Shown: positions 1 through 64,000 of the stretch, in pieces
Position numbering within the stretch: the stretch's first letter is position 1
Layout: each line of letters opens with the position of its first letter
Assembly: GCA_963677925.2 (NCBI GenBank)
Contig: CAXXYH010000003.1
Location: forward strand, 576,001 to 640,000
Length of the DNA stretch: 64,000 bases
Direction of reading: 5' to 3'
Source of the DNA: Spirochaetia bacterium
GTDB taxonomy: Bacteria > Spirochaetota > Spirochaetia > UBA9216
Notes under the pieces: generated by a model
Told to the model about the DNA's origin: nothing
The model's input: the letters and a program-made list of their open reading frames with translations, nothing else
The model's database searches: none
Made by a program: the position numbers and the translations under genes

Positions 1-129
1 AACACGTATATCGGTCAAGCCACCGGCACTATCCCGAAGGGGTTCAGTCAGTGCTGTGACAGAACTTTTTCATAGACCTGACAGACAGCAAAGATAGCTG
101 AAAGTCGGGATGTCTGTTAGAATGCCTGT

Positions 130-687
130 ATGTACGAAAAATTTTACCGTATCAACAAAGACAGAGGAAGTGTGATAATCGATATCGCACTAGACAACTA
201 CAACGACTTTTTCAATGAATGGGACAATACCTCTTTCAAGATAAGAGATATTCATCCGGAACTTGAGGAATATCTTAATTACTGTTCAGAAGAAATCCCC
301 CTGCGCAAAAAACTTGAAATTCACTTCTTTGTTGAAGATCCGGAAGTCAACGAAACAAGGGAAAATCAGATTAAAACCAGTTACCGCAATTATTACACCT
401 TTATGCAGAGAATCGAACGGAAAAAGGTAAACAGAAGTCTTTTCCAGGTTATAACTCTTACAGCGATCGCTATTGTTTGTATTTTTGCGTATTACATGCT
501 GGAAAGTAGTCATGAGATTGAAAGTATCTGGGGTAATGTACTGGTTGAAGGCCTTATGATAGGCGGCTGGGTTTTTGCATGGGAGGCATTGTCAATAGTC
601 ACTTTTGAAATGCACAAACATCTGCGGAGAATCAGTGAACTAAAGCGTTTTTTTAAGGCTAAAATACATTTCGGATATAAAAAATAA
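130..687 (+). CDS. Hypothetical membrane protein (two C-terminal TM helices)
   Basis: 185-aa ORF with a soluble N-terminus and two hydrophobic segments (VITLTAIAIVCIFAYYML; VLVEGLMIGGWVFAWEAL). TGnTAGAAT ends 6 nt before the ATG. Confidence 0.75.
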   Translation: MYEKFYRINKDRGSVIIDIALDNYNDFFNEWDNTSFKIRDIHPELEEYLNYCSEEIPLRKKLEIHFFVEDPEVNETRENQIKTSYRNYYTFMQRIERKKVNRSLFQVITLTAIAIVCIFAYYMLESSHEIESIWGNVLVEGLMIGGWVFAWEALSIVTFEMHKHLRRISELKRFFKAKIHFGYKK

Positions 688-693
688 GTATAA

Positions 694-891
694 TTAAGAA
701 CACAAGCTTAGAAGCTTGGAAATATTATGAAGCTTATTTATCCGTGTTTTTAAAGATTCAATTTTCTGAAGCTCATCTCTTGAGTTTAAATCATTCGGAC
801 GTGTATCACAGACAGACTTCCAGGACGCCTCAAATTCATTCAGTCCGCTGCTGATAATACCGAACTCCTCGCTGGACAGTTCAACAAGCAC
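694..891 (-). CDS. Small hypothetical protein (65 aa)
   Basis: Lies within track ORF 694..1014. GGAGGT just upstream of the in-frame GTG at 891 suggests this shorter start. C-terminal half looks helical. Confidence 0.45.
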   Translation of the reverse strand: MLVELSSEEFGIISSGLNEFEASWKSVCDTRPNDLNSRDELQKIESLKTRINKLHNISKLLSLCS

Positions 892-1029
892 AGCTACCTC
901 CAAAAGTAATAATCCACCTGTTATGATGTTAACGTGATAATAATTTGTCTGCAACAATTTTTTTTCAGCACTGTTTTTTTTATATATATCCTTGTAATGT
1001 AATCGATTTCGCATAATACTTAACCGTGT

Positions 1030-1221
1030 ATGAATAAAGAGATTAAAATATACAGCACAGTTACAGGAGGCAGAAAGCTCGGCTTAACCTCATCAACAAT
1101 GCAGCAGTATCACCGGAATCATAATATTGGAACTAAAATCGGGCCGAGAAACATCTGTTTTACAGAGAAAGATCTTGAGGATATATGCAGGCTCAGAGAT
1201 AAACGCTGGTCCAAATCTTAA
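1030..1221 (+). CDS. Small stand-alone MerR/excisionase-like winged-HTH protein
   Basis: YST..GRKLGLTSSTMQQY...G.R..FTEKDLEDI matches the MerR/HTH_17 pattern; 63 aa, basic. Confidence 0.55.
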   Translation: MNKEIKIYSTVTGGRKLGLTSSTMQQYHRNHNIGTKIGPRNICFTEKDLEDICRLRDKRWSKS

Positions 1222-1232
1222 AAATATTTCGC

Positions 1233-1261
1233 TTGCTAATAGTCTCTGCTTTGTTTAAAAT
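1233..1261 (+). promoter_or_regulatory. Sigma70-type promoter of the K+ channel operon
   Basis: TTGCTA-17 nt-TAAAAT, ending 12 nt before ATG 1274. Confidence 0.5.
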
Positions 1262-1273
1262 CATATATAGAAA

Positions 1274-2476
1274 ATGAATCTAAGAAAAAAATTCAGACAG
1301 TTTTACGACTCTTTGACTGAGTCTCCATTCTACAGACTCGGTATAATGTTCACTATGCTTTTCGTCGGAACCGGCGGAATAGTTACAATTATCGAGTTCG
1401 GCAGAAACGACCAGTTTGAAAACTTTTTTGACGGTATCTGGTGGGCTGTAATCACATTCAGTACTATCGGTTACGGAGACAAATCTCCGGTGACCATGCC
1501 CGGAAGATTTATAACACTCATTTCAATTTTTTTCGGCATGGCATTGATGAGTTTACTCTCAGGTACCTTCGCGTCAGTTTTTGTTGAAAGAAATACAAGA
1601 GCCAGGAGAGGATTAATGGACTTCCCAAAACTCAGCAGCCATCTGGTAATATGCGGATGGAAAAGTAATATGAGCGACATTCTCAAAGACATCCTGCTTC
1701 TATCGGATTCCACACAGCCGGAAAAGATCGTTATCATATCAAATATTGAAACTGATAAAATTGAGGCGCTAAAGGAAACCCCTGAATTAAAAAAAGTAAA
1801 ATACATAAGAGGTGACTACTTCTCTGAAGACACCCTTAAACGCGCGAATATAATGGGAGCTTCAAAGGCTATTGTACTTGCTGATACTGTTGAAAGCGCC
1901 GGAGCTTCTGAAGCAGACTCCAAAACTGTAATGACAGTGCTGACTATAAAAACACTTTCAAAAGATCTTTATGTCTGTGCCGAACTGGTTGACCGGAAAT
2001 ACGAGCCCTACCTCAGAAACGCCATGTGTGATGAGATACTTTTTCCAAGGGATCTCAACAGGCAGATGCTCGCCGGAACTACAATAACAAACGGGCTGTC
2101 AAACATACTCACAGATCTGATATCCAATACATCATCCCCTATTCAGATAAGCACAACTGAAATGATAACCGATTTCGTCGGTAAAACTTTCAAAGAATAC
2201 AAAGAAAACATGCATCTGTCCGATGATAAAATCCTTATAGGGATTCTTGAAAACACAGGCTCTCCCAACAATGTAAAAATGGGTGCGCTTCGTGAAGCCC
2301 AGAAAACACCCGATATTTCCAAGCTGGTTACAAACCTCCAGGGAGTCAAGGGGCTGGCTCTTAACAAACCGGTTTTTATTCCCGGTGATGACTATATAAT
2401 CCAGAAATATTCCAAGGGAATCATAATAGGCAAAACAAGCTTCATGCTTTCGGAAGAATCCGAAGCGGCGGTTTAG
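1274..2476 (+). CDS. Potassium channel, 2TM pore plus RCK (TrkA-N) domain (MthK/Kch-like)
   Basis: WWAVITFSTIGYGD selectivity filter, flanking TM helices, and HLVICGW Rossmann start of the RCK domain. Confidence 0.92.
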   Translation: MNLRKKFRQFYDSLTESPFYRLGIMFTMLFVGTGGIVTIIEFGRNDQFENFFDGIWWAVITFSTIGYGDKSPVTMPGRFITLISIFFGMALMSLLSGTFASVFVERNTRARRGLMDFPKLSSHLVICGWKSNMSDILKDILLLSDSTQPEKIVIISNIETDKIEALKETPELKKVKYIRGDYFSEDTLKRANIMGASKAIVLADTVESAGASEADSKTVMTVLTIKTLSKDLYVCAELVDRKYEPYLRNAMCDEILFPRDLNRQMLAGTTITNGLSNILTDLISNTSSPIQISTTEMITDFVGKTFKEYKENMHLSDDKILIGILENTGSPNNVKMGALREAQKTPDISKLVTNLQGVKGLALNKPVFIPGDDYIIQKYSKGIIIGKTSFMLSEESEAAV

Positions 2477-2488
2477 GAGGACTGACTT

Positions 2489-2998
2489 ATGGGAATTCGC
2501 TCCCAGACAAGTGCACTGCATCTTGAAAAACTGAAAAGCATACCTCTTTTTGAAGCAATCAAGGACAACGATGAAGCCATGGAAAAGATCACATCGATCT
2601 GTTCTACAAAAAAATTCCATAAGGGCGATCATATAATAACAGAGGCTGAAACTGGTGATGAGCTTTTCATTCTTCTTGAGGGTGCTGTAAATATCTTAAA
2701 AAGAACACGTTCAGGTGACGATTATGTTGTAGTAAATCTTAGAGCCGAATTTAATATTTTCATTGGAGAAATGGCTCTTATCGATGATGATAAACGTTCA
2801 GCTTCAGTAGTAGCCACGGAAAACTGTGAAGTTCTTGTTATAGGGAAGTCGGACTTCCTGAATCTTGGAAACAACAACCCCGAGATAGGCCTCCCCATTA
2901 CCAGGGCGCTGGCCAAGATTGTTGCAGGTAGACTCAGAAAAACAAACGAAGATATGATGACATTATTCGATGCTCTTCTGAGTGAAATTGAAGGATAA
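2489..2998 (+). CDS. Stand-alone cyclic nucleotide-binding domain protein
   Basis: LKSIPLF start, GDELFILLEG, and phosphate-binding cassette GEMALIDDDKRSASV. No HTH. SD AGGAGG. Confidence 0.9.
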   Translation: MGIRSQTSALHLEKLKSIPLFEAIKDNDEAMEKITSICSTKKFHKGDHIITEAETGDELFILLEGAVNILKRTRSGDDYVVVNLRAEFNIFIGEMALIDDDKRSASVVATENCEVLVIGKSDFLNLGNNNPEIGLPITRALAKIVAGRLRKTNEDMMTLFDALLSEIEG

Positions 2999-3007
2999 TC
3001 ATCTCCT

Positions 3008-4246
3008 GTGCAGAAATATGATATCAGACAGTACTCAATTTACATCATACTTATTTCTATAAATCTTATTATTTCTTTCTACTCCTCGGTTATTCTAAAA
3101 AATGTGATAATACTCAGTGTCTACCGGAAAATCAGCCTTTTTATTCCATTCCTTTTTATTATTTCAGCCTTCCTTGCATATCGAACAGCCGAGACGAGGA
3201 TAGTTCTGTTAAATCTGGTCATCCTTATAATTTCATCAGCAGGCCCTCTGGTGAATGTACTGCTGCCTCTTCTCGGAAGGGAGCTTCCGGAAATATTCAA
3301 AACATCTCCAAAGGGGTTTTACAACATTTCCCTTCTTTTTCCTTTTGCATACGTATTAATTTTTTCATTTCCTGATCGGATAGGAAGATATTCGCTGTTA
3401 ATTCCAAAAATTGTCCTTGCAGCCGGAGCATTTCTGTTCAGCGGGTTTTACCCCGGAGCTACAGCTGTACACACTGATATCCTTGCGAATCTGCCGATTC
3501 TCAGCCTTGAGGCGGCAGCGGTTTTATTCTCATTATTTCCGGCAGTCCTTCCTCTGATTACAGGCAGCCGCCGTACTTACACCCTTGCTCCGGCAGTTTC
3601 AGCTTCCATGCTGATGATAAGTATTCCCGCAATACTTAATTTCAGTTCTTTTCTTTATAATCTTTGTTTTCTGACCGCTGGAATTATCCAGCTTCACTCT
3701 CTTTACAGAATATACTGGGACAACTCATATATAGATGAACTTACAGGCTTGCTTAACCGCAGAGCCCTTGATGAGCGACTTCATAAATTAACCAGAGCCT
3801 ACACTCTTTCAATGTCTGATATTGACCATTTCAAAAACTTTAACGACACCTACGGTCATGACTCGGGAGATAATGTGCTTAGACTTGTCGCAAAAATTCT
3901 ATACAATCATTTCGGACGCAGTGCCTACAGATACGGAGGTGAGGAGTTCTGTGTAATATTCAGAAAAACTGAATTGAAACAGGCTGCTTCGCTGATGGAT
4001 AATGCAAGAAAGTCTATAGCAGAGCATAGTTTTTACATAAGACAGGATTCAAAAAACAGAAAAAAATCCGGAAGGAATAAGACAGGCAGATCTGCGAAGA
4101 AAGTTGAAATAAATATCAGCGCCGGAGTTGCCCAGCCTGGCAGCTCAGCAGTAAGCGCTTTTGACGTGCTTAAAAACGCAGATACAGCCCTGTATGCGGC
4201 TAAAAAGAACGGACGGAACCGTGTTGAGATGAGCCGAAAACGCTGA
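3008..4246 (+). CDS. Membrane-bound diguanylate cyclase (GGDEF domain)
   Basis: Multiple TM helices, then DELTGLLNRR, DIDHFKNFNDTYGH, RYGGEEF, ADTALYAAK. No RxxD I-site. Confidence 0.93.
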   Translation: MQKYDIRQYSIYIILISINLIISFYSSVILKNVIILSVYRKISLFIPFLFIISAFLAYRTAETRIVLLNLVILIISSAGPLVNVLLPLLGRELPEIFKTSPKGFYNISLLFPFAYVLIFSFPDRIGRYSLLIPKIVLAAGAFLFSGFYPGATAVHTDILANLPILSLEAAAVLFSLFPAVLPLITGSRRTYTLAPAVSASMLMISIPAILNFSSFLYNLCFLTAGIIQLHSLYRIYWDNSYIDELTGLLNRRALDERLHKLTRAYTLSMSDIDHFKNFNDTYGHDSGDNVLRLVAKILYNHFGRSAYRYGGEEFCVIFRKTELKQAASLMDNARKSIAEHSFYIRQDSKNRKKSGRNKTGRSAKKVEINISAGVAQPGSSAVSAFDVLKNADTALYAAKKNGRNRVEMSRKR

Positions 4247-4251
4247 TTTTT

Positions 4252-5658
4252 CTATCTTTTCAACCAGACTTTCAGCCGCTGAGGAAAATGTCCCGGATTT
4301 TTTAATTTATTGAACGCTCTGACAACTGCATCTACATCATTCCGGCCCGGTGGTAATTCAGCATAAACACTCTGTATAAAATTCTCGGTTATCAGTTCAA
4401 TATCCTGTCCGGCAAAATTATATACTTCAGTCAGCCTTGTATTATATTCAAACGGAGTTTCATTTTCCGCTCTTGGAACACCGCCGCGCCTTCCCCATTT
4501 TAAAAACTGACTGTAAACAGATTCTACTGTTTTTTCTGTTTTGCCTTTTTTCATCAGGAAGATTTTCAATCTGCCGAAGAAAATAGGTAGCATCTTAATG
4601 ATCAGCTGTATAAGTTTTATAAAAGCTGATCCTGAAACTGCTTTTTCTTTTACAGCAGTACGGGCAAAAAGTTTCTTAACAGACATCCATAGAAAAACAG
4701 CCAGGGCTATCAGCACAGCGGCGGCAGACAGGACGCCCAGTATCCAGATTATAATCGAACCAAGAGTTGACTCATCTTCGGTTCCGCCGGACATGTACGC
4801 AGCCTCACCTGCCCCCTCACCTGATCCCGAAGCCGCTGCCTCAGTACGGGCGGTTTTTCTGAAAAAGAGAAAACGAAGTATACTGGCAAGTATATTACCC
4901 GCAGGAACTGAAGCCTGTTTCAGTACCCTGAACCCCGACTGAGCCGCTGAATTTAATTCCGGCAGCAGGATAAGAAAAATTACAGAGATAAAGGATAGTA
5001 TAACAACCGCAGCAAGGAGAACCGCGCCTGTTCCGCGGTGACTGTTTATAAAAGTTTTACCGGTATCTGAAAATTCTCTTGATAAAATAATTGATGCAAG
5101 ACTGAAAATAAAAAATACAAAGAAAAGTCTTATTAATTTTGTATCGATGATAACAATTTCAGCTCTGGTACGCAGGACCATTTTCAGAAGGAAAATAATA
5201 AAAAAAACAGCCGCACCGGCATCAAGCAGTCCGCAGCTCCGGGCATAATCATTCTTTTTGGCAGATACTGTTATTCCTGAAACCCATAAAAATCCCAGGG
5301 CAAAGATGTTAAGAAATAAAAAGAACAACTCTGAAATACTTCGCTGCATGCTGAAAAACGACCCGTACCAGTTCAAACTATATAAAGGTGAGGAAATATT
5401 ATAGTAATCATGAATGAAAACTGTACCAAGAAGCAGAAAGAGAACAAGCTGAATAAAAATTACGAATATCAACCTTTGCCCCCTGCCCCGTCCTAACACC
5501 GATACAGTAAATGCAGCGGCATAAAACAGCAGAGCATAGAAAAAAGGGAAATCTCTACCCTCTAAAGCAAGAATTGTAAAATAGACTGCAGCATATCGCA
5601 AAAAAAATCCGCTTAGTCCGTTCAGCCTCGAGGCGTGAAGTATTCTATTTTTGTTCAC
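4252..5658 (-). CDS. DUF4129-domain membrane protein (MoxR operon)
   Basis: Multi-TM protein with C-terminal Y..F..W...G..R..NETPFEY...F...VY motif; third gene after MoxR and DUF58. Confidence 0.75.
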   Translation of the reverse strand: MNKNRILHASRLNGLSGFFLRYAAVYFTILALEGRDFPFFYALLFYAAAFTVSVLGRGRGQRLIFVIFIQLVLFLLLGTVFIHDYYNISSPLYSLNWYGSFFSMQRSISELFFLFLNIFALGFLWVSGITVSAKKNDYARSCGLLDAGAAVFFIIFLLKMVLRTRAEIVIIDTKLIRLFFVFFIFSLASIILSREFSDTGKTFINSHRGTGAVLLAAVVILSFISVIFLILLPELNSAAQSGFRVLKQASVPAGNILASILRFLFFRKTARTEAAASGSGEGAGEAAYMSGGTEDESTLGSIIIWILGVLSAAAVLIALAVFLWMSVKKLFARTAVKEKAVSGSAFIKLIQLIIKMLPIFFGRLKIFLMKKGKTEKTVESVYSQFLKWGRRGGVPRAENETPFEYNTRLTEVYNFAGQDIELITENFIQSVYAELPPGRNDVDAVVRAFNKLKNPGHFPQRLKVWLKR

Positions 5659-6842
5659 AGATGCAGTCCTGTTGTATCGAGAATATCGTCAGAGGTGAAT
5701 ATATTACTATCCGTTTCCCAGGTATCTGCACTGTCTCTGCACACTGCTATGCCGGTAAATGATACCCCCCGGTGCACCAGAATTTCTTTTAAAGCCAGCA
5801 GTTGAAGCGGACTGTATCCGACAGCAACCAGACTTACTGAAGAATTAAGCCTGAATCCGCTATCCAGCAGTTCCATCATGCCGTATTCAGTCTGCGGTTC
5901 CATTGCAGCCATTGTTTCAAGTATAGAAGTTATATGACTGATGTTTCTTCCCGGCCTTAAAACTCGGCTGCGCCCGCTCCTGAGCACGGAATTCGTTATA
6001 AAACCTGTAATCACACCCATCCGATCCATTTCATATAAAACAGAAGCTGCGGTTTCTACAGCCTTTTCAAATAAAAAATTATCCTCAGCTTCAGAGAATC
6101 CTTCTGTATCCAGTACAAGAACAACCTTCTCCTGCTCGGAAGGATCAAATATCTTCTCCATTAAATGACTGTATCTGGCACTGGCCTTCCAGTGAATATT
6201 TCTAGCCGGCTGCCAGTGCTGATACTCCCTTGTGCCGAGGATATAAACCGGGTCCTGTACCGGACTCTTTTTACCTGCTTTCCCGAACAAATCTCCAGCC
6301 TGCACAACAGGGAGCTTGACAGGATGTATTCTAGGGTAAACGGTAATCTCAAAAGAAGATGCATTTCGTTCTTTTATGTAGAACCCGAAGAAATCACCTC
6401 CTGAGATTTTCACCGGACCAATCTGAAATATTCCGCGTCTTTCAGCAATCATATTCCATTCAAGCTTTGCCTGCTGATACCACAAAAGTCCAGCTGTAGC
6501 GGAAGATGCCTGACCCTCAAAAAAATTTATTCCCTCAGATACCTCGGGAAGACTTACTTTCGCTATGACAGGAAGCAATTTACGGTTGAAAATCTCAGTC
6601 TCAATCTTAAGGGAATCCCCCCTGAAACACCGCCCGGTGCAGGTAAACAGTCTGCATTCAAGATTTTTCAGACTTAGAACACTCCATATTTTTATTATTC
6701 CGACAAGACCAAGAATCCCGGCTGTAAAAAGAACCATATCACGATCCATCCTAAGCAGTCCGGAAAAAAGGAAGACAGCTACAGCCAGGAGGATAAAGGG
6801 AACTGAGATTACCGAAATGGAATCATTGGGCTTTTCTGACAT
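5655..6842 (-). CDS. DUF58 domain protein
   Basis: RRG...GP.....D.FG, VYPR, GTREYQ..QPARNIHWKASAR, VVLVLD. Confidence 0.9.
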   Translation of the reverse strand: MSEKPNDSISVISVPFILLAVAVFLFSGLLRMDRDMVLFTAGILGLVGIIKIWSVLSLKNLECRLFTCTGRCFRGDSLKIETEIFNRKLLPVIAKVSLPEVSEGINFFEGQASSATAGLLWYQQAKLEWNMIAERRGIFQIGPVKISGGDFFGFYIKERNASSFEITVYPRIHPVKLPVVQAGDLFGKAGKKSPVQDPVYILGTREYQHWQPARNIHWKASARYSHLMEKIFDPSEQEKVVLVLDTEGFSEAEDNFLFEKAVETAASVLYEMDRMGVITGFITNSVLRSGRSRVLRPGRNISHITSILETMAAMEPQTEYGMMELLDSGFRLNSSVSLVAVGYSPLQLLALKEILVHRGVSFTGIAVCRDSADTWETDSNIFTSDDILDTTGLHL

Positions 6843-6843
6843 C

Positions 6844-7779
6844 TTAAATATTCACTGATACTGGAACTTCATCAAGTATTCCGTGAAGAACATCTCCCGC
6901 CGTCATACCTTTAATCCTGTACTCATCTTTGAGGATTAAACGGTGGCATAGTACCGGCATCGCAAGCATCTTGACATCATCAGGCAAGACAAAATCGCGT
7001 CCTCTCAATGCCGCCATGGCCTGACCGGCACGCAGGAGGCCAAGCGAACCTCTGGGACTGGCTCCGTATTTAAGAAACTGACTTATTCTTGTAGCACCGG
7101 TGATATCAGCAATATATTCTTTTACAGGCTCAGAGACCTTTATCATCCGTCTTTCCTGCTGAAGCAGTACCAGTTCTTTCGGCGAAATAACAGCAGATAT
7201 ATGCTCAAGAGGATCTTCCTGCTGAAACCGGTTCATTATTTCAATTTCTTCTGCTTTATCCGGATAACCAAGATTGATTTTCAAAAGGAACCGGTCAAGC
7301 TGTGCTTCCGGTAAAGGAAATGTTCCTTCCTGCTCTATCGGATTCTGAGTTGCTATAACAAAAAATGGACTCGGCAGTTCCATAGTCTGTCCGTCTACAG
7401 TGATCTGCCGCTCCTCCATACTTTCCAGCAGACTGGACTGTGTACGTGGAATTGTCCTGTTGATTTCATCTGCAAGAAGTATATTCGACATTACTGGTCC
7501 GGGCTGATATGCGAAAGTTCCGCTTTTCTGATTATAAATATTAAAACCGGTTATATCCGATGGAAGAAGATCAGGAGTAAACTGGATGCGTTTATATAAA
7601 CCGTCTATACTTTTTGCAAGTGCTTTTGATAATAGAGTTTTACCCTGCCCGGGTACATCTTCAAGAAGGACATGCCCCTCAGCGAGCAGTGCAACCATAA
7701 CAAGCTCTATGGCTTCTCTTTTACCAACTACAGCCTTTGATATATTTTGCATCACTGAACTGCACAAACCGTATTTCAT
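6844..7779 (-). CDS. moxR: MoxR family AAA+ ATPase
   Basis: GHVLLEDVPGQGKT, RIQFTPDLLPSDITG, LADEINR, ATQNPIEQEGTFPLPEAQLDRF. Confidence 0.95.
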   Translation of the reverse strand: MKYGLCSSVMQNISKAVVGKREAIELVMVALLAEGHVLLEDVPGQGKTLLSKALAKSIDGLYKRIQFTPDLLPSDITGFNIYNQKSGTFAYQPGPVMSNILLADEINRTIPRTQSSLLESMEERQITVDGQTMELPSPFFVIATQNPIEQEGTFPLPEAQLDRFLLKINLGYPDKAEEIEIMNRFQQEDPLEHISAVISPKELVLLQQERRMIKVSEPVKEYIADITGATRISQFLKYGASPRGSLGLLRAGQAMAALRGRDFVLPDDVKMLAMPVLCHRLILKDEYRIKGMTAGDVLHGILDEVPVSVNI

Positions 7780-7888
7780 AGAATATCCTCGATCAATTTT
7801 TAGAACAGTTCATTTTAGAATCGTTTCCTGAATAACACAATGGAGATTCTTTGAGAATTTACATAGTTTACATATCAGCAGATAATAT

Positions 7889-8608
7889 TCAGCAGAATAG
7901 ACTGAAGAAGTTTTTAAAGAGAGTTTTACCGGTTGCTGTGTATTCATTATTGATTTCAGCAAATTCACTTAAAAGTTCAGCTCTTTTCATCACGCGGAGA
8001 TCTTCATCTTCATCAAGCAGGCGTTTAAACAGGGGAGTATTCATCTCAAAATGACACTGTATTCCATAGGCTGAATTTTTATATTTCACTATCTGATTCT
8101 TACAGCTGCCGCCCTGCCCCTCACCGATCAGTTCAACCGATGCTGGAAGTTCGACCGTTTCGCCATGAAGCTGGAAAACTCTGAAGTGCTCACCAAGGTT
8201 TCGAAAAAGAAGTTCCTCGGCAGCACAGGCAGCACGACCAACAAAGTAGGGATTCCCGTTGCTGTGCTGAAAGCCGGTTTCCTTTTCAGGAGCTATAACG
8301 ACCTTCCCGCCGCAGACTTTAACCAGCATCTGCATTCCAAGACAGATACCCAGGTATGGAATACCGGCAGCGATACAACTTTTTATAAAATTGAGTTCAG
8401 CAATTATTTTTTGATTATCGTCATTGGCACTGTCAGGACCGCCCAGGACTACAACAGCAAGAAGCTCTGAATAATCAGGATATCCGGCGAACGCTGCTGC
8501 ATCAGCATCTATTATTACGTATGGTACTTTCATTTCTCTTAGAACATCAAGCGCGAGACCCGGGGTCTCACGCTCTACATTTCTTATAAAATGAACTTTT
8601 TTTTCCAT
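7889..8608 (-). CDS. Class I glutamine amidotransferase-like protein
   Basis: VLGGP, GICLGMQ (nucleophile Cys) and QCHFE (His/Glu). Confidence 0.9.
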   Translation of the reverse strand: MEKKVHFIRNVERETPGLALDVLREMKVPYVIIDADAAAFAGYPDYSELLAVVVLGGPDSANDDNQKIIAELNFIKSCIAAGIPYLGICLGMQMLVKVCGGKVVIAPEKETGFQHSNGNPYFVGRAACAAEELLFRNLGEHFRVFQLHGETVELPASVELIGEGQGGSCKNQIVKYKNSAYGIQCHFEMNTPLFKRLLDEDEDLRVMKRAELLSEFAEINNEYTATGKTLFKNFFSLFC

Positions 8609-8617
8609 GTAAAAAGT

Positions 8618-11263
8618 TTATCTTTCGAGTTCTTTTATGAAAAAGTTGATACGATCATTACGTTCGGTAAACTCGGCAAGTTTCCCTTTTTCCTTCTCAA
8701 CTACATCATCAGGTGCATTATCAAGGAATTTTGAATTTCCGAGTTTGCCTTCAGTCTGCTTAATAAGTTTGGCAAGCTTGTCCTTTTCCTTTTTTAGTTT
8801 ATCAATCTCTTTTTCAACATCAACAGCCTCACGAATGAAGGCATAGGCTTCAAATCCCTGTCCGGCTGATGCAACACTGCCGCTGATATCGGCTTTGCCG
8901 CTGGCCAGAACAAGCTTGTCTGTATTTACAAACTGGGCAATAAGCGGTTCATGAGTTCTGAAAAAATCCTCTGAAGCAAAGCCTTCATCCATAACAACAG
9001 TTACCGGAATCTTCTTCTCAGGCGGAATCGTAAATTCCGATCTGAGGGTTCTGATTCCTCTTATCAGATCCTGAAGCAGAGTGAAAGAAGCCGCAGATTC
9101 AGGAAAGTTGAACTTCTCTTCATAAACCGGGTAATCTTCAATAATCAGCGCCTTTTTCTCAAGGGGAAGCTTCTGGTAAATTTCCTCGGTAATAAATGAA
9201 AGGTAGGGATGAAGAAGCTTCAGAGCCTGACCAAGAATATAAACCAGCATTGAAATTGCCCTGTCCTTTTCGGCTTCATCCTTTGAATACAGAGACATCT
9301 TTGAAGCTTCGATGTACCAGTCACAGAAATCATTCCAGAAGAACTCATAGCCGGCCTGGGCAAAGTCATTGAATCTGTAAACAGCAAGTGCTTCATGAGC
9401 AGCCGCGGTTCTTTCATTAAGACGGTGAAGGATCCACTTATCAACTTCTTTCAGTTCAATATCATTGATATCAATAATTTTTCTGCCTTCAACATTCATA
9501 AGAATGTAGCGTGAGGCATTCCAGACCTTATTTGCAAACTTGGAGCCTAGCTTGAATGATTCCTTGTCTATCAGTATATCCTGTCCCTGGGCTGAAAGAA
9601 ATGCCATGGTAAACTTCAGGGCGTCGGCACCGTATTCAGAAACAATCTCAAGCGGATCAAGACCGTTACCCAGAGATTTAGACATTTTACGTCCCTGCCT
9701 GTCACGTACAAGCCCTGTAATATAAATATCCCTGAAGGGGGCCTTATCCATAAACTCAAGCGAGGACATGATCATTCTGGCAACCCAGAAAAAAATTATA
9801 TCGTAGCCGGTAACCAGAGTGCTTGTAGGAAAGAATCGGTCAAGATCAGCAGTCTTTTCAGGCCAGCCCAGAGTTGAGAAAGGCCAGAGCCAGGAGGAGA
9901 ACCAGGTATCAAGAACATCTTCGTCCTGCCTTATATTAGAACTGCCGCATTTCTTGCATGTTGACGGATCATCGCGTTCAACCATCATCTCACCGCAGTC
10001 ATCACAATACCATACAGGGATTCTGTGTCCCCACCAGAGCTGTCTGGATATACACCAATCCCGGATATTGGATAACCAGTGCTTATAAGTATTTTCCCAT
10101 TTTTTCGGGTAAAAGATTACCTCGCTGTCTTCCCATGCTTTAAGAGCCATATCGGCCATTTTTTTCATGGATACAAACCATTGCTTCGATACATATGGTT
10201 CAACAACTGTGTCACATCGGTAGCAGTGGCCTACCTGGTGTTTATGTTCCTCATCCTTCAGATACAGTCCCAGAGCCTTTAGATCTTCAACTACTGCTTT
10301 TCGGGCAGTCTTTGCATCCATTCCCCTGTATTTTTCAGGAACGCTGTCATTCAGCGTTCCGTCGTCATTGAGTATGTTAATCTTTTCAAGGTTATGCCGG
10401 TTTCCAATTTCCCAGTCATTCGGATCATGCGCAGGGGTAATTTTAACCGCGCCGGTTCCGAATTCCATAGAAACATAGGAATCACCAATAACAGGAATAA
10501 TACGGTCTGAAAGCGGGAGCTTCAGCTCCTTTCCTATAAGATGCTTGTATCGATCATCCTCAGGATTTACTGCCACAGCAGTATCTCCAAGCATTGTTTC
10601 GGGTCTTGTTGTAGCGATTTCAAGCTGACCGCTTCCATCCGCAAGCGGATAAAAATAATGGTACATCTTTCCGTTTACTTCACTGTGGTCAACCTCGTCA
10701 TCTGCAAGAGCGGTTCCGCATGACGGGCACCAGTTAACAAGATAATTTCCCTGATATACGAGTCCTCTCTCATGAAGTCCTACGAAAACCTCGCGTACAG
10801 CTTTCGAACATCCCTCATCAAGCGTAAAACGTTCACGGCTCCAGTCGCAGGAAGAACCTATTTTCATCAGCTGTTTTTTGATGATGCTGTGATGTTCTTC
10901 CTTCACCTTCCATGTCTCTTCAACAAATTTTTCCCGGCCTAGGTCTCTTCGTTCAATCCCTTTCGCCCGAAGTTTTTTCTCAACAATATTCTGGGTTGCA
11001 ATACCTGCATGATCAGTTCCCGGAACCCACAGAGCCGGGCGGCCGCACATACGGTGATATCGAATAAGCACATCCTGAAGAATGTTGTTCAGGCCGTGTC
11101 CCATATGCAGAACACCTGTAACATTTGGAGGAGGGATCACAATAACAAAGGGATCTTTATCTGAATCGGACGGTTTAAAATAACCGTTATCCATCCAGTA
11201 CTTATAAATTCTGTCCTCAAATTCTTCAGGGTTAAAGGCTTTTGCCATCTCTTCTGTGCTCAT
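8618..11263 (-). CDS. valS: Valine--tRNA ligase
   Basis: PPPNVTGVLHMGH, DWCISRQLWWGH, KMSKS, C-terminal coiled coil. Confidence 0.98.
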   Translation of the reverse strand: MSTEEMAKAFNPEEFEDRIYKYWMDNGYFKPSDSDKDPFVIVIPPPNVTGVLHMGHGLNNILQDVLIRYHRMCGRPALWVPGTDHAGIATQNIVEKKLRAKGIERRDLGREKFVEETWKVKEEHHSIIKKQLMKIGSSCDWSRERFTLDEGCSKAVREVFVGLHERGLVYQGNYLVNWCPSCGTALADDEVDHSEVNGKMYHYFYPLADGSGQLEIATTRPETMLGDTAVAVNPEDDRYKHLIGKELKLPLSDRIIPVIGDSYVSMEFGTGAVKITPAHDPNDWEIGNRHNLEKINILNDDGTLNDSVPEKYRGMDAKTARKAVVEDLKALGLYLKDEEHKHQVGHCYRCDTVVEPYVSKQWFVSMKKMADMALKAWEDSEVIFYPKKWENTYKHWLSNIRDWCISRQLWWGHRIPVWYCDDCGEMMVERDDPSTCKKCGSSNIRQDEDVLDTWFSSWLWPFSTLGWPEKTADLDRFFPTSTLVTGYDIIFFWVARMIMSSLEFMDKAPFRDIYITGLVRDRQGRKMSKSLGNGLDPLEIVSEYGADALKFTMAFLSAQGQDILIDKESFKLGSKFANKVWNASRYILMNVEGRKIIDINDIELKEVDKWILHRLNERTAAAHEALAVYRFNDFAQAGYEFFWNDFCDWYIEASKMSLYSKDEAEKDRAISMLVYILGQALKLLHPYLSFITEEIYQKLPLEKKALIIEDYPVYEEKFNFPESAASFTLLQDLIRGIRTLRSEFTIPPEKKIPVTVVMDEGFASEDFFRTHEPLIAQFVNTDKLVLASGKADISGSVASAGQGFEAYAFIREAVDVEKEIDKLKKEKDKLAKLIKQTEGKLGNSKFLDNAPDDVVEKEKGKLAEFTERNDRINFFIKELER

Positions 11264-11387
11264 AAATTACTCCGGTAAAAATATATCATTCAGAAAAAAG
11301 ATATTACCAGAATACGAATAAAGCTTCAATCAGCATCGATTTATTCAATATTGTCCTGAGTGCTGATCTGTGTTAGATTCTAAATCT

Positions 11388-12107
11388 ATGGGATTCAGAA
11401 AACCGGCTGCAGCAGCGATTCTTCTTACAATAATTACTTTTTCCTCCCTTGCTCAGAACAATACTGATACTGACTATCAGGAAGACAGGGTAAATCTGGC
11501 ATCAGAACTGCGCAGCCAGGGGAAACTGATACAGACATCAGTTTATAATGCCTTTCTGGAAGTTCCCAGACACAGCTTTGTATCACAAAAATACAGACGT
11601 CTTGTTTATCAGGATATTCCGGTTCCCGCAGCCGACAGCAGTATTCTGCCATCTGCTTCAGATACTGCAGAATGCATTGACCTTCTCTCGCCTTCGTCAT
11701 CAGACAGCATTCTGATAATAGGAAATAATGCCGGATATGCGGCAGCACTTCTGTCTCGGACCTGCAGGGAAGTCTATCTTATTGAGGAGTCATCTGCTGC
11801 TGCAAGCTATGCAGAGATATTCGCCTTAAACGGTTATGACAATATCAGACTTGCAGAAACTCAGGATGTTTCTGCATTTGATGAGATTCTTGCCTTCGAT
11901 AAGATTTTCATTCACGGCGCGGTGAGCGGAGTTTCAGAAAAGATCACAGAGAAACTGGCACTTCAGGGAAATATTGTATTCATAGCCGCTCAGCCGGAGA
12001 GTCTGCAGCTTATCATGTCTTTCAGGCGTTCTCTGCTTGGTGACAGCATTATCAGCGGGAATGAATGTTTTTTTCCGGTAATTTCAAAATTAAAGGTTGT
12101 TAATTGA
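11388..12107 (+). CDS. Protein-L-isoaspartate O-methyltransferase-like protein with signal peptide (degenerate SAM motif)
   Basis: AF.EVPRH.FV....Y.D, ILIIGNNAGYAAALLS, FDKIFI. Signal peptide MGFRKPAAAAILLTIITFSSLA. Start moved to ATG 11388 (TTGTCC-17-TAGATT upstream). Confidence 0.7.
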   Translation: MGFRKPAAAAILLTIITFSSLAQNNTDTDYQEDRVNLASELRSQGKLIQTSVYNAFLEVPRHSFVSQKYRRLVYQDIPVPAADSSILPSASDTAECIDLLSPSSSDSILIIGNNAGYAAALLSRTCREVYLIEESSAAASYAEIFALNGYDNIRLAETQDVSAFDEILAFDKIFIHGAVSGVSEKITEKLALQGNIVFIAAQPESLQLIMSFRRSLLGDSIISGNECFFPVISKLKVVN

Positions 12108-13322
12108 GCCTTTTTTTCTGGCCTTATCAATCCGCTCCATCTTCCGGTAGTACTTTGCCTGTTTTTCCACTTCTTCAGTACTTGTCAGATGTATCTTGTT
12201 GTTGACCACCTTAATTTTGGAGTTCTCAAACAGCTTCCTGATATAGACATTCCCTTCATCCTTAGGAAGACCTACAAGATTTATAAGTTCCTGAGGCCCG
12301 AAATCAAAGGTAAAGGGTTCGGAGGTTATAGGAGTTCTCATCTTTTCAAGCTGAATAAGAAGTGCATCGTAAAGCCTTCCAAGAGGATCAGTAAGCTGGG
12401 TATTGGCAAGCTGCTTATAAATAAACCAAATTCTTTCAGAAAGCAGCTGTGTAAGTTTCGAAATAATCTGAGGCTGGCTTGCAACCATCCGGTTGAAGTT
12501 GGCATTGTTCACCGCCATCAAAACTGTTTCTTCATGTGCAATAGCTGAAGCGGATCTGGGCTTGTTCTCAAGAAGCGACATTTCTCCGAATATATCACCA
12601 GGTTTCAGAAGTGCCAGAAGCTGTTCATTATCGTTTACGATTTTAGTAATCTTGACACTGCCCTTTTGTATTATATACAGCTCCTGACCAGGCTGTGATT
12701 CACTGAAAATCATTGTATCTTTCGGATATGTCCGTGTAAAATTCTTTTCATCACCATCAAGATATACAACTTTGGAATAGGGCTTTATTTTTGCCATTCG
12801 TTCCTTGGCTACATTCAAATTAGCACCGTCGGGACAGTATTTTATATATTGATGATAAGCATAGTAAGCCTGATTATACTGGCTCTGCCTGGCATAGTAT
12901 TCAGCTACTTTAAAAAGATGAGATAAATCATCAACAGCAATACTTTTGAAGGTGATACGTGTAAGAGCCTCATCAAGATAGCGCATCTTCTGCGAGAACT
13001 GCTGTATTATTTTCATAGCCACAGGGGCATTACGTTCAATCAGAAGTCCATACTGTTCACGGTGAACCGTGATAAGGGCAGCATCAGTCAGTGCCTGTGC
13101 TGTTTCAATATGGCTGTGTGACGACATAGTGGAAACAACCCCGAAGAAGTCACCCGGATTGAGAATATTTCCGCCGACTTCCTCTACTATTTCAACTTCC
13201 TTGCTTACACGCACCTTTCCGCTGCGGATAATGTAGAAATAGTCAGCCTTCTGCTTACCTTCTACTATGATGTAAGAGCCTTTTCGGAATGTCTGCAAAG
13301 ATAGTTGTAATGGATTATCCAT
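12090..13322 (-). CDS. Crp/Fnr-family protein with two cNMP-binding domains and a central TPR-like segment
   Basis: First CNBD GDFFGVVS, TPR-like AEYYARQSQYNQAYYAYHQYIKYCPDG, second CNBD FGEMSLLENKPRSA, and a C-terminal Crp-like helical region. Confidence 0.85.
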   Translation of the reverse strand: MDNPLQLSLQTFRKGSYIIVEGKQKADYFYIIRSGKVRVSKEVEIVEEVGGNILNPGDFFGVVSTMSSHSHIETAQALTDAALITVHREQYGLLIERNAPVAMKIIQQFSQKMRYLDEALTRITFKSIAVDDLSHLFKVAEYYARQSQYNQAYYAYHQYIKYCPDGANLNVAKERMAKIKPYSKVVYLDGDEKNFTRTYPKDTMIFSESQPGQELYIIQKGSVKITKIVNDNEQLLALLKPGDIFGEMSLLENKPRSASAIAHEETVLMAVNNANFNRMVASQPQIISKLTQLLSERIWFIYKQLANTQLTDPLGRLYDALLIQLEKMRTPITSEPFTFDFGPQELINLVGLPKDEGNVYIRKLFENSKIKVVNNKIHLTSTEEVEKQAKYYRKMERIDKARKKGSINNL

Positions 13323-13393
13323 ACCTCACCTAACCAGAAAGAGTTTTATTCTTTTAATAATATCGGCTTCCATACTCTTAATCATAAACATAT

Positions 13394-15049
13394 TTACCAC
13401 CAATTAACTACCCTTACAGAGCGCCATAATGAAGAATATGAAAATAATCCTGCGGATTCTTCATAAATAGTCTGTAAGGAGAAAAGCCCCTTCCTTGTAA
13501 CAATTCTTCCTTCTGGAGTAATCTGCCGGACCGGGATTACCCCCCTGGTAAAAGTCAGATGCTGGTTATCAAGACTGCCGAAATAATAGGAAGCCGGCTG
13601 TGTCTCATCAGCCAGAGGAAAATTACCGAACCTTGCACCGTCACCCAGGGCCGGATCAACAGGTACCCATCCGTAACCTTCAAGGTAAAATTCAGCCCAG
13701 TAATGATTTATTGACTGTTTATTGTTGTATATAAGCACTCCCGCTACAGGACGGGCCGGAATTCCGGCAGCCCTGCACATTGCAGTAAAAAGCACTGAAT
13801 AAGTATATGAATCACCCTCGCCGCTATTTATATTTTCGGCAATAAGAGTACTTGCCGGCTTAAGTGTATATTCCAGATTTCTAAGAAGATAATTGTAGAT
13901 ATTTTCTGCTTTGCGGTATGGATTGCGTTCACGCCCAACAGCAGAGGACGACCACCGTTTGACAGTATCATCCCCGGAAGGGATCAATGATTCCGCCTGT
14001 GTATATACTTTGAACAGCCTTCTGTCCTCATTATACCGTGTCTGAACTTTTGCGGTATTTACCCTTGTTTCTATTGCATAACATTCAAACCATGTCTGAA
14101 TATTTATCTGCTTTGTTTCATTGTCTGTAATATCTGAAAATGAATAGCGCATCAGGCCCAGATAGTTCTCCCAAAGCGGAGCAGGTTCTGTAGTAGTCTC
14201 GACATTTCTCTGCTCAAGTCCCGGCCTTACTATAGGTATCCAGAGATCAAGGCTGTTGGAAGCATTGCCGTCGACCCTGTTGACATCAACACCATATTCT
14301 ATCTGGTAGCCTTTCTTATCAGTATAATTCTTCACCCCGGAATTATCTTCAACTTCAAAATAGAGTGCGTTGCTGATGCCTCTGTCGGTCTGTATTCTGA
14401 TATTTCCTGATGAAGCACCATCAGGTATGAATACATTTATCTGCTGATCATCCCAGCTGTCATAATCATAATCAATTTCAGAACAAACTATCATTCCGGC
14501 AAGTGAATCATCTCCTCCGGAGGCTTCCTCATCAAGTCCGGCCGCCGCAAAAAAAACTTCCGCGGTGCCTCTTTCATGACCGAAATTAAGGCCCTTTATG
14601 GTGACAAGGCTTCCGACTGAGCCGCTTTCAGGAGACAGCGACTCCATATAGGGGTAACCAGGCTTCTGCGGGCCGGAAAGTATTACAGGTATATGCTCAC
14701 GGTTGGTAAAAAGAACGCCATTGCTTACCTTCCGTCTGGTTTTTACTGTAACCAGGCCGGAATCAGCATCTTCGGGAATTCTGACAATTATCTCATTATC
14801 AGACCATTTCTCATAATCATTGGACATAGCCCGTACACCGGCTATCCGTACTTCCACTCCGCTTCGGATATTTCCAAAATTACTGCCGATAATTCTTATA
14901 TTCTCTCCGGGATATGCTACATCCGGTTCGATGGAACTGATAACCGGAAAACGGTAAATGCCCGATGCATTAACCGCAAAACCTGCGATAACTGCTGCGA
15001 GAATTACAATTGGGAGAAATAACCGGTTTTTAAAGAGAGTTTTTATCAT
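13394..15049 (-). CDS. Exported IPT/TIG-domain transglutaminase-like protein
   Basis: Two IPT repeats (I.I.G.NFG...W.D..I...IP.....G), then F.AMCRAAGIPAR...HYWAEFY..GYGWVPVDP. Confidence 0.85.
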   Translation of the reverse strand: MIKTLFKNRLFLPIVILAAVIAGFAVNASGIYRFPVISSIEPDVAYPGENIRIIGSNFGNIRSGVEVRIAGVRAMSNDYEKWSDNEIIVRIPEDADSGLVTVKTRRKVSNGVLFTNREHIPVILSGPQKPGYPYMESLSPESGSVGSLVTIKGLNFGHERGTAEVFFAAAGLDEEASGGDDSLAGMIVCSEIDYDYDSWDDQQINVFIPDGASSGNIRIQTDRGISNALYFEVEDNSGVKNYTDKKGYQIEYGVDVNRVDGNASNSLDLWIPIVRPGLEQRNVETTTEPAPLWENYLGLMRYSFSDITDNETKQINIQTWFECYAIETRVNTAKVQTRYNEDRRLFKVYTQAESLIPSGDDTVKRWSSSAVGRERNPYRKAENIYNYLLRNLEYTLKPASTLIAENINSGEGDSYTYSVLFTAMCRAAGIPARPVAGVLIYNNKQSINHYWAEFYLEGYGWVPVDPALGDGARFGNFPLADETQPASYYFGSLDNQHLTFTRGVIPVRQITPEGRIVTRKGLFSLQTIYEESAGLFSYSSLWRSVRVVNWW

Positions 15050-15540
15050 TCCGTCCTTACTGAGTCTGAGTCATCTTCTACTGATAGAACCTGAATATCC
15101 ATTTCGATGCTGTATACATTGCTGTCGGAATCATATGCCATTCCCAGCGGAAAAAACACAGCAGTCTCACCGAATTTAACGGGGAGACTTTTCAGAGTAG
15201 TATAGTATTTAACTTCCTTACTGTCAGTATTATTGGACAGAAAAATTTCGCCTTTAGCAACAAGAAAGACAGTGTTGTCCTCATTGAGATAAGGGGTGAT
15301 ATTTGCTATAACGACAAGATTGTCGCCTGAAAGCTTTACTTTTACAGCTTCGCCGGATACTGCGACCCTGTTGCTTTCCATATGCCAGAGGGTTTCATTG
15401 TCTGTACCAAGCCCCCTGGTTACGAGATTAATTTCAAGTTTTTTACCTTTTATAAAATCAAAGTCGAAACCTGCACTCTGTGCGTTTACCCCGAGCACAG
15501 ATATCAGCAGGAGTACAATGCTGCTTATACTCCTCCGCAC
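15046..15540 (-). CDS. Exported hypothetical protein in the ECF sigma operon
   Basis: Signal peptide and beta-rich body; translationally coupled to both neighbours. Confidence 0.7.
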   Translation of the reverse strand: MRRSISSIVLLLISVLGVNAQSAGFDFDFIKGKKLEINLVTRGLGTDNETLWHMESNRVAVSGEAVKVKLSGDNLVVIANITPYLNEDNTVFLVAKGEIFLSNNTDSKEVKYYTTLKSLPVKFGETAVFFPLGMAYDSDSNVYSIEMDIQVLSVEDDSDSVRTE

Positions 15541-16079
15541 TATTGCCCCCGATGATAATCAGCTTTTCGGATAAGTTGGGGTTCTCCGGTCACTGCAGGG
15601 GTATCGCCGGCGGGTATTGTGATAAGAAGATCAAAACCCTCATCACTGGCAATAATGTAAGCGGCAGCATCTTCCAGGCTTATAACCTCAAAATCCTGAG
15701 CATCATCCTTGATTTCTTCAGCAACATATTCGGTAGTTCGGCCAGTTGTAAAAAGAAGAAACAGCCCCAGAAATAAAATTATAAGCATAGCTGCGGCAGC
15801 ACCGGCAAAAACAGGCAGCGGCATACTTATAACCCTGGAAATATTCCGTTCAGGCATCATCTGCCGTTTGCGTTCCAGAGTTGCTGCAACTCTTTCCATT
15901 CTCAGCTTCTGCCCCGGAACGGATGATTCTGAAAGTAAATCACCTATTTCGGTATAATTTTTTACAGTATCTTCGCAGTCTGTACAATTTTTAATATGGG
16001 ATTCGGCCTCATCATGCCATTTAGAATCAAGCTCACCGTCATAAAAAGCAGACAGTAATTGTCTGTCAGGACACATCAA
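15540..16079 (-). CDS. Zinc-finger (zf-HC2/ZAS) transmembrane anti-sigma factor
   Basis: C...LLSAFYDGEL...HIKNCTDC plus a single TM helix; directly downstream of the ECF sigma. Confidence 0.88.
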   Translation of the reverse strand: MMCPDRQLLSAFYDGELDSKWHDEAESHIKNCTDCEDTVKNYTEIGDLLSESSVPGQKLRMERVAATLERKRQMMPERNISRVISMPLPVFAGAAAAMLIILFLGLFLLFTTGRTTEYVAEEIKDDAQDFEVISLEDAAAYIIASDEGFDLLITIPAGDTPAVTGEPQLIRKADYHRGQ

Positions 16080-16602
16080 AATCCTCCCTTGAAAGAATCT
16101 CTTCCAATATCGACCTGGCTCTGTATACTCTGACTTTCACATTCCCTTCGGTTATCCTGAGAATGGAAGCAATTTCTTTGTAATTCAGCTGACCGTATTC
16201 CTTAAAAATCAAAACTGTTCTCAGATTCAGAGGAAGTTCCATTAAAGCCTTCCTTACTGTTTCAATCCGTTCCTTATTCAAAAGGTCGGTTTCCCCGGTT
16301 ACATCATCTGTCTGGGGAAGCAGTTTAATACGATCAACAGCCCGTGATTCCCTTCCCTTTCTTTTAACATAATTAAAACAAAGGTTTTTGACCACCCTTA
16401 TCAGCCAGTATCTGGACTGTTCGATAGTGGGGATTCCGACAGGACGTGATATATATTTAAGAAAAGCTTCCTGACAGAGTTCCTCACCAACATCCGGATT
16501 TCCCGTTATATGATAGGCTATTTTGATAAGAACAGGAAAAACTTCAGAGTAAACCTGTTCAAAGGAATCCACGGCCCTTTCATCGTCTACCATACTAAAC
16601 AA
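16066..16602 (-). CDS. ECF RNA polymerase sigma factor
   Basis: Region 2 EELCQEAFLK...WLIRVVKN and region 4 LP...R......EY..LNYKEIA.IL.ITEGNVKVRVYRAR. True start may be ATG 16593. Confidence 0.93.
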   Translation of the reverse strand: MFSMVDDERAVDSFEQVYSEVFPVLIKIAYHITGNPDVGEELCQEAFLKYISRPVGIPTIEQSRYWLIRVVKNLCFNYVKRKGRESRAVDRIKLLPQTDDVTGETDLLNKERIETVRKALMELPLNLRTVLIFKEYGQLNYKEIASILRITEGNVKVRVYRARSILEEILSREDFDVS

Positions 16603-16618
16603 CTTTCCTGCGCTGAGG

Positions 16619-18028
16619 TTACACTCTTTTTGTCCATCTCGGCCCCTGCGGGGTATCTTTTATGATTATACCCATAGAAAGCAGTTTATCCCGTGCTTCA
16701 TCAGCTTTCTGCCAGTCTTTTGACTTTCGGGCATCCTCTCTCTGCTGTACAAGCGAAGCTTCTTCTTCGGTCAGCTCCGGAAGTGCAGCTTCCAGTTCAT
16801 CCAGCCTGAGACCGAGCACTCTGTCCATCTGCAGTACTGCGGTAAGCTTGTCCTGCTCACTTATACTGCTGTCCTTGAGAAGCTGCCACATTTCAGAAAG
16901 AGCACGAGGCGCATTCAAGTCGTTGGCAAGATGCCCGTCAAAATCGGTAAGATATTTTGCAGCAGATTCAGAAATTGAATTGACCTCTGCAGGCTCTGCA
17001 GCCGATTTAAGGGCTATTACTCTGTCATTCAGATTAAGCCTGGCATTCCTGGAAGCATCAAGTGATTCATAATTGAAAACCAGCTGGGAACGGTAATGGC
17101 CGCCCAGACAGAAATATCTGTAATCAAGCGGATCATAGCCGCTGTCAACAAGAGTCTGAAGCGTAATAAAATTACCGGAAGATTTAGCCATCTTCTGCTT
17201 ATCCATCAGCAGAAACTCACCATGCACCCAGTAGTTAACCCATTTTTTGCCGGTGGCTGCCTCTGACTGAGCTATTTCATTGGTATGATGAACCGGAATA
17301 TGATCAATTCCCCCGCAGTGTATATCAAAAGTTTCACCGAGGTATTTCATACTCATAGCCGAACATTCAATATGCCATCCAGGATAGCCGCTTCCCCAGG
17401 GTGAATCCCACTGCATCAGGTGATTCTCAAATTTTGAGTTGGTAAACCAGAGAACGAAGTCTCTGGGGTTTTTCTTGTTTGTATCAACCTCAATTCTAGC
17501 ACCGTCGCGAAGCTGCTGTCTGTCAAGCAGTGCAAGCTCGCCATAGGACGGGAACTTTGAAGTATCAAAGTAGACGTTTCCGCCGGAAACGTAGGTAAAA
17601 CCGTTTTTTTCCAGCCGCTTGATGAGGCCTATCATGTTGCCGATATGGTCTGTCGCCGCGCAAGATGTTGAGGGTTTCAGAATATTAAGCCGCTGAGTAT
17701 CGTTAAAAAAAGCCTCGGTATAGAAAGCGGCAATATCTTCAGGAGTTTTTCCGGTCTCCCTTGCACTCTTCTCCATCTTGTCTTCACCGTCATCAGCATC
17801 GCCGGTCAGGTGGCCTACATCGGTGATGTTCATGATATGATTTACCTTCAGTCCTGCGTATTCAAGCGCTCTTCTGAGTATATCTTCAAAGATATAGGTT
17901 CTAAGGTTACCTATGTGTGCGAAATTGTAAACGGTAGGGCCGCAGCAGTATAGTCCGACTTTTCCCTCTTTTACAGGTTTAAGTTCCTGGAGCTCACGGC
18001 CCAGTGTGTTATAAAGTCGAATCTGCAC
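16619..18028 (-). CDS. cysS: Cysteine--tRNA ligase (canonical)
   Basis: CGPTVY..AHIGN, GWHIECSAMS, HHTNE, KMAKS, and C-terminal anticodon domain (AR..KDW..AD..RD). GTG 18028 follows GGAGG; the track start is 18043. Confidence 0.97.
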   Translation of the reverse strand: MQIRLYNTLGRELQELKPVKEGKVGLYCCGPTVYNFAHIGNLRTYIFEDILRRALEYAGLKVNHIMNITDVGHLTGDADDGEDKMEKSARETGKTPEDIAAFYTEAFFNDTQRLNILKPSTSCAATDHIGNMIGLIKRLEKNGFTYVSGGNVYFDTSKFPSYGELALLDRQQLRDGARIEVDTNKKNPRDFVLWFTNSKFENHLMQWDSPWGSGYPGWHIECSAMSMKYLGETFDIHCGGIDHIPVHHTNEIAQSEAATGKKWVNYWVHGEFLLMDKQKMAKSSGNFITLQTLVDSGYDPLDYRYFCLGGHYRSQLVFNYESLDASRNARLNLNDRVIALKSAAEPAEVNSISESAAKYLTDFDGHLANDLNAPRALSEMWQLLKDSSISEQDKLTAVLQMDRVLGLRLDELEAALPELTEEEASLVQQREDARKSKDWQKADEARDKLLSMGIIIKDTPQGPRWTKRV

Positions 18029-18079
18029 AATTGCCTCCGGCATATGGTAATATCACGGAATTTCATTTAGAATACCGAT

Positions 18080-19003
18080 GTGACTAATTTACGGAATATA
18101 CTTAAAAAAATCAACATCGACGGAGAAATCCGTTTTAATGAGTCCATGGCTGAACACACTACCTTTAAAACCGGCGGAAATGCCGATGTTTATATTCGGC
18201 CATCCGATGAAAACAGCCTTACCGGCCTTTTACAGATGCTTGCATCCGAAATGATTCCGTATTTCATTATAGGAGGAGGCTCCAATCTGCTTGTAGCTGA
18301 CAGCGGAATTAGGGGGGCGGTGGTTGATACAAGTTCACTTAACAGTATAGAGATTGAAGCAGGCGGGATACTAACCGCCGGCTGCGGAGCAGTAGTTGAC
18401 CGGATTGCTGAAAAAGCCTGTGAAGACGGACTGCAGGGTTTTGATTCCTTCTACGGCATGCCCGGAACTATCGGCGGAGCGGTCTGGATGAATGCCCGGT
18501 GCTACGGCAGATCGATTTCAGACATTCTCAAATCGGTAAGATACCTTGACCCGGCTCTGAAACCTGCAGACTATACTTTTAAACCTGAAGATTTTGAATA
18601 TAAACACTCACCATTTCAGAGCAATAAGGGTATAATCCTTTCAGCCTCATTCAGTCTTGAAAAGGGAGCTATTCCCGAAATTGAAGCAGTGATGCAGGCA
18701 AACAGATCTGACCGTGAAAGCAAGGGGCACTATTCAGCCCCATGTGCAGGTTCCGTATTTAAAAATAACAGGGACTTCGGAAAGCCCAGCGGACAGATAA
18801 TTGATTCACTTGGACTCAGAGGATTAAAAGAAGGCGGTGCCATGATTTCTGAAAAACACGCCAACATCATTATAAATCCGGGTACAGCCAGCTCATCAGA
18901 CATTTACCGCCTCATAAAACTGACTGCAGAAAAGGTATATGAAGCCTACGGCTTCAGTCTGGAACCGGAGGTCAGGTTTGCCGGAGACTTCTCTGGACTC
19001 TAA
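18080..19003 (+). CDS. murB: UDP-N-acetylmuramate dehydrogenase
   Basis: HTTFKTGG.A, GGGSNLLV.D, PGTIGGAVWMNA, AGSVFKN, KHAN, LEPEV. Confidence 0.96.
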   Translation: MTNLRNILKKINIDGEIRFNESMAEHTTFKTGGNADVYIRPSDENSLTGLLQMLASEMIPYFIIGGGSNLLVADSGIRGAVVDTSSLNSIEIEAGGILTAGCGAVVDRIAEKACEDGLQGFDSFYGMPGTIGGAVWMNARCYGRSISDILKSVRYLDPALKPADYTFKPEDFEYKHSPFQSNKGIILSASFSLEKGAIPEIEAVMQANRSDRESKGHYSAPCAGSVFKNNRDFGKPSGQIIDSLGLRGLKEGGAMISEKHANIIINPGTASSSDIYRLIKLTAEKVYEAYGFSLEPEVRFAGDFSGL

Positions 19004-19101
19004 TTAGAGCCTGAAGCAATATCAGATGAAGCTCACGCTTCCCTTTAAAGCCTAATCAGGTTATCCTGTAAATACATATCAATTAATCCGGAGGCAGAAT
19101 T

Positions 19102-20439
19102 ATGGAACTTAAAGAAAAACTGAATTTAGAAGAAATGCCTCCGGAAGAACTCAGGGAAGTACTTAACGAAATTCCTCTTGCAGACCTGGTAGAAGGCTGG
19201 CACAGCCTGTCTGACGACGAAGCTCTCAGGGTAATTATGTTTCTGACACTTGACAGCAAAGTAGACCTCATGAATGCACTGTCATACTCAGAACAGGAAA
19301 AACTGATTGAATCACTTTCTGAACAGAGCCTCGGGCAGATTCTCTCCGAGATGGATCCGGACGACCTTACCGACTTTATACAGTCTGTTTCCCCTGAGGT
19401 AAGAAAATCCGCATGGAACAGCCTTAGTGAAGAGGCAAAAAAAGAAACCTTATTCCTTTTAAGATTTGACGAAGATGACGCCGCGGGACTGATGACCCCC
19501 CGCTATCTGGCTGTCCGTGCCGGAACCAGCGTGGCTCAGGCAATAAGTTTTGTACGCCGCGCTGCTGTAGAAGTAGAAACCGTTTACTATATCTATGTGC
19601 TTGATAATCTTCAGAGGCTCTCAGGTGTAGTATCCCTTAGGGAACTGCTTACAGCAAATGATGACAAAAAGCTCAGCGAGATAATGGAAACAAACTATGT
19701 TTCAGTACGTGAAGAAACAGACCAGGAAGAGGTAGCTAAAACCCTTGAAGCCTATGACCTCATAGCTCTCCCTGTAGTCGACAGCCGCAACCAGATGCTG
19801 GGTATTGTAACATTCGATGATATCATCGACGTTATCCGTGAGGAGCATACCGAGGATACCTACAAGATGGGAGCCATGGACGGTAACATTGATCCATATC
19901 TTGATACATCGGTATGGGGACTTGTCAAAAAAAGAGTTCCCTGGCTGATTATCCTGCTTATTCTCGGAACTATTTCTACAAATGTTGTCGATCATTACAA
20001 CCATCTGATTACATCTGCAGCATTTCTGTTTGTATTCATGCCCGTAATAACACAGACCGGAGGCAATTCGGGAAGCCAGTCATCCACGCTGATGATTCGA
20101 GGTCTTGCGACCGGAGAGATTTACCCCAGAGATGCAGGAAGAGTCCTTTTGAAGGAACTGCTTGTCGGTCTGCTGATGGGAGTTATTACAGGATGCGTCA
20201 TTCTGCTTCGAAGCTACTTCCTTCCGCCTGGAATAGGTTTCTACCAGGCTGTGACGATAGGAGCCTCACTCGGCTTTGTAGTGCTGTTTTCTTCGATGGT
20301 GGGAATAATTGCACCGCTGCTCATCAGCAGACTGGGCTTTGACCCGACAGTTATGTCCGCCCCGCTGATGGCAACAGTCATCGATGTAGCCGGCCTCACA
20401 ATCTATTTTGAGATTGCAAGGCACATGCTTAATTTATAG
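19102..20439 (+). CDS. mgtE: Magnesium transporter MgtE
   Basis: N-domain, CBS pair, R.PWL, GGNSGSQ, DP...SAPL..T..DV. Confidence 0.96.
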   Translation: MELKEKLNLEEMPPEELREVLNEIPLADLVEGWHSLSDDEALRVIMFLTLDSKVDLMNALSYSEQEKLIESLSEQSLGQILSEMDPDDLTDFIQSVSPEVRKSAWNSLSEEAKKETLFLLRFDEDDAAGLMTPRYLAVRAGTSVAQAISFVRRAAVEVETVYYIYVLDNLQRLSGVVSLRELLTANDDKKLSEIMETNYVSVREETDQEEVAKTLEAYDLIALPVVDSRNQMLGIVTFDDIIDVIREEHTEDTYKMGAMDGNIDPYLDTSVWGLVKKRVPWLIILLILGTISTNVVDHYNHLITSAAFLFVFMPVITQTGGNSGSQSSTLMIRGLATGEIYPRDAGRVLLKELLVGLLMGVITGCVILLRSYFLPPGIGFYQAVTIGASLGFVVLFSSMVGIIAPLLISRLGFDPTVMSAPLMATVIDVAGLTIYFEIARHMLNL

Positions 20440-20448
20440 TATCTTTTA

Positions 20449-21672
20449 TCAGGATTTAAGAAGCATCCACACCTTGTCTCCGAATATCAGATCATAGGTG
20501 TCAATAGCTATCTGAAGTTCCTCGTTTGTAGGCATGATAATAATCGAGACAGGCGAATAATCCATTGATACAATGCCGGGAGCCGAACCGTTCTGCTTGT
20601 TCTTTTCGTAATCCATGAAGATTCCGATATTCTCAAGCTGATGACAGATCATCTCTCTGGTTTTAACATCATTCTCACCTATTCCGCCTGTAAAAATCAG
20701 TGCGTCAAGCTTGATCAGGTTCGCGGCATAGGCGCCGATGTACTGCCGAATCTTGTGAGCAAAAACCTCAAGTGCTTCCTGGGCATTCTGATTACCGCTT
20801 TCGGCAGCCTTGTGAAGATCACGCATATCATTTGAAACACCCGAAAGCCCCAGAAGGCCGCTTTCCTTGTTGAGCATTTTGTTAAGCTGTTCGGGTGTAT
20901 ACCCCTTATCCATCAGGAACATAAGAATCTGCGGATCTATATCACCGCTTCGGGTTCCCATAACAAGACCTTCGAGAGGTGTAAAACCCATTGAAGTTTC
21001 AACAGATTTTCCTGATTTTATTGCGGTGATTGATGCGCCATTTCCGAGATGGGCTGAGATTACATTTGTATTTTCAACTGATCTTTTCATCAGTTTAACA
21101 GCTTCATTTGAAACATAGCGGTGACTGGTTCCATGGAAACCGTAGCGCCTTATTCTATATTTATCGTAGAGCTCACGAGGTAATCCGTAAAGGTATGAGG
21201 AAGGAGCAAGTGTCTGGTGAAAAGCAGTATCAAATACTGCAACCTGCTTTACTCCCGGAAGCATCTCCATAGCCTCCTTTATGCCGGTAAGGTTGGCCGG
21301 ATTATGCAGAGGCGCAAGTTCAATATTTTTTTCTATTGCTTTAATTACATCATCATCAATTATTACTGATGTTGCATAATCTTCTCCGCCATGTACAGTT
21401 CGGTGGCCTACACCGGTAATTTCAGAAATATTATTGAGAATTCCCTTCTCCGGATCAGTGAGTGCATCTTTGACCAGAGCCATGGCTGCTGAATGATCAG
21501 GAAGCGGCTGCCTAATCTCAATGACGCCTTTTTCTGATTTCTGGGTTATAATACCTTCATCCGAACCGATTCGCTCGACTAAGCCCTTTCCGAGACTTTT
21601 TCTGTCAGGCATCGCATATACTTCATACTTAAGCGACGAGCTGCCGCAATTGATAACAAGTAGTTTTTCCAT
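20449..21672 (-). CDS. ackA: Acetate kinase (copy 1)
   Basis: VINCGSSSLK, GHR.VHGG, APLHN, FDTAFH, RRYGFHGTSH, HLGNGAS, TNEE. Confidence 0.95.
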   Translation of the reverse strand: MEKLLVINCGSSSLKYEVYAMPDRKSLGKGLVERIGSDEGIITQKSEKGVIEIRQPLPDHSAAMALVKDALTDPEKGILNNISEITGVGHRTVHGGEDYATSVIIDDDVIKAIEKNIELAPLHNPANLTGIKEAMEMLPGVKQVAVFDTAFHQTLAPSSYLYGLPRELYDKYRIRRYGFHGTSHRYVSNEAVKLMKRSVENTNVISAHLGNGASITAIKSGKSVETSMGFTPLEGLVMGTRSGDIDPQILMFLMDKGYTPEQLNKMLNKESGLLGLSGVSNDMRDLHKAAESGNQNAQEALEVFAHKIRQYIGAYAANLIKLDALIFTGGIGENDVKTREMICHQLENIGIFMDYEKNKQNGSAPGIVSMDYSPVSIIIMPTNEELQIAIDTYDLIFGDKVWMLLKS

Positions 21673-21721
21673 CTCATGCTCCTGTTTGCGTTAACTTTCT
21701 GTACTTTTTTTACTTTAAAGG

Positions 21722-21750
21722 ATTGTAAACCCAATGTTTTATTTGTTCAA
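21722..21750 (-). promoter_or_regulatory. Sigma70-type promoter of ackA copy 1, flanked by a repeated 12-bp box
   Basis: TTGAAC-17-TACAAT on the minus strand; TGTACTTTTTTT at 21700-21711 and 21759-21770. Confidence 0.55.
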
Positions 21751-21799
21751 TGAATTATTGTACTTTTTTTCACTAATTGAATATTTGTCTACTTTTGAC

Positions 21800-23224
21800 T
21801 CAACTCCTGAAACTAAGTTTAAAAAAAGGATTAAAGCCGTTCGAGTCTAAATGTTCTGCTGATTCGGGAATGATGTCAAGGCCGATATCAGCTTCAACAC
21901 TATATCTTTCACTGCTGAACTCATTTTTTATACTTAAATTATAATTTTCAGTCTCTGCGCACTCTCCATTAAAATCCAGAACTGCTTCGACAGTAAATTC
22001 TGTATCAACTATGTCAGCAAAAACAGTGAATAATGCATATGCTGTTATTTCACTGCTGAATCCGCCGTCTGATTCAAGTTCTGAAAAATACCGACCACCG
22101 CTACCTAATCCGCAGAAACCTATGCTGTAATAAATAGAACTGTTTACACTGTAAGAATCCGTTTTACTGCCGTTACCGAAATAATTTACTTTTTTATACG
22201 CTTCTGTAATCATCGAGAAAGCCTCGGAATTCAGTTGTATTTTAGCTGAAACCTTTCTATCACCTGGAAGCTGGATAGAAGGAATTAACTGTTCTGCTGA
22301 ATTCTGAGTTAAATAGGAAACTGAAGAATCAAGTTCAAGTCCTGAAAGCTTGACCGAACTGTAAATACCTGCGCCTCCAGCCAGGCTGTCAGCAGCAGAA
22401 TCTCCATCCGGTCTGATAAAGGTCCTTCCCGACCATACAGCATTTAACCTGACATTGAGTAACCGGCTGCCTGCAGAAAAATAGCCTGAACAGCTGTATC
22501 CCTTATCTGTCTTTTCGGGAAAGGATCCGCCGGCTGATAAATCAAACATCAATGCCGGACTATCACTCTCTGCAGGATTCACAAGTGATGTATTCCGGCC
22601 CGGCGGGAAGGACATTGAAACACCTGCCCTCATAAAGAGTATATACTGCTGAGGCAGCCTTGCATAATCCGCAAACCAGGTATCATCAGCAGCTAAAGCC
22701 GGGGTCAGCCCGACAGCTGCTGTCAGAAAGCTTTCGAATACGGAAGCAGTACCAATTTCAAACTGCAATGGATGTACCATGCCCCCGGCATTGATCGATT
22801 TATTATTAAAACGGAGCAGCCATGCGTTACTGCCTTCGGTTTCAAATGCAAGCCCGAACATGGAAGAACGGCTAAAAGACGATGTAGCAGTCCAACCGCT
22901 TCGGGTAAACTCTTTTGTACCGGAGAGGGAAACACTGCCGGGATTAAAAAACCTGGAGAGCTGACCGGTGTACTTCAGCCTGCCGGCAGTAATATAAGGG
23001 CCTGAATATCCTGCTTCAGCAAAATCAAAATTACCGTTTTCAAAAGAGGATAGAATAAAAAAAAGTCCGTCTCCTTCATCAGCTCTGTAGCGGGCCCTAA
23101 ACAATCCGCTGCTGTCCAGCCCGGCATATATACTTTCAGAATCTGCATAAACAATCTGATGAAATATACATAATACAAGAATGAAAAGGATAATCTTTTT
23201 AACCAGGGAAAGCCGAATCATCAA
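21800..23224 (-). CDS. Exported hypothetical protein, possible outer-membrane beta-barrel
   Basis: Signal peptide; many alternating hydrophobic/polar strands rich in S, G, F and Y. Confidence 0.6.
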   Translation of the reverse strand: MMIRLSLVKKIILFILVLCIFHQIVYADSESIYAGLDSSGLFRARYRADEGDGLFFILSSFENGNFDFAEAGYSGPYITAGRLKYTGQLSRFFNPGSVSLSGTKEFTRSGWTATSSFSRSSMFGLAFETEGSNAWLLRFNNKSINAGGMVHPLQFEIGTASVFESFLTAAVGLTPALAADDTWFADYARLPQQYILFMRAGVSMSFPPGRNTSLVNPAESDSPALMFDLSAGGSFPEKTDKGYSCSGYFSAGSRLLNVRLNAVWSGRTFIRPDGDSAADSLAGGAGIYSSVKLSGLELDSSVSYLTQNSAEQLIPSIQLPGDRKVSAKIQLNSEAFSMITEAYKKVNYFGNGSKTDSYSVNSSIYYSIGFCGLGSGGRYFSELESDGGFSSEITAYALFTVFADIVDTEFTVEAVLDFNGECAETENYNLSIKNEFSSERYSVEADIGLDIIPESAEHLDSNGFNPFFKLSFRS

Positions 23225-23347
23225 AGATAAAAACCATGATAAGTCGTTGCTGATTCATTCTTTACATCACAACCGCTTGAAAATCTCCGGGTTTTATGTA
23301 TGATTTAATTATACATAAATTAACTGAAAATCCTTAGGAGGAAATCA

Positions 23348-24718
23348 TTGGTAATATTAACCCTTAACTGTGGTAGTTCTTCGTTGAAATATCAGCTCTA
23401 TGACTGGGACAACACTGAAACCCTGGCTGCAGGAAATATTGAGAGAGTCGGAATCGAAGGTTCTTTTATCAAACATGAAGCAAAGGACCATGATGAAGTA
23501 AAAATCGAAAGAGACTGCCCCACACACAAAGAGGCAATGGATCTGCTCATTGAATCTATCCTGCACCCTGAACACGGTGCTGTAAAATCTATTGATGAAA
23601 TAAAGGCTGTCGGACACAGAGTTGTGCATGGCGGAGAGAAATTTGCAAAATCTGTAATCATCGATCAGGAAACTATTGATACCTTCAGGCAGCTTGAAAA
23701 GCTTGCACCTCTTCACATTCCTGCAAACCTTACCGGCATTGAATGTGCGATGGAGGTCCTTCCGAACGTTAAACACTGTGCAATCATGGATACTGCATGG
23801 CACCAGACTATGCCTGAGAGCAGCTTTATCTATGCTCTGCCGCACAGCTGGTATGAGAAATACGGCGTTAGAAGATACGGCTTTCACGGAACATCATTCC
23901 TTTACACTACAAAAAGAGCAGCTGCACTTCTTGGCAAGGACCCTTTTGAAACAAACCTTGTTATTGCCCATATTGGAAACGGCGCAAGCTGTAATGCTGT
24001 TAAAAACGGCTGTTCCTTCGATACTTCAATGGGTCTTACTCCGCTTGAGGGTCTTGTAATGGGAACAAGAAGCGGCGACATCGACCCTGCTATCCCCTTC
24101 TTCATAATGGAGAAAACCGGCATGAGCGCCGAGGAAGTTGAAAAGGCACTCAACAAGGAAAGCGGTGTTCTCGGCATCACTGAAAAGTGGGTTGACAGAC
24201 GCGACATTGAAATTGCCGCTGAAGAAGGCAACAAGAGAGCCATCCTCTGTCAGGCAATTGAAGCATACAGAATCAAAAAATATATCGGAGCTTATTCAGC
24301 TGCTATCGGAGGAGCTGATGCAATTGTTTTCACTGCAGGTGTTGGTGAAAGAGGTCCAATTACACGAGCTCTTGCATGTGAGGGTCTTGAGTATATGGGA
24401 ATCAAGATTGATCCCGCTAAGAACAAAGCATCAATGACAAGAAACGCCGAAACATGCATCAGTGCAGATGATTCTAAAGTTAAGGTATTCGTTATTCCTA
24501 CCAACGAAGAGCTTGTTATGACCGAAGATACGTATGCCCTTCTTGAAGGAACCTACGATGTACACACAAAGTACACCTACCATTTTGAGCATGCTGACTA
24601 TGTTAACAAGGAAAGAGAAGCAGGACTTCCAAAAGATCTTAAGAAATGGAACGGTCTTGATAAGGCTATAGTAACACCACCCAAGAAAAAGGGCGGATGC
24701 TGCTGCGGCGACTGTTAA
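23348..24718 (+). CDS. ackA: Acetate kinase (copy 2, long C-terminal form)
   Basis: LNCGSSSLK, GHRVVHGG, RRYGFHGTS, HIGNGAS, TNEE. TTG start after AGGAGG. Ends GGCCCGDC. Confidence 0.95.
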   Translation: MVILTLNCGSSSLKYQLYDWDNTETLAAGNIERVGIEGSFIKHEAKDHDEVKIERDCPTHKEAMDLLIESILHPEHGAVKSIDEIKAVGHRVVHGGEKFAKSVIIDQETIDTFRQLEKLAPLHIPANLTGIECAMEVLPNVKHCAIMDTAWHQTMPESSFIYALPHSWYEKYGVRRYGFHGTSFLYTTKRAAALLGKDPFETNLVIAHIGNGASCNAVKNGCSFDTSMGLTPLEGLVMGTRSGDIDPAIPFFIMEKTGMSAEEVEKALNKESGVLGITEKWVDRRDIEIAAEEGNKRAILCQAIEAYRIKKYIGAYSAAIGGADAIVFTAGVGERGPITRALACEGLEYMGIKIDPAKNKASMTRNAETCISADDSKVKVFVIPTNEELVMTEDTYALLEGTYDVHTKYTYHFEHADYVNKEREAGLPKDLKKWNGLDKAIVTPPKKKGGCCCGDC

Positions 24719-24738
24719 GTCATCCTGTTTATTAAATC

Positions 24739-24777
24739 AAAAGGCTGAGAGGATTGTTTCCTGCTCAGCCTTTTTTT
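24739..24777 (+). terminator. Rho-independent terminator (probably bidirectional)
   Basis: AAAAGGCTGAG...CTCAGCCTTTT hairpin with a T run, between convergent ackA and metA. Confidence 0.8.
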
Positions 24778-25675
24778 ATATATCGAAAGGTGTATCCAGG
24801 TATATCTTTTTTACCCACTGTGTAAAAAACTCCAGTCCGTGAGCCCGCCAGTTGTTTACCATGTTTTCACGGCTGATATTCTCAGGCGGAACCATACCTT
24901 CCACTCCGGCGGCAATATCGCGGTCATACTCCTCCCAGAGCCTGTTTGTCGGATATTCAGGATGTCCAAGATGCATCATAAACTTGGAGTCGCTGCTTTC
25001 AAATATGGTATATCCGGCTTTGTCAGAATATCCAAGCAGATTTAATTTACCCTCAGCAGCGGCTTTCTCCAGAGCCTCATCAGGAATTCCGGCATTCCGG
25101 CTCTGTGGACAATAGAAAACATCATCCATCTCACCGGTTATTCTATTACCCAGATCGAGGTTTCTGATAGGGTAAACTCCGAAAAGCTTTCGGTTGTAGT
25201 TAATCTTGTCAATTCCCAGAAATTTCGACAGAGCAAGCCCGCCCCAGCATATTCCCAGAGTTCCTGCAAAATGCTCCCTGGAATATTTCAGGATCTCAGT
25301 AAGTTCATTCCAGTATGTAACATCCTCAAATTCGTATTCCTCTACCGGCGCACCGGTTACTATTATCCCGTCAAATCCCCTGTCCTTTACAGCCTCATCA
25401 AAATTGATATAAAGCTTTGCAAGATGACTCTGGTTTGAGCTTGAATATGAATGAGTATGAAGCTTAAGCCATACAGGCTCTATTTGAATTATCGAACGGC
25501 CGAGAGGAAACAGAATATTATATTCGTACGCCTCTGCCTTTGGCATAATATTCAGTATTCCGATACGGAGTGGCCGGATATCCTGGGATTCGGAGGCCGC
25601 CCTCGTTATACAGTGTATTTTTCGATCTTCAAGAGCCTTTCTGGCATGATAATCTTCAGGCAGAATTATTGACAT
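24776..25675 (-). CDS. metA: Homoserine O-acyltransferase, MetA family (predicted acetyltransferase)
   Basis: QDIRPLRIGILNIMP, TGAPVE, ICWG, GHPEY. Confidence 0.93.
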   Translation of the reverse strand: MSIILPEDYHARKALEDRKIHCITRAASESQDIRPLRIGILNIMPKAEAYEYNILFPLGRSIIQIEPVWLKLHTHSYSSSNQSHLAKLYINFDEAVKDRGFDGIIVTGAPVEEYEFEDVTYWNELTEILKYSREHFAGTLGICWGGLALSKFLGIDKINYNRKLFGVYPIRNLDLGNRITGEMDDVFYCPQSRNAGIPDEALEKAAAEGKLNLLGYSDKAGYTIFESSDSKFMMHLGHPEYPTNRLWEEYDRDIAAGVEGMVPPENISRENMVNNWRAHGLEFFTQWVKKIYLDTPFDI

Positions 25676-26956
25676 CTATTTTCCCGCCTTCAATGCCTGA
25701 TCGAGATCAGCAATTATATCATCCGGATGTTCAATTCCAATTGAGAGTCTGATCAGATCAACAGGGATACCTGCAAGCTTCTGGTCATCTTCTGAAAGCT
25801 GACCATGTGTTGTACTTGCGGGATGTATGGCAAGACTCTTGGCATCACCTACATTTGCAAGATGGGAGAATAGTTTCAGACTGTTGATGAACGAAGCCCC
25901 CGCTTTTAAGCCTCCCTTAACACCGAATACAACCATTCCGCCGAAACCGTGTTCAAACTGAGTCTTCGCATTCTCATGTGCGGGGTCACCGGGGAGTCCG
26001 GGATATCTGACCCAGTCAACCTGGGGATGATTTTTAAGAAATTCTGCAACCTTCAAAGCATTGCTGCAGTGCCTGTCCATTCTGAGAGGAAGAGTCTCCA
26101 ATCCCTGAAGAAAGAGCCAGGCATTATCAGGGCTGATACAGGCACCGAGATTTCTAAGCGGAATCAGTCTCATCCTAAGTATGAATGCAAGGAAATTACG
26201 CTCTCCCAAATCTGTGGCGAACTTGAGTCCATGATATCCGGGATCGGGCTCGTTATAAAGGCGGAACTTTTTATCGGCCCAGTCAAAACTGCCGGCATCT
26301 ACCACAATACCTCCGATTGCAGCACCGTGACCGCCGAGCCACTTTGTAAGCGAATGAATAACAATATCTGCACCGTGTTCAATAGGTCTGAAAACATAGG
26401 GAGTAGTAAATGTTGCATCAACAACCAGGGGAAGGTTATGTTTTTTAGCTACCTCTGATACTGCTTTCAGGTTTACAACATCGAGAGAGGGGTTTCCAAT
26501 CGCCTCTACATATATCATCCTGGTTGCCGGGGTAATTGCCTTCTCAAAATCAGCAGCTTCCTGCCCTTCCGTAAAGTTCACTTTAATCCCGAGTTCAGGC
26601 AGAATACTGCTGAACATTGTAAAAGTGCCTCCGTAAAGATTGCCGGAGCTTACAATTTCATCTCCGTTTCCGCAGATATTAATTGCTGTATAAAAGATTG
26701 CAGATGTACCGGATGAGAGTGCCAGTGCAGCAGCGCCACCTTCAAGAGCTGCAACCCGCTGTTCAAGTACGTCCTGAGTGGGATTTCCAAGTCTCGTATA
26801 GATATTACCGTCTTCCTGCAGACCGAAAAGATTAGCTGCATGCTCTGTGTTCCTGAATAAATAGGCAGCAGTACGATGCAGAGGAACTGCCCTTGCACCT
26901 GTTTCATCTACTTTCTGTCCGCCGTGTATGCTTATTGTTTCAAATTTGTAACTCAT
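25676..26956 (-). CDS. metY: O-acetylhomoserine sulfhydrylase
   Basis: IYTRLGNPT, HSLTKW.GGHG (PLP Lys), HLANVGDAKSLAIHPASTTH, RLSIGIE. Confidence 0.93.
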   Translation of the reverse strand: MSYKFETISIHGGQKVDETGARAVPLHRTAAYLFRNTEHAANLFGLQEDGNIYTRLGNPTQDVLEQRVAALEGGAAALALSSGTSAIFYTAINICGNGDEIVSSGNLYGGTFTMFSSILPELGIKVNFTEGQEAADFEKAITPATRMIYVEAIGNPSLDVVNLKAVSEVAKKHNLPLVVDATFTTPYVFRPIEHGADIVIHSLTKWLGGHGAAIGGIVVDAGSFDWADKKFRLYNEPDPGYHGLKFATDLGERNFLAFILRMRLIPLRNLGACISPDNAWLFLQGLETLPLRMDRHCSNALKVAEFLKNHPQVDWVRYPGLPGDPAHENAKTQFEHGFGGMVVFGVKGGLKAGASFINSLKLFSHLANVGDAKSLAIHPASTTHGQLSEDDQKLAGIPVDLIRLSIGIEHPDDIIADLDQALKAGK

Positions 26957-27095
26957 ATATATCTCCTGTTTTCCAGTGTAATAATCATACTTTTATTATT
27001 CGTTATTCAAACAGAAAGTCAAGTCTACTAATATGAGTAATTTGGTAATATTTAAGAAAAAATTAAAACAAAAGGCAAATTAACTAAAAAAATGA

Positions 27096-27230
27096 TTATC
27101 GGGCCAGGTGAACAGTGGTAGGAGTATCGTTTGAACGATCTGCAATTTCAGGAAGTTTTTCGGCAGAAAAAGTAACTATAAAGCCGGCAGCAAGTACAAT
27201 CAGTGCGGCAGTAATAACTCTTTTAAACAT
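27096..27230 (-). CDS. 44-aa predicted secreted peptide (not in the ORF track)
   Basis: MFKRVITAALIVLAAGFIVTFSAEKLPEIADRSNDTPTTVHLAR*, with a GAGG SD and its own promoter. Signal-peptide-like N-terminus. Confidence 0.65.
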   Translation of the reverse strand: MFKRVITAALIVLAAGFIVTFSAEKLPEIADRSNDTPTTVHLAR

Positions 27231-27250
27231 TCGTTTCCTCATTTGTATAG

Positions 27251-27279
27251 ATCTTACCTCAAAGTGAACAATATTTCAA
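27251..27279 (-). promoter_or_regulatory. Sigma70-type promoter of the 44-aa peptide gene
   Basis: TTGAAA-17 nt-TAAGAT on the minus strand. Confidence 0.6.
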
Positions 27280-27298
27280 GTCTGAAAAGAAAACTTTG

Positions 27299-27853
27299 CT
27301 ATTTTTGAATAGTACCGTTATGAATTTTTTCAGCAGTTTCCCTGTCTACAAGAACACTGATGATTTCAAAAGCAAACTCGGCTGCGGTACCGGCACCTCT
27401 TGCTGTGATAAGATTACCGTCAGCAACAACACGGCTGTCACTGAATTTAACATCAGAAGCAAATTTCTGTTCAAAACCGGGATAGCATGTTGCAGTCTTG
27501 CCGGAAAGGACTCCGGCAGAGTTAAGAACCACAGCTGGAGCAGCACAGATTGCCGCTACCAGCTTTTTGGCCTTCGCCATTTCAGAGATAATTCTGTTCG
27601 CATCGGCATCTGCTGCTATATTTGAGGCTCCGGGCATTCCGCCTGGAACCACTACTCCATCAAAATCTTCAGAGGATAGTGAAGCATCAAGTACAGTATC
27701 TGCAGAAATTTTTATATTATGAGCCCCGGTTATTACATTACCGCCAATACCGGCAGTAATAACCTCGATATCGGCTCTCCGCAGAAAATCAATGGGTGTA
27801 ACAGCCTCAACCTCTTCAAAGCCTTCAGCCAGAAACAGAATTACCCTCTTCAT
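27299..27853 (-). CDS. DJ-1/ThiJ/YajL family protein
   Basis: GFEEVEA..P.D.LRRA, VPGG.PG, AICAAP, ITARG.G. Confidence 0.93.
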   Translation of the reverse strand: MKRVILFLAEGFEEVEAVTPIDFLRRADIEVITAGIGGNVITGAHNIKISADTVLDASLSSEDFDGVVVPGGMPGASNIAADADANRIISEMAKAKKLVAAICAAPAVVLNSAGVLSGKTATCYPGFEQKFASDVKFSDSRVVADGNLITARGAGTAAEFAFEIISVLVDRETAEKIHNGTIQK

Positions 27854-28914
27854 ACAGAAACTCCTTCCATTATTTTACCGACCTGTGCATATGCATATTC
27901 CATCATTTCTTCAGTTGTTTCCCAGCTGACGCATTCATCAGTTATTGAAACACCGTATGCAAGTTTGCTTTTATCCTCGGGAATCTTCTGACAGCCTTCA
28001 TAAAGGTTGCTTTCTATCATGAAGCCCTTAATACCGGGATGTCTTGTCCGCTGTTCAAGCAGGGCCCTGAGAACTCGAAACTGCTTCTGGTGAGTCTTTC
28101 CGGAATTAGCATGACTGCAGTCGACAAGGATAGAAGGCTGCAGACCTGCATCAGCAAAAAGAGCCTCAGCATCTTCAACTGTTTCTTCGTAGTAATTCGG
28201 ACCAACCTTTCCTCCCCGGAGGATAAGATGAACCGAGTCGTTACCGGCGGTGCTCAGGATACAGGTTCTGCCCTCATCATCTATACCCAGAAAACTGTGC
28301 GGATGTCTTGAAGACTGGATAGCATTCATTGCAGTATCCAGACTGCCGTCAGTTCCATTCTTGAATCCGACAGGCATTGAAAGCCCGCTGACCATGTTTC
28401 GGTGTGTCTGACTCTCGGTAGTTCTTGCACCCACGGCTGCCCAGCTGAGCAGTTCAGACATATACTGCGGAATAATAGGATCGAGCATCTCGGTGGCAGT
28501 CGGCATTCCCATATCTGTGAGTTTAAGCAGTATTTTTCTAGCCCGGCGTATTCCCTGATTTATGTTGTATGATCCGTCAAGATCAGGGTCGATAATAAGC
28601 CCGCGCCATCCGATTGTAGTACGGGGCTTTTCAAAATAAACCCTCATTGCAATATATAATCTGTCCTGATATTTAATTCTCAGTTTATTGAGCTTCTCGG
28701 CATATTCATAAGCTGCTGCTTCATCATGTATTGAGCATGGACCTGCAATTGCAAGCATTCTCTGATCGTTTCCGTGCAGTATATCATTGATAATGTTGCG
28801 GCTTTCAAAAACGGTTTCTGTACATTTATCTGTTACAGGGAATTCATTTTTAAGTTCATTTGGTGTAATGGCTGTTTCTTCACTGATGATTCTCAGGTTA
28901 TTTGTTTGTCTCAT
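27850..28914 (-). CDS. 3-deoxy-7-phosphoheptulonate (DAHP) synthase, class I-alpha
   Basis: GPCSIH, RVYFEKPRTT, GARTTESQ, GFKNGTDG, VDCSHANS, GVSITDEC. Isozyme (aroF/G/H) not resolvable. Confidence 0.95.
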   Translation of the reverse strand: MRQTNNLRIISEETAITPNELKNEFPVTDKCTETVFESRNIINDILHGNDQRMLAIAGPCSIHDEAAAYEYAEKLNKLRIKYQDRLYIAMRVYFEKPRTTIGWRGLIIDPDLDGSYNINQGIRRARKILLKLTDMGMPTATEMLDPIIPQYMSELLSWAAVGARTTESQTHRNMVSGLSMPVGFKNGTDGSLDTAMNAIQSSRHPHSFLGIDDEGRTCILSTAGNDSVHLILRGGKVGPNYYEETVEDAEALFADAGLQPSILVDCSHANSGKTHQKQFRVLRALLEQRTRHPGIKGFMIESNLYEGCQKIPEDKSKLAYGVSITDECVSWETTEEMMEYAYAQVGKIMEGVSV

Positions 28915-28980
28915 AATGAGTTCAGGTTACCTTAAAATCAGTTTTGAAACAAGGAATATGAAGTTTATAATCTGGTTATA

Positions 28981-29757
28981 CTATAGCGCCCGCTGTATCT
29001 CGCCTTTCCTGCATATAACCCATTGTCCTGACCAGTTCAGACCTGCAGCGATATCCTTTGCAAGAATATCAGGATGGTTGTTGGTCGATGAAAGATGGCA
29101 GAAATAGACTTCTTTCAGCCTTGATTCGGGATTCTTTTCGATACTGTTGAGAAAATTCAGAGCATCCTCATTTGAAAGGTGTCCAAGTTCAGACAATATA
29201 CGCTGCTTCAGGGCGTGATGGTAGGGTCCGTCTATAAGCATCTGCTCGTTATAGTTCGCTTCAAGAAAGAGAACATCCGAGACACATGCGTAATCAAACA
29301 TCTCACGGCTGAAGGCACCGGTATCGGTAATAATAGTAAATACCGCAGGACCGAGCCGGAAATGATAGCTTACTGAGTGCTCCGCGTCATGAGAGGTCCT
29401 GAATGCACGATAGGTAAAGTCTCCCTCGGTATATTCATTGCCCGGTTCGATATCAACCCGTTTATACAGATGGGTTTTAACCTTACGCCTCAGATCAAGC
29501 TCCTTATGCACGACAACAGGTGCTCTCAGTTTTCTGGAGAGGATTTCTATTCCCCTGAAATGATCGCCATGATCATGGGTCAGAAAGATATATTTTACCT
29601 TTGAAGTGTCAAAGCCGAGTGCCGCAGCTCTTTCCATAGCCTGTTTGCAGGAAAATCCATTATCAATAATGAATGCAAAATCATTAAATTCAAAAATATA
29701 GGAATTAGCCGAAGAGCCGCTTCCGAGTACTGCGTATTTTAGTCCGTCATGCTGCAT
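28981..29757 (-). CDS. MBL-fold metallo-hydrolase (YycJ/WalJ-like)
   Basis: LGSGSSAN, THDHGDH, TSHDA, TDTG, LEANY, GHLSN, HLS. ATG 29757 overlaps the arcA stop (TAATG). Confidence 0.9.
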   Translation of the reverse strand: MQHDGLKYAVLGSGSSANSYIFEFNDFAFIIDNGFSCKQAMERAAALGFDTSKVKYIFLTHDHGDHFRGIEILSRKLRAPVVVHKELDLRRKVKTHLYKRVDIEPGNEYTEGDFTYRAFRTSHDAEHSVSYHFRLGPAVFTIITDTGAFSREMFDYACVSDVLFLEANYNEQMLIDGPYHHALKQRILSELGHLSNEDALNFLNSIEKNPESRLKEVYFCHLSSTNNHPDILAKDIAAGLNWSGQWVICRKGEIQRAL

Positions 29758-31028
29758 TAAATTAAGTCTCTTTCCACCGGCATTGTCATACATCGGGCCC
29801 CTCCGCCTCCGCGGGCAAGCTCAACGCCGGTAATGCCTATTACAAGTTTATTATCAGGGTTTAAAAAACCGTTTATAGCATCAGAATTATTTTTCTGAAG
29901 GAAGTCTTCATCAGTAAGTATTTCATACCCGGCCGCATTCAGAGCATCCAGCGTATAATTATTGCAGGAGTAACCGATAATCTTGCCCGGGGCTGCTGCA
30001 AAAAAATTGTTACCGCTGAGCCACTGTTCACGCTGCTGCTGAACAGGATCCGCGTTGCCGCAGAAAACCGGTTTAAAGTCAAATCCCTCGGATTTCAGAG
30101 CCTTCAGAAGATCTTCATTTTCTTCAATTACCGCGGATTTACCAGGTTCAACCTTTATCTTCACTGATCGAAGACGACGGCTTCCGCATATATAAGGTTC
30201 ATAAACCATTACCTGGTCATGATCCAGCTGAGTAAATATCATATCAAGATGAATAGTTGCCCGTTCCAGGGGCAGCTGCACAGCAAAAACAGTCAGCGGC
30301 CGTTCTGCTGAGATACGCTGTATAATTTCATCAGCTGCTTCAGAACTCGTGCGCTCGGATATGCCTATCATTATGCAGTTTTCTGATAAAACTAGAAAAT
30401 CACCGCCTTCTATTGTTTTACCTGAAGTTTTCTCCGCATGCCCCTTGTAAAGAAATCCATTATTCTGCAGTTCGGGATGAGCTGAAAAAAATGTGTAGGC
30501 AGCAAGAGATTCCGGTTCACGTACCGTATTTGCCATTGCACCGGTTATGACTCTGTCATTAAAGACCATTGCAGAATCACGTGTAAAATAAAGATTAGGA
30601 AGCGGATTTATATCATATACTTTATTATCAAAAAACTTGCTTATAGTATCCTTTTTCTGTTTAAGTCCTGTAACAGAAATCCTGACAAGCTCTTCGGCGC
30701 TCATATCAAGAAGTTCGCCGGACCTTCTTCCTGGCCCCCTTTCATTAAATCCGCAGCATGGCCCCATTGATTTTACATAATCATCTTTCACGTCAGGATT
30801 ACCAAGTGCGTCTTTCAGCAGATCAGTAAACTCATATACTATGCAGATTTTCTGCAGAACCTTTTTAAAACGGTTATGTTCTTCGCTTACGACTGAAAGC
30901 GGGATTATATCGTTATAAAGCAGCTTCTCGGCCATTTCAGGAGTCATATCCTGTATCTCGCGACCCGGCGAATGGATGATGACTTTCCTGAGTCTTCCAA
31001 TTTCAGATGAAACATTTATCATGCCCAT
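29757..31028 (-). CDS. arcA: Arginine deiminase
   Basis: SEIGRLRKV..H.PG.E, PLPNLYFTRD, IEGGD, HLD, GGGGARCMTMP. Confidence 0.92.
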   Translation of the reverse strand: MGMINVSSEIGRLRKVIIHSPGREIQDMTPEMAEKLLYNDIIPLSVVSEEHNRFKKVLQKICIVYEFTDLLKDALGNPDVKDDYVKSMGPCCGFNERGPGRRSGELLDMSAEELVRISVTGLKQKKDTISKFFDNKVYDINPLPNLYFTRDSAMVFNDRVITGAMANTVREPESLAAYTFFSAHPELQNNGFLYKGHAEKTSGKTIEGGDFLVLSENCIMIGISERTSSEAADEIIQRISAERPLTVFAVQLPLERATIHLDMIFTQLDHDQVMVYEPYICGSRRLRSVKIKVEPGKSAVIEENEDLLKALKSEGFDFKPVFCGNADPVQQQREQWLSGNNFFAAAPGKIIGYSCNNYTLDALNAAGYEILTDEDFLQKNNSDAINGFLNPDNKLVIGITGVELARGGGGARCMTMPVERDLI

Positions 31029-31031
31029 GCT

Positions 31032-31364
31032 CTAAATTATATCTTTCCAGGCTTCAGGATCAAAACCGACAACTGCTTTGCTTCCGTTTCTCACAACAGG
31101 GGTTTTCATAAGCTGGGGATTTTCCTCAATCTCTTCAAGAATATCAAAATCCATATGGGCCATCCCCTTTTTCCTGTACAATTGTGACTCAGTGTCAATC
31201 AAAGCATCTTTTCCGCAGGCTCTTGCAACACTTTGAAGTTCTCCGCTGCTTAATGCCCGCTGGTTCAGATCTACAAAATGATATGCTATGTTGCGTTCCT
31301 TAAAGTACCTCTCGGTCTTCTGTGTTTCCCTGCATTTCTTAGTTCCGATTATCTGAACTGCCAT
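31032..31364 (-). CDS. ArsC/Spx/YffB family protein
   Basis: G.KKC..T.K..RYFKE, P.L.KTPVVR.G....VG. Confidence 0.85.
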   Translation of the reverse strand: MAVQIIGTKKCRETQKTERYFKERNIAYHFVDLNQRALSSGELQSVARACGKDALIDTESQLYRKKGMAHMDFDILEEIEENPQLMKTPVVRNGSKAVVGFDPEAWKDII

Positions 31365-31450
31365 TATTTATATTCCTTATCTGATATGACTTACAAATCA
31401 GTTTGACTTGGAAGCACAACTATGTTAATTCTAATAGAGAGGAGTATAGC

Positions 31451-32848
31451 ATGAGACCATCAATAAAAGAAATACTTCAGATGGAGCCCGGCGGAGATCT
31501 TACCAGTGTTTCCGGATGGGTAAGAACCAGACGGGATTCCAAGAACGTATGCTTTCTTGAATTATCCGACGGTTCCTGCCTGAAAAATCTTCAGGTGATA
31601 ATTGATTTTGAAAAATACAATCCGAAGGACATTCTTTCACACATGACTACAGGCGCAGGCGTTGAAGTGCATGGCGAACTTGCTCAGTCGCCGGGACAAA
31701 ATCAAAGCGTGGAGTTTCAGGCTTCTGAGATTATCCTTCTAGGGGATGCTCCGGCCGACACTTATCCGCTGCAGAAAAAGCGCCACAGTTTTGAGTTTCT
31801 ACGTGAAATTGCCCATCTCAGACCCAGAACGAACACAATCGGGGCAGTAACCAGAGTGAGAAGTGCAGCAAGTTTTGCTGTTCACAGATTCTTTCAGGAA
31901 CGCGGATTCTTTTATATACACACCCCGATTATTTCTGCAAGCGATGCAGAGGGTGCAGGAGAGATGTTTCAGGTGACAACCATGGACCTTGAGAACATTC
32001 CGCACATTGACGGCAAGCCGGATCAGGGTGTTGACTACAGCAAAGACTTTTTCGGAAAACGTTCTGCTTTAACCGTTAGCGGACAGCTTGAGGCTGAGAT
32101 ATTCGCATTATCGCATTCAAACGTTTATACATTCGGACCTACATTCCGTGCAGAAAATTCCAATACATCAAGACACCTCGCCGAGTTCTGGATGATAGAA
32201 CCCGAAATGGCCTTCTGCGATTTAAACTGCGATATGGACACAGCCGAGGCATTCATTAAATACATTCTTAACTACATACTCTCGGAATGTTCCGAAGATA
32301 TGGAATTCTTTAATAAATGGGTAGAAAAAGGCGTGGCTGAATCACTGCGTAAGGTTGCCGAGTCCTCATTCACAAGAATTACATATACCGAAGCAATGAA
32401 GCAGCTTGAGAAGGCTGATGCAAAATTTGAATTTCAGCCGCACTGGGGAGCCGATCTACAGTCCGAACATGAGAAATACCTTACGGAAAAAGTCTTTAAC
32501 GGTCCGGTGATCGTAACTGACTATCCTAAGGAAATAAAAGCCTTCTACATGAAGATGAATGATGATAATAAGACCGTACGGGCAATGGATGTTCTAGTTC
32601 CAAGACTGGGTGAGATTATCGGAGGAAGCCAGCGTGAAGATAACCTTGATAAGCTTGAAAGAAGAATAGATGAGCTTGGACTTGTCAAGGATGATTACTG
32701 GTGGTATCTGGATCTGAGACGATTCGGCTCAGTGCCGCATTCCGGATTCGGACTCGGATTCGAAAGACTCATTCAGTACATGACCGGAATGCAGAATATC
32801 AGGGATGTAATACCATTTCCGAGAACTGTAAATAACGCTGATTTTTAA
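31451..32848 (+). CDS. asnS: Asparagine--tRNA ligase
   Basis: [52 protein letters not shown] 31451 follows GAGGAG. Confidence 0.97.
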
Positions 32849-32868
32849 CTTTCAAATTATGCCGGGAT

Positions 32869-33327
32869 TTATGTCCCGGCTTTTAGAAGCTTGGTCAGCT
32901 CCCTGTCAAAGCAGTTTGCAAACTTCCCTACTTCCTTATTACTGAAACTGCTTTCTCTTTCCGGCATTATCCCCGCCTCACGAAAATCTTTCATCAGATC
33001 CCTTACAGAGAGCCGCTCACGGATATTCTCGGTTGTAAAAAGGTTACCCCTGTCATTTATTACAATAATATTCTGGTCTATAAGTCTTGCTGCGAGAGGA
33101 ATATCACGGGTAACTGCCAGATCCCCGGGAGTACAGTTTTCAACGATGTAATCATCGGCTACACCTTCCCCCTTATCCACTACAACCATCTCGATAAACT
33201 CGCTTTCAGGAAGCTTGAGTTTCACATTAGCTGCAAAGACAGTTTGAATTTCCTTCCGTACTGCAGCACGGCATATGATGTCTCTAATCTGCGGAGGGCA
33301 GGAATCTGCGTCTACAAATATCTTCAC
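32869..33327 (-). CDS. YaiI/YqxD (DUF188) family protein
   Basis: IFVDADSCP, ADD.IV....GDL.VT.DIPLA. Confidence 0.92.
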   Translation of the reverse strand: MKIFVDADSCPPQIRDIICRAAVRKEIQTVFAANVKLKLPESEFIEMVVVDKGEGVADDYIVENCTPGDLAVTRDIPLAARLIDQNIIVINDRGNLFTTENIRERLSVRDLMKDFREAGIMPERESSFSNKEVGKFANCFDRELTKLLKAGT

Positions 33328-34577
33328 ACAGTTTCCTTTGCCGGAACCGATGCCCGATAAAACAATCCTTTTCCATTCAGATTAAGGCTTGTTCCATGCT
33401 CCGAGAAGGCAGTTTCACCGCGGGTTATCTGAATAGAACCTCCGGAACCATCTTTTATTTCCGCCTTTCCTTCAAGGCATATGAAAACAGAAGGCATTTC
33501 AGGTCCGTATGTGTGCCCGGAGATTTCATAGAAACCGTCAAGGTCTATTCTTGTCAGAATAAACTCAGGGGCTTCAGTTATATAGGCTGATTCATGCTCA
33601 TTGAGCTTAACAGGATGCAGTATTTCCGGACGTCCGGTGCTGAAAGTGAGTGTCGATATAAGCTCCTGAACATCAATATATTTAGGCGTGAGTCCGCCAC
33701 GCAGAACATTGTCTGAATTGGCCATAAGCTCCATTCCCAGTCCATGAAGATATGCATGCAGTTCGCCGGCCGGCAGATACATTGCCTCTCCTGGTTTAAG
33801 GACAACAACATTCAGGTACAGAGGGCTCACTATGCCGGTATCGCCGGGATACAATCCGGCAAAATCAAGAATCCATTTTGATTCAGGCAGCAAACCTGAC
33901 TCTGCAGCTTTCACGGCAAGCGAAAGCAGCCTTTCTCTTGCTTCATCTTTCAGGCTCATCAGTTCGGTGAAAAATATTTTTACTGCAGAGGCTGCGGCAT
34001 TATCTACTGATGCCGCACCTGAAACTGCGGGTGCTGCAGAGACTGTCTCAAGCATTGAAATAGAAGCTTCAAGCTCGGGTATCATTATCCTTCTGAAAGC
34101 AGCGGCTATTTCACCGGCAGGCCTGAACCCGCGCATGGCCGAGTACTCTGTAAGAGCACAGATGATTTCCGGTTTATGATTATCATCCTTATAGTTACGG
34201 TTAAATGCATCAAGCGGGATTCCGGCTTCATTTTCCCGCCGGAAACCGGCAGCTGCCTGCTTTAGATTCGGATGGGACTGGATTGAAAGAGGACTTCCGG
34301 CAGCAAGAACCTTGAAAAGAAAAGGAAGCCGCCGGCCGAACTGCTCCGAGATCCGCTTGCCGAGCACTCTATCTGAAGCAGAGCTTATGTAATCATCAAG
34401 TTTCTGCTGTATATTATCATCTTTTAAAATAACTGACGGAGCCTTCGGATGCGCACCCATCCAGAGCTCAGCCATCGGTTTGTTACCGGGATTTTCATAG
34501 CCTAAAAGCTCGGGAATGGCTGTTGAAGACCCCCATGCATAGGGCTGAATTGAATTTTTCATTTTATATACGGCCAT
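33324..34577 (-). CDS. manA: Mannose-6-phosphate isomerase, class I
   Basis: YAWGS, AELWMGAHP, LPFLFKVL...PLSIQ.HP, YKDDNHKPE, HAYL.G, ELMANSDNVLR.GLTPK. Confidence 0.96.
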   Translation of the reverse strand: MAVYKMKNSIQPYAWGSSTAIPELLGYENPGNKPMAELWMGAHPKAPSVILKDDNIQQKLDDYISSASDRVLGKRISEQFGRRLPFLFKVLAAGSPLSIQSHPNLKQAAAGFRRENEAGIPLDAFNRNYKDDNHKPEIICALTEYSAMRGFRPAGEIAAAFRRIMIPELEASISMLETVSAAPAVSGAASVDNAAASAVKIFFTELMSLKDEARERLLSLAVKAAESGLLPESKWILDFAGLYPGDTGIVSPLYLNVVVLKPGEAMYLPAGELHAYLHGLGMELMANSDNVLRGGLTPKYIDVQELISTLTFSTGRPEILHPVKLNEHESAYITEAPEFILTRIDLDGFYEISGHTYGPEMPSVFICLEGKAEIKDGSGGSIQITRGETAFSEHGTSLNLNGKGLFYRASVPAKETV

Positions 34578-34703
34578 GAGACTAGGCTATAATAAAACAG
34601 CACATTTTTCCACTATTTAATGCTTTTTCTTTCAAAAGCGGAATCTTGTTCCTTTCTGATATTTTTTGTATATTGCACTGTAAACTATAAAAGGAGTTAT
34701 TTT

Positions 34704-36359
34704 ATGAGTTATTCACCTCTTCAGAAGGAGCGTTATAACTATAAACCGCACCTTCCCGAGATTTTAAAAAAGAGTGTCGGATCTATAAACATCGAAAAGG
34801 GCGAACCTACACAGTCAGTTTCCGATCAGGATGAATTACAGAAACTTTTTAAATCAACCTATGGAATGCCGGTAGCTAAACTTGTTGAAGCCGCGAATGC
34901 TGATGCATCCAAAAAAATCAACGTCGGTGTTATCCTTTCCGGAGGTCAGGCCCCAGGCGGACATAATGTTATAGCCGGCCTGTTTGACGGAATCAAAGCC
35001 GGAAACAGTGAGTCAAAACTTTTCGGATTTCTCGGAGGCCCGTCCGGCCTTGTTGAAGATAAAAAATTAGAACTTACACCGGCAATTATCGATGAATACC
35101 GTAATACCGGCGGTTTCGATATCATCGGCTCTGGACGGACAAAGCTTGAAACTACAGAACAGTTCGATATAAGCCTTGAAGTATGCAGAAAGAATGATAT
35201 AACAGCCATTGTTATAATTGGCGGAGACGATTCAAACACTAATGCGGCAATGCTCGCAGAGTACTTTGCATCAAAGGATGCAGGGGTTCAGGTTATCGGC
35301 TGTCCAAAGACTATCGACGGCGATCTTAAAAATGAACATATTGAAACTTCTTTCGGTTTTGATACCGCTACAAAGACTTATGCTGAGCTTATCGGAAACA
35401 TCGAAAGAGACGCAAACTCAGCCAAGAAGTACTGGCATTTTATCAAACTGATGGGGCGTTCCGCTTCACATATAGCTCTTGAATGCGCACTTCAGACACA
35501 GCCCTCCTTCACCCTTATCTCGGAAGAGGTTGAGGAAAAGAAGATGAGCCTCAACCAGATAGTTGAAGACATCGCTGCTGTTGTTGTAAAACGTGCCGAG
35601 AATGGAGAAAACTTCGGTGTTGGTCTTATTCCCGAGGGACTGATTGAGTTTATTCCTGAAATCGGCGCACTCATAAGTGAACTAAACAACCTGCTTGCTG
35701 AAAAAGCCGATTACTATGATACACTCCACACGTTCGAAGATCAGGCTGAATGGATAAACAAAAATCTTTCAAAAGATTCTTCCTATGCCTTTTCTTCCCT
35801 GCCGTCAAACATTCAGAGACAGCTGCTTATGGACAGAGACCCGCACGGGAACGTTCAGGTTTCAAGAATTGAAACAGAACAGCTTCTTATCGAAATGGTA
35901 GAATCAAGACTCAAGGAACTTAAAAGTGAAGGCAAGTTCAAGGGCTCTTTCAGCCATCAGCACCACTTCTTCGGTTATGAAGGACGCTGTGCATTTCCGT
36001 CGAACTTCGATTCAGATTACTGCTACGCACTTGGATACACAGCCTTTGTACTTATAGCAAACGGCCTTACAGGATATATGTCATCTGTTAAGAATCTTTC
36101 CAAACCTGCAGCTGAATGGATTGCCGGAGGTATTCCTGTAACCATGATGATGAATCTTGAAAGACGGCATGGCAAGGATAAGCCTGTAATCAAGAAGGCT
36201 CTTGTGGAACTTGACGGTGCCCCTTTTAAGGAATTTGCATCCAAAAGAGACGAGTGGGCAGTGAAAACATCATTCAGATTCCCCGGTGCCATTCAGTACT
36301 ACGGACCCGATGAAGTATGCAACGCCCCTACTTTAACACTTACACTTGAACATAAATAA
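34704..36359 (+). CDS. pfp: Diphosphate--fructose-6-phosphate 1-phosphotransferase (PPi-PFK)
   Basis: [44 protein letters not shown] 34704 follows AAGGAG. Confidence 0.96.
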
Positions 36360-36380
36360 TCTTTTTTATATTATTTACAC

Positions 36381-36415
36381 AAATGCCGTCCGGACATCTG
36401 GACGGCATTTTTTTT
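36381..36415 (+). terminator. Rho-independent terminator after pfp
   Basis: AAATGCCGTCC-loop-GGACGGCATTT followed by a T run. Confidence 0.88.
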
Positions 36416-36453
36416 ACCAGGATTATTCAGCGGCTCTGATATAAGTTTCTGAA

Positions 36454-36513
36454 TCATGCAAATATCATAAGCAGGAAGAAAAGAATAAGCAAAGTTCTGT
36501 TTTTTCTGAACAT
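36454..36513 (-). other. 19-codon hydrophobic mini-ORF or truncated lipoprotein signal peptide
   Basis: AGGAG-8 nt-ATG, MFRKNRTLLILFFLLMIFA-TGA. Confidence 0.35.
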
Positions 36514-36658
36514 TAAACCGGCTCCTGTTATATATTATTTTACTAACAATGATTTATATCGGTTTTTACGCTGTTACGAAAATACCACTTTATGGTTATA
36601 TGTAAATTTTCTTGAAAGACCGGTATATTTCGACATATACTGTCAGCAGGAGTCATAG

Positions 36659-37150
36659 ATGTCTGAAACGGAATACAAAAGACCCAGCTGGGATGAATAC
36701 TTCATGGAAGTCGCGAACGCCATATCAAAAAGAGCCACCTGTGATCGCGGGCGCAGCGGCTGTGTTATAGCCAAAGAAAAACAGCTTCTTGTTACAGGCT
36801 ATGTGGGTTCCCCAACGGGACTGCCGCACTGTGATGAAGTCGGACATCAGATGAAGAAAGTAGTGCATGAGGACGGAAGCGTTACCCAGCACTGTGTGCG
36901 AACGGTGCACGCAGAACAGAATGCAATATGCCAGGCGGCAAGACGCGGAATAGCGATAGACGGAGCAACCCTTTACTGCAGGATGACTCCATGCCGGACC
37001 TGTGCGATGCTGATTATTAACTGCGGAATATCACGCGTTGTCTGTGAAAAAAAATATCACGCCGGCGAGGAATCGGAACAGATGTTCCGGGAAGCCGGAG
37101 TTTCACTGGAGTACGTTGAAGATGAAGTACTCCAGTACGAGAATCAGTAG
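36659..37150 (+). CDS. dCMP deaminase (ComEB family)
   Basis: RPSWDEYFM, RATC.R, HAEQNA, PCRTC. Confidence 0.93.
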   Translation: MSETEYKRPSWDEYFMEVANAISKRATCDRGRSGCVIAKEKQLLVTGYVGSPTGLPHCDEVGHQMKKVVHEDGSVTQHCVRTVHAEQNAICQAARRGIAIDGATLYCRMTPCRTCAMLIINCGISRVVCEKKYHAGEESEQMFREAGVSLEYVEDEVLQYENQ

Positions 37151-37154
37151 TCTG

Positions 37155-37463
37155 CTATTTCTTTTTTACTGGTACTGAAATCTGCCGGTTCTCGGGATTT
37201 ACAGCTGTTTTATAGAGTATTGCTGTGTTTCCAATTACCCGAATCAATTCTGCATGTGTAAGCTCTGCAAGCTTTACAGATATTTCTTTCCGGCCGCTTT
37301 TAAAATCAACAAACTTAATCTTTACAAGCTCATTTAATTCCAGCACCTGCTCAGCCTGTTTTACAACAGCTTCTGTCAGACCCTTGGCTCCTATCATGAC
37401 CAGCGGTTTAATATCATGTGCAAGTTTTGTCAGATAACTTCTCTGATAACCTTTAAGTTCCAA
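37155..37463 (-). CDS. yhbY: YhbY/CRM-domain RNA-binding protein
   Basis: QR.YL..LAH..KP.V.IG..GL, ELVK.K, IG...ILY. Confidence 0.92.
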   Translation of the reverse strand: MELKGYQRSYLTKLAHDIKPLVMIGAKGLTEAVVKQAEQVLELNELVKIKFVDFKSGRKEISVKLAELTHAELIRVIGNTAILYKTAVNPENRQISVPVKKK

Positions 37464-38624
37464 TTAATATCCCTCCAAAAATGGAATCACTACCCAGTTT
37501 GCCGGATCTGACATGTCGGAAGCAATCTGTCCCAGTGCAACATCAGCTGTAGTCTCAGCAACCAGATATGCCTTATCCTTATATCTCATCCTGGCTCCGG
37601 GCCCCGGTACATCAGCAGTACCCATTGCGTGGCTGTGTACTGCCGAAACCATGACGACGGAATCAATACCATAATGATTTAACAGGATTGTGTAAAGCAG
37701 TGCACGGCTGTCGCAGTCACCGTCTTCAAAAGCGGCGGCATACAATGGACTGAGCAGGTCTGATCCGCCGGTTCTTGAATAATTAAAGCCCTGCAGCCAG
37801 TCAAGAAGACGGACTGCTGTGTTATAAGAATCATTACTGTCCGAAAGCCGCTCCTCGATCAGCGCTGCAGGATAATCGAGTTTTGAGTAACAATCGCGGT
37901 AGATCATCCTGTAAAAACGCTTCCATGCTTCAACTCCAGCTTCATCCTGAGGACGGTAGTCTGCCAATATCCTCGCTTCACGTTCAATCAGAGTCTGTGA
38001 AGTTTCAACAGCATGCATATCAACCTGCCAGATTACGGATTCGCCTTCGAATACGGTTGCAGCTGTTTTACGATCTTTCTCCGTGTATGAAGAGAGGTAA
38101 TAAGTGCTGACCGGCCCCGGCAGCTGACGTCCTCCTGTATTCAGTGAGAATGAATCAAGCGCAGAAACTATATAGTCATTTAGTTTTGTACTCTGTTCGG
38201 GTGAGCAGAATGAAATAACCGCCAGATCATAATCCAGACCGTCCGCAAAAATTCCGTAACCTCTGTACTGAAAATTACCGGATGCAAAATTGATAATTGC
38301 AAATATTGCCTGGCGCCCGTAGTAGTCAAACAGCTCCCCCTCTCCGGAGGCCTGCAGTTTTTTTCCCACTTCATCAAACATGGTCTCGGCACTTTCGTAG
38401 GTATCTCCGGGATAAACCTTAATCTGAAGAAAGGCATCCCCTGTAAAATCATTGAAAGTATACCTTGTTTCAGATACATCCATGACGTCCCAGCCAATTG
38501 GAAGATCAACTACAAAGCCTAGCTCTTCCATGTATATTTCTTCTGCAGAAATAAAATGAAGCGAAACAAAGAAAAGCACTGCAGCTGATGCAGTAAAAAT
38601 TACTTTTTTAGATATCCCTGTCAT
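37464..38624 (-). CDS. Exported protein with C-terminal transglutaminase-like domain
   Basis: Signal peptide; WLQ.F.Y...P......GDCDSRALL...HAM...ETT. Confidence 0.7.
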   Translation of the reverse strand: MTGISKKVIFTASAAVLFFVSLHFISAEEIYMEELGFVVDLPIGWDVMDVSETRYTFNDFTGDAFLQIKVYPGDTYESAETMFDEVGKKLQASGEGELFDYYGRQAIFAIINFASGNFQYRGYGIFADGLDYDLAVISFCSPEQSTKLNDYIVSALDSFSLNTGGRQLPGPVSTYYLSSYTEKDRKTAATVFEGESVIWQVDMHAVETSQTLIEREARILADYRPQDEAGVEAWKRFYRMIYRDCYSKLDYPAALIEERLSDSNDSYNTAVRLLDWLQGFNYSRTGGSDLLSPLYAAAFEDGDCDSRALLYTILLNHYGIDSVVMVSAVHSHAMGTADVPGPGARMRYKDKAYLVAETTADVALGQIASDMSDPANWVVIPFLEGY

Positions 38625-40330
38625 TATTTTACTGTGAACCTTTTAATCTTTTTTGTTGAAGACATCTCCATAGCCTCATCAAGAACCGTAATTCTGGCTA
38701 TTCTTTTATAGGGAAGAAGTGTCCGGTTTACTTCTGCAATGATCTCATTAAAGCGGACTTTCATCTCTTCAGCAGTTTTGTCTTTTGAATAGGTTTCGGA
38801 TGGATAAATATAAGCTTCAATCCCTTCGGTTTTCATCTTTTCATCAAGAATGTATCCCTTTACCATTATCTGTTCAATTTCATCATAGAGCTGGAACTCG
38901 TCCTCTATCTCTTCCGGGTATACATTTTTTCCGCCCTCAGTGACAATCATGTTCTTCTTTCGGCCTGTTAGATAAACATATCTATCATCATCAATATAAC
39001 CAACGTCACCGGTGAGCAGCCATCCGTCTTCAGTAAAAGCGGCCTTTGTAGCTTCCTCATTTTTAAAATATCCCTTCATGATATTGGGACCGGAAGCAAT
39101 AAGTTCACCGTTACCGTCTTCATCGGGGTCAATAACTTTCATCTCGACAAGGGGAATAATTTTCCCTATTGAGCTTTCACGATAGGCATATATCGGATTG
39201 AGGGTCAGTCCAGGCGCAGCTTCGGTCAGACCATATCCGACAACAAAATCAATTCCGAACTGATTAAAATATTTAAATGTTGAATCAGGGAGAGGACCTC
39301 CTCCGCATATGCAGATACGGTTGGTATCAAGTGAAACTTTTGAAAGTATCCCCTTAAAAAGTTTCTTGCCTATATTCACATTAAAAAGTTTTTTTACAAG
39401 TCCGCTGAACCCCATCAGAACTCTGATCACCGCATATACGACAATACCCTTCTCCCGTATCCCGTTCATAAGACCTTTAATTATCTTGTTATACAGCATC
39501 GGGATGCCGAGAAACATTGTTACACGGGCTTTTTTAAGATCCTTAAAAATCTGCTGGACAACTATCTTTTTGGCAAAAACAAGTTCTGCGCCTACAGAGA
39601 TCGCTTCAATAAATACTGCAAGCATGGTATATGAGTGATGAATCGGCAGCAGGGCATAAAAAACATCCGTATGGTAGATATTCATATTACCCTGAAACAT
39701 AAAGCAGTCGGAAACGAAATTTTTATGAGTAAGCATTGCACCCTTGGGATCACCTGTTGTTCCCGATGTAAACAGGATAGCCGCAATATCATCTTCACCG
39801 GCTTTCTCATGCTCAATTTTTTCAGAAAAATTGATATCCAGCACATAATTGTCTTTTTTAGGCGAAAGTGAAATTTTGACGAGTTTTCCTGACGGCGTTT
39901 TAGGCGTCAAACTGTCATATTTTTCTTCATCTGCAAAAATTACATTCACGTCTGCAAATTCAAGCAGACCTGAAACTTCATCGGTCTTTAATGCATAGTC
40001 AACCGGAACTACAGCAGCTCCGGTGCTTAAAATCGCCAGATAGGAGATTGCCCACTCGGGCGAATTTTTACCTGTCAGTCCTACTCTATCACCTTTTTTA
40101 ACACCGAGACTAAGCAGATAGTTACAGATGGTATCCACTTTTTCGGCGGCCTGGCTGTAGGTAAATACCATCTCAGCTGGATCGTAACAGGTGAAACACC
40201 TGCGATCAGGATAGCGCTCTACTGAAACAGCAAAAAGTTCCGGCAGGGTCGGAAACTCTCCGGTATAAAGTTTACCTTTCCACGGCAGAAGATTTTCCCA
40301 GGGTCTGGGGTTATCTTTTGTTCTGGCCAT
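38624..40330 (-). CDS. Long-chain fatty acid--CoA ligase (AMP-binding enzyme)
   Basis: FTSGTTG.PKG, GYGLTE, GW..TGD.G, GRKKN.IV...GKNVYPEEIE. Confidence 0.92.
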   Translation of the reverse strand: MARTKDNPRPWENLLPWKGKLYTGEFPTLPELFAVSVERYPDRRCFTCYDPAEMVFTYSQAAEKVDTICNYLLSLGVKKGDRVGLTGKNSPEWAISYLAILSTGAAVVPVDYALKTDEVSGLLEFADVNVIFADEEKYDSLTPKTPSGKLVKISLSPKKDNYVLDINFSEKIEHEKAGEDDIAAILFTSGTTGDPKGAMLTHKNFVSDCFMFQGNMNIYHTDVFYALLPIHHSYTMLAVFIEAISVGAELVFAKKIVVQQIFKDLKKARVTMFLGIPMLYNKIIKGLMNGIREKGIVVYAVIRVLMGFSGLVKKLFNVNIGKKLFKGILSKVSLDTNRICICGGGPLPDSTFKYFNQFGIDFVVGYGLTEAAPGLTLNPIYAYRESSIGKIIPLVEMKVIDPDEDGNGELIASGPNIMKGYFKNEEATKAAFTEDGWLLTGDVGYIDDDRYVYLTGRKKNMIVTEGGKNVYPEEIEDEFQLYDEIEQIMVKGYILDEKMKTEGIEAYIYPSETYSKDKTAEEMKVRFNEIIAEVNRTLLPYKRIARITVLDEAMEMSSTKKIKRFTVK

Positions 40331-40413
40331 ACAACACCTCTCATTAAATCATTTTGAACAACATAGTATATCATTTATCAGAGGTTTTAAAAATTATTTC
40401 CCGAAGGATATTT

Positions 40414-41742
40414 TCATTCCATTACTGAAAATGCAAAATAATCCTGCAGCTTATTATCGGCTCTGCTGTGAATGAGCATTTTATTAAATCCGCCATTTTG
40501 AGCATAAGTATCAAGATCCTTAAGCATAATATCCGTGCCGGTAAAAATCCCCAGAAGAATTCCTTCAATATCATCCTGGGGAATATTAACTGTAAAGATT
40601 TCAGAGGTACTCATATCAGCTGTATTGATACTGAGAAAGACCGTCTGAGAGTCTCGGATATCTACCTGCATCCATCCGCCGTAAGGAGTATATTGAGCCC
40701 TTGTTTCAAGCTTCGAGGAACTTCCACCGCTGTAAAGATAATTCTCTGTCGAAGCAGCAAGACTGTTTGTTCCGCTATCATACTCAAGAACACTTCTGGT
40801 GTAGGAAAATTCTCCGGTATTTTTTTTATAATCGATAAGCCGAAGCCTGCCTTCAGCATCCGGACCGATAAGACTTGATTTGGTATCAGTATTAAGGTCA
40901 ATACGCCATATATTAGATACACTTCCGCTGTATTCGGCAGAAAGTATTACAAGCCCGTCTTCAGAGAGAACCGGAGCCTCCCGCCCGGTCTGCTCGGAAT
41001 CGGCGTATGTATCAGTGGTTTTTGTGCTGATATTAAAAACAGTGTAATCCGCTGTATCATCAGAATAGATATTCCGAAACAGGATATATCCGCTGCTTAA
41101 GTATAGCCAGTAGTCGAAGTTCGCTGAAGTATCTGCCTTCATTGATTCAATAATGATTACCGAAGTATCCTGTAAATCGGAAACAGACAAAGCCCGGAGC
41201 GTGCCGTCTGAAAGATAGTAGATAACTCCGTCTGCGTACCCCTGTATTTCATCCAGGTCAGCATCAACATCACTAATCAAAGCTGGCAGCCCTGAGCTGA
41301 ATAAAATTAATTTCAGTATGCGGCTGCCGTCATTGTCAATACATTCTGCAAGTAATTCATCATTTAAGGAATCTGCATATACTCCCTTATAGTGCGGCAT
41401 TTTTATATATGGATACAGACAGCTGCCGTTTTCATTGTTTATAACTATAGTTTCCCCATCCGGCAAATCGGCTGAATCGTAGCCGTCATAAAGATCCCAT
41501 TTAACAAACTCGACCCCGGCAGAGGAATTAGCAGCAAACTGATACTCCACTGCGCCGGCACCGGTAATATGATAGTATTCACCCGCTTCCACTGTATCTG
41601 TAATATCATTGCCATCCGCTGTAATTGTCCCGAATTCAGCTCTGCTTACCAGAAGAGTCTGCTCATAGTATGTATCTAAAATACACGTGAACATCAGCAA
41701 AGCAGAAATAATAGCTGCTGCAATTTTCACTTTTTTTATCAT
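40414..41742 (-). CDS. Acidic hypothetical lipoprotein
   Basis: Start moved to ATG 41742 (GGAG upstream). MIKKVKIAAAIISALLMFT-C lipobox. D/Y/S-rich, with beta-propeller-like strands. Confidence 0.65.
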   Translation of the reverse strand: MIKKVKIAAAIISALLMFTCILDTYYEQTLLVSRAEFGTITADGNDITDTVEAGEYYHITGAGAVEYQFAANSSAGVEFVKWDLYDGYDSADLPDGETIVINNENGSCLYPYIKMPHYKGVYADSLNDELLAECIDNDGSRILKLILFSSGLPALISDVDADLDEIQGYADGVIYYLSDGTLRALSVSDLQDTSVIIIESMKADTSANFDYWLYLSSGYILFRNIYSDDTADYTVFNISTKTTDTYADSEQTGREAPVLSEDGLVILSAEYSGSVSNIWRIDLNTDTKSSLIGPDAEGRLRLIDYKKNTGEFSYTRSVLEYDSGTNSLAASTENYLYSGGSSSKLETRAQYTPYGGWMQVDIRDSQTVFLSINTADMSTSEIFTVNIPQDDIEGILLGIFTGTDIMLKDLDTYAQNGGFNKMLIHSRADNKLQDYFAFSVME

Positions 41743-41755
41743 CTCTTTCTCTCCG

Positions 41756-42928
41756 TCAATGCATTGCCTGAAATGCAGTAATCCCGGTTTGATCCTGAAT
41801 AACAAGCAGATCTCCATAAGCGATTGTATTCACTTCATATCCGGAATTAAAAAAAGAAGAATCCTTTCCCATAACATATCCGGTTGCTGCCTCAATAAAT
41901 AGAATTTCATTCGATGTAATCAGGTAATCAACACCGTTTATTTCTGCCGGCGGAATGCTTAAGTCGGAAACGTAATCACTGGACGAATATTCAAAGCTCC
42001 ATTTAACGTCCTTATAGTATGAATCTATCTTATATAATGTATTTCCGCTTACTGCATTCAGCCAGTAGTCATCTGATGTATTCGAGCAGATACCGTACTC
42101 ACTGCGGGTAAAAAGCTCATCAGAGCTTGCCATAAGCAGGTCCAGTGCATAGTTATCGTAAAAGGCTGAATAATTTATATACTTTATTTCTGAATCAAAA
42201 TTCACGGGTATGTAGCAGTCAAGCCACTTAACAGTCAGCGAAGCACTGTCGGTATTGGGAAAGGATATCAGACTGGTCTTTGCACCTTCAGATGGTTCTG
42301 CAGTGTATTCATTTGCAAGAATATAAACGGTACCGGCTATGACTGCAGGCTCGGAATAGTCAGCCATGCCATATTCAGTGTCAATAACAGTTTTAATTTC
42401 AGCAGTGTAAGATGAGCCGGAGAGAAGTTCAACCGATTCAAGATCCAGCCTTATCAGAGCCTCTTCAGTACCGCCGGTTTTCCAGTAGAGGAAGCCGCCA
42501 ACTTCCCTAAAATTATAATTGCAGTAACTGTACTGCTCATCAACTTCAATTCTGCCGGTAAAATTTCCGGAAAGATCGGTAATCACGATGTACCAGAGAT
42601 CCGAAACCGGCATTGAAAGATAAATGCTGCCGTCATAAACAGCCATTGCGCTGCAGTCTTCAAGCTTTAATGTATTAATAATTTCATAATCTTCAAGGTT
42701 AATTGCATAAAGACAGTTATCGTAGTTATTGTAAAAAAAGAGACAGTTATCCTGCTGAATAATCAGGTTTCCGTAGGATGCGGCATCAATTTCTATTTTC
42801 CATTTCTGCTCCAAAGGAAACTCCGGAGCATTATCAGCATTCAGCCATGGGAAGCCTGCGATTATACAGGACTGGAATATAGAAACAAATAATAGAATAA
42901 TCAGAAATGGAACCGTACTTTTTTTCAA
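41756..42928 (-). CDS. Acidic lipoprotein, PQQ-like beta-propeller
   Basis: TTG start after GGAG; IFQS-C lipobox; KW.IE, LYAINL, VKWSF, FIEAATG blade-like motifs. Confidence 0.65.
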   Translation of the reverse strand: MKKSTVPFLIILLFVSIFQSCIIAGFPWLNADNAPEFPLEQKWKIEIDAASYGNLIIQQDNCLFFYNNYDNCLYAINLEDYEIINTLKLEDCSAMAVYDGSIYLSMPVSDLWYIVITDLSGNFTGRIEVDEQYSYCNYNFREVGGFLYWKTGGTEEALIRLDLESVELLSGSSYTAEIKTVIDTEYGMADYSEPAVIAGTVYILANEYTAEPSEGAKTSLISFPNTDSASLTVKWLDCYIPVNFDSEIKYINYSAFYDNYALDLLMASSDELFTRSEYGICSNTSDDYWLNAVSGNTLYKIDSYYKDVKWSFEYSSSDYVSDLSIPPAEINGVDYLITSNEILFIEAATGYVMGKDSSFFNSGYEVNTIAYGDLLVIQDQTGITAFQAMH

Positions 42929-43015
42929 TAATGTCTCCGGTCATAAATACTTTTTTATATTAAAAATATAGCATCACAACCGGAGATTTTCCATAAAAAT
43001 GGACTGACTGAAAAA

Positions 43016-43645
43016 TTATAGAAAGGGGTTGGACCTCTTTTCACGGCCTATTCTTGTTGAATTGCCATGCCCCGGGTATACCTTTGTATCTTCCGGCAGG
43101 AACAGAAGCTTCTCTCTGATTGAGCTGAAAAGCTTTTCACCGTCGGAGGTTGGAAAGTCGTATCGGCCAACCGAGCCTTCAAAGAGTGTATCCCCCGAGA
43201 ACATCAGTCTTTCATCCTCGCAGTAAAGACAGATCCCCCCCGGACTGTGACCGGGAGTATGAATAACTTTGAAGGTACTGCCGCCGATTTCAAGCTTCTG
43301 ATCATCGGAAAGGATAAGCTCTGCTACAGGGGCAGTTATATTCATCCCCATCTGGGAGGACATGTTCAGTGACGCATCAGACAGAAATGCGGCTTCCTGG
43401 GAATGGATAGCCGATTTAATTCCAGGAAATGCTTTTACTACAGCCTCGCCGCCTGCAATATGATCAAGATGCGCGTGTGTATATATAAGCAGTTCAGGCT
43501 TCAAATCCTTAGCCTTTAAAGCCTCTATCATTGGTTCAGGCTCAAAACCGGCATCGATGATCCAGCAGTTTTTCTGACCTTCAGGATAAACTACGTATGA
43601 ATTAACCATCCATGCGCCCAGTGTAAATTGTTCAACTTTGATCAT
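43016..43645 (-). CDS. MBL-fold hydrolase, glyoxalase II-like (YcbL/GloC family)
   Basis: THAHLDH, HTPGHSPG, FSGDTLF..SVGR.D, YPGHG. Confidence 0.93.
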   Translation of the reverse strand: MIKVEQFTLGAWMVNSYVVYPEGQKNCWIIDAGFEPEPMIEALKAKDLKPELLIYTHAHLDHIAGGEAVVKAFPGIKSAIHSQEAAFLSDASLNMSSQMGMNITAPVAELILSDDQKLEIGGSTFKVIHTPGHSPGGICLYCEDERLMFSGDTLFEGSVGRYDFPTSDGEKLFSSIREKLLFLPEDTKVYPGHGNSTRIGREKRSNPFL

Positions 43646-43660
43646 TTTTCAGGTACTCCT

Positions 43661-44041
43661 TTAATCAAGCAGTTTTCTTGAGACTGCAACGCTCATTACG
43701 TTCATCAGAATATCATCGGACATATCAAGCGCATAGTCATTTACACCTTCACTGATATATTTGAGATCTTCATCGGCAATCAGTCCAGATTTTTCATCAT
43801 ATTCGCCCTCAAACAGATCCACCACTGCGGCAAGCAGGGTTAACAGACTGTCGGCTTTGGAACGGTCTTCAGATGCTGTATTAACTGATTCACCGAAACG
43901 GTTATAAATATCCCAGCACAGGTCTGCAGGGATATTATCCAGAAAACTGAACAGAATTGCTCTTAGTTTTTCCGGCTCAAGCCTGCCCTCTTTTTTTATT
44001 CCTCTTTCCGCCTGTCTTATAAAATCATCTGAATATGCCAT
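43661..44041 (-). CDS. Hypothetical acidic helical protein
   Basis: 126-aa ORF tightly packed in an operon with its neighbours. Confidence 0.65.
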   Translation of the reverse strand: MAYSDDFIRQAERGIKKEGRLEPEKLRAILFSFLDNIPADLCWDIYNRFGESVNTASEDRSKADSLLTLLAAVVDLFEGEYDEKSGLIADEDLKYISEGVNDYALDMSDDILMNVMSVAVSRKLLD

Positions 44042-44058
44042 CTGCGCTTAGATTCCTC

Positions 44059-44742
44059 TCAATAAATAATATCTCTCAGTTCGCTGAGTTTTTTTATAAT
44101 ATAATCCGGTTTTATTCCATCCTGCAGAGGTGCATCATCAGGATTGAACCAGCAGCTGTTAATTCCTGCGTTTATGGCTCCCTGAATATCCGAAGAAAGG
44201 CCGTCGCCAATCATAAGAATACTGTCCGGAGCGGTGATTCCGGCCTTTTCCATAAGGATTCTGAAAATTTCAGGATTGGGTTTTGCAACACCTACTTCAT
44301 CAGAAATGATAAGCGGATTAAATATATTCTTAAGGGGGGAATTAGCCAGTCTTGCTCTCTGAACATCTGAAATACCGTTTGTTACAGAGGCTATTCTGAA
44401 CTTTTCAGCGGTTTCAAAGACTATCTCTTCAGCCCCATCTATCATGAAACCGCCCCTTCCAAGATTTTCAAGGTATACCCGGCTTACAACCGCCGCATCC
44501 CAGTTTAAATTGTGCAGGCTTCCGAATGTTTCAAACCTTTCTATACGCAGCTGTTCTGAAGTAATCTCACCCTTTTCATACCGCTGCCATGTTGCCTCAT
44601 TTACAACACGGTAGGATTCCTTAATTGCCTCAGAACTTTCCAATTCAAAATGACGAAATGTTTCATCAAGTGCGAAATTCTCGGCCATATTATAGTCAAA
44701 AACAGTATTATCCAGATCAAAGATCAGGAGTTTGAATTTCAT
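44059..44742 (-). CDS. YjjG-family HAD pyrimidine nucleotidase
   Basis: FDLDNT, TNG, ISDEVGVAKP, MIGD.LSSDI.GA. Confidence 0.92.
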   Translation of the reverse strand: MKFKLLIFDLDNTVFDYNMAENFALDETFRHFELESSEAIKESYRVVNEATWQRYEKGEITSEQLRIERFETFGSLHNLNWDAAVVSRVYLENLGRGGFMIDGAEEIVFETAEKFRIASVTNGISDVQRARLANSPLKNIFNPLIISDEVGVAKPNPEIFRILMEKAGITAPDSILMIGDGLSSDIQGAINAGINSCWFNPDDAPLQDGIKPDYIIKKLSELRDIIY

Positions 44743-44793
44743 TCCCAGCTCCCCGTTGATTTACAGACTTACTTTAGTATAATATCGCGCTTA

Positions 44794-46065
44794 ATGAAAG
44801 ACCACAAACATGAAGTCGGGAATTTTGTACTTAATACGGCCGGGATCTCTACGGTTGAATTTTTCTGGGGACTCGGGCTGCCTCTTGTTCTTGAATCTAC
44901 ATTTCTTCAGCTCTTTTTAAAAGAACTGGGTGCCAGCAGTTTTCTTATCTCCTTTGTTCCCGGGTTTTTCTTTATAGGTCAGGCATTCTTCGGTCTGGTC
45001 TCAGCCTACAGAACCAGAGCACTGATTAAAAAAAGGCGCTCGGTACTGCTTTATCATCTTTACCCTGCGATTTTCATTTCCGGTTTCGGATTTTTTCTAT
45101 TAGTGACATCCGGATTTTCAAAATATACTCTGCCTGTGTTTTTCATAAGCTACGGAGTTTTCAATTTCGGAATAGGAATGGTCCTTCCTGTCTGGCAGAA
45201 TTACCTGGTTAAACTTTTTTCAGATAAAACGGTCCTCCCGGCACTTTCGGTGATGTTTATTGCTCAGACAGCCGGAAGACTGATAAGCAGTTTCCTGCTG
45301 GCCGGATATTTCACAGATAAAGATGTTACACCTGAATCATCTACAATACTGTTTCTGCTATGCGGTGCTTTATTCTTTTTCGGTTCATTCGGATTTCTGC
45401 TTACAAAAGAACCTGAAACGGAGGGCTCCAACGAAACCGGTGAAGCGGTGGAAACAGGCTTTTTCAAATACATTCTTAACTCTATCAGGATTATTATTAA
45501 AGACCGTAACCTTCTGAAATTCCTTTTCGGGGACCTGGAGCTCTATGCCATTATCACCGTACTGTCATTCTATGCTAATTATGCTGTTCAGTACCATGGC
45601 ATCTCAGCCGCCGCGGCAGCAGGTGTCTTTGTTGGAGTCTATTTCCTTGGACAGATAATCTCGAACGTGTTGCTGGGAAGTTTCAATCTGCTCAGCCTGA
45701 AAAACAAATGCATACTTTCACGTTTTTTCAGTGTACCCGGAATAATAATATTGATCTTCTGCACAAATATTGCGGGATTTCTGGCTGCAAGTCTGTTTCT
45801 TGGATTAGCAAGATCTATCAGGAGTCTTATCTATGCTCCGGCAATCAAAATTATTTCAGGAAAGCCTGATGCGACAAGTCATTTTGCTGCAGCACCTGTG
45901 CTCATGCTTCCGCTCAGTCTTGGAATATCTGTACTAAGCGGTAAGATGCTTGATATTCTTTCATATACAGGAGCTGATTCATACAGGATATTATTCGGTA
46001 TTCTTGCAGGATTGGCGGCTCTAAGCCTCCTCTTTATCATCCGTACTGATTTTAGATCCAGCTGA
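44794..46065 (+). CDS. MFS transporter
   Basis: About 12 TM helices in two halves. Start moved to ATG 44794 (TTGATT-16-TATAAT upstream; avoids overlap with the HAD gene). Confidence 0.85.
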   Translation: MKDHKHEVGNFVLNTAGISTVEFFWGLGLPLVLESTFLQLFLKELGASSFLISFVPGFFFIGQAFFGLVSAYRTRALIKKRRSVLLYHLYPAIFISGFGFFLLVTSGFSKYTLPVFFISYGVFNFGIGMVLPVWQNYLVKLFSDKTVLPALSVMFIAQTAGRLISSFLLAGYFTDKDVTPESSTILFLLCGALFFFGSFGFLLTKEPETEGSNETGEAVETGFFKYILNSIRIIIKDRNLLKFLFGDLELYAIITVLSFYANYAVQYHGISAAAAAGVFVGVYFLGQIISNVLLGSFNLLSLKNKCILSRFFSVPGIIILIFCTNIAGFLAASLFLGLARSIRSLIYAPAIKIISGKPDATSHFAAAPVLMLPLSLGISVLSGKMLDILSYTGADSYRILFGILAGLAALSLLFIIRTDFRSS

Positions 46066-46338
46066 CCATTTATATTTCTGAGTTTTCCAGGCGGAATTTT
46101 TTAAACTTATTAATTCCATAATCGGCGACCTGCTGATTACTCTTACCTGAGGATCTGTATTTTTTAGTTCCGAAGCACAGGCCTTGCACATGGAAGCCAT
46201 ATCCGATTTATCCTTCTTCTCATAGTAGCGGAAGGAATACTCGCCCCATTTGTATTCAATTTTTTCACCGCACTTAATACAGTGCTCTTCATTTTTATCA
46301 GGTCGCCAAGTATTTGATAATACAAGAGTTTTTTTCAT
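46021..46338 (-). CDS. Small hypothetical zinc-finger protein
   Basis: CIKC...CKAC; ATGA coupling to the upstream gene. Confidence 0.55.
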   Translation of the reverse strand: MKKTLVLSNTWRPDKNEEHCIKCGEKIEYKWGEYSFRYYEKKDKSDMASMCKACASELKNTDPQVRVISRSPIMELISLKNSAWKTQKYKWSAGSKISTDDKEEA

Positions 46339-47654
46339 TCTGCAGCATCCTCCTCAAAAGACTTGCGGTATTTTGCAACTTCACGGTTAAGCCGTATCGC
46401 CTCAATAAACACAAATCCTCCGTCAAAGCTTCTTTTAATCATATTTTCAAACTTTCCGGCTACAGCTGGATAATCTGCAAAAACAGGGGCAGGTTCTTTA
46501 TGTGAGTTCAGGATTGTTCCGGCAATATCATACCACTGCTCCGGCAGCCCGGTCTCTTCCGGCTCTGTTGCCAGTACATTTTTCAATGCATCAGCTCTTA
46601 CAGGTAATTTCCCTGTTTGAGAAGAAAGATAAATCTGCTGAGCCTCTTCGGTAAGCCAGTGTATAAAGATCCACGAAGAAAGCTGCTCTCCTGCCTCACC
46701 TTTCATAATCGCCGCGGTCAAGTCGGCATCAAGCACAAAGCTGTTTCCCAGACGTCTTGACGGAACAGGAACCGCCGACCAGCCAAGTTCAGGATTAACA
46801 GATTTCAGCACAGTATCGTAGTATTTTAATGCCTCTATTCCTGCAAGAGAACAGAGCATAGTTCCTGAAATAAATGATGTTTGATTCTCATAAGAAGCAG
46901 CAGGATAGAGTACTGCGTTTCTTTTTATAAGACTTTTAACCAGACTGACAGCACCAATAACGGTTGGATTGTTAAAACTGTATGCAGAGCGATTTGGGCG
47001 AAGGATAGAACCTCCCCTGCCGTTTATCAGCGATACATATGACTGTGCATTAAGTTCTATTCCGAAAGCCGGGAACCCGGTTAATCGGCTGACTTTTTTA
47101 ACAAGCCGGCTGAAGAAAAACCATGTTCCGGGGAATTTTCCATATCCGGATTCTGCCAGAAGATCTTCATTAATAACAAGCACCCCTGCGTCCATTAGTA
47201 TCGGCACAGAACTGATCTTTCTGCTCCAGTCCCAGTAATCGGTCTGTCCCCTGACAACAGCATAAAAAGCCATTCTGCCGAACGGTTCTCCCCAGAGGGG
47301 GTGATAAAAAAAGGGCGAAAGCTCAGAGGTTTTTCCAGCTTTCAGCAGTTTTTCAGATTCAGAGGCTGAAGTCAGAATAATATTTGAATCTTCAGGGGCC
47401 GTATATACCGACCGTTTTTTGAGAATAACACGAATTCCGTATTCATTCTCATTGTTAAACCTTCCGACCAGCACATCTAAAGCATCCAGTTCGCTGGAAT
47501 AAAGATCATGCAGTACGGTTACTGCATCTGTGGAGGGTGATGATTCAGATAAAAAAGAATAATCTGGAAAAATTATTCCCGGGCTGCCGTTACATGAAAA
47601 TATAAACAGCGGGAGAATAAAAAGCAGTATCAGCTTTCTGAAGTAACATCGCAT
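46335..47654 (-). CDS. Extracellular solute-binding lipoprotein (SBP_bac_1/8-like)
   Basis: FIFS-C lipobox; FN..N..GIRV, P.......L.IN.DLL, P.TW, W.FI.WL, TG.LPVR. Confidence 0.85.
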   Translation of the reverse strand: MRCYFRKLILLFILPLFIFSCNGSPGIIFPDYSFLSESSPSTDAVTVLHDLYSSELDALDVLVGRFNNENEYGIRVILKKRSVYTAPEDSNIILTSASESEKLLKAGKTSELSPFFYHPLWGEPFGRMAFYAVVRGQTDYWDWSRKISSVPILMDAGVLVINEDLLAESGYGKFPGTWFFFSRLVKKVSRLTGFPAFGIELNAQSYVSLINGRGGSILRPNRSAYSFNNPTVIGAVSLVKSLIKRNAVLYPAASYENQTSFISGTMLCSLAGIEALKYYDTVLKSVNPELGWSAVPVPSRRLGNSFVLDADLTAAIMKGEAGEQLSSWIFIHWLTEEAQQIYLSSQTGKLPVRADALKNVLATEPEETGLPEQWYDIAGTILNSHKEPAPVFADYPAVAGKFENMIKRSFDGGFVFIEAIRLNREVAKYRKSFEEDAAE

Positions 47655-48091
47655 TCCAGGGCACCCGTAATATCCAGCAGTCCTGCGAAGGAAACAGGAA
47701 CACCTGATGAATCGCTGCCTGCGGCAGGATATACTGTTTCATATTCCGCCAGACTTACATCAATATAGACAGGAATATCTGTTTTACGAAACGGACAAAC
47801 TTCACCCGGTCTGAAACCAAGTATGTCATAAAGCTCCTGGGCATTTGCCATTCTTGTCTTTGTTCCTGTTAAAGTCTTCAGTTTTGCAGTAGAAATCTTC
47901 TTGTCTCCGGCACAGACGACTAAATAAAAGTTGCCGTCCTTGCCTTTGAATAATATTGATTTTGCTATCTGCCCTACTGTTACTTTCAGCATCGATGCAG
48001 CAGTTTCTGCTGTAGGTGTACTTCCTTCCTCGAATTCAATAGCCTTGAGTCCGTTTGCCGAAAGGAATTCTTTTATATCAGCTGGAATCAT
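47630..48091 (-). CDS. YbaK/EbsC family aminoacyl-tRNA deacylase
   Basis: T.TA..AA..L....GQIAKSILF, G...G.VCPF, VYPAAG. Confidence 0.9.
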   Translation of the reverse strand: MIPADIKEFLSANGLKAIEFEEGSTPTAETAASMLKVTVGQIAKSILFKGKDGNFYLVVCAGDKKISTAKLKTLTGTKTRMANAQELYDILGFRPGEVCPFRKTDIPVYIDVSLAEYETVYPAAGSDSSGVPVSFAGLLDITGALECDVTSES

Positions 48092-48196
48092 GGGTCAGAT
48101 TATAAATTAAAAACCCGACAGTTCAAAGCACCTTTTTATTGCGCAAAGCAGATATTCTGTTTATGCTGTAATTATAAATCTTTCAGAGGAGACCTT

Positions 48197-48475
48197 ATGC
48201 CTGAAAAGGGTGATATTTTCGATCTCGGTACTAATGAATATGTAGAATTCCTTGAAAATTTTGACGATCTTCATGATCTGGTTGGACATTATACAAGGGA
48301 TCCGGAAAACGCGCTGAAAGAAGTCAGAATACTCACACTGGTTCCTGTAAATTCTCTGGACGGCGAATACCGTAAAATCGGGCCCAATGAAAGAGAACGG
48401 CTGATGCATGTTTACAGGAATGCTTATCAGAAAAAATCTCCTGAATTCGAACGGCTGACAGGAACAGAGAAATAA
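48197..48475 (+). CDS. Small hypothetical protein
   Basis: 92 aa, SD GAGGAG, acidic N-terminus. Confidence 0.65.
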   Translation: MPEKGDIFDLGTNEYVEFLENFDDLHDLVGHYTRDPENALKEVRILTLVPVNSLDGEYRKIGPNERERLMHVYRNAYQKKSPEFERLTGTEK

Positions 48476-48498
48476 AACTACCCTAAATTCAGAAGATT

Positions 48499-49323
48499 CT
48501 ACATCAGAATTCCGCTGTAGTCTTTCCTGAATCCTTTGAGGATAGGAAGCTGTTCCCTGTAGCTGTAGACCTTATCGGTGTTTATTTCCCTGATTAAAAT
48601 TCCCTCATCCTCATCCAGCGAATCCATAACCTCACCCCATGGATCAGTTATTAGAGAATTCCCCCATGAGAGATATCCGGCATCGTGATTTCGGGCGGGA
48701 GCGCATCCAGCCATAAAAACCTGATTATCCACTGCCCGTATACGGAATGTCAGCTCCCAGTGTGCAGGCCCGGTAGTCATATTGAATGCTCCGGGAACGA
48801 TGATTGTGTGAGCACCCTGGACCGCCATTTCTCTGAACATTTCTGCAAACCTGATATCAAAGCAGATCGCCACCCCGATTTTACCGAACTCGGTATCAAT
48901 TACAGTTACCCTGTTACCGGGACTGAGGGTTTCGGATTCATGAAAACTGATTCCGCCCTCAATATCAACATCAAAAAGATGGAGTTTCCTGTGCCTTTCA
49001 ATAAGATCTCCATCCTTGTTGAAGCAGAAGCATGTGTTGAATATTTTTCCGTCGGAAGCTTTCTCAGGTATGGATCCGCCGATAAGCACTATTTTATAGT
49101 CGCTTGCAAGCCGTGATAATCTTTTTACCGTTTTACCGTTATCGGTTTCTGCATAATCTGGAAAACAGCTGTTATCATAAGGGCAATTAAACATTTCAGG
49201 CAGGACTACCACATCGGCTCCGGATTCTACGGCTGAGTCTATCATCTTCTCTGCATGTTCGAGATTCTTATCCTTGGAAGTTTCTACAAGCATCTGTATA
49301 AGTGCAAGGTTGAAAACAGACAT
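48499..49323 (-). CDS. Carbon-nitrogen hydrolase (Nit1/Nit2 omega-amidase-like)
   Basis: LPEMFN.PY, HRKLHLFD, ICFDIRF (E-K-C triad), AFNMTTGPAHW...RAVDNQ. Confidence 0.93.
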   Translation of the reverse strand: MSVFNLALIQMLVETSKDKNLEHAEKMIDSAVESGADVVVLPEMFNCPYDNSCFPDYAETDNGKTVKRLSRLASDYKIVLIGGSIPEKASDGKIFNTCFCFNKDGDLIERHRKLHLFDVDIEGGISFHESETLSPGNRVTVIDTEFGKIGVAICFDIRFAEMFREMAVQGAHTIIVPGAFNMTTGPAHWELTFRIRAVDNQVFMAGCAPARNHDAGYLSWGNSLITDPWGEVMDSLDEDEGILIREINTDKVYSYREQLPILKGFRKDYSGILM

Positions 49324-49332
49324 ATTTACTCC

Positions 49333-49947
49333 TTATTTGGAAGCTATGACGGTATAATCATTTGAAAGATATCCGCTTATTATTTTTACCGAACCGGCAA
49401 ATGATGATGCAAGCTTTTCTGCCTCGGAAGGTTCAAAGTAGAAATAATTCTCATCCCTGTCCGGAGATGCGGGGTCCAGCAGGTTGAAAACAAAGTATTT
49501 ATCTGCCAGCCCGGCCAGAACAGGAACTGCAGCCCTTAGAAAGGCTTCATTATTGCCGGCATTCAGATTAAAAATGCCGGATACAAAGGTAACATCAAAG
49601 GAGGATCTACCGATAACATCCTCTGACTTAAAACCCTCATCAAAAATATCAGCTGCTGCAAAAACAGTTTCCGGATGCAGTTCCGATGCCCTGTCAGTCA
49701 TTTTCTTCAGTATGTCAACACCGAAATAATCAGCATTGACATCAATGGATTTCAGCCAGTCCAGAAGGTCTCCGCAGCCGCAGCCTACATCGAGTATCGA
49801 TTTTCCGTTCAAATCAATATTATCAGTAAGAATACTGAACCTTGTTTTCTGAGCCTCAGGGCTCTCCCAGTCAAGGATTTTTGAGTTTTCATTGAATTTC
49901 TCGATTCTGGGTTCGTAATGTTTTTTAAGTATCTCAATTCTTCCCAT
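49333..49947 (-). CDS. Class I SAM-dependent methyltransferase
   Basis: W.S...Q..RF, SILDVGCGCGD, Y.GVDI, FD....SGIFN. Start moved to ATG 49947 (TATACT 7 nt upstream). Confidence 0.88.
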   Translation of the reverse strand: MGRIEILKKHYEPRIEKFNENSKILDWESPEAQKTRFSILTDNIDLNGKSILDVGCGCGDLLDWLKSIDVNADYFGVDILKKMTDRASELHPETVFAAADIFDEGFKSEDVIGRSSFDVTFVSGIFNLNAGNNEAFLRAAVPVLAGLADKYFVFNLLDPASPDRDENYFYFEPSEAEKLASSFAGSVKIISGYLSNDYTVIASK

Positions 49948-50081
49948 GACGATTAGTATAGCTCTTATATATTTTTTTTTCGAGTAATACAGCACGTAAT
50001 TATCCAAAGCTCTTAATCTTTCTTTTTTTATCGACTTTGAAGTTTTTTTTGTATATATTCATAGAAACGAGGTTATGAACA

Positions 50082-51317
50082 TTGCTTAAAATATATAACA
50101 CCATGGCCAGGGAGCTTGAGGAATTCAGGCCGAGGAATGGGAAAAACGTAAAAATATTTACATGCGGACCATCAATTTATCAGAAAGCTCATCTTGGCAA
50201 CTACAGAACCTTTCTTTATGAAGATCTGCTGGTAAGGTATCTCAAGTTCAGCGGTTACCATGTTGAACGGGCGATGAACCTTACTGATATTGAAGATAAA
50301 ACCATCTCGGAAGCTAAAAAGAAAGGTGTTGCAGTTCACGAGCTTACGGGCGACGTGCTTGCTATATTCAGAGACAGTCTGAACGGCTTTGATTTTGTTA
50401 TGCCGGAACACCTCATTCCAGCAACAGAAAGCATTGACTCCACAGTAAAAATTATTAAAACCCTTGTTGAGAAGGGAATTGCCTATGAACTTGACGGTGA
50501 TTATTTTTTCGATCCATTGAAAGTAGATAATTTCGGAAAACTTTTTCAGCTTGATATGAAACGCTGGCCTAAAGAGAAAAGGCGTTTCCGTCGTGATACC
50601 TATAACGGCAATAGATGGAACCTTGGTGATTTCATCCTGTGGCATGCAGACGGAGAAGAATACGGACCTGTCTGGGACACAGAAATAGGAAAAGGGCGTC
50701 CGTCCTGGAATATTCAGGATCCGGCCATTGTAGTAATGAGTCTTGGAGATCAGGTAGATATAAACTGCGGAGGTATTGATAATATTTACCGCCACCACGA
50801 TTACAATATAGCAGTAATGGAGGGATATTCCGGTAAAGACTATGCAAACTACTACATGCACGGCGAACACCTGGTAGTTGACGGAATTTCCATGTCCAAG
50901 AGCCGGGGCAATATCGTTTACCCTGAAGATCTTGTAAAAAAGGGTCACTCCTGGAAAGAGATCCGTTTTTTCCTCACCTACCGGCATTACCGGAAGAAGC
51001 TGAATTATACCGAAGAGCATTTTAATAAGACGGTTAAAATCCTGCATGATTTCAGGAACTCAATCGACTCGGTTAATGGCAGAGGAAAAAAAGACAGCAC
51101 TGCAGCAGGAGAACTGATAGATAATATCAATCCCGCCTTTTCAGAACAGCTTGATAAAGATCTTTCACTGGGCAAGGGTTTTGATGCTGTATACACCATT
51201 GTTAAGAAGCTTGAGAAAATATCAAAGGCAGAGGCTTTGTCTGAAAATCAGTTAAAAAGCCTTAAATCTGAACTGAAAAAAATTGACAATGTACTTAATG
51301 TAATCTACCCTACCTGA
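50082..51317 (+). CDS. Non-canonical cysteinyl-tRNA synthetase paralogue lacking the C-terminal anticodon domain
   Basis: CGPSIY..AHLGN, DFILW, GRPSWNIQD, HHDYN, SMSKS. 411 aa, ending after the helical bundle. TTG start after GAGGT. Confidence 0.9.
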   Translation: MLKIYNTMARELEEFRPRNGKNVKIFTCGPSIYQKAHLGNYRTFLYEDLLVRYLKFSGYHVERAMNLTDIEDKTISEAKKKGVAVHELTGDVLAIFRDSLNGFDFVMPEHLIPATESIDSTVKIIKTLVEKGIAYELDGDYFFDPLKVDNFGKLFQLDMKRWPKEKRRFRRDTYNGNRWNLGDFILWHADGEEYGPVWDTEIGKGRPSWNIQDPAIVVMSLGDQVDINCGGIDNIYRHHDYNIAVMEGYSGKDYANYYMHGEHLVVDGISMSKSRGNIVYPEDLVKKGHSWKEIRFFLTYRHYRKKLNYTEEHFNKTVKILHDFRNSIDSVNGRGKKDSTAAGELIDNINPAFSEQLDKDLSLGKGFDAVYTIVKKLEKISKAEALSENQLKSLKSELKKIDNVLNVIYPT

Positions 51318-51351
51318 TATACAGAAATATGAATGAAGTAAAGGAGTTAGA

Positions 51352-51717
51352 ATGAATCTTAGCTATAAAAACATCATCTCTTATGTATGGGCAAGAGATC
51401 CTGAAAAAACTATTAATTTTTATACTGCAATTTTAGGTTTCAAAAAAGCATTTGAATCTGACGGATGGACTGAACTTGCGGTTCCGGGAACAACCAACAC
51501 CTACCTTGCAGTTAACAAGTGGAGCAAGGAAGGAACCTACCCGGTCAACGAGTTTCTGACACTCGGTATAGAAGACCTAGATGCATTCAAGGCTCACCTT
51601 GTTGCCGAAGAAGTTACACTTTACGGTGATATAGTGGATTTCCCCGAGCAGGATATGCGGATGCTTAAGTTTTATGATCCTGACAAGAATGTACTGACAG
51701 TATCTGAGGTAAAGTAA
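51352..51717 (+). CDS. VOC (glyoxalase/bleomycin-resistance fold) protein
   Basis: D......FY..ILGF, W.EL, F.DPD.N; SD AAGGAG. Confidence 0.88.
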   Translation: MNLSYKNIISYVWARDPEKTINFYTAILGFKKAFESDGWTELAVPGTTNTYLAVNKWSKEGTYPVNEFLTLGIEDLDAFKAHLVAEEVTLYGDIVDFPEQDMRMLKFYDPDKNVLTVSEVK

Positions 51718-51743
51718 CAACTGAAACTGTTTTTATTAAATAG

Positions 51744-51772
51744 AAAGCTGCCTTTTATCAGGCAGCTTTTTT
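51744..51772 (+). terminator. Rho-independent terminator (probably bidirectional)
   Basis: Perfect 10-bp stem AAAGCTGCCT/AGGCAGCTTT, 6-nt loop, T run. Confidence 0.85.
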
Positions 51773-51809
51773 CTTGCCAGGACAAAGTAGTGTTTGCTGG
51801 TTTGGGTAC
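51746..51809. repeat. 64-bp direct repeat, copy 1 (left flank of the surface-protein cassette)
   Basis: 53/64 ungapped identity to 56019-56082 by hand alignment, with a perfect 21-bp core ATCAGGCAGCTTTTTTCTTGC. Confidence 0.9.
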
Positions 51810-51820
51810 TGTAGAAGGTA

Positions 51821-53368
51821 TTAAAGCCCGTATTTACAAAGTCTCAGTTTTTCCAGTGAACCTCCAAGCAGCAGGATCTCATCTTCCAGAAGAAAAATTG
51901 CATCGATATCCGGATTACTAAAGCCGTCATCCCAGGGAAAAACAAGTCCTGTCCCGCCGAAAGTTTTGTCCAAATCTCCGTCAGGGGTGTAGCGGAAAAG
52001 ACCGCTTGTTTTATAATAAGCGTTAGATGTGCCAACAATGTAGTTGCCCGCATCATCCGTAATTAGCGCTGATAGGGAAAATCTGTAATCGTCTAAAATT
52101 TCTTCAACAATACCATTGCTGCCGAAGCTTGTATCGAAAACTCCAGCAGCAGTAAATCTTGCAAGAAAAATATCTTCATCAGTATTTTCATCAGCATGGA
52201 TAGTTCCACCCACCGTAATCGAACCGTCATCATGAAGCAACAGAGATACAGGACCGTAATAAAAGGTCTCATTGCCTTCAATTACGGCATATCCTGATGA
52301 ATCTGTTCCGAAGTCTGAATCAAGACTGCCATCGGTGTTGAACCTTGCAAGGATCAAATCCTTACCGGAATCACTTGAACGTACACCTGAACCAAGAGCG
52401 AGGATCTTACCGTCAGCCTGCTCGCCGAGCTTATAACCTGCGGTGCTTGTATAATCAGCATTACTGAAATATGCAGTCCCATCGCTGCCGAAACTGGAAT
52501 CTGTTCCGCCGTCTTCTTCACGGATGTTGATATATAAACGGTCCATCTCATTATAGTTTCTGGTTCCGATTGCTGCAAAACTTCCGGAAGCAAGAATTTC
52601 CAAATCTTCTATCGATATTGCATAAACAAGAGGCATGATTCCGTCACCGTTGAATGTTGCGTCCAGGTTTCCATCGGCGTCGTAGCGATATCCGACTGTT
52701 ACATCTGTAGGCGAAAGATCGCGAATTCCGCCGGCCAGTATTCTACCGTCAGCATAAACATCAAAACAACGGAGTTCTTCGGCATTGACAGAATCAGGGT
52801 AATAGGCGATTCCATCGCCCCCCCCGAAGCTTGTATCGGGTTCACCAGAAAGCAGAAGCCTGGTAACGATAAAATCAGTGTCATCCTCAGACCCCACTAA
52901 AATACTTGCTGAATCATATCTTACTGCATCATAAACCATCGAATAGGTGATACCAATCTCATCATTTATATCAACAACCACTACACCGTCTTCCCCATAC
53001 TCAGGGTCGATAGTACCGCATTGACTGACTTTCACCTCACACTCTTCCTGATAGTAGGAATCCTGACTGGATGTAGCGGTTATCACAGCAGTGCCTTCTG
53101 ACAGCGCTGTGACTGTAGTCTCTGTACCTGTATCAGCGACAGAGACTACCGAACTGTCAGAGCTTCTCCAGGTTACGCTGAAAGCATCGTCTCCGTCAAA
53201 AATTTTAACCGTAAGCTCACGCTCTTCACCCCTGAAAAGCTCCAGAGACGTATTGGAAAGCGACAGTCCCGTCACGGGATTAGACTCGCAGGAGGAAAGA
53301 AGTAGTACAAAAACAAAACTGAAACTAAAAAGATAAAATAGCGTCTTTCGAATGTTATACAATTTCAT
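51821..53368 (-). CDS. Lipoprotein with Ig-like (Big_2) domain and delta-60 (DUF5122-like) beta-propeller repeats
   Basis: LLSS-C lipobox; VTWRSSD.SVVSV...A...GTAVITATS; repeated R....G..D.SFG..G. Confidence 0.85.
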   Translation of the reverse strand: MKLYNIRKTLFYLFSFSFVFVLLLSSCESNPVTGLSLSNTSLELFRGEERELTVKIFDGDDAFSVTWRSSDSSVVSVADTGTETTVTALSEGTAVITATSSQDSYYQEECEVKVSQCGTIDPEYGEDGVVVVDINDEIGITYSMVYDAVRYDSASILVGSEDDTDFIVTRLLLSGEPDTSFGGGDGIAYYPDSVNAEELRCFDVYADGRILAGGIRDLSPTDVTVGYRYDADGNLDATFNGDGIMPLVYAISIEDLEILASGSFAAIGTRNYNEMDRLYINIREEDGGTDSSFGSDGTAYFSNADYTSTAGYKLGEQADGKILALGSGVRSSDSGKDLILARFNTDGSLDSDFGTDSSGYAVIEGNETFYYGPVSLLLHDDGSITVGGTIHADENTDEDIFLARFTAAGVFDTSFGSNGIVEEILDDYRFSLSALITDDAGNYIVGTSNAYYKTSGLFRYTPDGDLDKTFGGTGLVFPWDDGFSNPDIDAIFLLEDEILLLGGSLEKLRLCKYGL

Positions 53369-53382
53369 ACTAAGCTCCTCAA

Positions 53383-54423
53383 TTAGGGGGTGTATTTAAA
53401 CAGATACCCCGAAGAACTTCCCGGTAAGAACCCGTCACCGAATCCTGTCCACTGCCTTAAAAAATATGCATCCCCATCACATAAAACGAAAGAGCTGTTA
53501 CCGTAATCCATGAAATATCCCTCAGGGAAAGATGCAAGCTCTGTCCATTCTGTATCTCCGGGAGTCCATGAATACAGCTTATTCTCATCACCTAGAACAT
53601 AACCGGTTCCGTCTATAGAGAATCCTTTTTCCACTACTCCTGCAGATTCCGGCAGGGAAGGAATTGACACCCAGCTTCCATCGGCAGGATCAAATTCGCT
53701 GAACTCACGAACCGCATTAGTATCCACTCCATCATCGTCGGGGTCCTCGGAACTGTCAACAGGATATTTTCCACCGCCGGAATAGATCTTGTCTCCGATT
53801 GTAAAAAAAGCAGGGTTTCTATAACCGGAATAATCCGAATCGGACATTTGTCTTGTCACTACAGGATCTGCTGTATCGAAATACCAGCTGTAATAGACAT
53901 AATCATAACTATCAGAGGTTCCGAACAAAATGCAGCTGTCTGTCCACGCACAATCAAGACCACTGGCGGGTATATTACTGAAATCAAGTGTTGTAAGTGT
54001 TAAGGTGCCTGCATCAACATCATATTCCCAGACAGTATCATGATTCCAGCCTTCAACAACATAAACCTTTCCATCATGTTCATAAGTTGTACATGAGTCA
54101 TCATCCCTGGTTTCATGACCGCTTATTTCTATCTCTGTCCAGCTTTCGGATTCAGGATTATAAGTCCACATATCAAGCAATGGATTATCAGTGTCTTCAT
54201 GATGTCCAAGACCGTAGTAAACCAGCCCGTCACGTTCAAATAGAACTGCTTCTGCTCTTTTATCTCCAGGGAAGGTTGTCTTTCGCTCCCAGAAATCATG
54301 ATCAAGAGCATTGTCCCTGTCTGCTGCAAAGATTGCCGAATCAGCTGCTGATGGATCAAAGAGATCACAGGCAGTAAAAACAATAAGAGCCAGAATTATT
54401 AAACCTATCATTTTATTCTTCAT
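53383..54423 (-). CDS. Kelch-like beta-propeller lipoprotein
   Basis: VFTA-C lipobox; repeats FPG..R, Y.GLG, D.W.Y.P....W, F.IG.K.Y.GGG, EFDP....W. Confidence 0.8.
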   Translation of the reverse strand: MKNKMIGLIILALIVFTACDLFDPSAADSAIFAADRDNALDHDFWERKTTFPGDKRAEAVLFERDGLVYYGLGHHEDTDNPLLDMWTYNPESESWTEIEISGHETRDDDSCTTYEHDGKVYVVEGWNHDTVWEYDVDAGTLTLTTLDFSNIPASGLDCAWTDSCILFGTSDSYDYVYYSWYFDTADPVVTRQMSDSDYSGYRNPAFFTIGDKIYSGGGKYPVDSSEDPDDDGVDTNAVREFSEFDPADGSWVSIPSLPESAGVVEKGFSIDGTGYVLGDENKLYSWTPGDTEWTELASFPEGYFMDYGNSSFVLCDGDAYFLRQWTGFGDGFLPGSSSGYLFKYTP

Positions 54424-55945
54424 TCAAGGCCCCCTGCAGTTTTTCAATCTTTCTTTCGATACTGGCTTCCCGGCCTGCCAGCAATACTGATATGAGTGTA
54501 AAGCCTGCGGCCGGCGCTCCTATATACAATGACGTATCACGAAACTCACGCCAGATAAAAATATTGTCTTCTTCAGCGGTTATTGCTGCACCCAGACGGT
54601 CCACTTCCGCCTGAGTAGTCGCAGCATCATACAGCGGTGCAAGCTCTGTCAGCTCATCTGTTGCCGACCATATCATATACTCTCCGGCAGCCGCGACTGA
54701 AGCACTCACGGCAGTTATCGAGCCGAAGATCCAGCTGCATCCCTTCCAGAATGCGGTAGATTTTTTTGCTCCTTCAAGCTTGAGACTAAGCTCAGCTATT
54801 TCTTCGCGTATTAAATATTCTTCTGTATATTCAAGTTCCTGTTCAATTCTTAATGTTTCATCACGGACTATCTCAACATCGATCACCGTATCTTTATAAT
54901 CCGGATGCGATACAGTTACTTTATAACTGCCTGCTGCCAAAGTGTTAGTAGAGTTGGCTTTTAGCTGAATAAGCTCACCATCCTTATTCACAGCTTTGGC
55001 AGCTGCGCCTTCAGTACCAAGTATTTCAAGATACCCGCCCGGTATAAGCTCAATAGTCAGGCGTGTTGTTACACCTGACTCTATTTCAACATCATCGATA
55101 TAGAACCATCCATCACCCTCGACATGAATTTGTTTGGTTCCTGCAGGAACAGCTTTGTTGAGCCCCTTCTTTGCGGAAAAATCTCCGATGGTTATTTCAT
55201 ATCCTGCGGCTTCTTTCGGAATAACCGTAAGAATTACGTTTCCAGTAAGCAGTTTGATATCAGCTTCAATTTCTACAATATCTTTGGATAGAATTGTTAT
55301 CTCTTTTGTAAAAACATTATCTTCTGACTTTACCTCTACCAGATGGCTGCCAAACACTACATTTTCAATAAGCAGTGGAGTAATCCCAACACTCTCACCG
55401 TCCAGAAATACTTCAAGTTCAAGATCATCGGGGGCAGTAACATAAATTTCACCGACGACTTCGAATGAAACTCCGGTTTCCGGATTGTAATCCAGCCCCG
55501 CCAGCTTGTATGAAGCCGAAAAAACCTGTTCCTGCATTTCATCAAGTGAGCTGAATGTTACAACTTCGGCTCCTACGGTTCTGCTTGTTCCTACATCAAT
55601 CATGCGGACAGCGAGGTTATATGTACTTCCAACAGCCGACAATTCTCCAAGCACAATAATTTCTGCGGCAAGAAGTTTACCGACTTCGATCGCACATGAA
55701 TCATCAGTACAGCCGGAAAGAGAAAAAGCCTGTGCTTCCAGAATCTCCTGCATGTCGTTGTAGCTTAAAACCGTGTACAGATCTGTTTTAAAAAGGGCTG
55801 TCTCTACAATACTCCGGCAGGCTGTGGCATCCGCTTCTGAAACACCGTTTGCAGTTATAGCTGTTACAGCAAGAAGCGGTTTACTCTGAGCATAAACACT
55901 CGCTGAACCTACTAATAAAAATAAACATATTATATATTTCCGCAT
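54413..55945 (-). CDS. Exported protein: CsgG/TolB-N-like domain, PEGA domains, C-terminal hydrophobic helices
   Basis: Signal peptide; ILEAQ.FSLSGCTD.SCAIEVGKLLAA..IV.G; V.LDG..VG.TPL.I..V..G.H.VEV; G.Y.VTVSHPDY. Confidence 0.8.
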   Translation of the reverse strand: MRKYIICLFLLVGSASVYAQSKPLLAVTAITANGVSEADATACRSIVETALFKTDLYTVLSYNDMQEILEAQAFSLSGCTDDSCAIEVGKLLAAEIIVLGELSAVGSTYNLAVRMIDVGTSRTVGAEVVTFSSLDEMQEQVFSASYKLAGLDYNPETGVSFEVVGEIYVTAPDDLELEVFLDGESVGITPLLIENVVFGSHLVEVKSEDNVFTKEITILSKDIVEIEADIKLLTGNVILTVIPKEAAGYEITIGDFSAKKGLNKAVPAGTKQIHVEGDGWFYIDDVEIESGVTTRLTIELIPGGYLEILGTEGAAAKAVNKDGELIQLKANSTNTLAAGSYKVTVSHPDYKDTVIDVEIVRDETLRIEQELEYTEEYLIREEIAELSLKLEGAKKSTAFWKGCSWIFGSITAVSASVAAAGEYMIWSATDELTELAPLYDAATTQAEVDRLGAAITAEEDNIFIWREFRDTSLYIGAPAAGFTLISVLLAGREASIERKIEKLQGALNEE

Positions 55946-55950
55946 AAAAT

Positions 55951-55979
55951 ATTGTATGTTAGGTAAGTTTATGGGTCAA
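55951..55979 (-). promoter_or_regulatory. Sigma70-type promoter of the cassette (leaderless layout)
   Basis: TTGACC-17-TACAAT-5 nt-ATG, no SD. Confidence 0.7.
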
Positions 55980-56018
55980 GGAATAAAAAATGTTACGGCC
56001 TGGTGGGACTTTTACAAC

Positions 56019-56082
56019 AGCAGCCTCTAATCAGGCAGCTTTTTTCTTGCAAGAACGAAATAATGTTTACTTGTTTGGATAC
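56019..56082. repeat. 64-bp direct repeat, copy 2 (right flank of the cassette)
   Basis: Matches 51746-51809; the hairpin is imperfect in this copy. Confidence 0.9.
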
Positions 56083-56140
56083 GGCCTTCAATAAAACAAT
56101 CATCAATATGCCTTATCTGTTTGATTTCAAAGTTTGTAAA
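56027..56140 (-). pseudogene. 3'-end remnant of a gene, resembling a class I methyltransferase C-terminus
   Basis: Open minus frame FTNFEIKQIRHIDDCFIEGRIQTSKHYFVLARKKLPD*. Silent divergence against repeat copy 1 supports past coding function. Family call is by recollection only. Confidence 0.55.
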
Positions 56141-56179
56141 TGTCTTGCGATTTTCAGAGTTTACTGCATAATAGCTTGT

Positions 56180-56950
56180 ATGCATAATAACCAAACACCG
56201 ATCATAAAATTATTACTAATACTGTTTCTCTTTACATCTTTTTCAATTTTCGCAGATGATAAAAGCACGAATACAATAACAGTAGATTCATTTGACGGCC
56301 CCGGTTCTGGCGGATATTACGACGGCAGCAGAATAATCTGGAATGCAGTCGGCAGCAGATATGCTACCCGCTTTGAATCGGAAAACCCTGGCGCTCCTGA
56401 AAACTTTCCCAGACTGGCTTATGCAGACAGGAACGCAGCGCCTGATATTTTCGGAACTCTGCCGGAACCATCTGAAAACTCGGCAGTGCTTGGTATCTGG
56501 TCCAGATTCGATCGGCCCGGCTATAATTCATATGAAATACTTCCCGGAGAAACCAGCGAAGGAGAATGGATTTACCGTCCGATTGAACTGGTTCAAAAAG
56601 TAAAAAGTATAAGCTTTTTAGCCTGGGGATCAGATTTGGATTATGAGATTGAGATTCATATAATGGATACGAACGGCTTTGTGTATCAGCTTCGGCCTTT
56701 CAGGACGGATACTGCAAACGGGAAACATATTGAATCAAGCTTAAAGTATACAGGATGGGCAGAGTTCTCAGCTAAAATACCGGATTATATAATCCAGCGA
56801 GACGTTGCAGTATCAAACCGGTTCCCTCTGTATATAAGTAAATTTGTTGTCCGGACTATGCCCGAAGAAAAAATTTCTGAATGCCGGCTTTATCTGGACA
56901 GGCTTGAAGTGATTACCATCCCGGCAGAGACTCTCGACGGGCTCTTTTAG
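56180..56950 (+). CDS. FlaA-family (flagellar filament sheath) protein, divergent paralogue
   Basis: Signal peptide; LG....FDR.GYN..EI.P, VKSIS...WG....Y.IE....D..G, L.Y.GW......IP..I.Q, Y.D.L.V. Start moved to ATG 56180. Confidence 0.82.
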   Translation: MHNNQTPIIKLLLILFLFTSFSIFADDKSTNTITVDSFDGPGSGGYYDGSRIIWNAVGSRYATRFESENPGAPENFPRLAYADRNAAPDIFGTLPEPSENSAVLGIWSRFDRPGYNSYEILPGETSEGEWIYRPIELVQKVKSISFLAWGSDLDYEIEIHIMDTNGFVYQLRPFRTDTANGKHIESSLKYTGWAEFSAKIPDYIIQRDVAVSNRFPLYISKFVVRTMPEEKISECRLYLDRLEVITIPAETLDGLF

Positions 56951-57843
56951 TCCCCCCGTCTCTGAAGGACTCTTTCTCCGGCAGGGATATCCCTTGTAAT
57001 CCAGACGTTACCGCCTATTTCTGCGCCCTTCCCGATGGTTACACGGCCCAGAACTGTGGCACCTGCATAAACTATCACATCATCTTCAACTATCGGATGG
57101 CGGGGAATGTTTTTAATGGGGTTACCGTCTTCATCTTTGGGAAAGCTCTTTGCTCCCAGAGTTACCCCCTGGTAGATCCTTACGTTCCGTCCGATTATTG
57201 AGGTTTCTCCTATTACGGTTCCTGTTCCATGGTCAATAAAGAACCGCTCGCCTATTGTTGCACCGGGATGAATGTCTATTCCCGCTTCGGAGTGAGCCAT
57301 TTCACTTATCAGTCTGGGGATAATTGGAACACCAAGCTTGTACAGCTCATGGGCAATACGGTGATTTGTAAGCGCCCGGATGCTCGGATAGCAGAATATA
57401 GCCTCACCTATGCTTCGGGCTGCCGGGTCGCCCTCATAGGCAGCTTCGGCATCGGTTACCAGCATATGGCGGATATAGGGCAGCTTTTCAAACAGGCCTT
57501 TTACAGCTTTCTGTGAACTTGTTTCACAGACTGAGCATACAGAATCACTTATACAGGAAAAACAGAATCCGCGGCGAAGCTGTTCAGCAAGAATAGAGTA
57601 ACACTTATCAAGAGTTGCACCGATGTAGAAATCCATTGTATCTTCCCGCAGTTCGGTATGTATGTAATATCCTGGAAAAAGAACAGAACGAAGCAGCTCA
57701 ACAGCCTTCTTAAGCTCTTCAACATCAGGCATATGCATGTCGTGATGATGTGATTTAAAGAATACTCTTTTATATGATTCAGGCTGACACAGTTCTGAAA
57801 CAACTTTCTGTAAATCAAGTTTTATGTCTTGTGATTCTGACAT
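56947..57843 (-). CDS. cysE: Serine O-acetyltransferase (EpsC-like long form)
   Basis: GDPAA, YP......HRIAHEL, GIDIHPGATIG..FFIDHGTGTVIGET, YQGVTLGA, RHP. Confidence 0.94.
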   Translation of the reverse strand: MSESQDIKLDLQKVVSELCQPESYKRVFFKSHHHDMHMPDVEELKKAVELLRSVLFPGYYIHTELREDTMDFYIGATLDKCYSILAEQLRRGFCFSCISDSVCSVCETSSQKAVKGLFEKLPYIRHMLVTDAEAAYEGDPAARSIGEAIFCYPSIRALTNHRIAHELYKLGVPIIPRLISEMAHSEAGIDIHPGATIGERFFIDHGTGTVIGETSIIGRNVRIYQGVTLGAKSFPKDEDGNPIKNIPRHPIVEDDVIVYAGATVLGRVTIGKGAEIGGNVWITRDIPAGERVLQRRGD

Positions 57844-57864
57844 TCTGACTCCTGTGGTGTGAGT

Positions 57865-58800
57865 TTATTCTGTAAAAAGTCCGGAAGAAAGATATCTTTC
57901 ACCGGTATCAGGGACTATGAATACAATTGTTTTATCTTTATTTTCAGGAAGCGATGCAGTTTGAAAAGCTGCATATGCAGCAGCACCTGCTGATATCCCG
58001 CAGAAGATGCCCTCTTCTTTCATCAGTCTTCTTGAGAAATCCATGGCATCATTGTCTTTCACTTTTATAACACTGTCTACAATGGAGAGGTCAAGGTTAT
58101 CAGGAATAAATCCGGCACCTATTCCCTGAATTTTATGACTGCCGGGCTTCAGCACTTTACCTTCCAGCTTCTGAGTAATTACCGGAGAGGTTTCCGGCTC
58201 TACAGCAATAACTTCAAGATCGGGATTAAGCTCCTTAATACCCTTTGCAGTACCGCTGAGGGTTCCTCCGGTTCCTACACAGGCAATAAGAATATCAACA
58301 AGACCGTTGCTGTCTTTCCAGATTTCAGCTGCAGTAGTCCGGTAATGCATATCAGGATTGGAAGGATTAATAAACTGACCCGGGATAAAGGAGGATTCAC
58401 TTTCAGAAGCAATCTGCTCAGCTCTATTGATAGCACCCTTCATGCCTTCTGTTCCGGGCGTAAGCACAAGTTCTGCGCCGAAGCCGGCAAGAACCTGTCT
58501 TCGTTCAATACTCATTGTTTCAGGCATGGTTAGAACAAGCCGGTAGCCCCGGACAGCACAGACCATTGCAAGGCCTATTCCTGTGTTGCCGCTTGTCGGC
58601 TCTACTATAACCGTATTTTCTTTTATAAGTCCGCGCTTTTCAGCGTCCTCTATTAGAGCCAGGGCAATTCTGTCTTTTACAGAACTGCCCGGATTAAAAT
58701 ATTCGAGTTTAGCAAGAACCTCGGCATTGCTGCCGCAGACACGGTTTATACGAACAAGTGGTGTATTACCGATTAGTCCGGCGACATTATCAGCCCTCAT
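57865..58800 (-). CDS. cysK: Cysteine synthase A
   Basis: IGNTPLV, KLE..NP..SVKDR, EPTSGNTG, GTGGT, HKIQGIGAGF, DTGERYLS. Confidence 0.96.
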   Translation of the reverse strand: MRADNVAGLIGNTPLVRINRVCGSNAEVLAKLEYFNPGSSVKDRIALALIEDAEKRGLIKENTVIVEPTSGNTGIGLAMVCAVRGYRLVLTMPETMSIERRQVLAGFGAELVLTPGTEGMKGAINRAEQIASESESSFIPGQFINPSNPDMHYRTTAAEIWKDSNGLVDILIACVGTGGTLSGTAKGIKELNPDLEVIAVEPETSPVITQKLEGKVLKPGSHKIQGIGAGFIPDNLDLSIVDSVIKVKDNDAMDFSRRLMKEEGIFCGISAGAAAYAAFQTASLPENKDKTIVFIVPDTGERYLSSGLFTE

Positions 58801-59762
58801 AATATATGAACCTTGATTGATTTATCTACCTTGTTTTTAAGAGTATCGCTAATCGCCTCAAAAGTACCGGTTCTGCTTGCTGCACAGCCTGCGCATGCAC
58901 CCTTGTACCTTATGAAAATATTAGTAAAATCATCTTCGTCTTTCATATCAACGACTTCAACGCTTCCGCCGTCGGCATTAAGGATTGGCAGAATTGACTC
59001 TTCTATTGCCTTTTCTACAGCCTTATGCTTCTGTATCAGAGTAAGCTCTGAAAAAGCCTTGTCTTCAGGACCGGCGTTGAGTCTGTCCTTCTCCATCTCA
59101 GCCCTTGTATCACGAAGGATGTCCTCAAGATGAAATTTTCTCTCTTCATGGCCGCCCGGTTTCACACAGGACTTGCAGAAAGCACCGGCCTTTGTATACT
59201 GGGTTATCTCTTCCACAGTCTTGAGATCATTGAGTTTAATAACCTCTTTAATAGTACTGAGTGATACCCTTGCACATTCACAGACAATCTCTTCCTCTTC
59301 GAAAACAGACATATCAACGTTCTTGTACAATGATGCGGCTTTCTTGATTACATCATAGGCCATAACCGAACAATGCATTTTCTGGGGAGGAACCGCAGGA
59401 GTATCAGGTGAATCACGCAGATTCTTTTCAACATCAAGGTTAGTAATTTTTACTGCTTCATCAACAGTAAGCCCTATACACATCTCTGCCATAACATCGC
59501 TTGATGCAATAGCTGTTCCGCAGCCGAAACTCTTAAATCTTGCGTCAAGGATTTTATCGGTAGCTGTATCAACCATCCAGTACAGACGAACAGCGTCGCC
59601 GCAGGCATCAGCTCCGTAATCCGCAACTATCAGCTTAGCATTTTTTGCAGCAGCCTCTGCCTCGGTAATTTCACCCATGTATTTAGGCTCATTCATTCTG
59701 CTGCTTACTTTATCTGAATACTGTTCCCAGAGGGAACCTCCAATTAAATCTTTCTTTCCCAT
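58797..59762 (-). CDS. nifU: Three-domain NifU Fe-S scaffold
   Basis: IscU-like domain (CGD, FGC, KMHC), BFD-like CEC...C..C, and C-terminal Nfu domain (DGG...GAC.GC). Confidence 0.95.
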   Translation of the reverse strand: MGKKDLIGGSLWEQYSDKVSSRMNEPKYMGEITEAEAAAKNAKLIVADYGADACGDAVRLYWMVDTATDKILDARFKSFGCGTAIASSDVMAEMCIGLTVDEAVKITNLDVEKNLRDSPDTPAVPPQKMHCSVMAYDVIKKAASLYKNVDMSVFEEEEIVCECARVSLSTIKEVIKLNDLKTVEEITQYTKAGAFCKSCVKPGGHEERKFHLEDILRDTRAEMEKDRLNAGPEDKAFSELTLIQKHKAVEKAIEESILPILNADGGSVEVVDMKDEDDFTNIFIRYKGACAGCAASRTGTFEAISDTLKNKVDKSIKVHIL

Positions 59763-59776
59763 TGATAGTCTCCGGA

Positions 59777-60955
59777 TTAAATATATTCTTTGCTGCTGGT
59801 GGAGGAAATTCCCCGAAGTCTGGCAACAGCTTTTTTAATAATATCGATAGTATAGTCAATCTCTTCCTCAGTTGTGAATCTCGAAAGACTGAACCTCATA
59901 CCGGTGTGGGCAAGGTCCTGCGCAATATTCATGGCAACGAAGGTTGGGTTTGACTCAAGTGATTCTGAAGCGCATGCGCTTCCCGTAGATGCTGCAATAC
60001 CGTTCTGATTAAGATCCCAGAGAAAGGCTTCGCCTTCAATGCCCCTGAAGCTGGCAAGGATGGTATTAGGTGTACGGATGTCCCTGCTGCCGATAACCTC
60101 TGAATCTTCTATTGAAAGAATTGCATCTTCAAGCTTGTCCCTTAGACGTCTGACTTGCTTATTCTCAAATTCAAGATTCTGTGTGGCAAGTTCCATTGCA
60201 TAACCCATTCCAATAAAAGACTGAACGTTGATTGTTCCCGCTCTTAAGCCGGCCATCTGCTCACCGCCGTGAAAAAGCGGAACAAGCGGAGCGCCTTCAC
60301 GTACATACAAGCCGCCGATACCCTTGGGGCCGTGAAACTTGTGTGCACTGAAGGTAATATAATCAGCCTTTACCTTCTGCATGTCTACAGGAAGCTTGCC
60401 GATTGCCTGTACCGCATCAAGGTGAAGAGGTACGCCGTTTTCGCGGCAAATCTCACCATAAGCTTCAACCGGGTTAATTATTCCAGTCTCATTATTTGCC
60501 CATATTATCGATACAAGGGCAGTGTTATCGGGATCGATCGTGTCTTTGAGAACCTGGGGATCTACAATTCCTTCGGTATTTACCGGAAGCCATTTAATTT
60601 CCATACCGAGCTTGTGAAGAAATTCACAGGTTTCTGATACCGCCGGGTGTTCAATGCTGCTGGTAATAATCTGTTTCTTTCCTGAATTAAGCATGTAGTT
60701 GAAATATGCTGTCTTCAAAACCGTATTATTACCCTCTGTGGCACAGCTGGTGATAAGTATATCATCATCATCGCCTGCATTGATTCCGTCATAAAGTCTG
60801 TCCAGAGCTATTTTCATATAAGGATGGACTTCTGTACCGAAACTGTGCAGTGAATTCGGATTACCGTACATCTGACAGGCAAAGGGCTCCATCGCATCCT
60901 TGACTGCCGGGTCTACTATAGTTGTAGCATTATTATCTAGATAAATTCTTTCCAT
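59777..60955 (-). CDS. nifS: Cysteine desulfurase, NifS/IscS group I
   Basis: YLDNNATT, GNPNSLH, ANNETG, SAHKFHGPKG, STGSAC. Confidence 0.95.
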   Translation of the reverse strand: MERIYLDNNATTIVDPAVKDAMEPFACQMYGNPNSLHSFGTEVHPYMKIALDRLYDGINAGDDDDILITSCATEGNNTVLKTAYFNYMLNSGKKQIITSSIEHPAVSETCEFLHKLGMEIKWLPVNTEGIVDPQVLKDTIDPDNTALVSIIWANNETGIINPVEAYGEICRENGVPLHLDAVQAIGKLPVDMQKVKADYITFSAHKFHGPKGIGGLYVREGAPLVPLFHGGEQMAGLRAGTINVQSFIGMGYAMELATQNLEFENKQVRRLRDKLEDAILSIEDSEVIGSRDIRTPNTILASFRGIEGEAFLWDLNQNGIAASTGSACASESLESNPTFVAMNIAQDLAHTGMRFSLSRFTTEEEIDYTIDIIKKAVARLRGISSTSSKEYI

Positions 60956-60999
60956 ATACTATAGAAATATAGCTATAAAAATTGATAAAGACAACTATT

Positions 61000-61647
61000 T
61001 TACCCCTCTTCGAAGTCTTTCGAACTTCCTTTGAAACCGGGAATTCGTTTTACCTTCGGAAGTGAAAGGCCGGTCTTCATAGCAAGCAGCCTGAACACTG
61101 TGGTTAAGGCAAAAGCGGTAAAAATGGAGAGGTCCGGAGACATTCCAATATGTGCCGAGAGGATGTAGACCCCTGCTCCGGCAAAGGAAGCTGTTGCATA
61201 AAAATCACGGCTGATAACGCCTGGGATTTCACGGACAAGCACATCTCGCAGCATCCCGCCGCCGGTAGCAGTGAGTGCTCCGGTAAGAAGTATTCCTACT
61301 ATGCCGAGATCAAAGGCGGCGCCCTTCGCTGCGCCTATGGCCGTGAATACGCCAAGCCCTACAGCATCGAGCACTTTTACGAGTTTCCATATTTTTGCTA
61401 TTCGCGGGGCAAGAAGGGCTGTAAGAATACCTGTGGCAATACAGGCGATAAAATATGTTTCATTACGGAAGGCTGCCGGCGGGGTATCACCCAGAAGCAG
61501 GTCGCGGAAAATTCCCCCTCCTACTCCGGTGATAAGTGAAAGTACACAGACGCCCAGGATATCAAGCTCATGCCGGATAGCCTTAAAGGCGCCAGTTATT
61601 GCAAAAATTACAGTACCGAAAATATCAAGATAGTAGAGAACTACCAT
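61000..61647 (-). CDS. Trimeric intracellular cation channel family (UPF0126/YadS-like) membrane protein
   Basis: Duplicated GGG..RD.L motif, DAVGLGVF, 7 TM helices. Confidence 0.9.
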   Translation of the reverse strand: MVVLYYLDIFGTVIFAITGAFKAIRHELDILGVCVLSLITGVGGGIFRDLLLGDTPPAAFRNETYFIACIATGILTALLAPRIAKIWKLVKVLDAVGLGVFTAIGAAKGAAFDLGIVGILLTGALTATGGGMLRDVLVREIPGVISRDFYATASFAGAGVYILSAHIGMSPDLSIFTAFALTTVFRLLAMKTGLSLPKVKRIPGFKGSSKDFEEG

Positions 61648-61665
61648 GGCGGTACCTCTGTTTAA

Positions 61666-63297
61666 TCAGATATGAAGGCCGTGATGACCATGCCACATTG
61701 AGTCGCGGAGGTTTCTGACATCCTCGCTTGCAAGGTACTCGTCAAACGGCATCATCCGGTCAATTATACCCTCGGGAGTGAACTCTATAATCCTGTTGGC
61801 TATAGAATGAACAAACTGGTGGTCATGAGAGTTGAACATTAAAACTCCCGGAAACTTGATAAGCGCATTGTTTAGTGCTGTGATAGATTCAAGGTCCAGA
61901 TGGTTTGTCGGTTCATCCATAATAAGGCCGTTGGCGCCCTTGAGCATCATCATTGAGAGCATACAGCGGACCTTCTCGCCTCCGGAAAGAACCTTAACCT
62001 TTTTAAGCGACTCTTCACCGCTGAAAAGCATCCGGCCCAGAAAGCTTCTGACATCGGTTTCATCATCAATCTTGTACTGGGTCAGCCAGTCTACGATCGA
62101 CATATCGACATCAAAGAAATCTGAATTATCTTTTGGAAAGTATGAAGTTGTGATTGTAACTCCCCAGCTGAATTCACCTGAATCAGCTTCGATATTGCCT
62201 GAAAGTATATCGAACAGCGCGGTCTTTGTGCTATGCATAGGGCCAACAAAGGCAATTTTATCATCACGGTTCATGGTAAGACTGAAATCTTTAAGGACAT
62301 GCTCACCATCGACAGTCTTGTTAAGGCCTTCGATAGTCAGAATATTGTTTCCGGGTTCACGATCCGGCTTGAACTCGACATAGGGAAACTTTCTGGAGGA
62401 AGGTTCAATATCATCTATTGTCAGTTTATCAATCAGTTTTTTTCGGCTGGTTGCCTGCTTTGCCTTTGAAGCGTTGGAACTGAACCGCTGAATAAATTCC
62501 TTAAGTTCGGCAACCTTATCTTCACGTCGCTTTTTATCATCCTTCATCTGCTTCAAAGCGAGCTGACTTGCAAGGTACCAGAAGTCATAGTTTCCGACAA
62601 AGAGTTTAATCTTGCCGAAATCAACATCGGCAATATGAGTACAAACCCTGTTAAGAAAGTGTCTGTCGTGAGAAACAACAATAACGGTATTCTCGAACTT
62701 GTACAGAAACTCTTCGAGCCATGCAATTGATTCAAGATCAAGGTTGTTGGTTGGCTCATCAAGAAGAAGGATATCGGGATTTCCGAAAAGAGCCTGAGCC
62801 AGAAGAACACGAACCTTCTGGTTACTTTCAAGGTCTTTCATATCCTTGTAGTGGAGATCCTCGGGGATTCCAAGCTGGCTTAGAAGAATCGCCGCTTCAC
62901 TTTCCGCTTCCCAGCCGTTCATTTCAGCAAATTCACCTTCAAGTTCAGCGGCGCGAAGTCCGTCTTCTTCGGTAAAATCAGCCTTTTCATAGATGGCATC
63001 TTTTTCAGTCATAACTTCATAGAGTTTCTGATGACCCATTATAACAGTATGAAGCAGTGAATATTCATCAAAGGCGAACTGGTCCTGCTTAAGAACAGCC
63101 ATTCGTTCTCCTGGACCTATAATAATATCTCCCTTGTCAGCTTCAAGCTCACCTGAGAGGATTTTAAGAAAAGTCGATTTACCGGCGCCGTTTGCCCCGA
63201 TAACACCATAACAGTTTCCCGGCAGAAATTTGATATTTACGTCTTTAAAAAGAGCCCTTTCGCCGAAAGAAAGGGAGACATCGCTAACAGTTAACAT
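61666..63297 (-). CDS. ABC-F family ATP-binding protein (YbiT/YkpA-like)
   Basis: Two ABC domains with no TM part; GANGAGKST, LLLDEPTN, LSGGE, DEPTNHLD. Confidence 0.93.
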   Translation of the reverse strand: MLTVSDVSLSFGERALFKDVNIKFLPGNCYGVIGANGAGKSTFLKILSGELEADKGDIIIGPGERMAVLKQDQFAFDEYSLLHTVIMGHQKLYEVMTEKDAIYEKADFTEEDGLRAAELEGEFAEMNGWEAESEAAILLSQLGIPEDLHYKDMKDLESNQKVRVLLAQALFGNPDILLLDEPTNNLDLESIAWLEEFLYKFENTVIVVSHDRHFLNRVCTHIADVDFGKIKLFVGNYDFWYLASQLALKQMKDDKKRREDKVAELKEFIQRFSSNASKAKQATSRKKLIDKLTIDDIEPSSRKFPYVEFKPDREPGNNILTIEGLNKTVDGEHVLKDFSLTMNRDDKIAFVGPMHSTKTALFDILSGNIEADSGEFSWGVTITTSYFPKDNSDFFDVDMSIVDWLTQYKIDDETDVRSFLGRMLFSGEESLKKVKVLSGGEKVRCMLSMMMLKGANGLIMDEPTNHLDLESITALNNALIKFPGVLMFNSHDHQFVHSIANRIIEFTPEGIIDRMMPFDEYLASEDVRNLRDSMWHGHHGLHI

Positions 63298-63351
63298 GGC
63301 TTGACCATACCGGAAAAAGGGTAAAAAAACAACCCTGATGAAGTTCGGGAA

Positions 63352-64000
63352 CTAAAGTTTAAATTCGATTGTTACCTCGGTACCACCGTTGCGAACGATG
63401 CTGTAAGTGCCGTCCAGCTGCTGAACAAGAGCTTCTATAAGCGTCATGCCGAATCCTGAAGAGTTATTTTTATTAAGTTCTTTCTGAATTCCCTTGCCGT
63501 TATCATGAACAGACAGTACGGCCTTATCACCGGAAATACGGGATTTTATCACTATCTCAGGTTCTTTTGTTTTTCCAAAAGCATACTTCATCGTATTGGT
63601 AAGTATCTCATTGATCAGAATAGCAAGAGTCTGTATCCTTCGGGCATCGAGATTGATACTCTCCAGTTCCTTTTTGACAGTTACAGCATCAGAACCGGGA
63701 AAACTTGAAATGATTTCATCTGCGAGCAATCCGATATATTCGCTGATATCAGCGTCATAGAAGTTTTCAGACCGGTAAAGTTTGTCGTAGAGCAGCGTCA
63801 TACTTTCAACACGGGCCCTTGCATCATCAAGCGCTTCAACAGCCACCGGGTCTTTAAGAGGTGCCGCCTGCAGCGACAAAAGACTGCTTATTGTACTCAT
63901 GTTGTTTTTAATTCTGTGATGTACTTCTTTCAATAAAAGCTGCTTCTCTTCAAGCAGTTTTTTGATATCTTTTTCGATCTTAAGATGCTCCATAAAAAGG
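63352..64000 (-). CDS. Sensor histidine kinase (HisKA_2 plus HATPase), 5'-partial
   Basis: EVHHRIKNN, NEILTN..KYAF, DNGKG, GFG..L. The frame stays open to the window edge. Confidence 0.9.
   Translation of the reverse strand, partial: LFMEHLKIEKDIKKLLEEKQLLLKEVHHRIKNNMSTISSLLSLQAAPLKDPVAVEALDDARARVESMTLLYDKLYRSENFYDADISEYIGLLADEIISSFPGSDAVTVKKELESINLDARRIQTLAILINEILTNTMKYAFGKTKEPEIVIKSRISGDKAVLSVHDNGKGIQKELNKNNSSGFGMTLIEALVQQLDGTYSIVRNGGTEVTIEFKL

Follow-up and report, generated by a model that had tools for sequence, protein, structure and literature searches.

A second gene related to cysteinyl-tRNA synthetase (CysRS) was encountered, in addition to a canonical cysS, in the window analysed here (the whole stretch of 64,000 nucleotides from a Spirochaetia bacterium). 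It belongs to a distinct and conserved CysRS-derived family that occurs in many anaerobes, probably with a job not yet worked out. Judging from its residues, the adenylation machinery is intact, with a HIGH-type motif, the second lysine of KMSKS and the alpha-amino contacts G29, S31 and T68, and the pocket for side chain and metal has been rebuilt in a fixed way across the clade. The reading preferred here, a tentative one that falls short of an even chance, is that of a functional and probably tRNA-facing ligase which would use a remodelled Cys/Asp/His site to activate cysteine or a close analogue. The genes and signals concerned were the following:

50082..51317, + strand: CysRS-like paralogue of 411 aa with a TTG start; Rossmann catalytic fold, CP domain, SC-fold and helical bundle, without the C-terminal alpha/beta anticodon domain
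16619..18043, - strand: canonical cysS, used as comparison partner, 474 aa, with a CysS_C domain; 488.2 bits with TIGR00435 (cut-off 340)
51352..51717, + strand: VOC/glyoxalase-family gene, 121 aa, 34 nt 3' of the paralogue and co-oriented with it (PF00903, E 4.2e-9)
51744..51769, no strand assigned: GC-rich hairpin with a T-run after it on the + strand (the score is from the minus strand; letters read directly)
50031..50059, + strand: promoter-like site TCGACT-17-TATATT, a consensus match only, in the 140-nt divergent intergenic region
49333..50007, - strand: class I SAM methyltransferase, divergent to the paralogue (Pfam Methyltransf_25 and related families)

The paralogue is, by comparison of sequences, a real gene, more than 120 homologues at 49-97% identity being found among the matches listed. 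A GAGG lies ~10 nt upstream of its start codon. The canonical cysS was present in the same window as originally predicted, but its ORF reached 18043, on the minus strand, rather than ending at 18028. The VOC gene, whose best NCBIfam match was a weak one to FosA12 (21.8 bits, cut-off 270), occupied position +1 in six of the 74 loci of the neighbourhood sample described below. It is probably co-transcribed with the paralogue, in this sub-lineage only, and the hairpin is likely the terminator that ends this two-gene unit. The divergent intergenic region contained 8 promoter-like consensus matches, against 4.9 expected. The methyltransferase, whose true start is likely 49941 according to the starts of its homologues, was found divergently at -1 in 8/74 loci belonging to three lineages.

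The class I (C) catalytic domain PF01406 was recognized by Pfam in residues 16-317 of the paralogue (238.1 bits, E 1.8e-70), and BLASTP against the cysS of the window gave 127/404 identities (31%, E 9e-65). Its non-canonical status, which had been predicted, was supported by the curated NCBIfam models, as it remained under the cut-offs of both cysS and MshC. With the cysS equivalog TIGR00435 it scored 301.6 bits, under the cut-off of 340 that the window cysS largely exceeded; with the MshC model TIGR03447 it obtained 209.9 bits (cut-off 485.1) and the canonical cysS of the window 214.2. The CysS_C domain (PF23493) covered residues 422-470 of the canonical protein and was absent from the paralogue, whose alignment includes the helical bundle and runs as far as residue ~401 in the window cysS and residue 393 in E. 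coli CysRS (1li5). The prediction that no anticodon domain is present was thus correct for the C-terminal alpha/beta domain and incorrect for the helical bundle, which is kept. The AlphaFold model (pLDDT 91.4, pTM 0.90) ended in helices 363-383 and 388-405, and pLDDT was 57-87 for the residue blocks of 151-190. Foldseek matched this model best to CysRS structures (TM 0.83-0.89) and also to MshC (TM ~0.8), phmmer against the PDB gave 204.7 bits to CysRS and 129 to MshC, and matches in the ESM Atlas were all to the cluster of the family itself or to other clusters of CysRS/MshC. Descent from GluRS was ruled out, the paralogue being CysRS-derived according to Pfam, NCBIfam and Foldseek; any likeness to GluRS-derived enzymes is one of functional analogy only.

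Residue equivalences were set by HMMER alignment to 1li5, in which C28, D213, H238, N242, W209 and N210 of the paralogue corresponded to C28, C209, H234, E238, W205 and H206 of E. coli. All motif pairs of the original prediction (canonical/paralogue) were verified, namely CGPT/CGPS, HIGN/HLGN, PGWHIEC/PSWNIQD, DIHCGG/DINCGG, HHTNE/HHDYN and KMAKS/SMSKS. The elements of the paralogue were distributed as follows, with counts taken on its best 120 homologues:

50163..50174, + strand: CGPS (C28 G29 P30 S31), C28 being the retained metal ligand; CGPS in 119/120, a gap in the other one
50190..50201, + strand: HIGH-type ATP motif HLGN; HIGN, HLGN or HVGN in 119/120
50283..50288, + strand: T68-D69, alpha-amino contact (E. 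coli T68, MshC T83); TD in 120/120
50559..50645, + strand: clade-specific basic CP-domain element KRWPKEKRRFRRDTYNGNRWNLGDFILWH; the lowest model confidence lies here
50706..50720, + strand: WNIQD in place of WHIEC; W209 kept, H206 changed to N, E208 to Q and the zinc ligand C209 to D213
50757..50774, + strand: DINCGG (canonical DIHxGG); DINCGG in 107/120
50790..50807, + strand: RHHDYN in place of PHHxNE; H238 (zinc ligand H234) kept, E238 changed to N242, with R237, D240 and Y241 new; RHHDYN in 116/120
50889..50903, + strand: KMSKS-type loop SMSKS; catalytic second lysine K273 kept in 120/120, K at the first position in only 17/120

The four-ligand zinc set (C28, C209, H234 and E238) was therefore incomplete: the alignment confirmed that the equivalents of C28 and H234 are kept, and that C209 has become Asp and E238 Asn, D213 and N242 standing as replacements. 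The ATP motifs were kept, as had been stated, with HLGN and SMSKS present and K273 in all of the best 120 homologues. The G29 carbonyl and the S31 hydroxyl are equivalent to G44 and T46 of MshC, which hold the alpha-amino group. Common to the paralogue family and 101 canonical CysRS were C28, G29, P30, H37, G39, N40, T68, D69, D72, K73 and W209, as well as G230, G231, D233, H238, H239, H260 and M271-S274. Many of the clade-specific invariants fell in the CP domain. In the clade the first lysine of KMSKS is mostly gone, and so is the lysine that follows LW in canonical CysRS (K188 to H).

Conservation was counted on the best 120 homologues from a motif-free search; a first table was circular for the HHDY and W[NH]xQD columns, its members having been picked by those motifs. 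Residues D213, H238, H239, D240, Y241, W209 and K273 were found in 120/120, N210, Q212 and R237 in 119/120, N242 in 117/120 and C28 in 119/120, the remaining sequence displaying a gap. WNIQD/HHDYN, whose conservation had been proposed as a check, were thus nearly invariant pocket motifs across the clade. The suspicion of a decaying duplicate was not borne out either, the substitutions being essentially invariant in a large clade. This clade was monophyletic (SH-aLRT 100), on a long stem (1.08 substitutions per site). Over residues 209-258 of the catalytic core, pairwise identity averaged 0.73 in the clade versus 0.64 in canonical CysRS, and no frame disruptions were seen in the 23 + 55 genome matches. 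The sequences point to a family under strong constraint, i.e. purifying selection.

Members of the clade were present in 23 out of 401 Spirochaetota genomes and in 55 out of 77 genomes of a Syntrophobacter-containing order; the clade also occurred in Desulfobacteraceae and Syntrophobacterales, and members at ~50% identity were found in bacteria and archaeal-labelled MAGs. Motif patterns yielded 80 related loci, and tblastn confirmed at least 534 stretches with the pattern in species-level genomes. A canonical-type CysRS was encountered alongside in 80 of the 81 carrier genomes (23/23, 54/55 and 3/3 by set). Plasmid and phage collections displayed only canonical-type cysS, at no more than 33% identity. 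Annotation of the family was inconsistent: JGI uses 'cysteinyl-tRNA synthetase' and NCBI 'class I tRNA ligase family protein'.

Median pI was 8.9 in the clade versus 5.8 in canonical CysRS, and net charge over the aligned region amounted to +9.0 versus -7.6. The largest gain was located in the CP domain (+6.1 versus -0.6). Conserved new basic residues were K35 beside HIGH, R237 before HH, R275 after KMSKS, and R170 and R171 in the CP loop. The nearest relatives outside the clade (~405-427 aa) displayed WHIEC/HHENE-type motifs, a basic CP loop with a similar extension, and a pI of 9.7-10.3. The basic character of DPANN proteomes may have other causes, and the charge could instead serve binding of an anionic small molecule or of an acidic protein.

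Neighbourhoods were compared by clustering the ORFs located within five genes on either side of the paralogue in 74 of 81 loci (695 ORFs), seven loci being left out because the regex missed the target ORF. No conserved operon partner emerged from these 74 loci, and no neighbour was common to more than 8 of the 29 lineages. The most recurrent ones were an ABC ATPase (8/29 lineages), sigma-54-type response regulators (six lineages) and a CNNM/DUF21-like protein (four lineages, 17 loci), followed by a TrpF-like gene in four Syntrophobacterales loci, a methyltransferase in three lineages and the VOC protein in six loci. By motif, none of the 695 ORFs was CobW-like, and none was a SelB-like GTPase. 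In close relatives the VOC gene follows the paralogue and cysE-cysK-nifU-like genes lie near; in other lineages the next gene encodes an ABC-2 exporter or a TrpF-like protein. The sporadic VOC, ABC-2 and TrpF-like partners give, for some lineages, a hint of small-molecule metabolism. A search for fusion proteins of 721-2055 aa (E <= 1e-60) gave none, which is a weak kind of evidence. The lack of a common neighbour and of fusions, together with the spread over bacteria and archaeal-labelled MAGs, fits substrates that are present in every cell.

No dedicated tRNA was recognized by ARAGORN in the genome, which displayed a single tRNA-Cys and no unusual tRNA, tRNA-Sec or suppressor tRNA. The window itself contained no tRNA genes, and only two of the 80 related loci harboured one near the paralogue (Gly-CCC and Pro-GGG, neither Cys nor opal). 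No Rfam family reached its gathering score in 11 loci; two sub-threshold matches in the interval 47000-53000 of the window were at chance level. PADLOC gave no defence-system match for the paralogue. Neither GshA (PF04262) nor BshC was found in the genome, one GSH-S_ATP-like ATP-grasp match was of uncertain meaning, and PIG-L deacetylases (PF02585, MshB/BshB type) gave 0 matches in this 99.63%-complete genome, the control being positive in 7/14 genomes. A class I analogue of SepRS (Sep-tRNA) was dropped, as no SepCysS or SepRS was over cut-off in the genome, and so was a role in selenocysteine, given the missing tRNA-Sec. Literature searches turned up no published function, in agreement with the original prediction.

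The preferred reading, a ligase for cysteine or a close analogue, would involve two steps. The inferred aminoacyl-adenylate would be formed with its side chain held by a Cys/Asp/His metal site, or by a metal-free polar equivalent, beneath the invariant Trp209. The amino acid would then be passed to an RNA, in the simplest case to the acceptor end of a tRNA held by the extended basic CP loop; the DPANN short CysRSs, without the same domain, presumably act likewise. Because Trp209 (E. coli W205) is invariant and C28 and H238 are retained, a cysteine-like side chain is suggested, if anything, and nothing found pointed to homocysteine or another particular new substrate as had been proposed. The argument that loss of the anticodon domain indicates a non-tRNA acceptor proved weak, since the bundle is kept, the DPANN outgroups lack the same domain and the basic charge is common to both. 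The paralogue would work beside the housekeeping CysRS and not in its place, an accessory role that forms part of the preferred explanation and is advanced with the same reserve. Two versions can be conceived. The enzyme could be a CysRS with thiol recognition independent of the Cys2-His-Glu zinc site, which could be an advantage where habitats are anoxic and sulfidic and zinc is in short supply, or it could have altered amino-acid or tRNA specificity. Several points count against the preferred reading. It is not obvious why a mere back-up CysRS would require the changes in the CP domain, at K188 and at the first lysine of KMSKS, and MshC shows that an enzyme built in this way (~410 aa) can do without tRNA. 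The missed cysS equivalog cut-off (301.6 versus 340) was counted likewise, as were the single tRNA-Cys and the near-absence of tRNA genes at the loci.

An unlikely but serious rival is an MshC-like, tRNA-independent ligase that would adenylate cysteine or another amino acid and join it to a small-molecule amine or thiol, for example to produce a low-molecular-weight thiol or some other conjugate of anaerobes. The shared architecture (a length of ~410 aa, no alpha/beta domain and a Foldseek TM of ~0.8) and the patchy, accessory distribution fit such an enzyme. Three protein zinc ligands suffice in MshC, so loss of E238 need not matter, and a phosphorylated acceptor could be bound by the basic residues gained at the entrance of the active site. 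The weak FosA thiol transferase match of the VOC gene, the cysE-cysK-nifU-like genes near the paralogue in close relatives, and the ABC-2 exporter or TrpF-like gene 3' of the paralogue in other lineages also agree with it. However, the TIGR03447 score was no better than that of canonical CysRS (209.9 and 214.2, cut-off 485.1), and phmmer favoured CysRS over MshC (204.7 versus 129). No acceptor-pathway genes travel along, no neighbour exceeding 8/29 lineages, and neither a PIG-L deacetylase nor BshC was found in the 99.6%-complete genome. Basic charge and extended CP loop, moreover, are common to the family and to short tRNA-charging CysRSs. A rather unlikely further alternative retains RNA as acceptor: a class I lineage without the Cys2-His-Glu zinc mechanism that would still aminoacylate RNA, either with a non-cysteine or non-canonical amino acid or by zinc-independent recognition of cysteine. 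Its non-cysteine variant, in which tRNA would be charged, would amount to a system of tRNA-dependent biosynthesis or conditional recoding that gene transfer would have carried between anaerobes, bacterial and archaeal alike.

An RNA modifier resembling GluQRS, i.e. a truncated synthetase placing its amino acid on a modified nucleoside or at another non-3'-terminal RNA site, is improbable. The stand-alone gene without conserved operon, the missing terminal anticodon domain, the basic charge and the intact adenylation motifs beside a remodelled pocket would suit it, but it is proposed purely by analogy, no candidate target or co-occurring modification gene having been identified. The helical bundle, retained here, is moreover not known to be kept in GluQRS, which speaks against this reading. 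The precedent, a truncated GluRS paralogue, is tabulated in PMC9437257. There is very little probability that the gene encodes a CysRS*-type enzyme, a synthetase that serves only a selC*-like opal-decoding tRNA-Cys, of the kind known from some Desulfobacterales. As described by Mukai et al. 2017 (PMC5389517), CysRS* is a second cysS copy of anaerobic Deltaproteobacteria, located downstream of selC*/selB* and carrying a PTVS CP1 motif; according to the same source it was mimicked by a canonical CysRS with only a domain deletion and a CP1 change, a sign that its cysteine pocket is an ordinary one. The missing anticodon-binding domain, the altered CP domain and the presence of the clade in Desulfobacteraceae and Syntrophobacterales are reminiscent of it, but absence of that domain is not diagnostic because it is common to several unrelated short forms. 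SelB-like proteins were absent from the 695 neighbour ORFs, tRNA genes occurred in 2/80 loci and no tRNA-Sec or suppressor tRNA was detected by ARAGORN. PTVS was displayed by no clade sequence, only by the full-length P0240 (494 aa) and P0248 (495 aa). The clade is set apart from CysRS* by published context and CP1 motif. The similar truncated paralogues mentioned in the original prediction may have been CysRS*, but the context differs and the CP1 motif is absent here. A non-catalytic relic or regulatory pseudo-enzyme, derived from a decaying duplicate, is equally hard to credit: two of the four canonical zinc ligands are replaced and the score is under the cysS cut-off, but ATP motifs and new pocket residues were invariant across the best 120 homologues from several phyla, core identity exceeded that of canonical CysRS and the frames were undisrupted.

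CysRS is the textbook example of an enzyme that discriminates its amino acid through a zinc-thiolate bond and does no editing. Synthetase paralogues with lost or changed tRNA charging have opened new biology, as illustrated by MshC, GluQRS, the amino acid:carrier-protein ligases and CysRS*. A conserved relative in which half of the CysRS zinc site is replaced and the remainder kept offers a handle on how this mechanism can change, in a family that is large, strongly constrained and without assigned function. A zinc-independent CysRS, if true, would bear on the metal economy of sulfidic habitats; a new substrate or acceptor, if true, would add a reaction to the synthetase superfamily. The inconsistent family annotation matters for genome-based metabolic inference.

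Compared with canonical CysRS (TIGR00435, EC 6.1.1.16; E. coli 1LI5/1U0B), the paralogue displayed P233 changed to R and N237 to Y (E. coli numbering), both proteins having the HYR motif in the SC-fold and a helical bundle with a DDL/F motif. MshC is actinobacterial, accompanied by pathway partners, and acts as a tRNA-independent amide ligase. This CysRS-derived Cys:GlcN-Ins ligase of mycothiol synthesis (TIGR03447; 3C8Z, 8HFM) resembles the paralogue in fold, length and KMSKS but keeps a Cys-Cys-His zinc triad, whereas the paralogue has Asp213 for Cys231; identity in structure alignments was 22-24%. According to PMC9736012, zinc in MshC is bound by three protein ligands (C43, C231, H256) and the substrate thiol, and T46, T83 and the G44 carbonyl oxygen make the contacts to the alpha-amino group. 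The paralogue equivalents are C28, D213 and H238 for zinc, and S31, T68 and G29 for the alpha-amino group. This comparison rests on HMM and PDB scores, the tree being without MshC. The Zur-regulated CysS2 of Cupriavidus metallidurans, described in PMC10882993 as a second CysRS beside the housekeeping one, in a Zur operon with a CobW-type chaperone, is similar as a retained second CysRS with metal supply as a supposed driver of duplication; compared by description only, it differs in that none of the 695 neighbours here was CobW-like. The DPANN short CysRSs (P0139 from Ca. ainarchaeum and P0145 from Micrarchaeia, both named cysteine--tRNA ligase by NCBI) were like the clade in being ~410 aa long, in lacking the C-terminal domain, in displaying CGPS and a strongly basic character, and in their extended basic CP loop ending DxY...GDFxLW. 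They adjoined the clade in the tree, P0138 being weakly supported (69) as sister. Unlike the clade, they displayed intact WHIEC/WSIEC and HHENE zinc motifs, and the clade was set off from them by its long, fully supported stem.

The paralogue and the ordinary CysRS gene of the window were both recovered as open reading frames:

50082-51317, plus strand: CysRS-like paralogue, 411 aa, TTG start
16619-18043, minus strand: canonical cysS, 474 aa

A GAGG sequence lies about 10 nt 5' of the TTG start and the N-terminus MLKIYNTM agreed with the MLKLYNTM of homologues. The paralogue gene has a G+C content of 41.3 %, near the genome value of 42.7 %. The two proteins displayed 127/404 identities (31 %, E 9e-65), and the six motif pairs by which the original prediction had told them apart were all present in the translated ORFs. 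Both carried the catalytic domain PF01406, while the C-terminal CysS_C domain was found by Pfam in the canonical protein and not in the paralogue. In a HMMER alignment to E. coli CysRS (1li5), C28, W209, N210, Q212, D213, H238 and N242 of the paralogue corresponded to C28, W205, H206, E208, C209, H234 and E238, respectively; as predicted, the equivalents of zinc ligands C28 and H234 are retained while C209 and E238 are replaced by D213 and N242. Scores on NCBIfam models were 301.6 for the cysS equivalog, below its cut-off of 340, and 209.9 for MshC, the Cys ligase of mycothiol synthesis, far under the cut-off of 485.1. Since the canonical CysRS of the window reached 214.2 on the latter model, the paralogue is no nearer to MshC than ordinary CysRS.

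A word-indexed search gathered at least 120 homologues (49-97 % identity, 350-446 aa), called "class I tRNA ligase family protein" by NCBI and "cysteinyl-tRNA synthetase" by JGI. The best 120 were aligned without motif selection: W209, D213, H238, H239, D240, Y241, K273 and the pair TD68-69 were present in all of them, N210, Q212 and R237 each in 119, N242 in 117, and CGPS in 119, the remaining one being a gap. When 50 %-identity representatives were searched exhaustively with HMMER, clade members scored 336-411 bits (proteins P0121-P0125) and were separated by a gap from the first full-length canonical CysRS (291 bits, 38 % identity). In a quick maximum-likelihood tree (66 rows), a single branch with an SH-aLRT of 100 set the 21 clade rows apart, all of them together, and this stem measured 1.08 substitutions per site. 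Canonical cysS of the window fell far off, among canonical sequences, so that the paralogue did not arise by recent duplication of the host gene. Homology search and tree thus delineated a distinct family, in which the pocket substitutions are conserved (117-120 of 120 homologues) rather than erratic as in a decaying copy.

Clade sequences were also compared with 101 canonical CysRS, a comparison that is circular for the motif columns by which the clade set was picked. Near-invariant in both groups were C28, G29, P30, H37, G39, N40, T68, D69, D72, K73, W209, G230, G231, D233, H238, H239, H260 and M271-S274, which form the ATP-binding site and the amino-acid backbone site. Clade-specific invariants were located in the side-chain/metal pocket (N210, Q212, D213, P214, R237, D240, Y241, N242) and in the CP domain, where insertions W162-P163 and G176 were accompanied by F169, T173, R178, W179, G182, I185 and H188. 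In MshC, zinc is described as bound by C43, C231, H256 and the substrate thiol, while T46 and T83, together with the carbonyl of G44, hold the alpha-amino group (PMC9736012). Their equivalents in the paralogue are C28, D213 and H238, and S31, T68 and G29, respectively; because of this correspondence, a three-ligand Cys/Asp/His metal site may persist, and the binding position of an L-alpha-amino acid is very probably unchanged.

An Asp at the C209 position was not exclusive to the clade: among 150 representatives, some proteins of otherwise canonical length displayed WHIED with HHECE (P0151, P0223, P0252) or with HHEAE/HHDAE (P0249, P0254, P0266, P0212). In some of these, a Cys is found two positions ahead of E238, which would fit a shifted ligand, whereas the rest lack a second Cys. 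Two short CysRS-like proteins whose pockets are rewired in other ways, P0156 (405 aa, Micrarchaeota; PAWNVQC with NHHENT) and P0253 (407 aa; PGWHIQD with PHHSAQ), may be further unexplored paralogue types.

The AlphaFold model of the paralogue (27 family members) reached a pLDDT of 91.4 and a pTM of 0.90, its weakest part being the basic CP loop (residue blocks 151-190 at 57-87 pLDDT). Foldseek ranked CysRS on top (8qhp, TM 0.89; 1u0b, 1li5 and 3tqo, 0.83-0.86), followed by MshC (TM ~0.8), with MetRS far behind. A HMMER search of PDB sequences revealed no solved structure belonging to the clade.

The closest non-clade sequences were ~405-427 aa long and, unlike the clade, retained WHIEC/WSIEC and HHENE-type motifs. 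They likewise lacked the C-terminal domain, and their lengthened, basic CP loop resembled that of the clade. Two of them, both from DPANN, are named cysteine--tRNA ligase by NCBI (P0139, Ca. ainarchaeum; P0145, Micrarchaeia). The short non-clade forms had a pI of 9.7-10.3 (net charge +26 to +47), in contrast to 5.3-6.0 for full-length forms. The clade was also basic, with a median pI of 8.9 versus 5.8 for canonical CysRS, a net charge of +9.0 versus -7.6 over the aligned region and +6.1 versus -0.6 over the CP domain, and displayed new conserved basic residues around the active-site entrance. The C-terminal alpha/beta anticodon domain is absent, as predicted, but the helical bundle is kept, and the absence is not diagnostic of tRNA independence, as short basic DPANN proteins named cysteine--tRNA ligase lack that domain as well. 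We read the short basic architecture as apparently ancestral to the clade's branch and compatible with tRNA binding; basicity in DPANN may have other causes.

A pattern scan with one genome per species yielded at least 596 stretches, and tblastn confirmed at least 534 of them. The top 80 were found in Spirochaetota (including Leptospirales), Syntrophobacteraceae, Desulfobacteraceae, Desulfarculales, Acidobacteriota and Nitrospirae, and in MAGs labelled Thermoplasmata, Bathyarchaeia and Methanocellales. Of 401 evenly sampled Spirochaetota genomes, 23, the window's included, displayed a match of at least 593 bits, the next score (407) being a canonical CysRS; the paralogue was absent from the other members of the window's class (78 genomes). 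All 23 carriers had a second, canonical match. The clade was present in 55 out of 77 genomes (at least 90 % complete) of the Syntrophobacter order, and 54 of these 55 had additional CysRS-type matches, the exception (G416) having one match. Three more genomes from other phyla contained both types. Given the second CysRS-type match in nearly all carriers, the paralogue is accessory to the housekeeping enzyme and does not replace it. One record labelled Thermoplasmata archaeon (L060) contained a canonical-type CysRS as well as a clade member of 49 % identity; its 5.16 Mb chromosome seems large for the label, and transfer of the gene, mislabelling or a binning error could explain the finding.

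Other unusual CysRS were encountered. P0131 (768 aa) and P0190 (783 aa) displayed an N-terminal PLP-dependent PALP (cysteine-synthase-type) domain fused to full-length CysRS with CysS_C, and P0235 (818 aa) a C-terminal family-2 glycosyltransferase domain behind full-length CysRS. Many Syntrophobacter-order genomes had three CysRS-family matches: besides the canonical and clade ones, a third of ~200 bits lay in a frame of ~800 aa (open frames of 774-889 aa) and may be the PALP-CysRS fusion. Canonical-type cysS annotated cysteine--tRNA ligase, unrelated to the clade, occurred in 625 plasmid records (501 from Klebsiella), an unexpectedly common plasmid-borne synthetase gene.

No neighbour was general to clade loci. 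The surroundings in the window were as follows:

47630-49323 (minus strand) and 48197-48475 (plus strand): YbaK/ProX-type aminoacyl-tRNA editing-domain protein, 92-aa ORF without family, CN-hydrolase
51821-55945, minus strand: predicted surface/lipoprotein run (Big_2 with DUF5122 beta-propeller, Kelch repeats, PEGA/CsgG-like)
56003-56950, plus strand: FlaA flagellar outer-layer protein, after the lipoprotein run
59777-60955, minus strand: 392-aa PLP enzyme (SepCysS model 37.6 bits versus 365, weak and sub-threshold)

The window and its closest relatives (loci L002, L003, L017) shared a block of YbaK-like gene, 90-aa gene, CN-hydrolase, methyltransferase (divergent from the paralogue), paralogue and, 3' of it, a VOC-family gene. 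The portion from YbaK-like gene to CN-hydrolase was syntenic with L002 and L003, the 92-aa ORF being conserved. The YbaK/ProX-type protein was sub-threshold for Cys-tRNA(Pro) deacylase, and the best matches of the CN-hydrolase, deaminated-glutathione amidases, were all sub-threshold. In those three Spirochaetia MAG loci, cysE-like, cysK-like and NifU-like genes lie on the minus strand ~0.1-3.5 kb past the paralogue-VOC pair; the window has lipoprotein genes in their place, and this run with FlaA fits a spirochaete. Elsewhere, the genes 3' of the paralogue were a pair for an ABC-2 exporter or one that was TrpF-like. None of 695 neighbour ORFs was SelB-like, CobW-like or carrier-protein-like, only two tRNA genes lay near clade members in 80 loci, and no Rfam element was detected at the loci searched. 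Neither long fusions of clade members nor copies in plasmid and phage collections were found. The genome encoded 46 tRNAs including one tRNA-Cys(GCA); tRNA-Sec, suppressor tRNA, PIG-L deacetylase, BshC, proteobacterial-type GshA, SepCysS and SepRS were not found in it. For the PLP enzyme, an ordinary role as class V aminotransferase or as cysteine desulfurase is probable.

Judged by these data, the paralogue is a genuine and conserved gene, accessory to the canonical CysRS and without annotation, whose product has its catalytic equipment, a remodelled pocket, a basic charge and a shortened length. Its substrate would still be an L-amino acid whose side chain is small and probably thiol-bearing, since Trp209, C28 and H238 are invariant. 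The gene travels alone between phyla, from which we infer a second substrate that every recipient cell already has. An RNA or tRNA acceptor, modification variant included, has about an even chance and is favoured over a small-molecule acceptor, which appears unlikely. Under the tRNA reading, the protein would be either a zinc-independent cysteine-charging enzyme or an enzyme with new specificity. Record titles identify the carriers as sulfate reducers, syntrophs, methanogen relatives and spirochaetes, most of which are presumably anaerobic and live where zinc is limited by sulfide; this would make zinc-independent charging attractive.

Searches of open-access PMC and bioRxiv revealed no description of a CysRS relative with a WNIQD/HHDYN-type pocket, so that prior characterization of the clade was not encountered there. 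The Desulfobacterales CysRS* is described as lacking the anticodon domain, located behind selC*/selB* and displaying PTVS as CP1 motif (PMC5389517; review PMC9437257), and a Zur-regulated CysS2 is described in Cupriavidus (PMC10882993). The paralogue would be a new variant among aminoacyl-tRNA synthetase paralogues and a worthwhile biochemical target; going by their published descriptions, CysRS* and the Cupriavidus CysS2 are both set apart from the clade, whose context neither of them fits.
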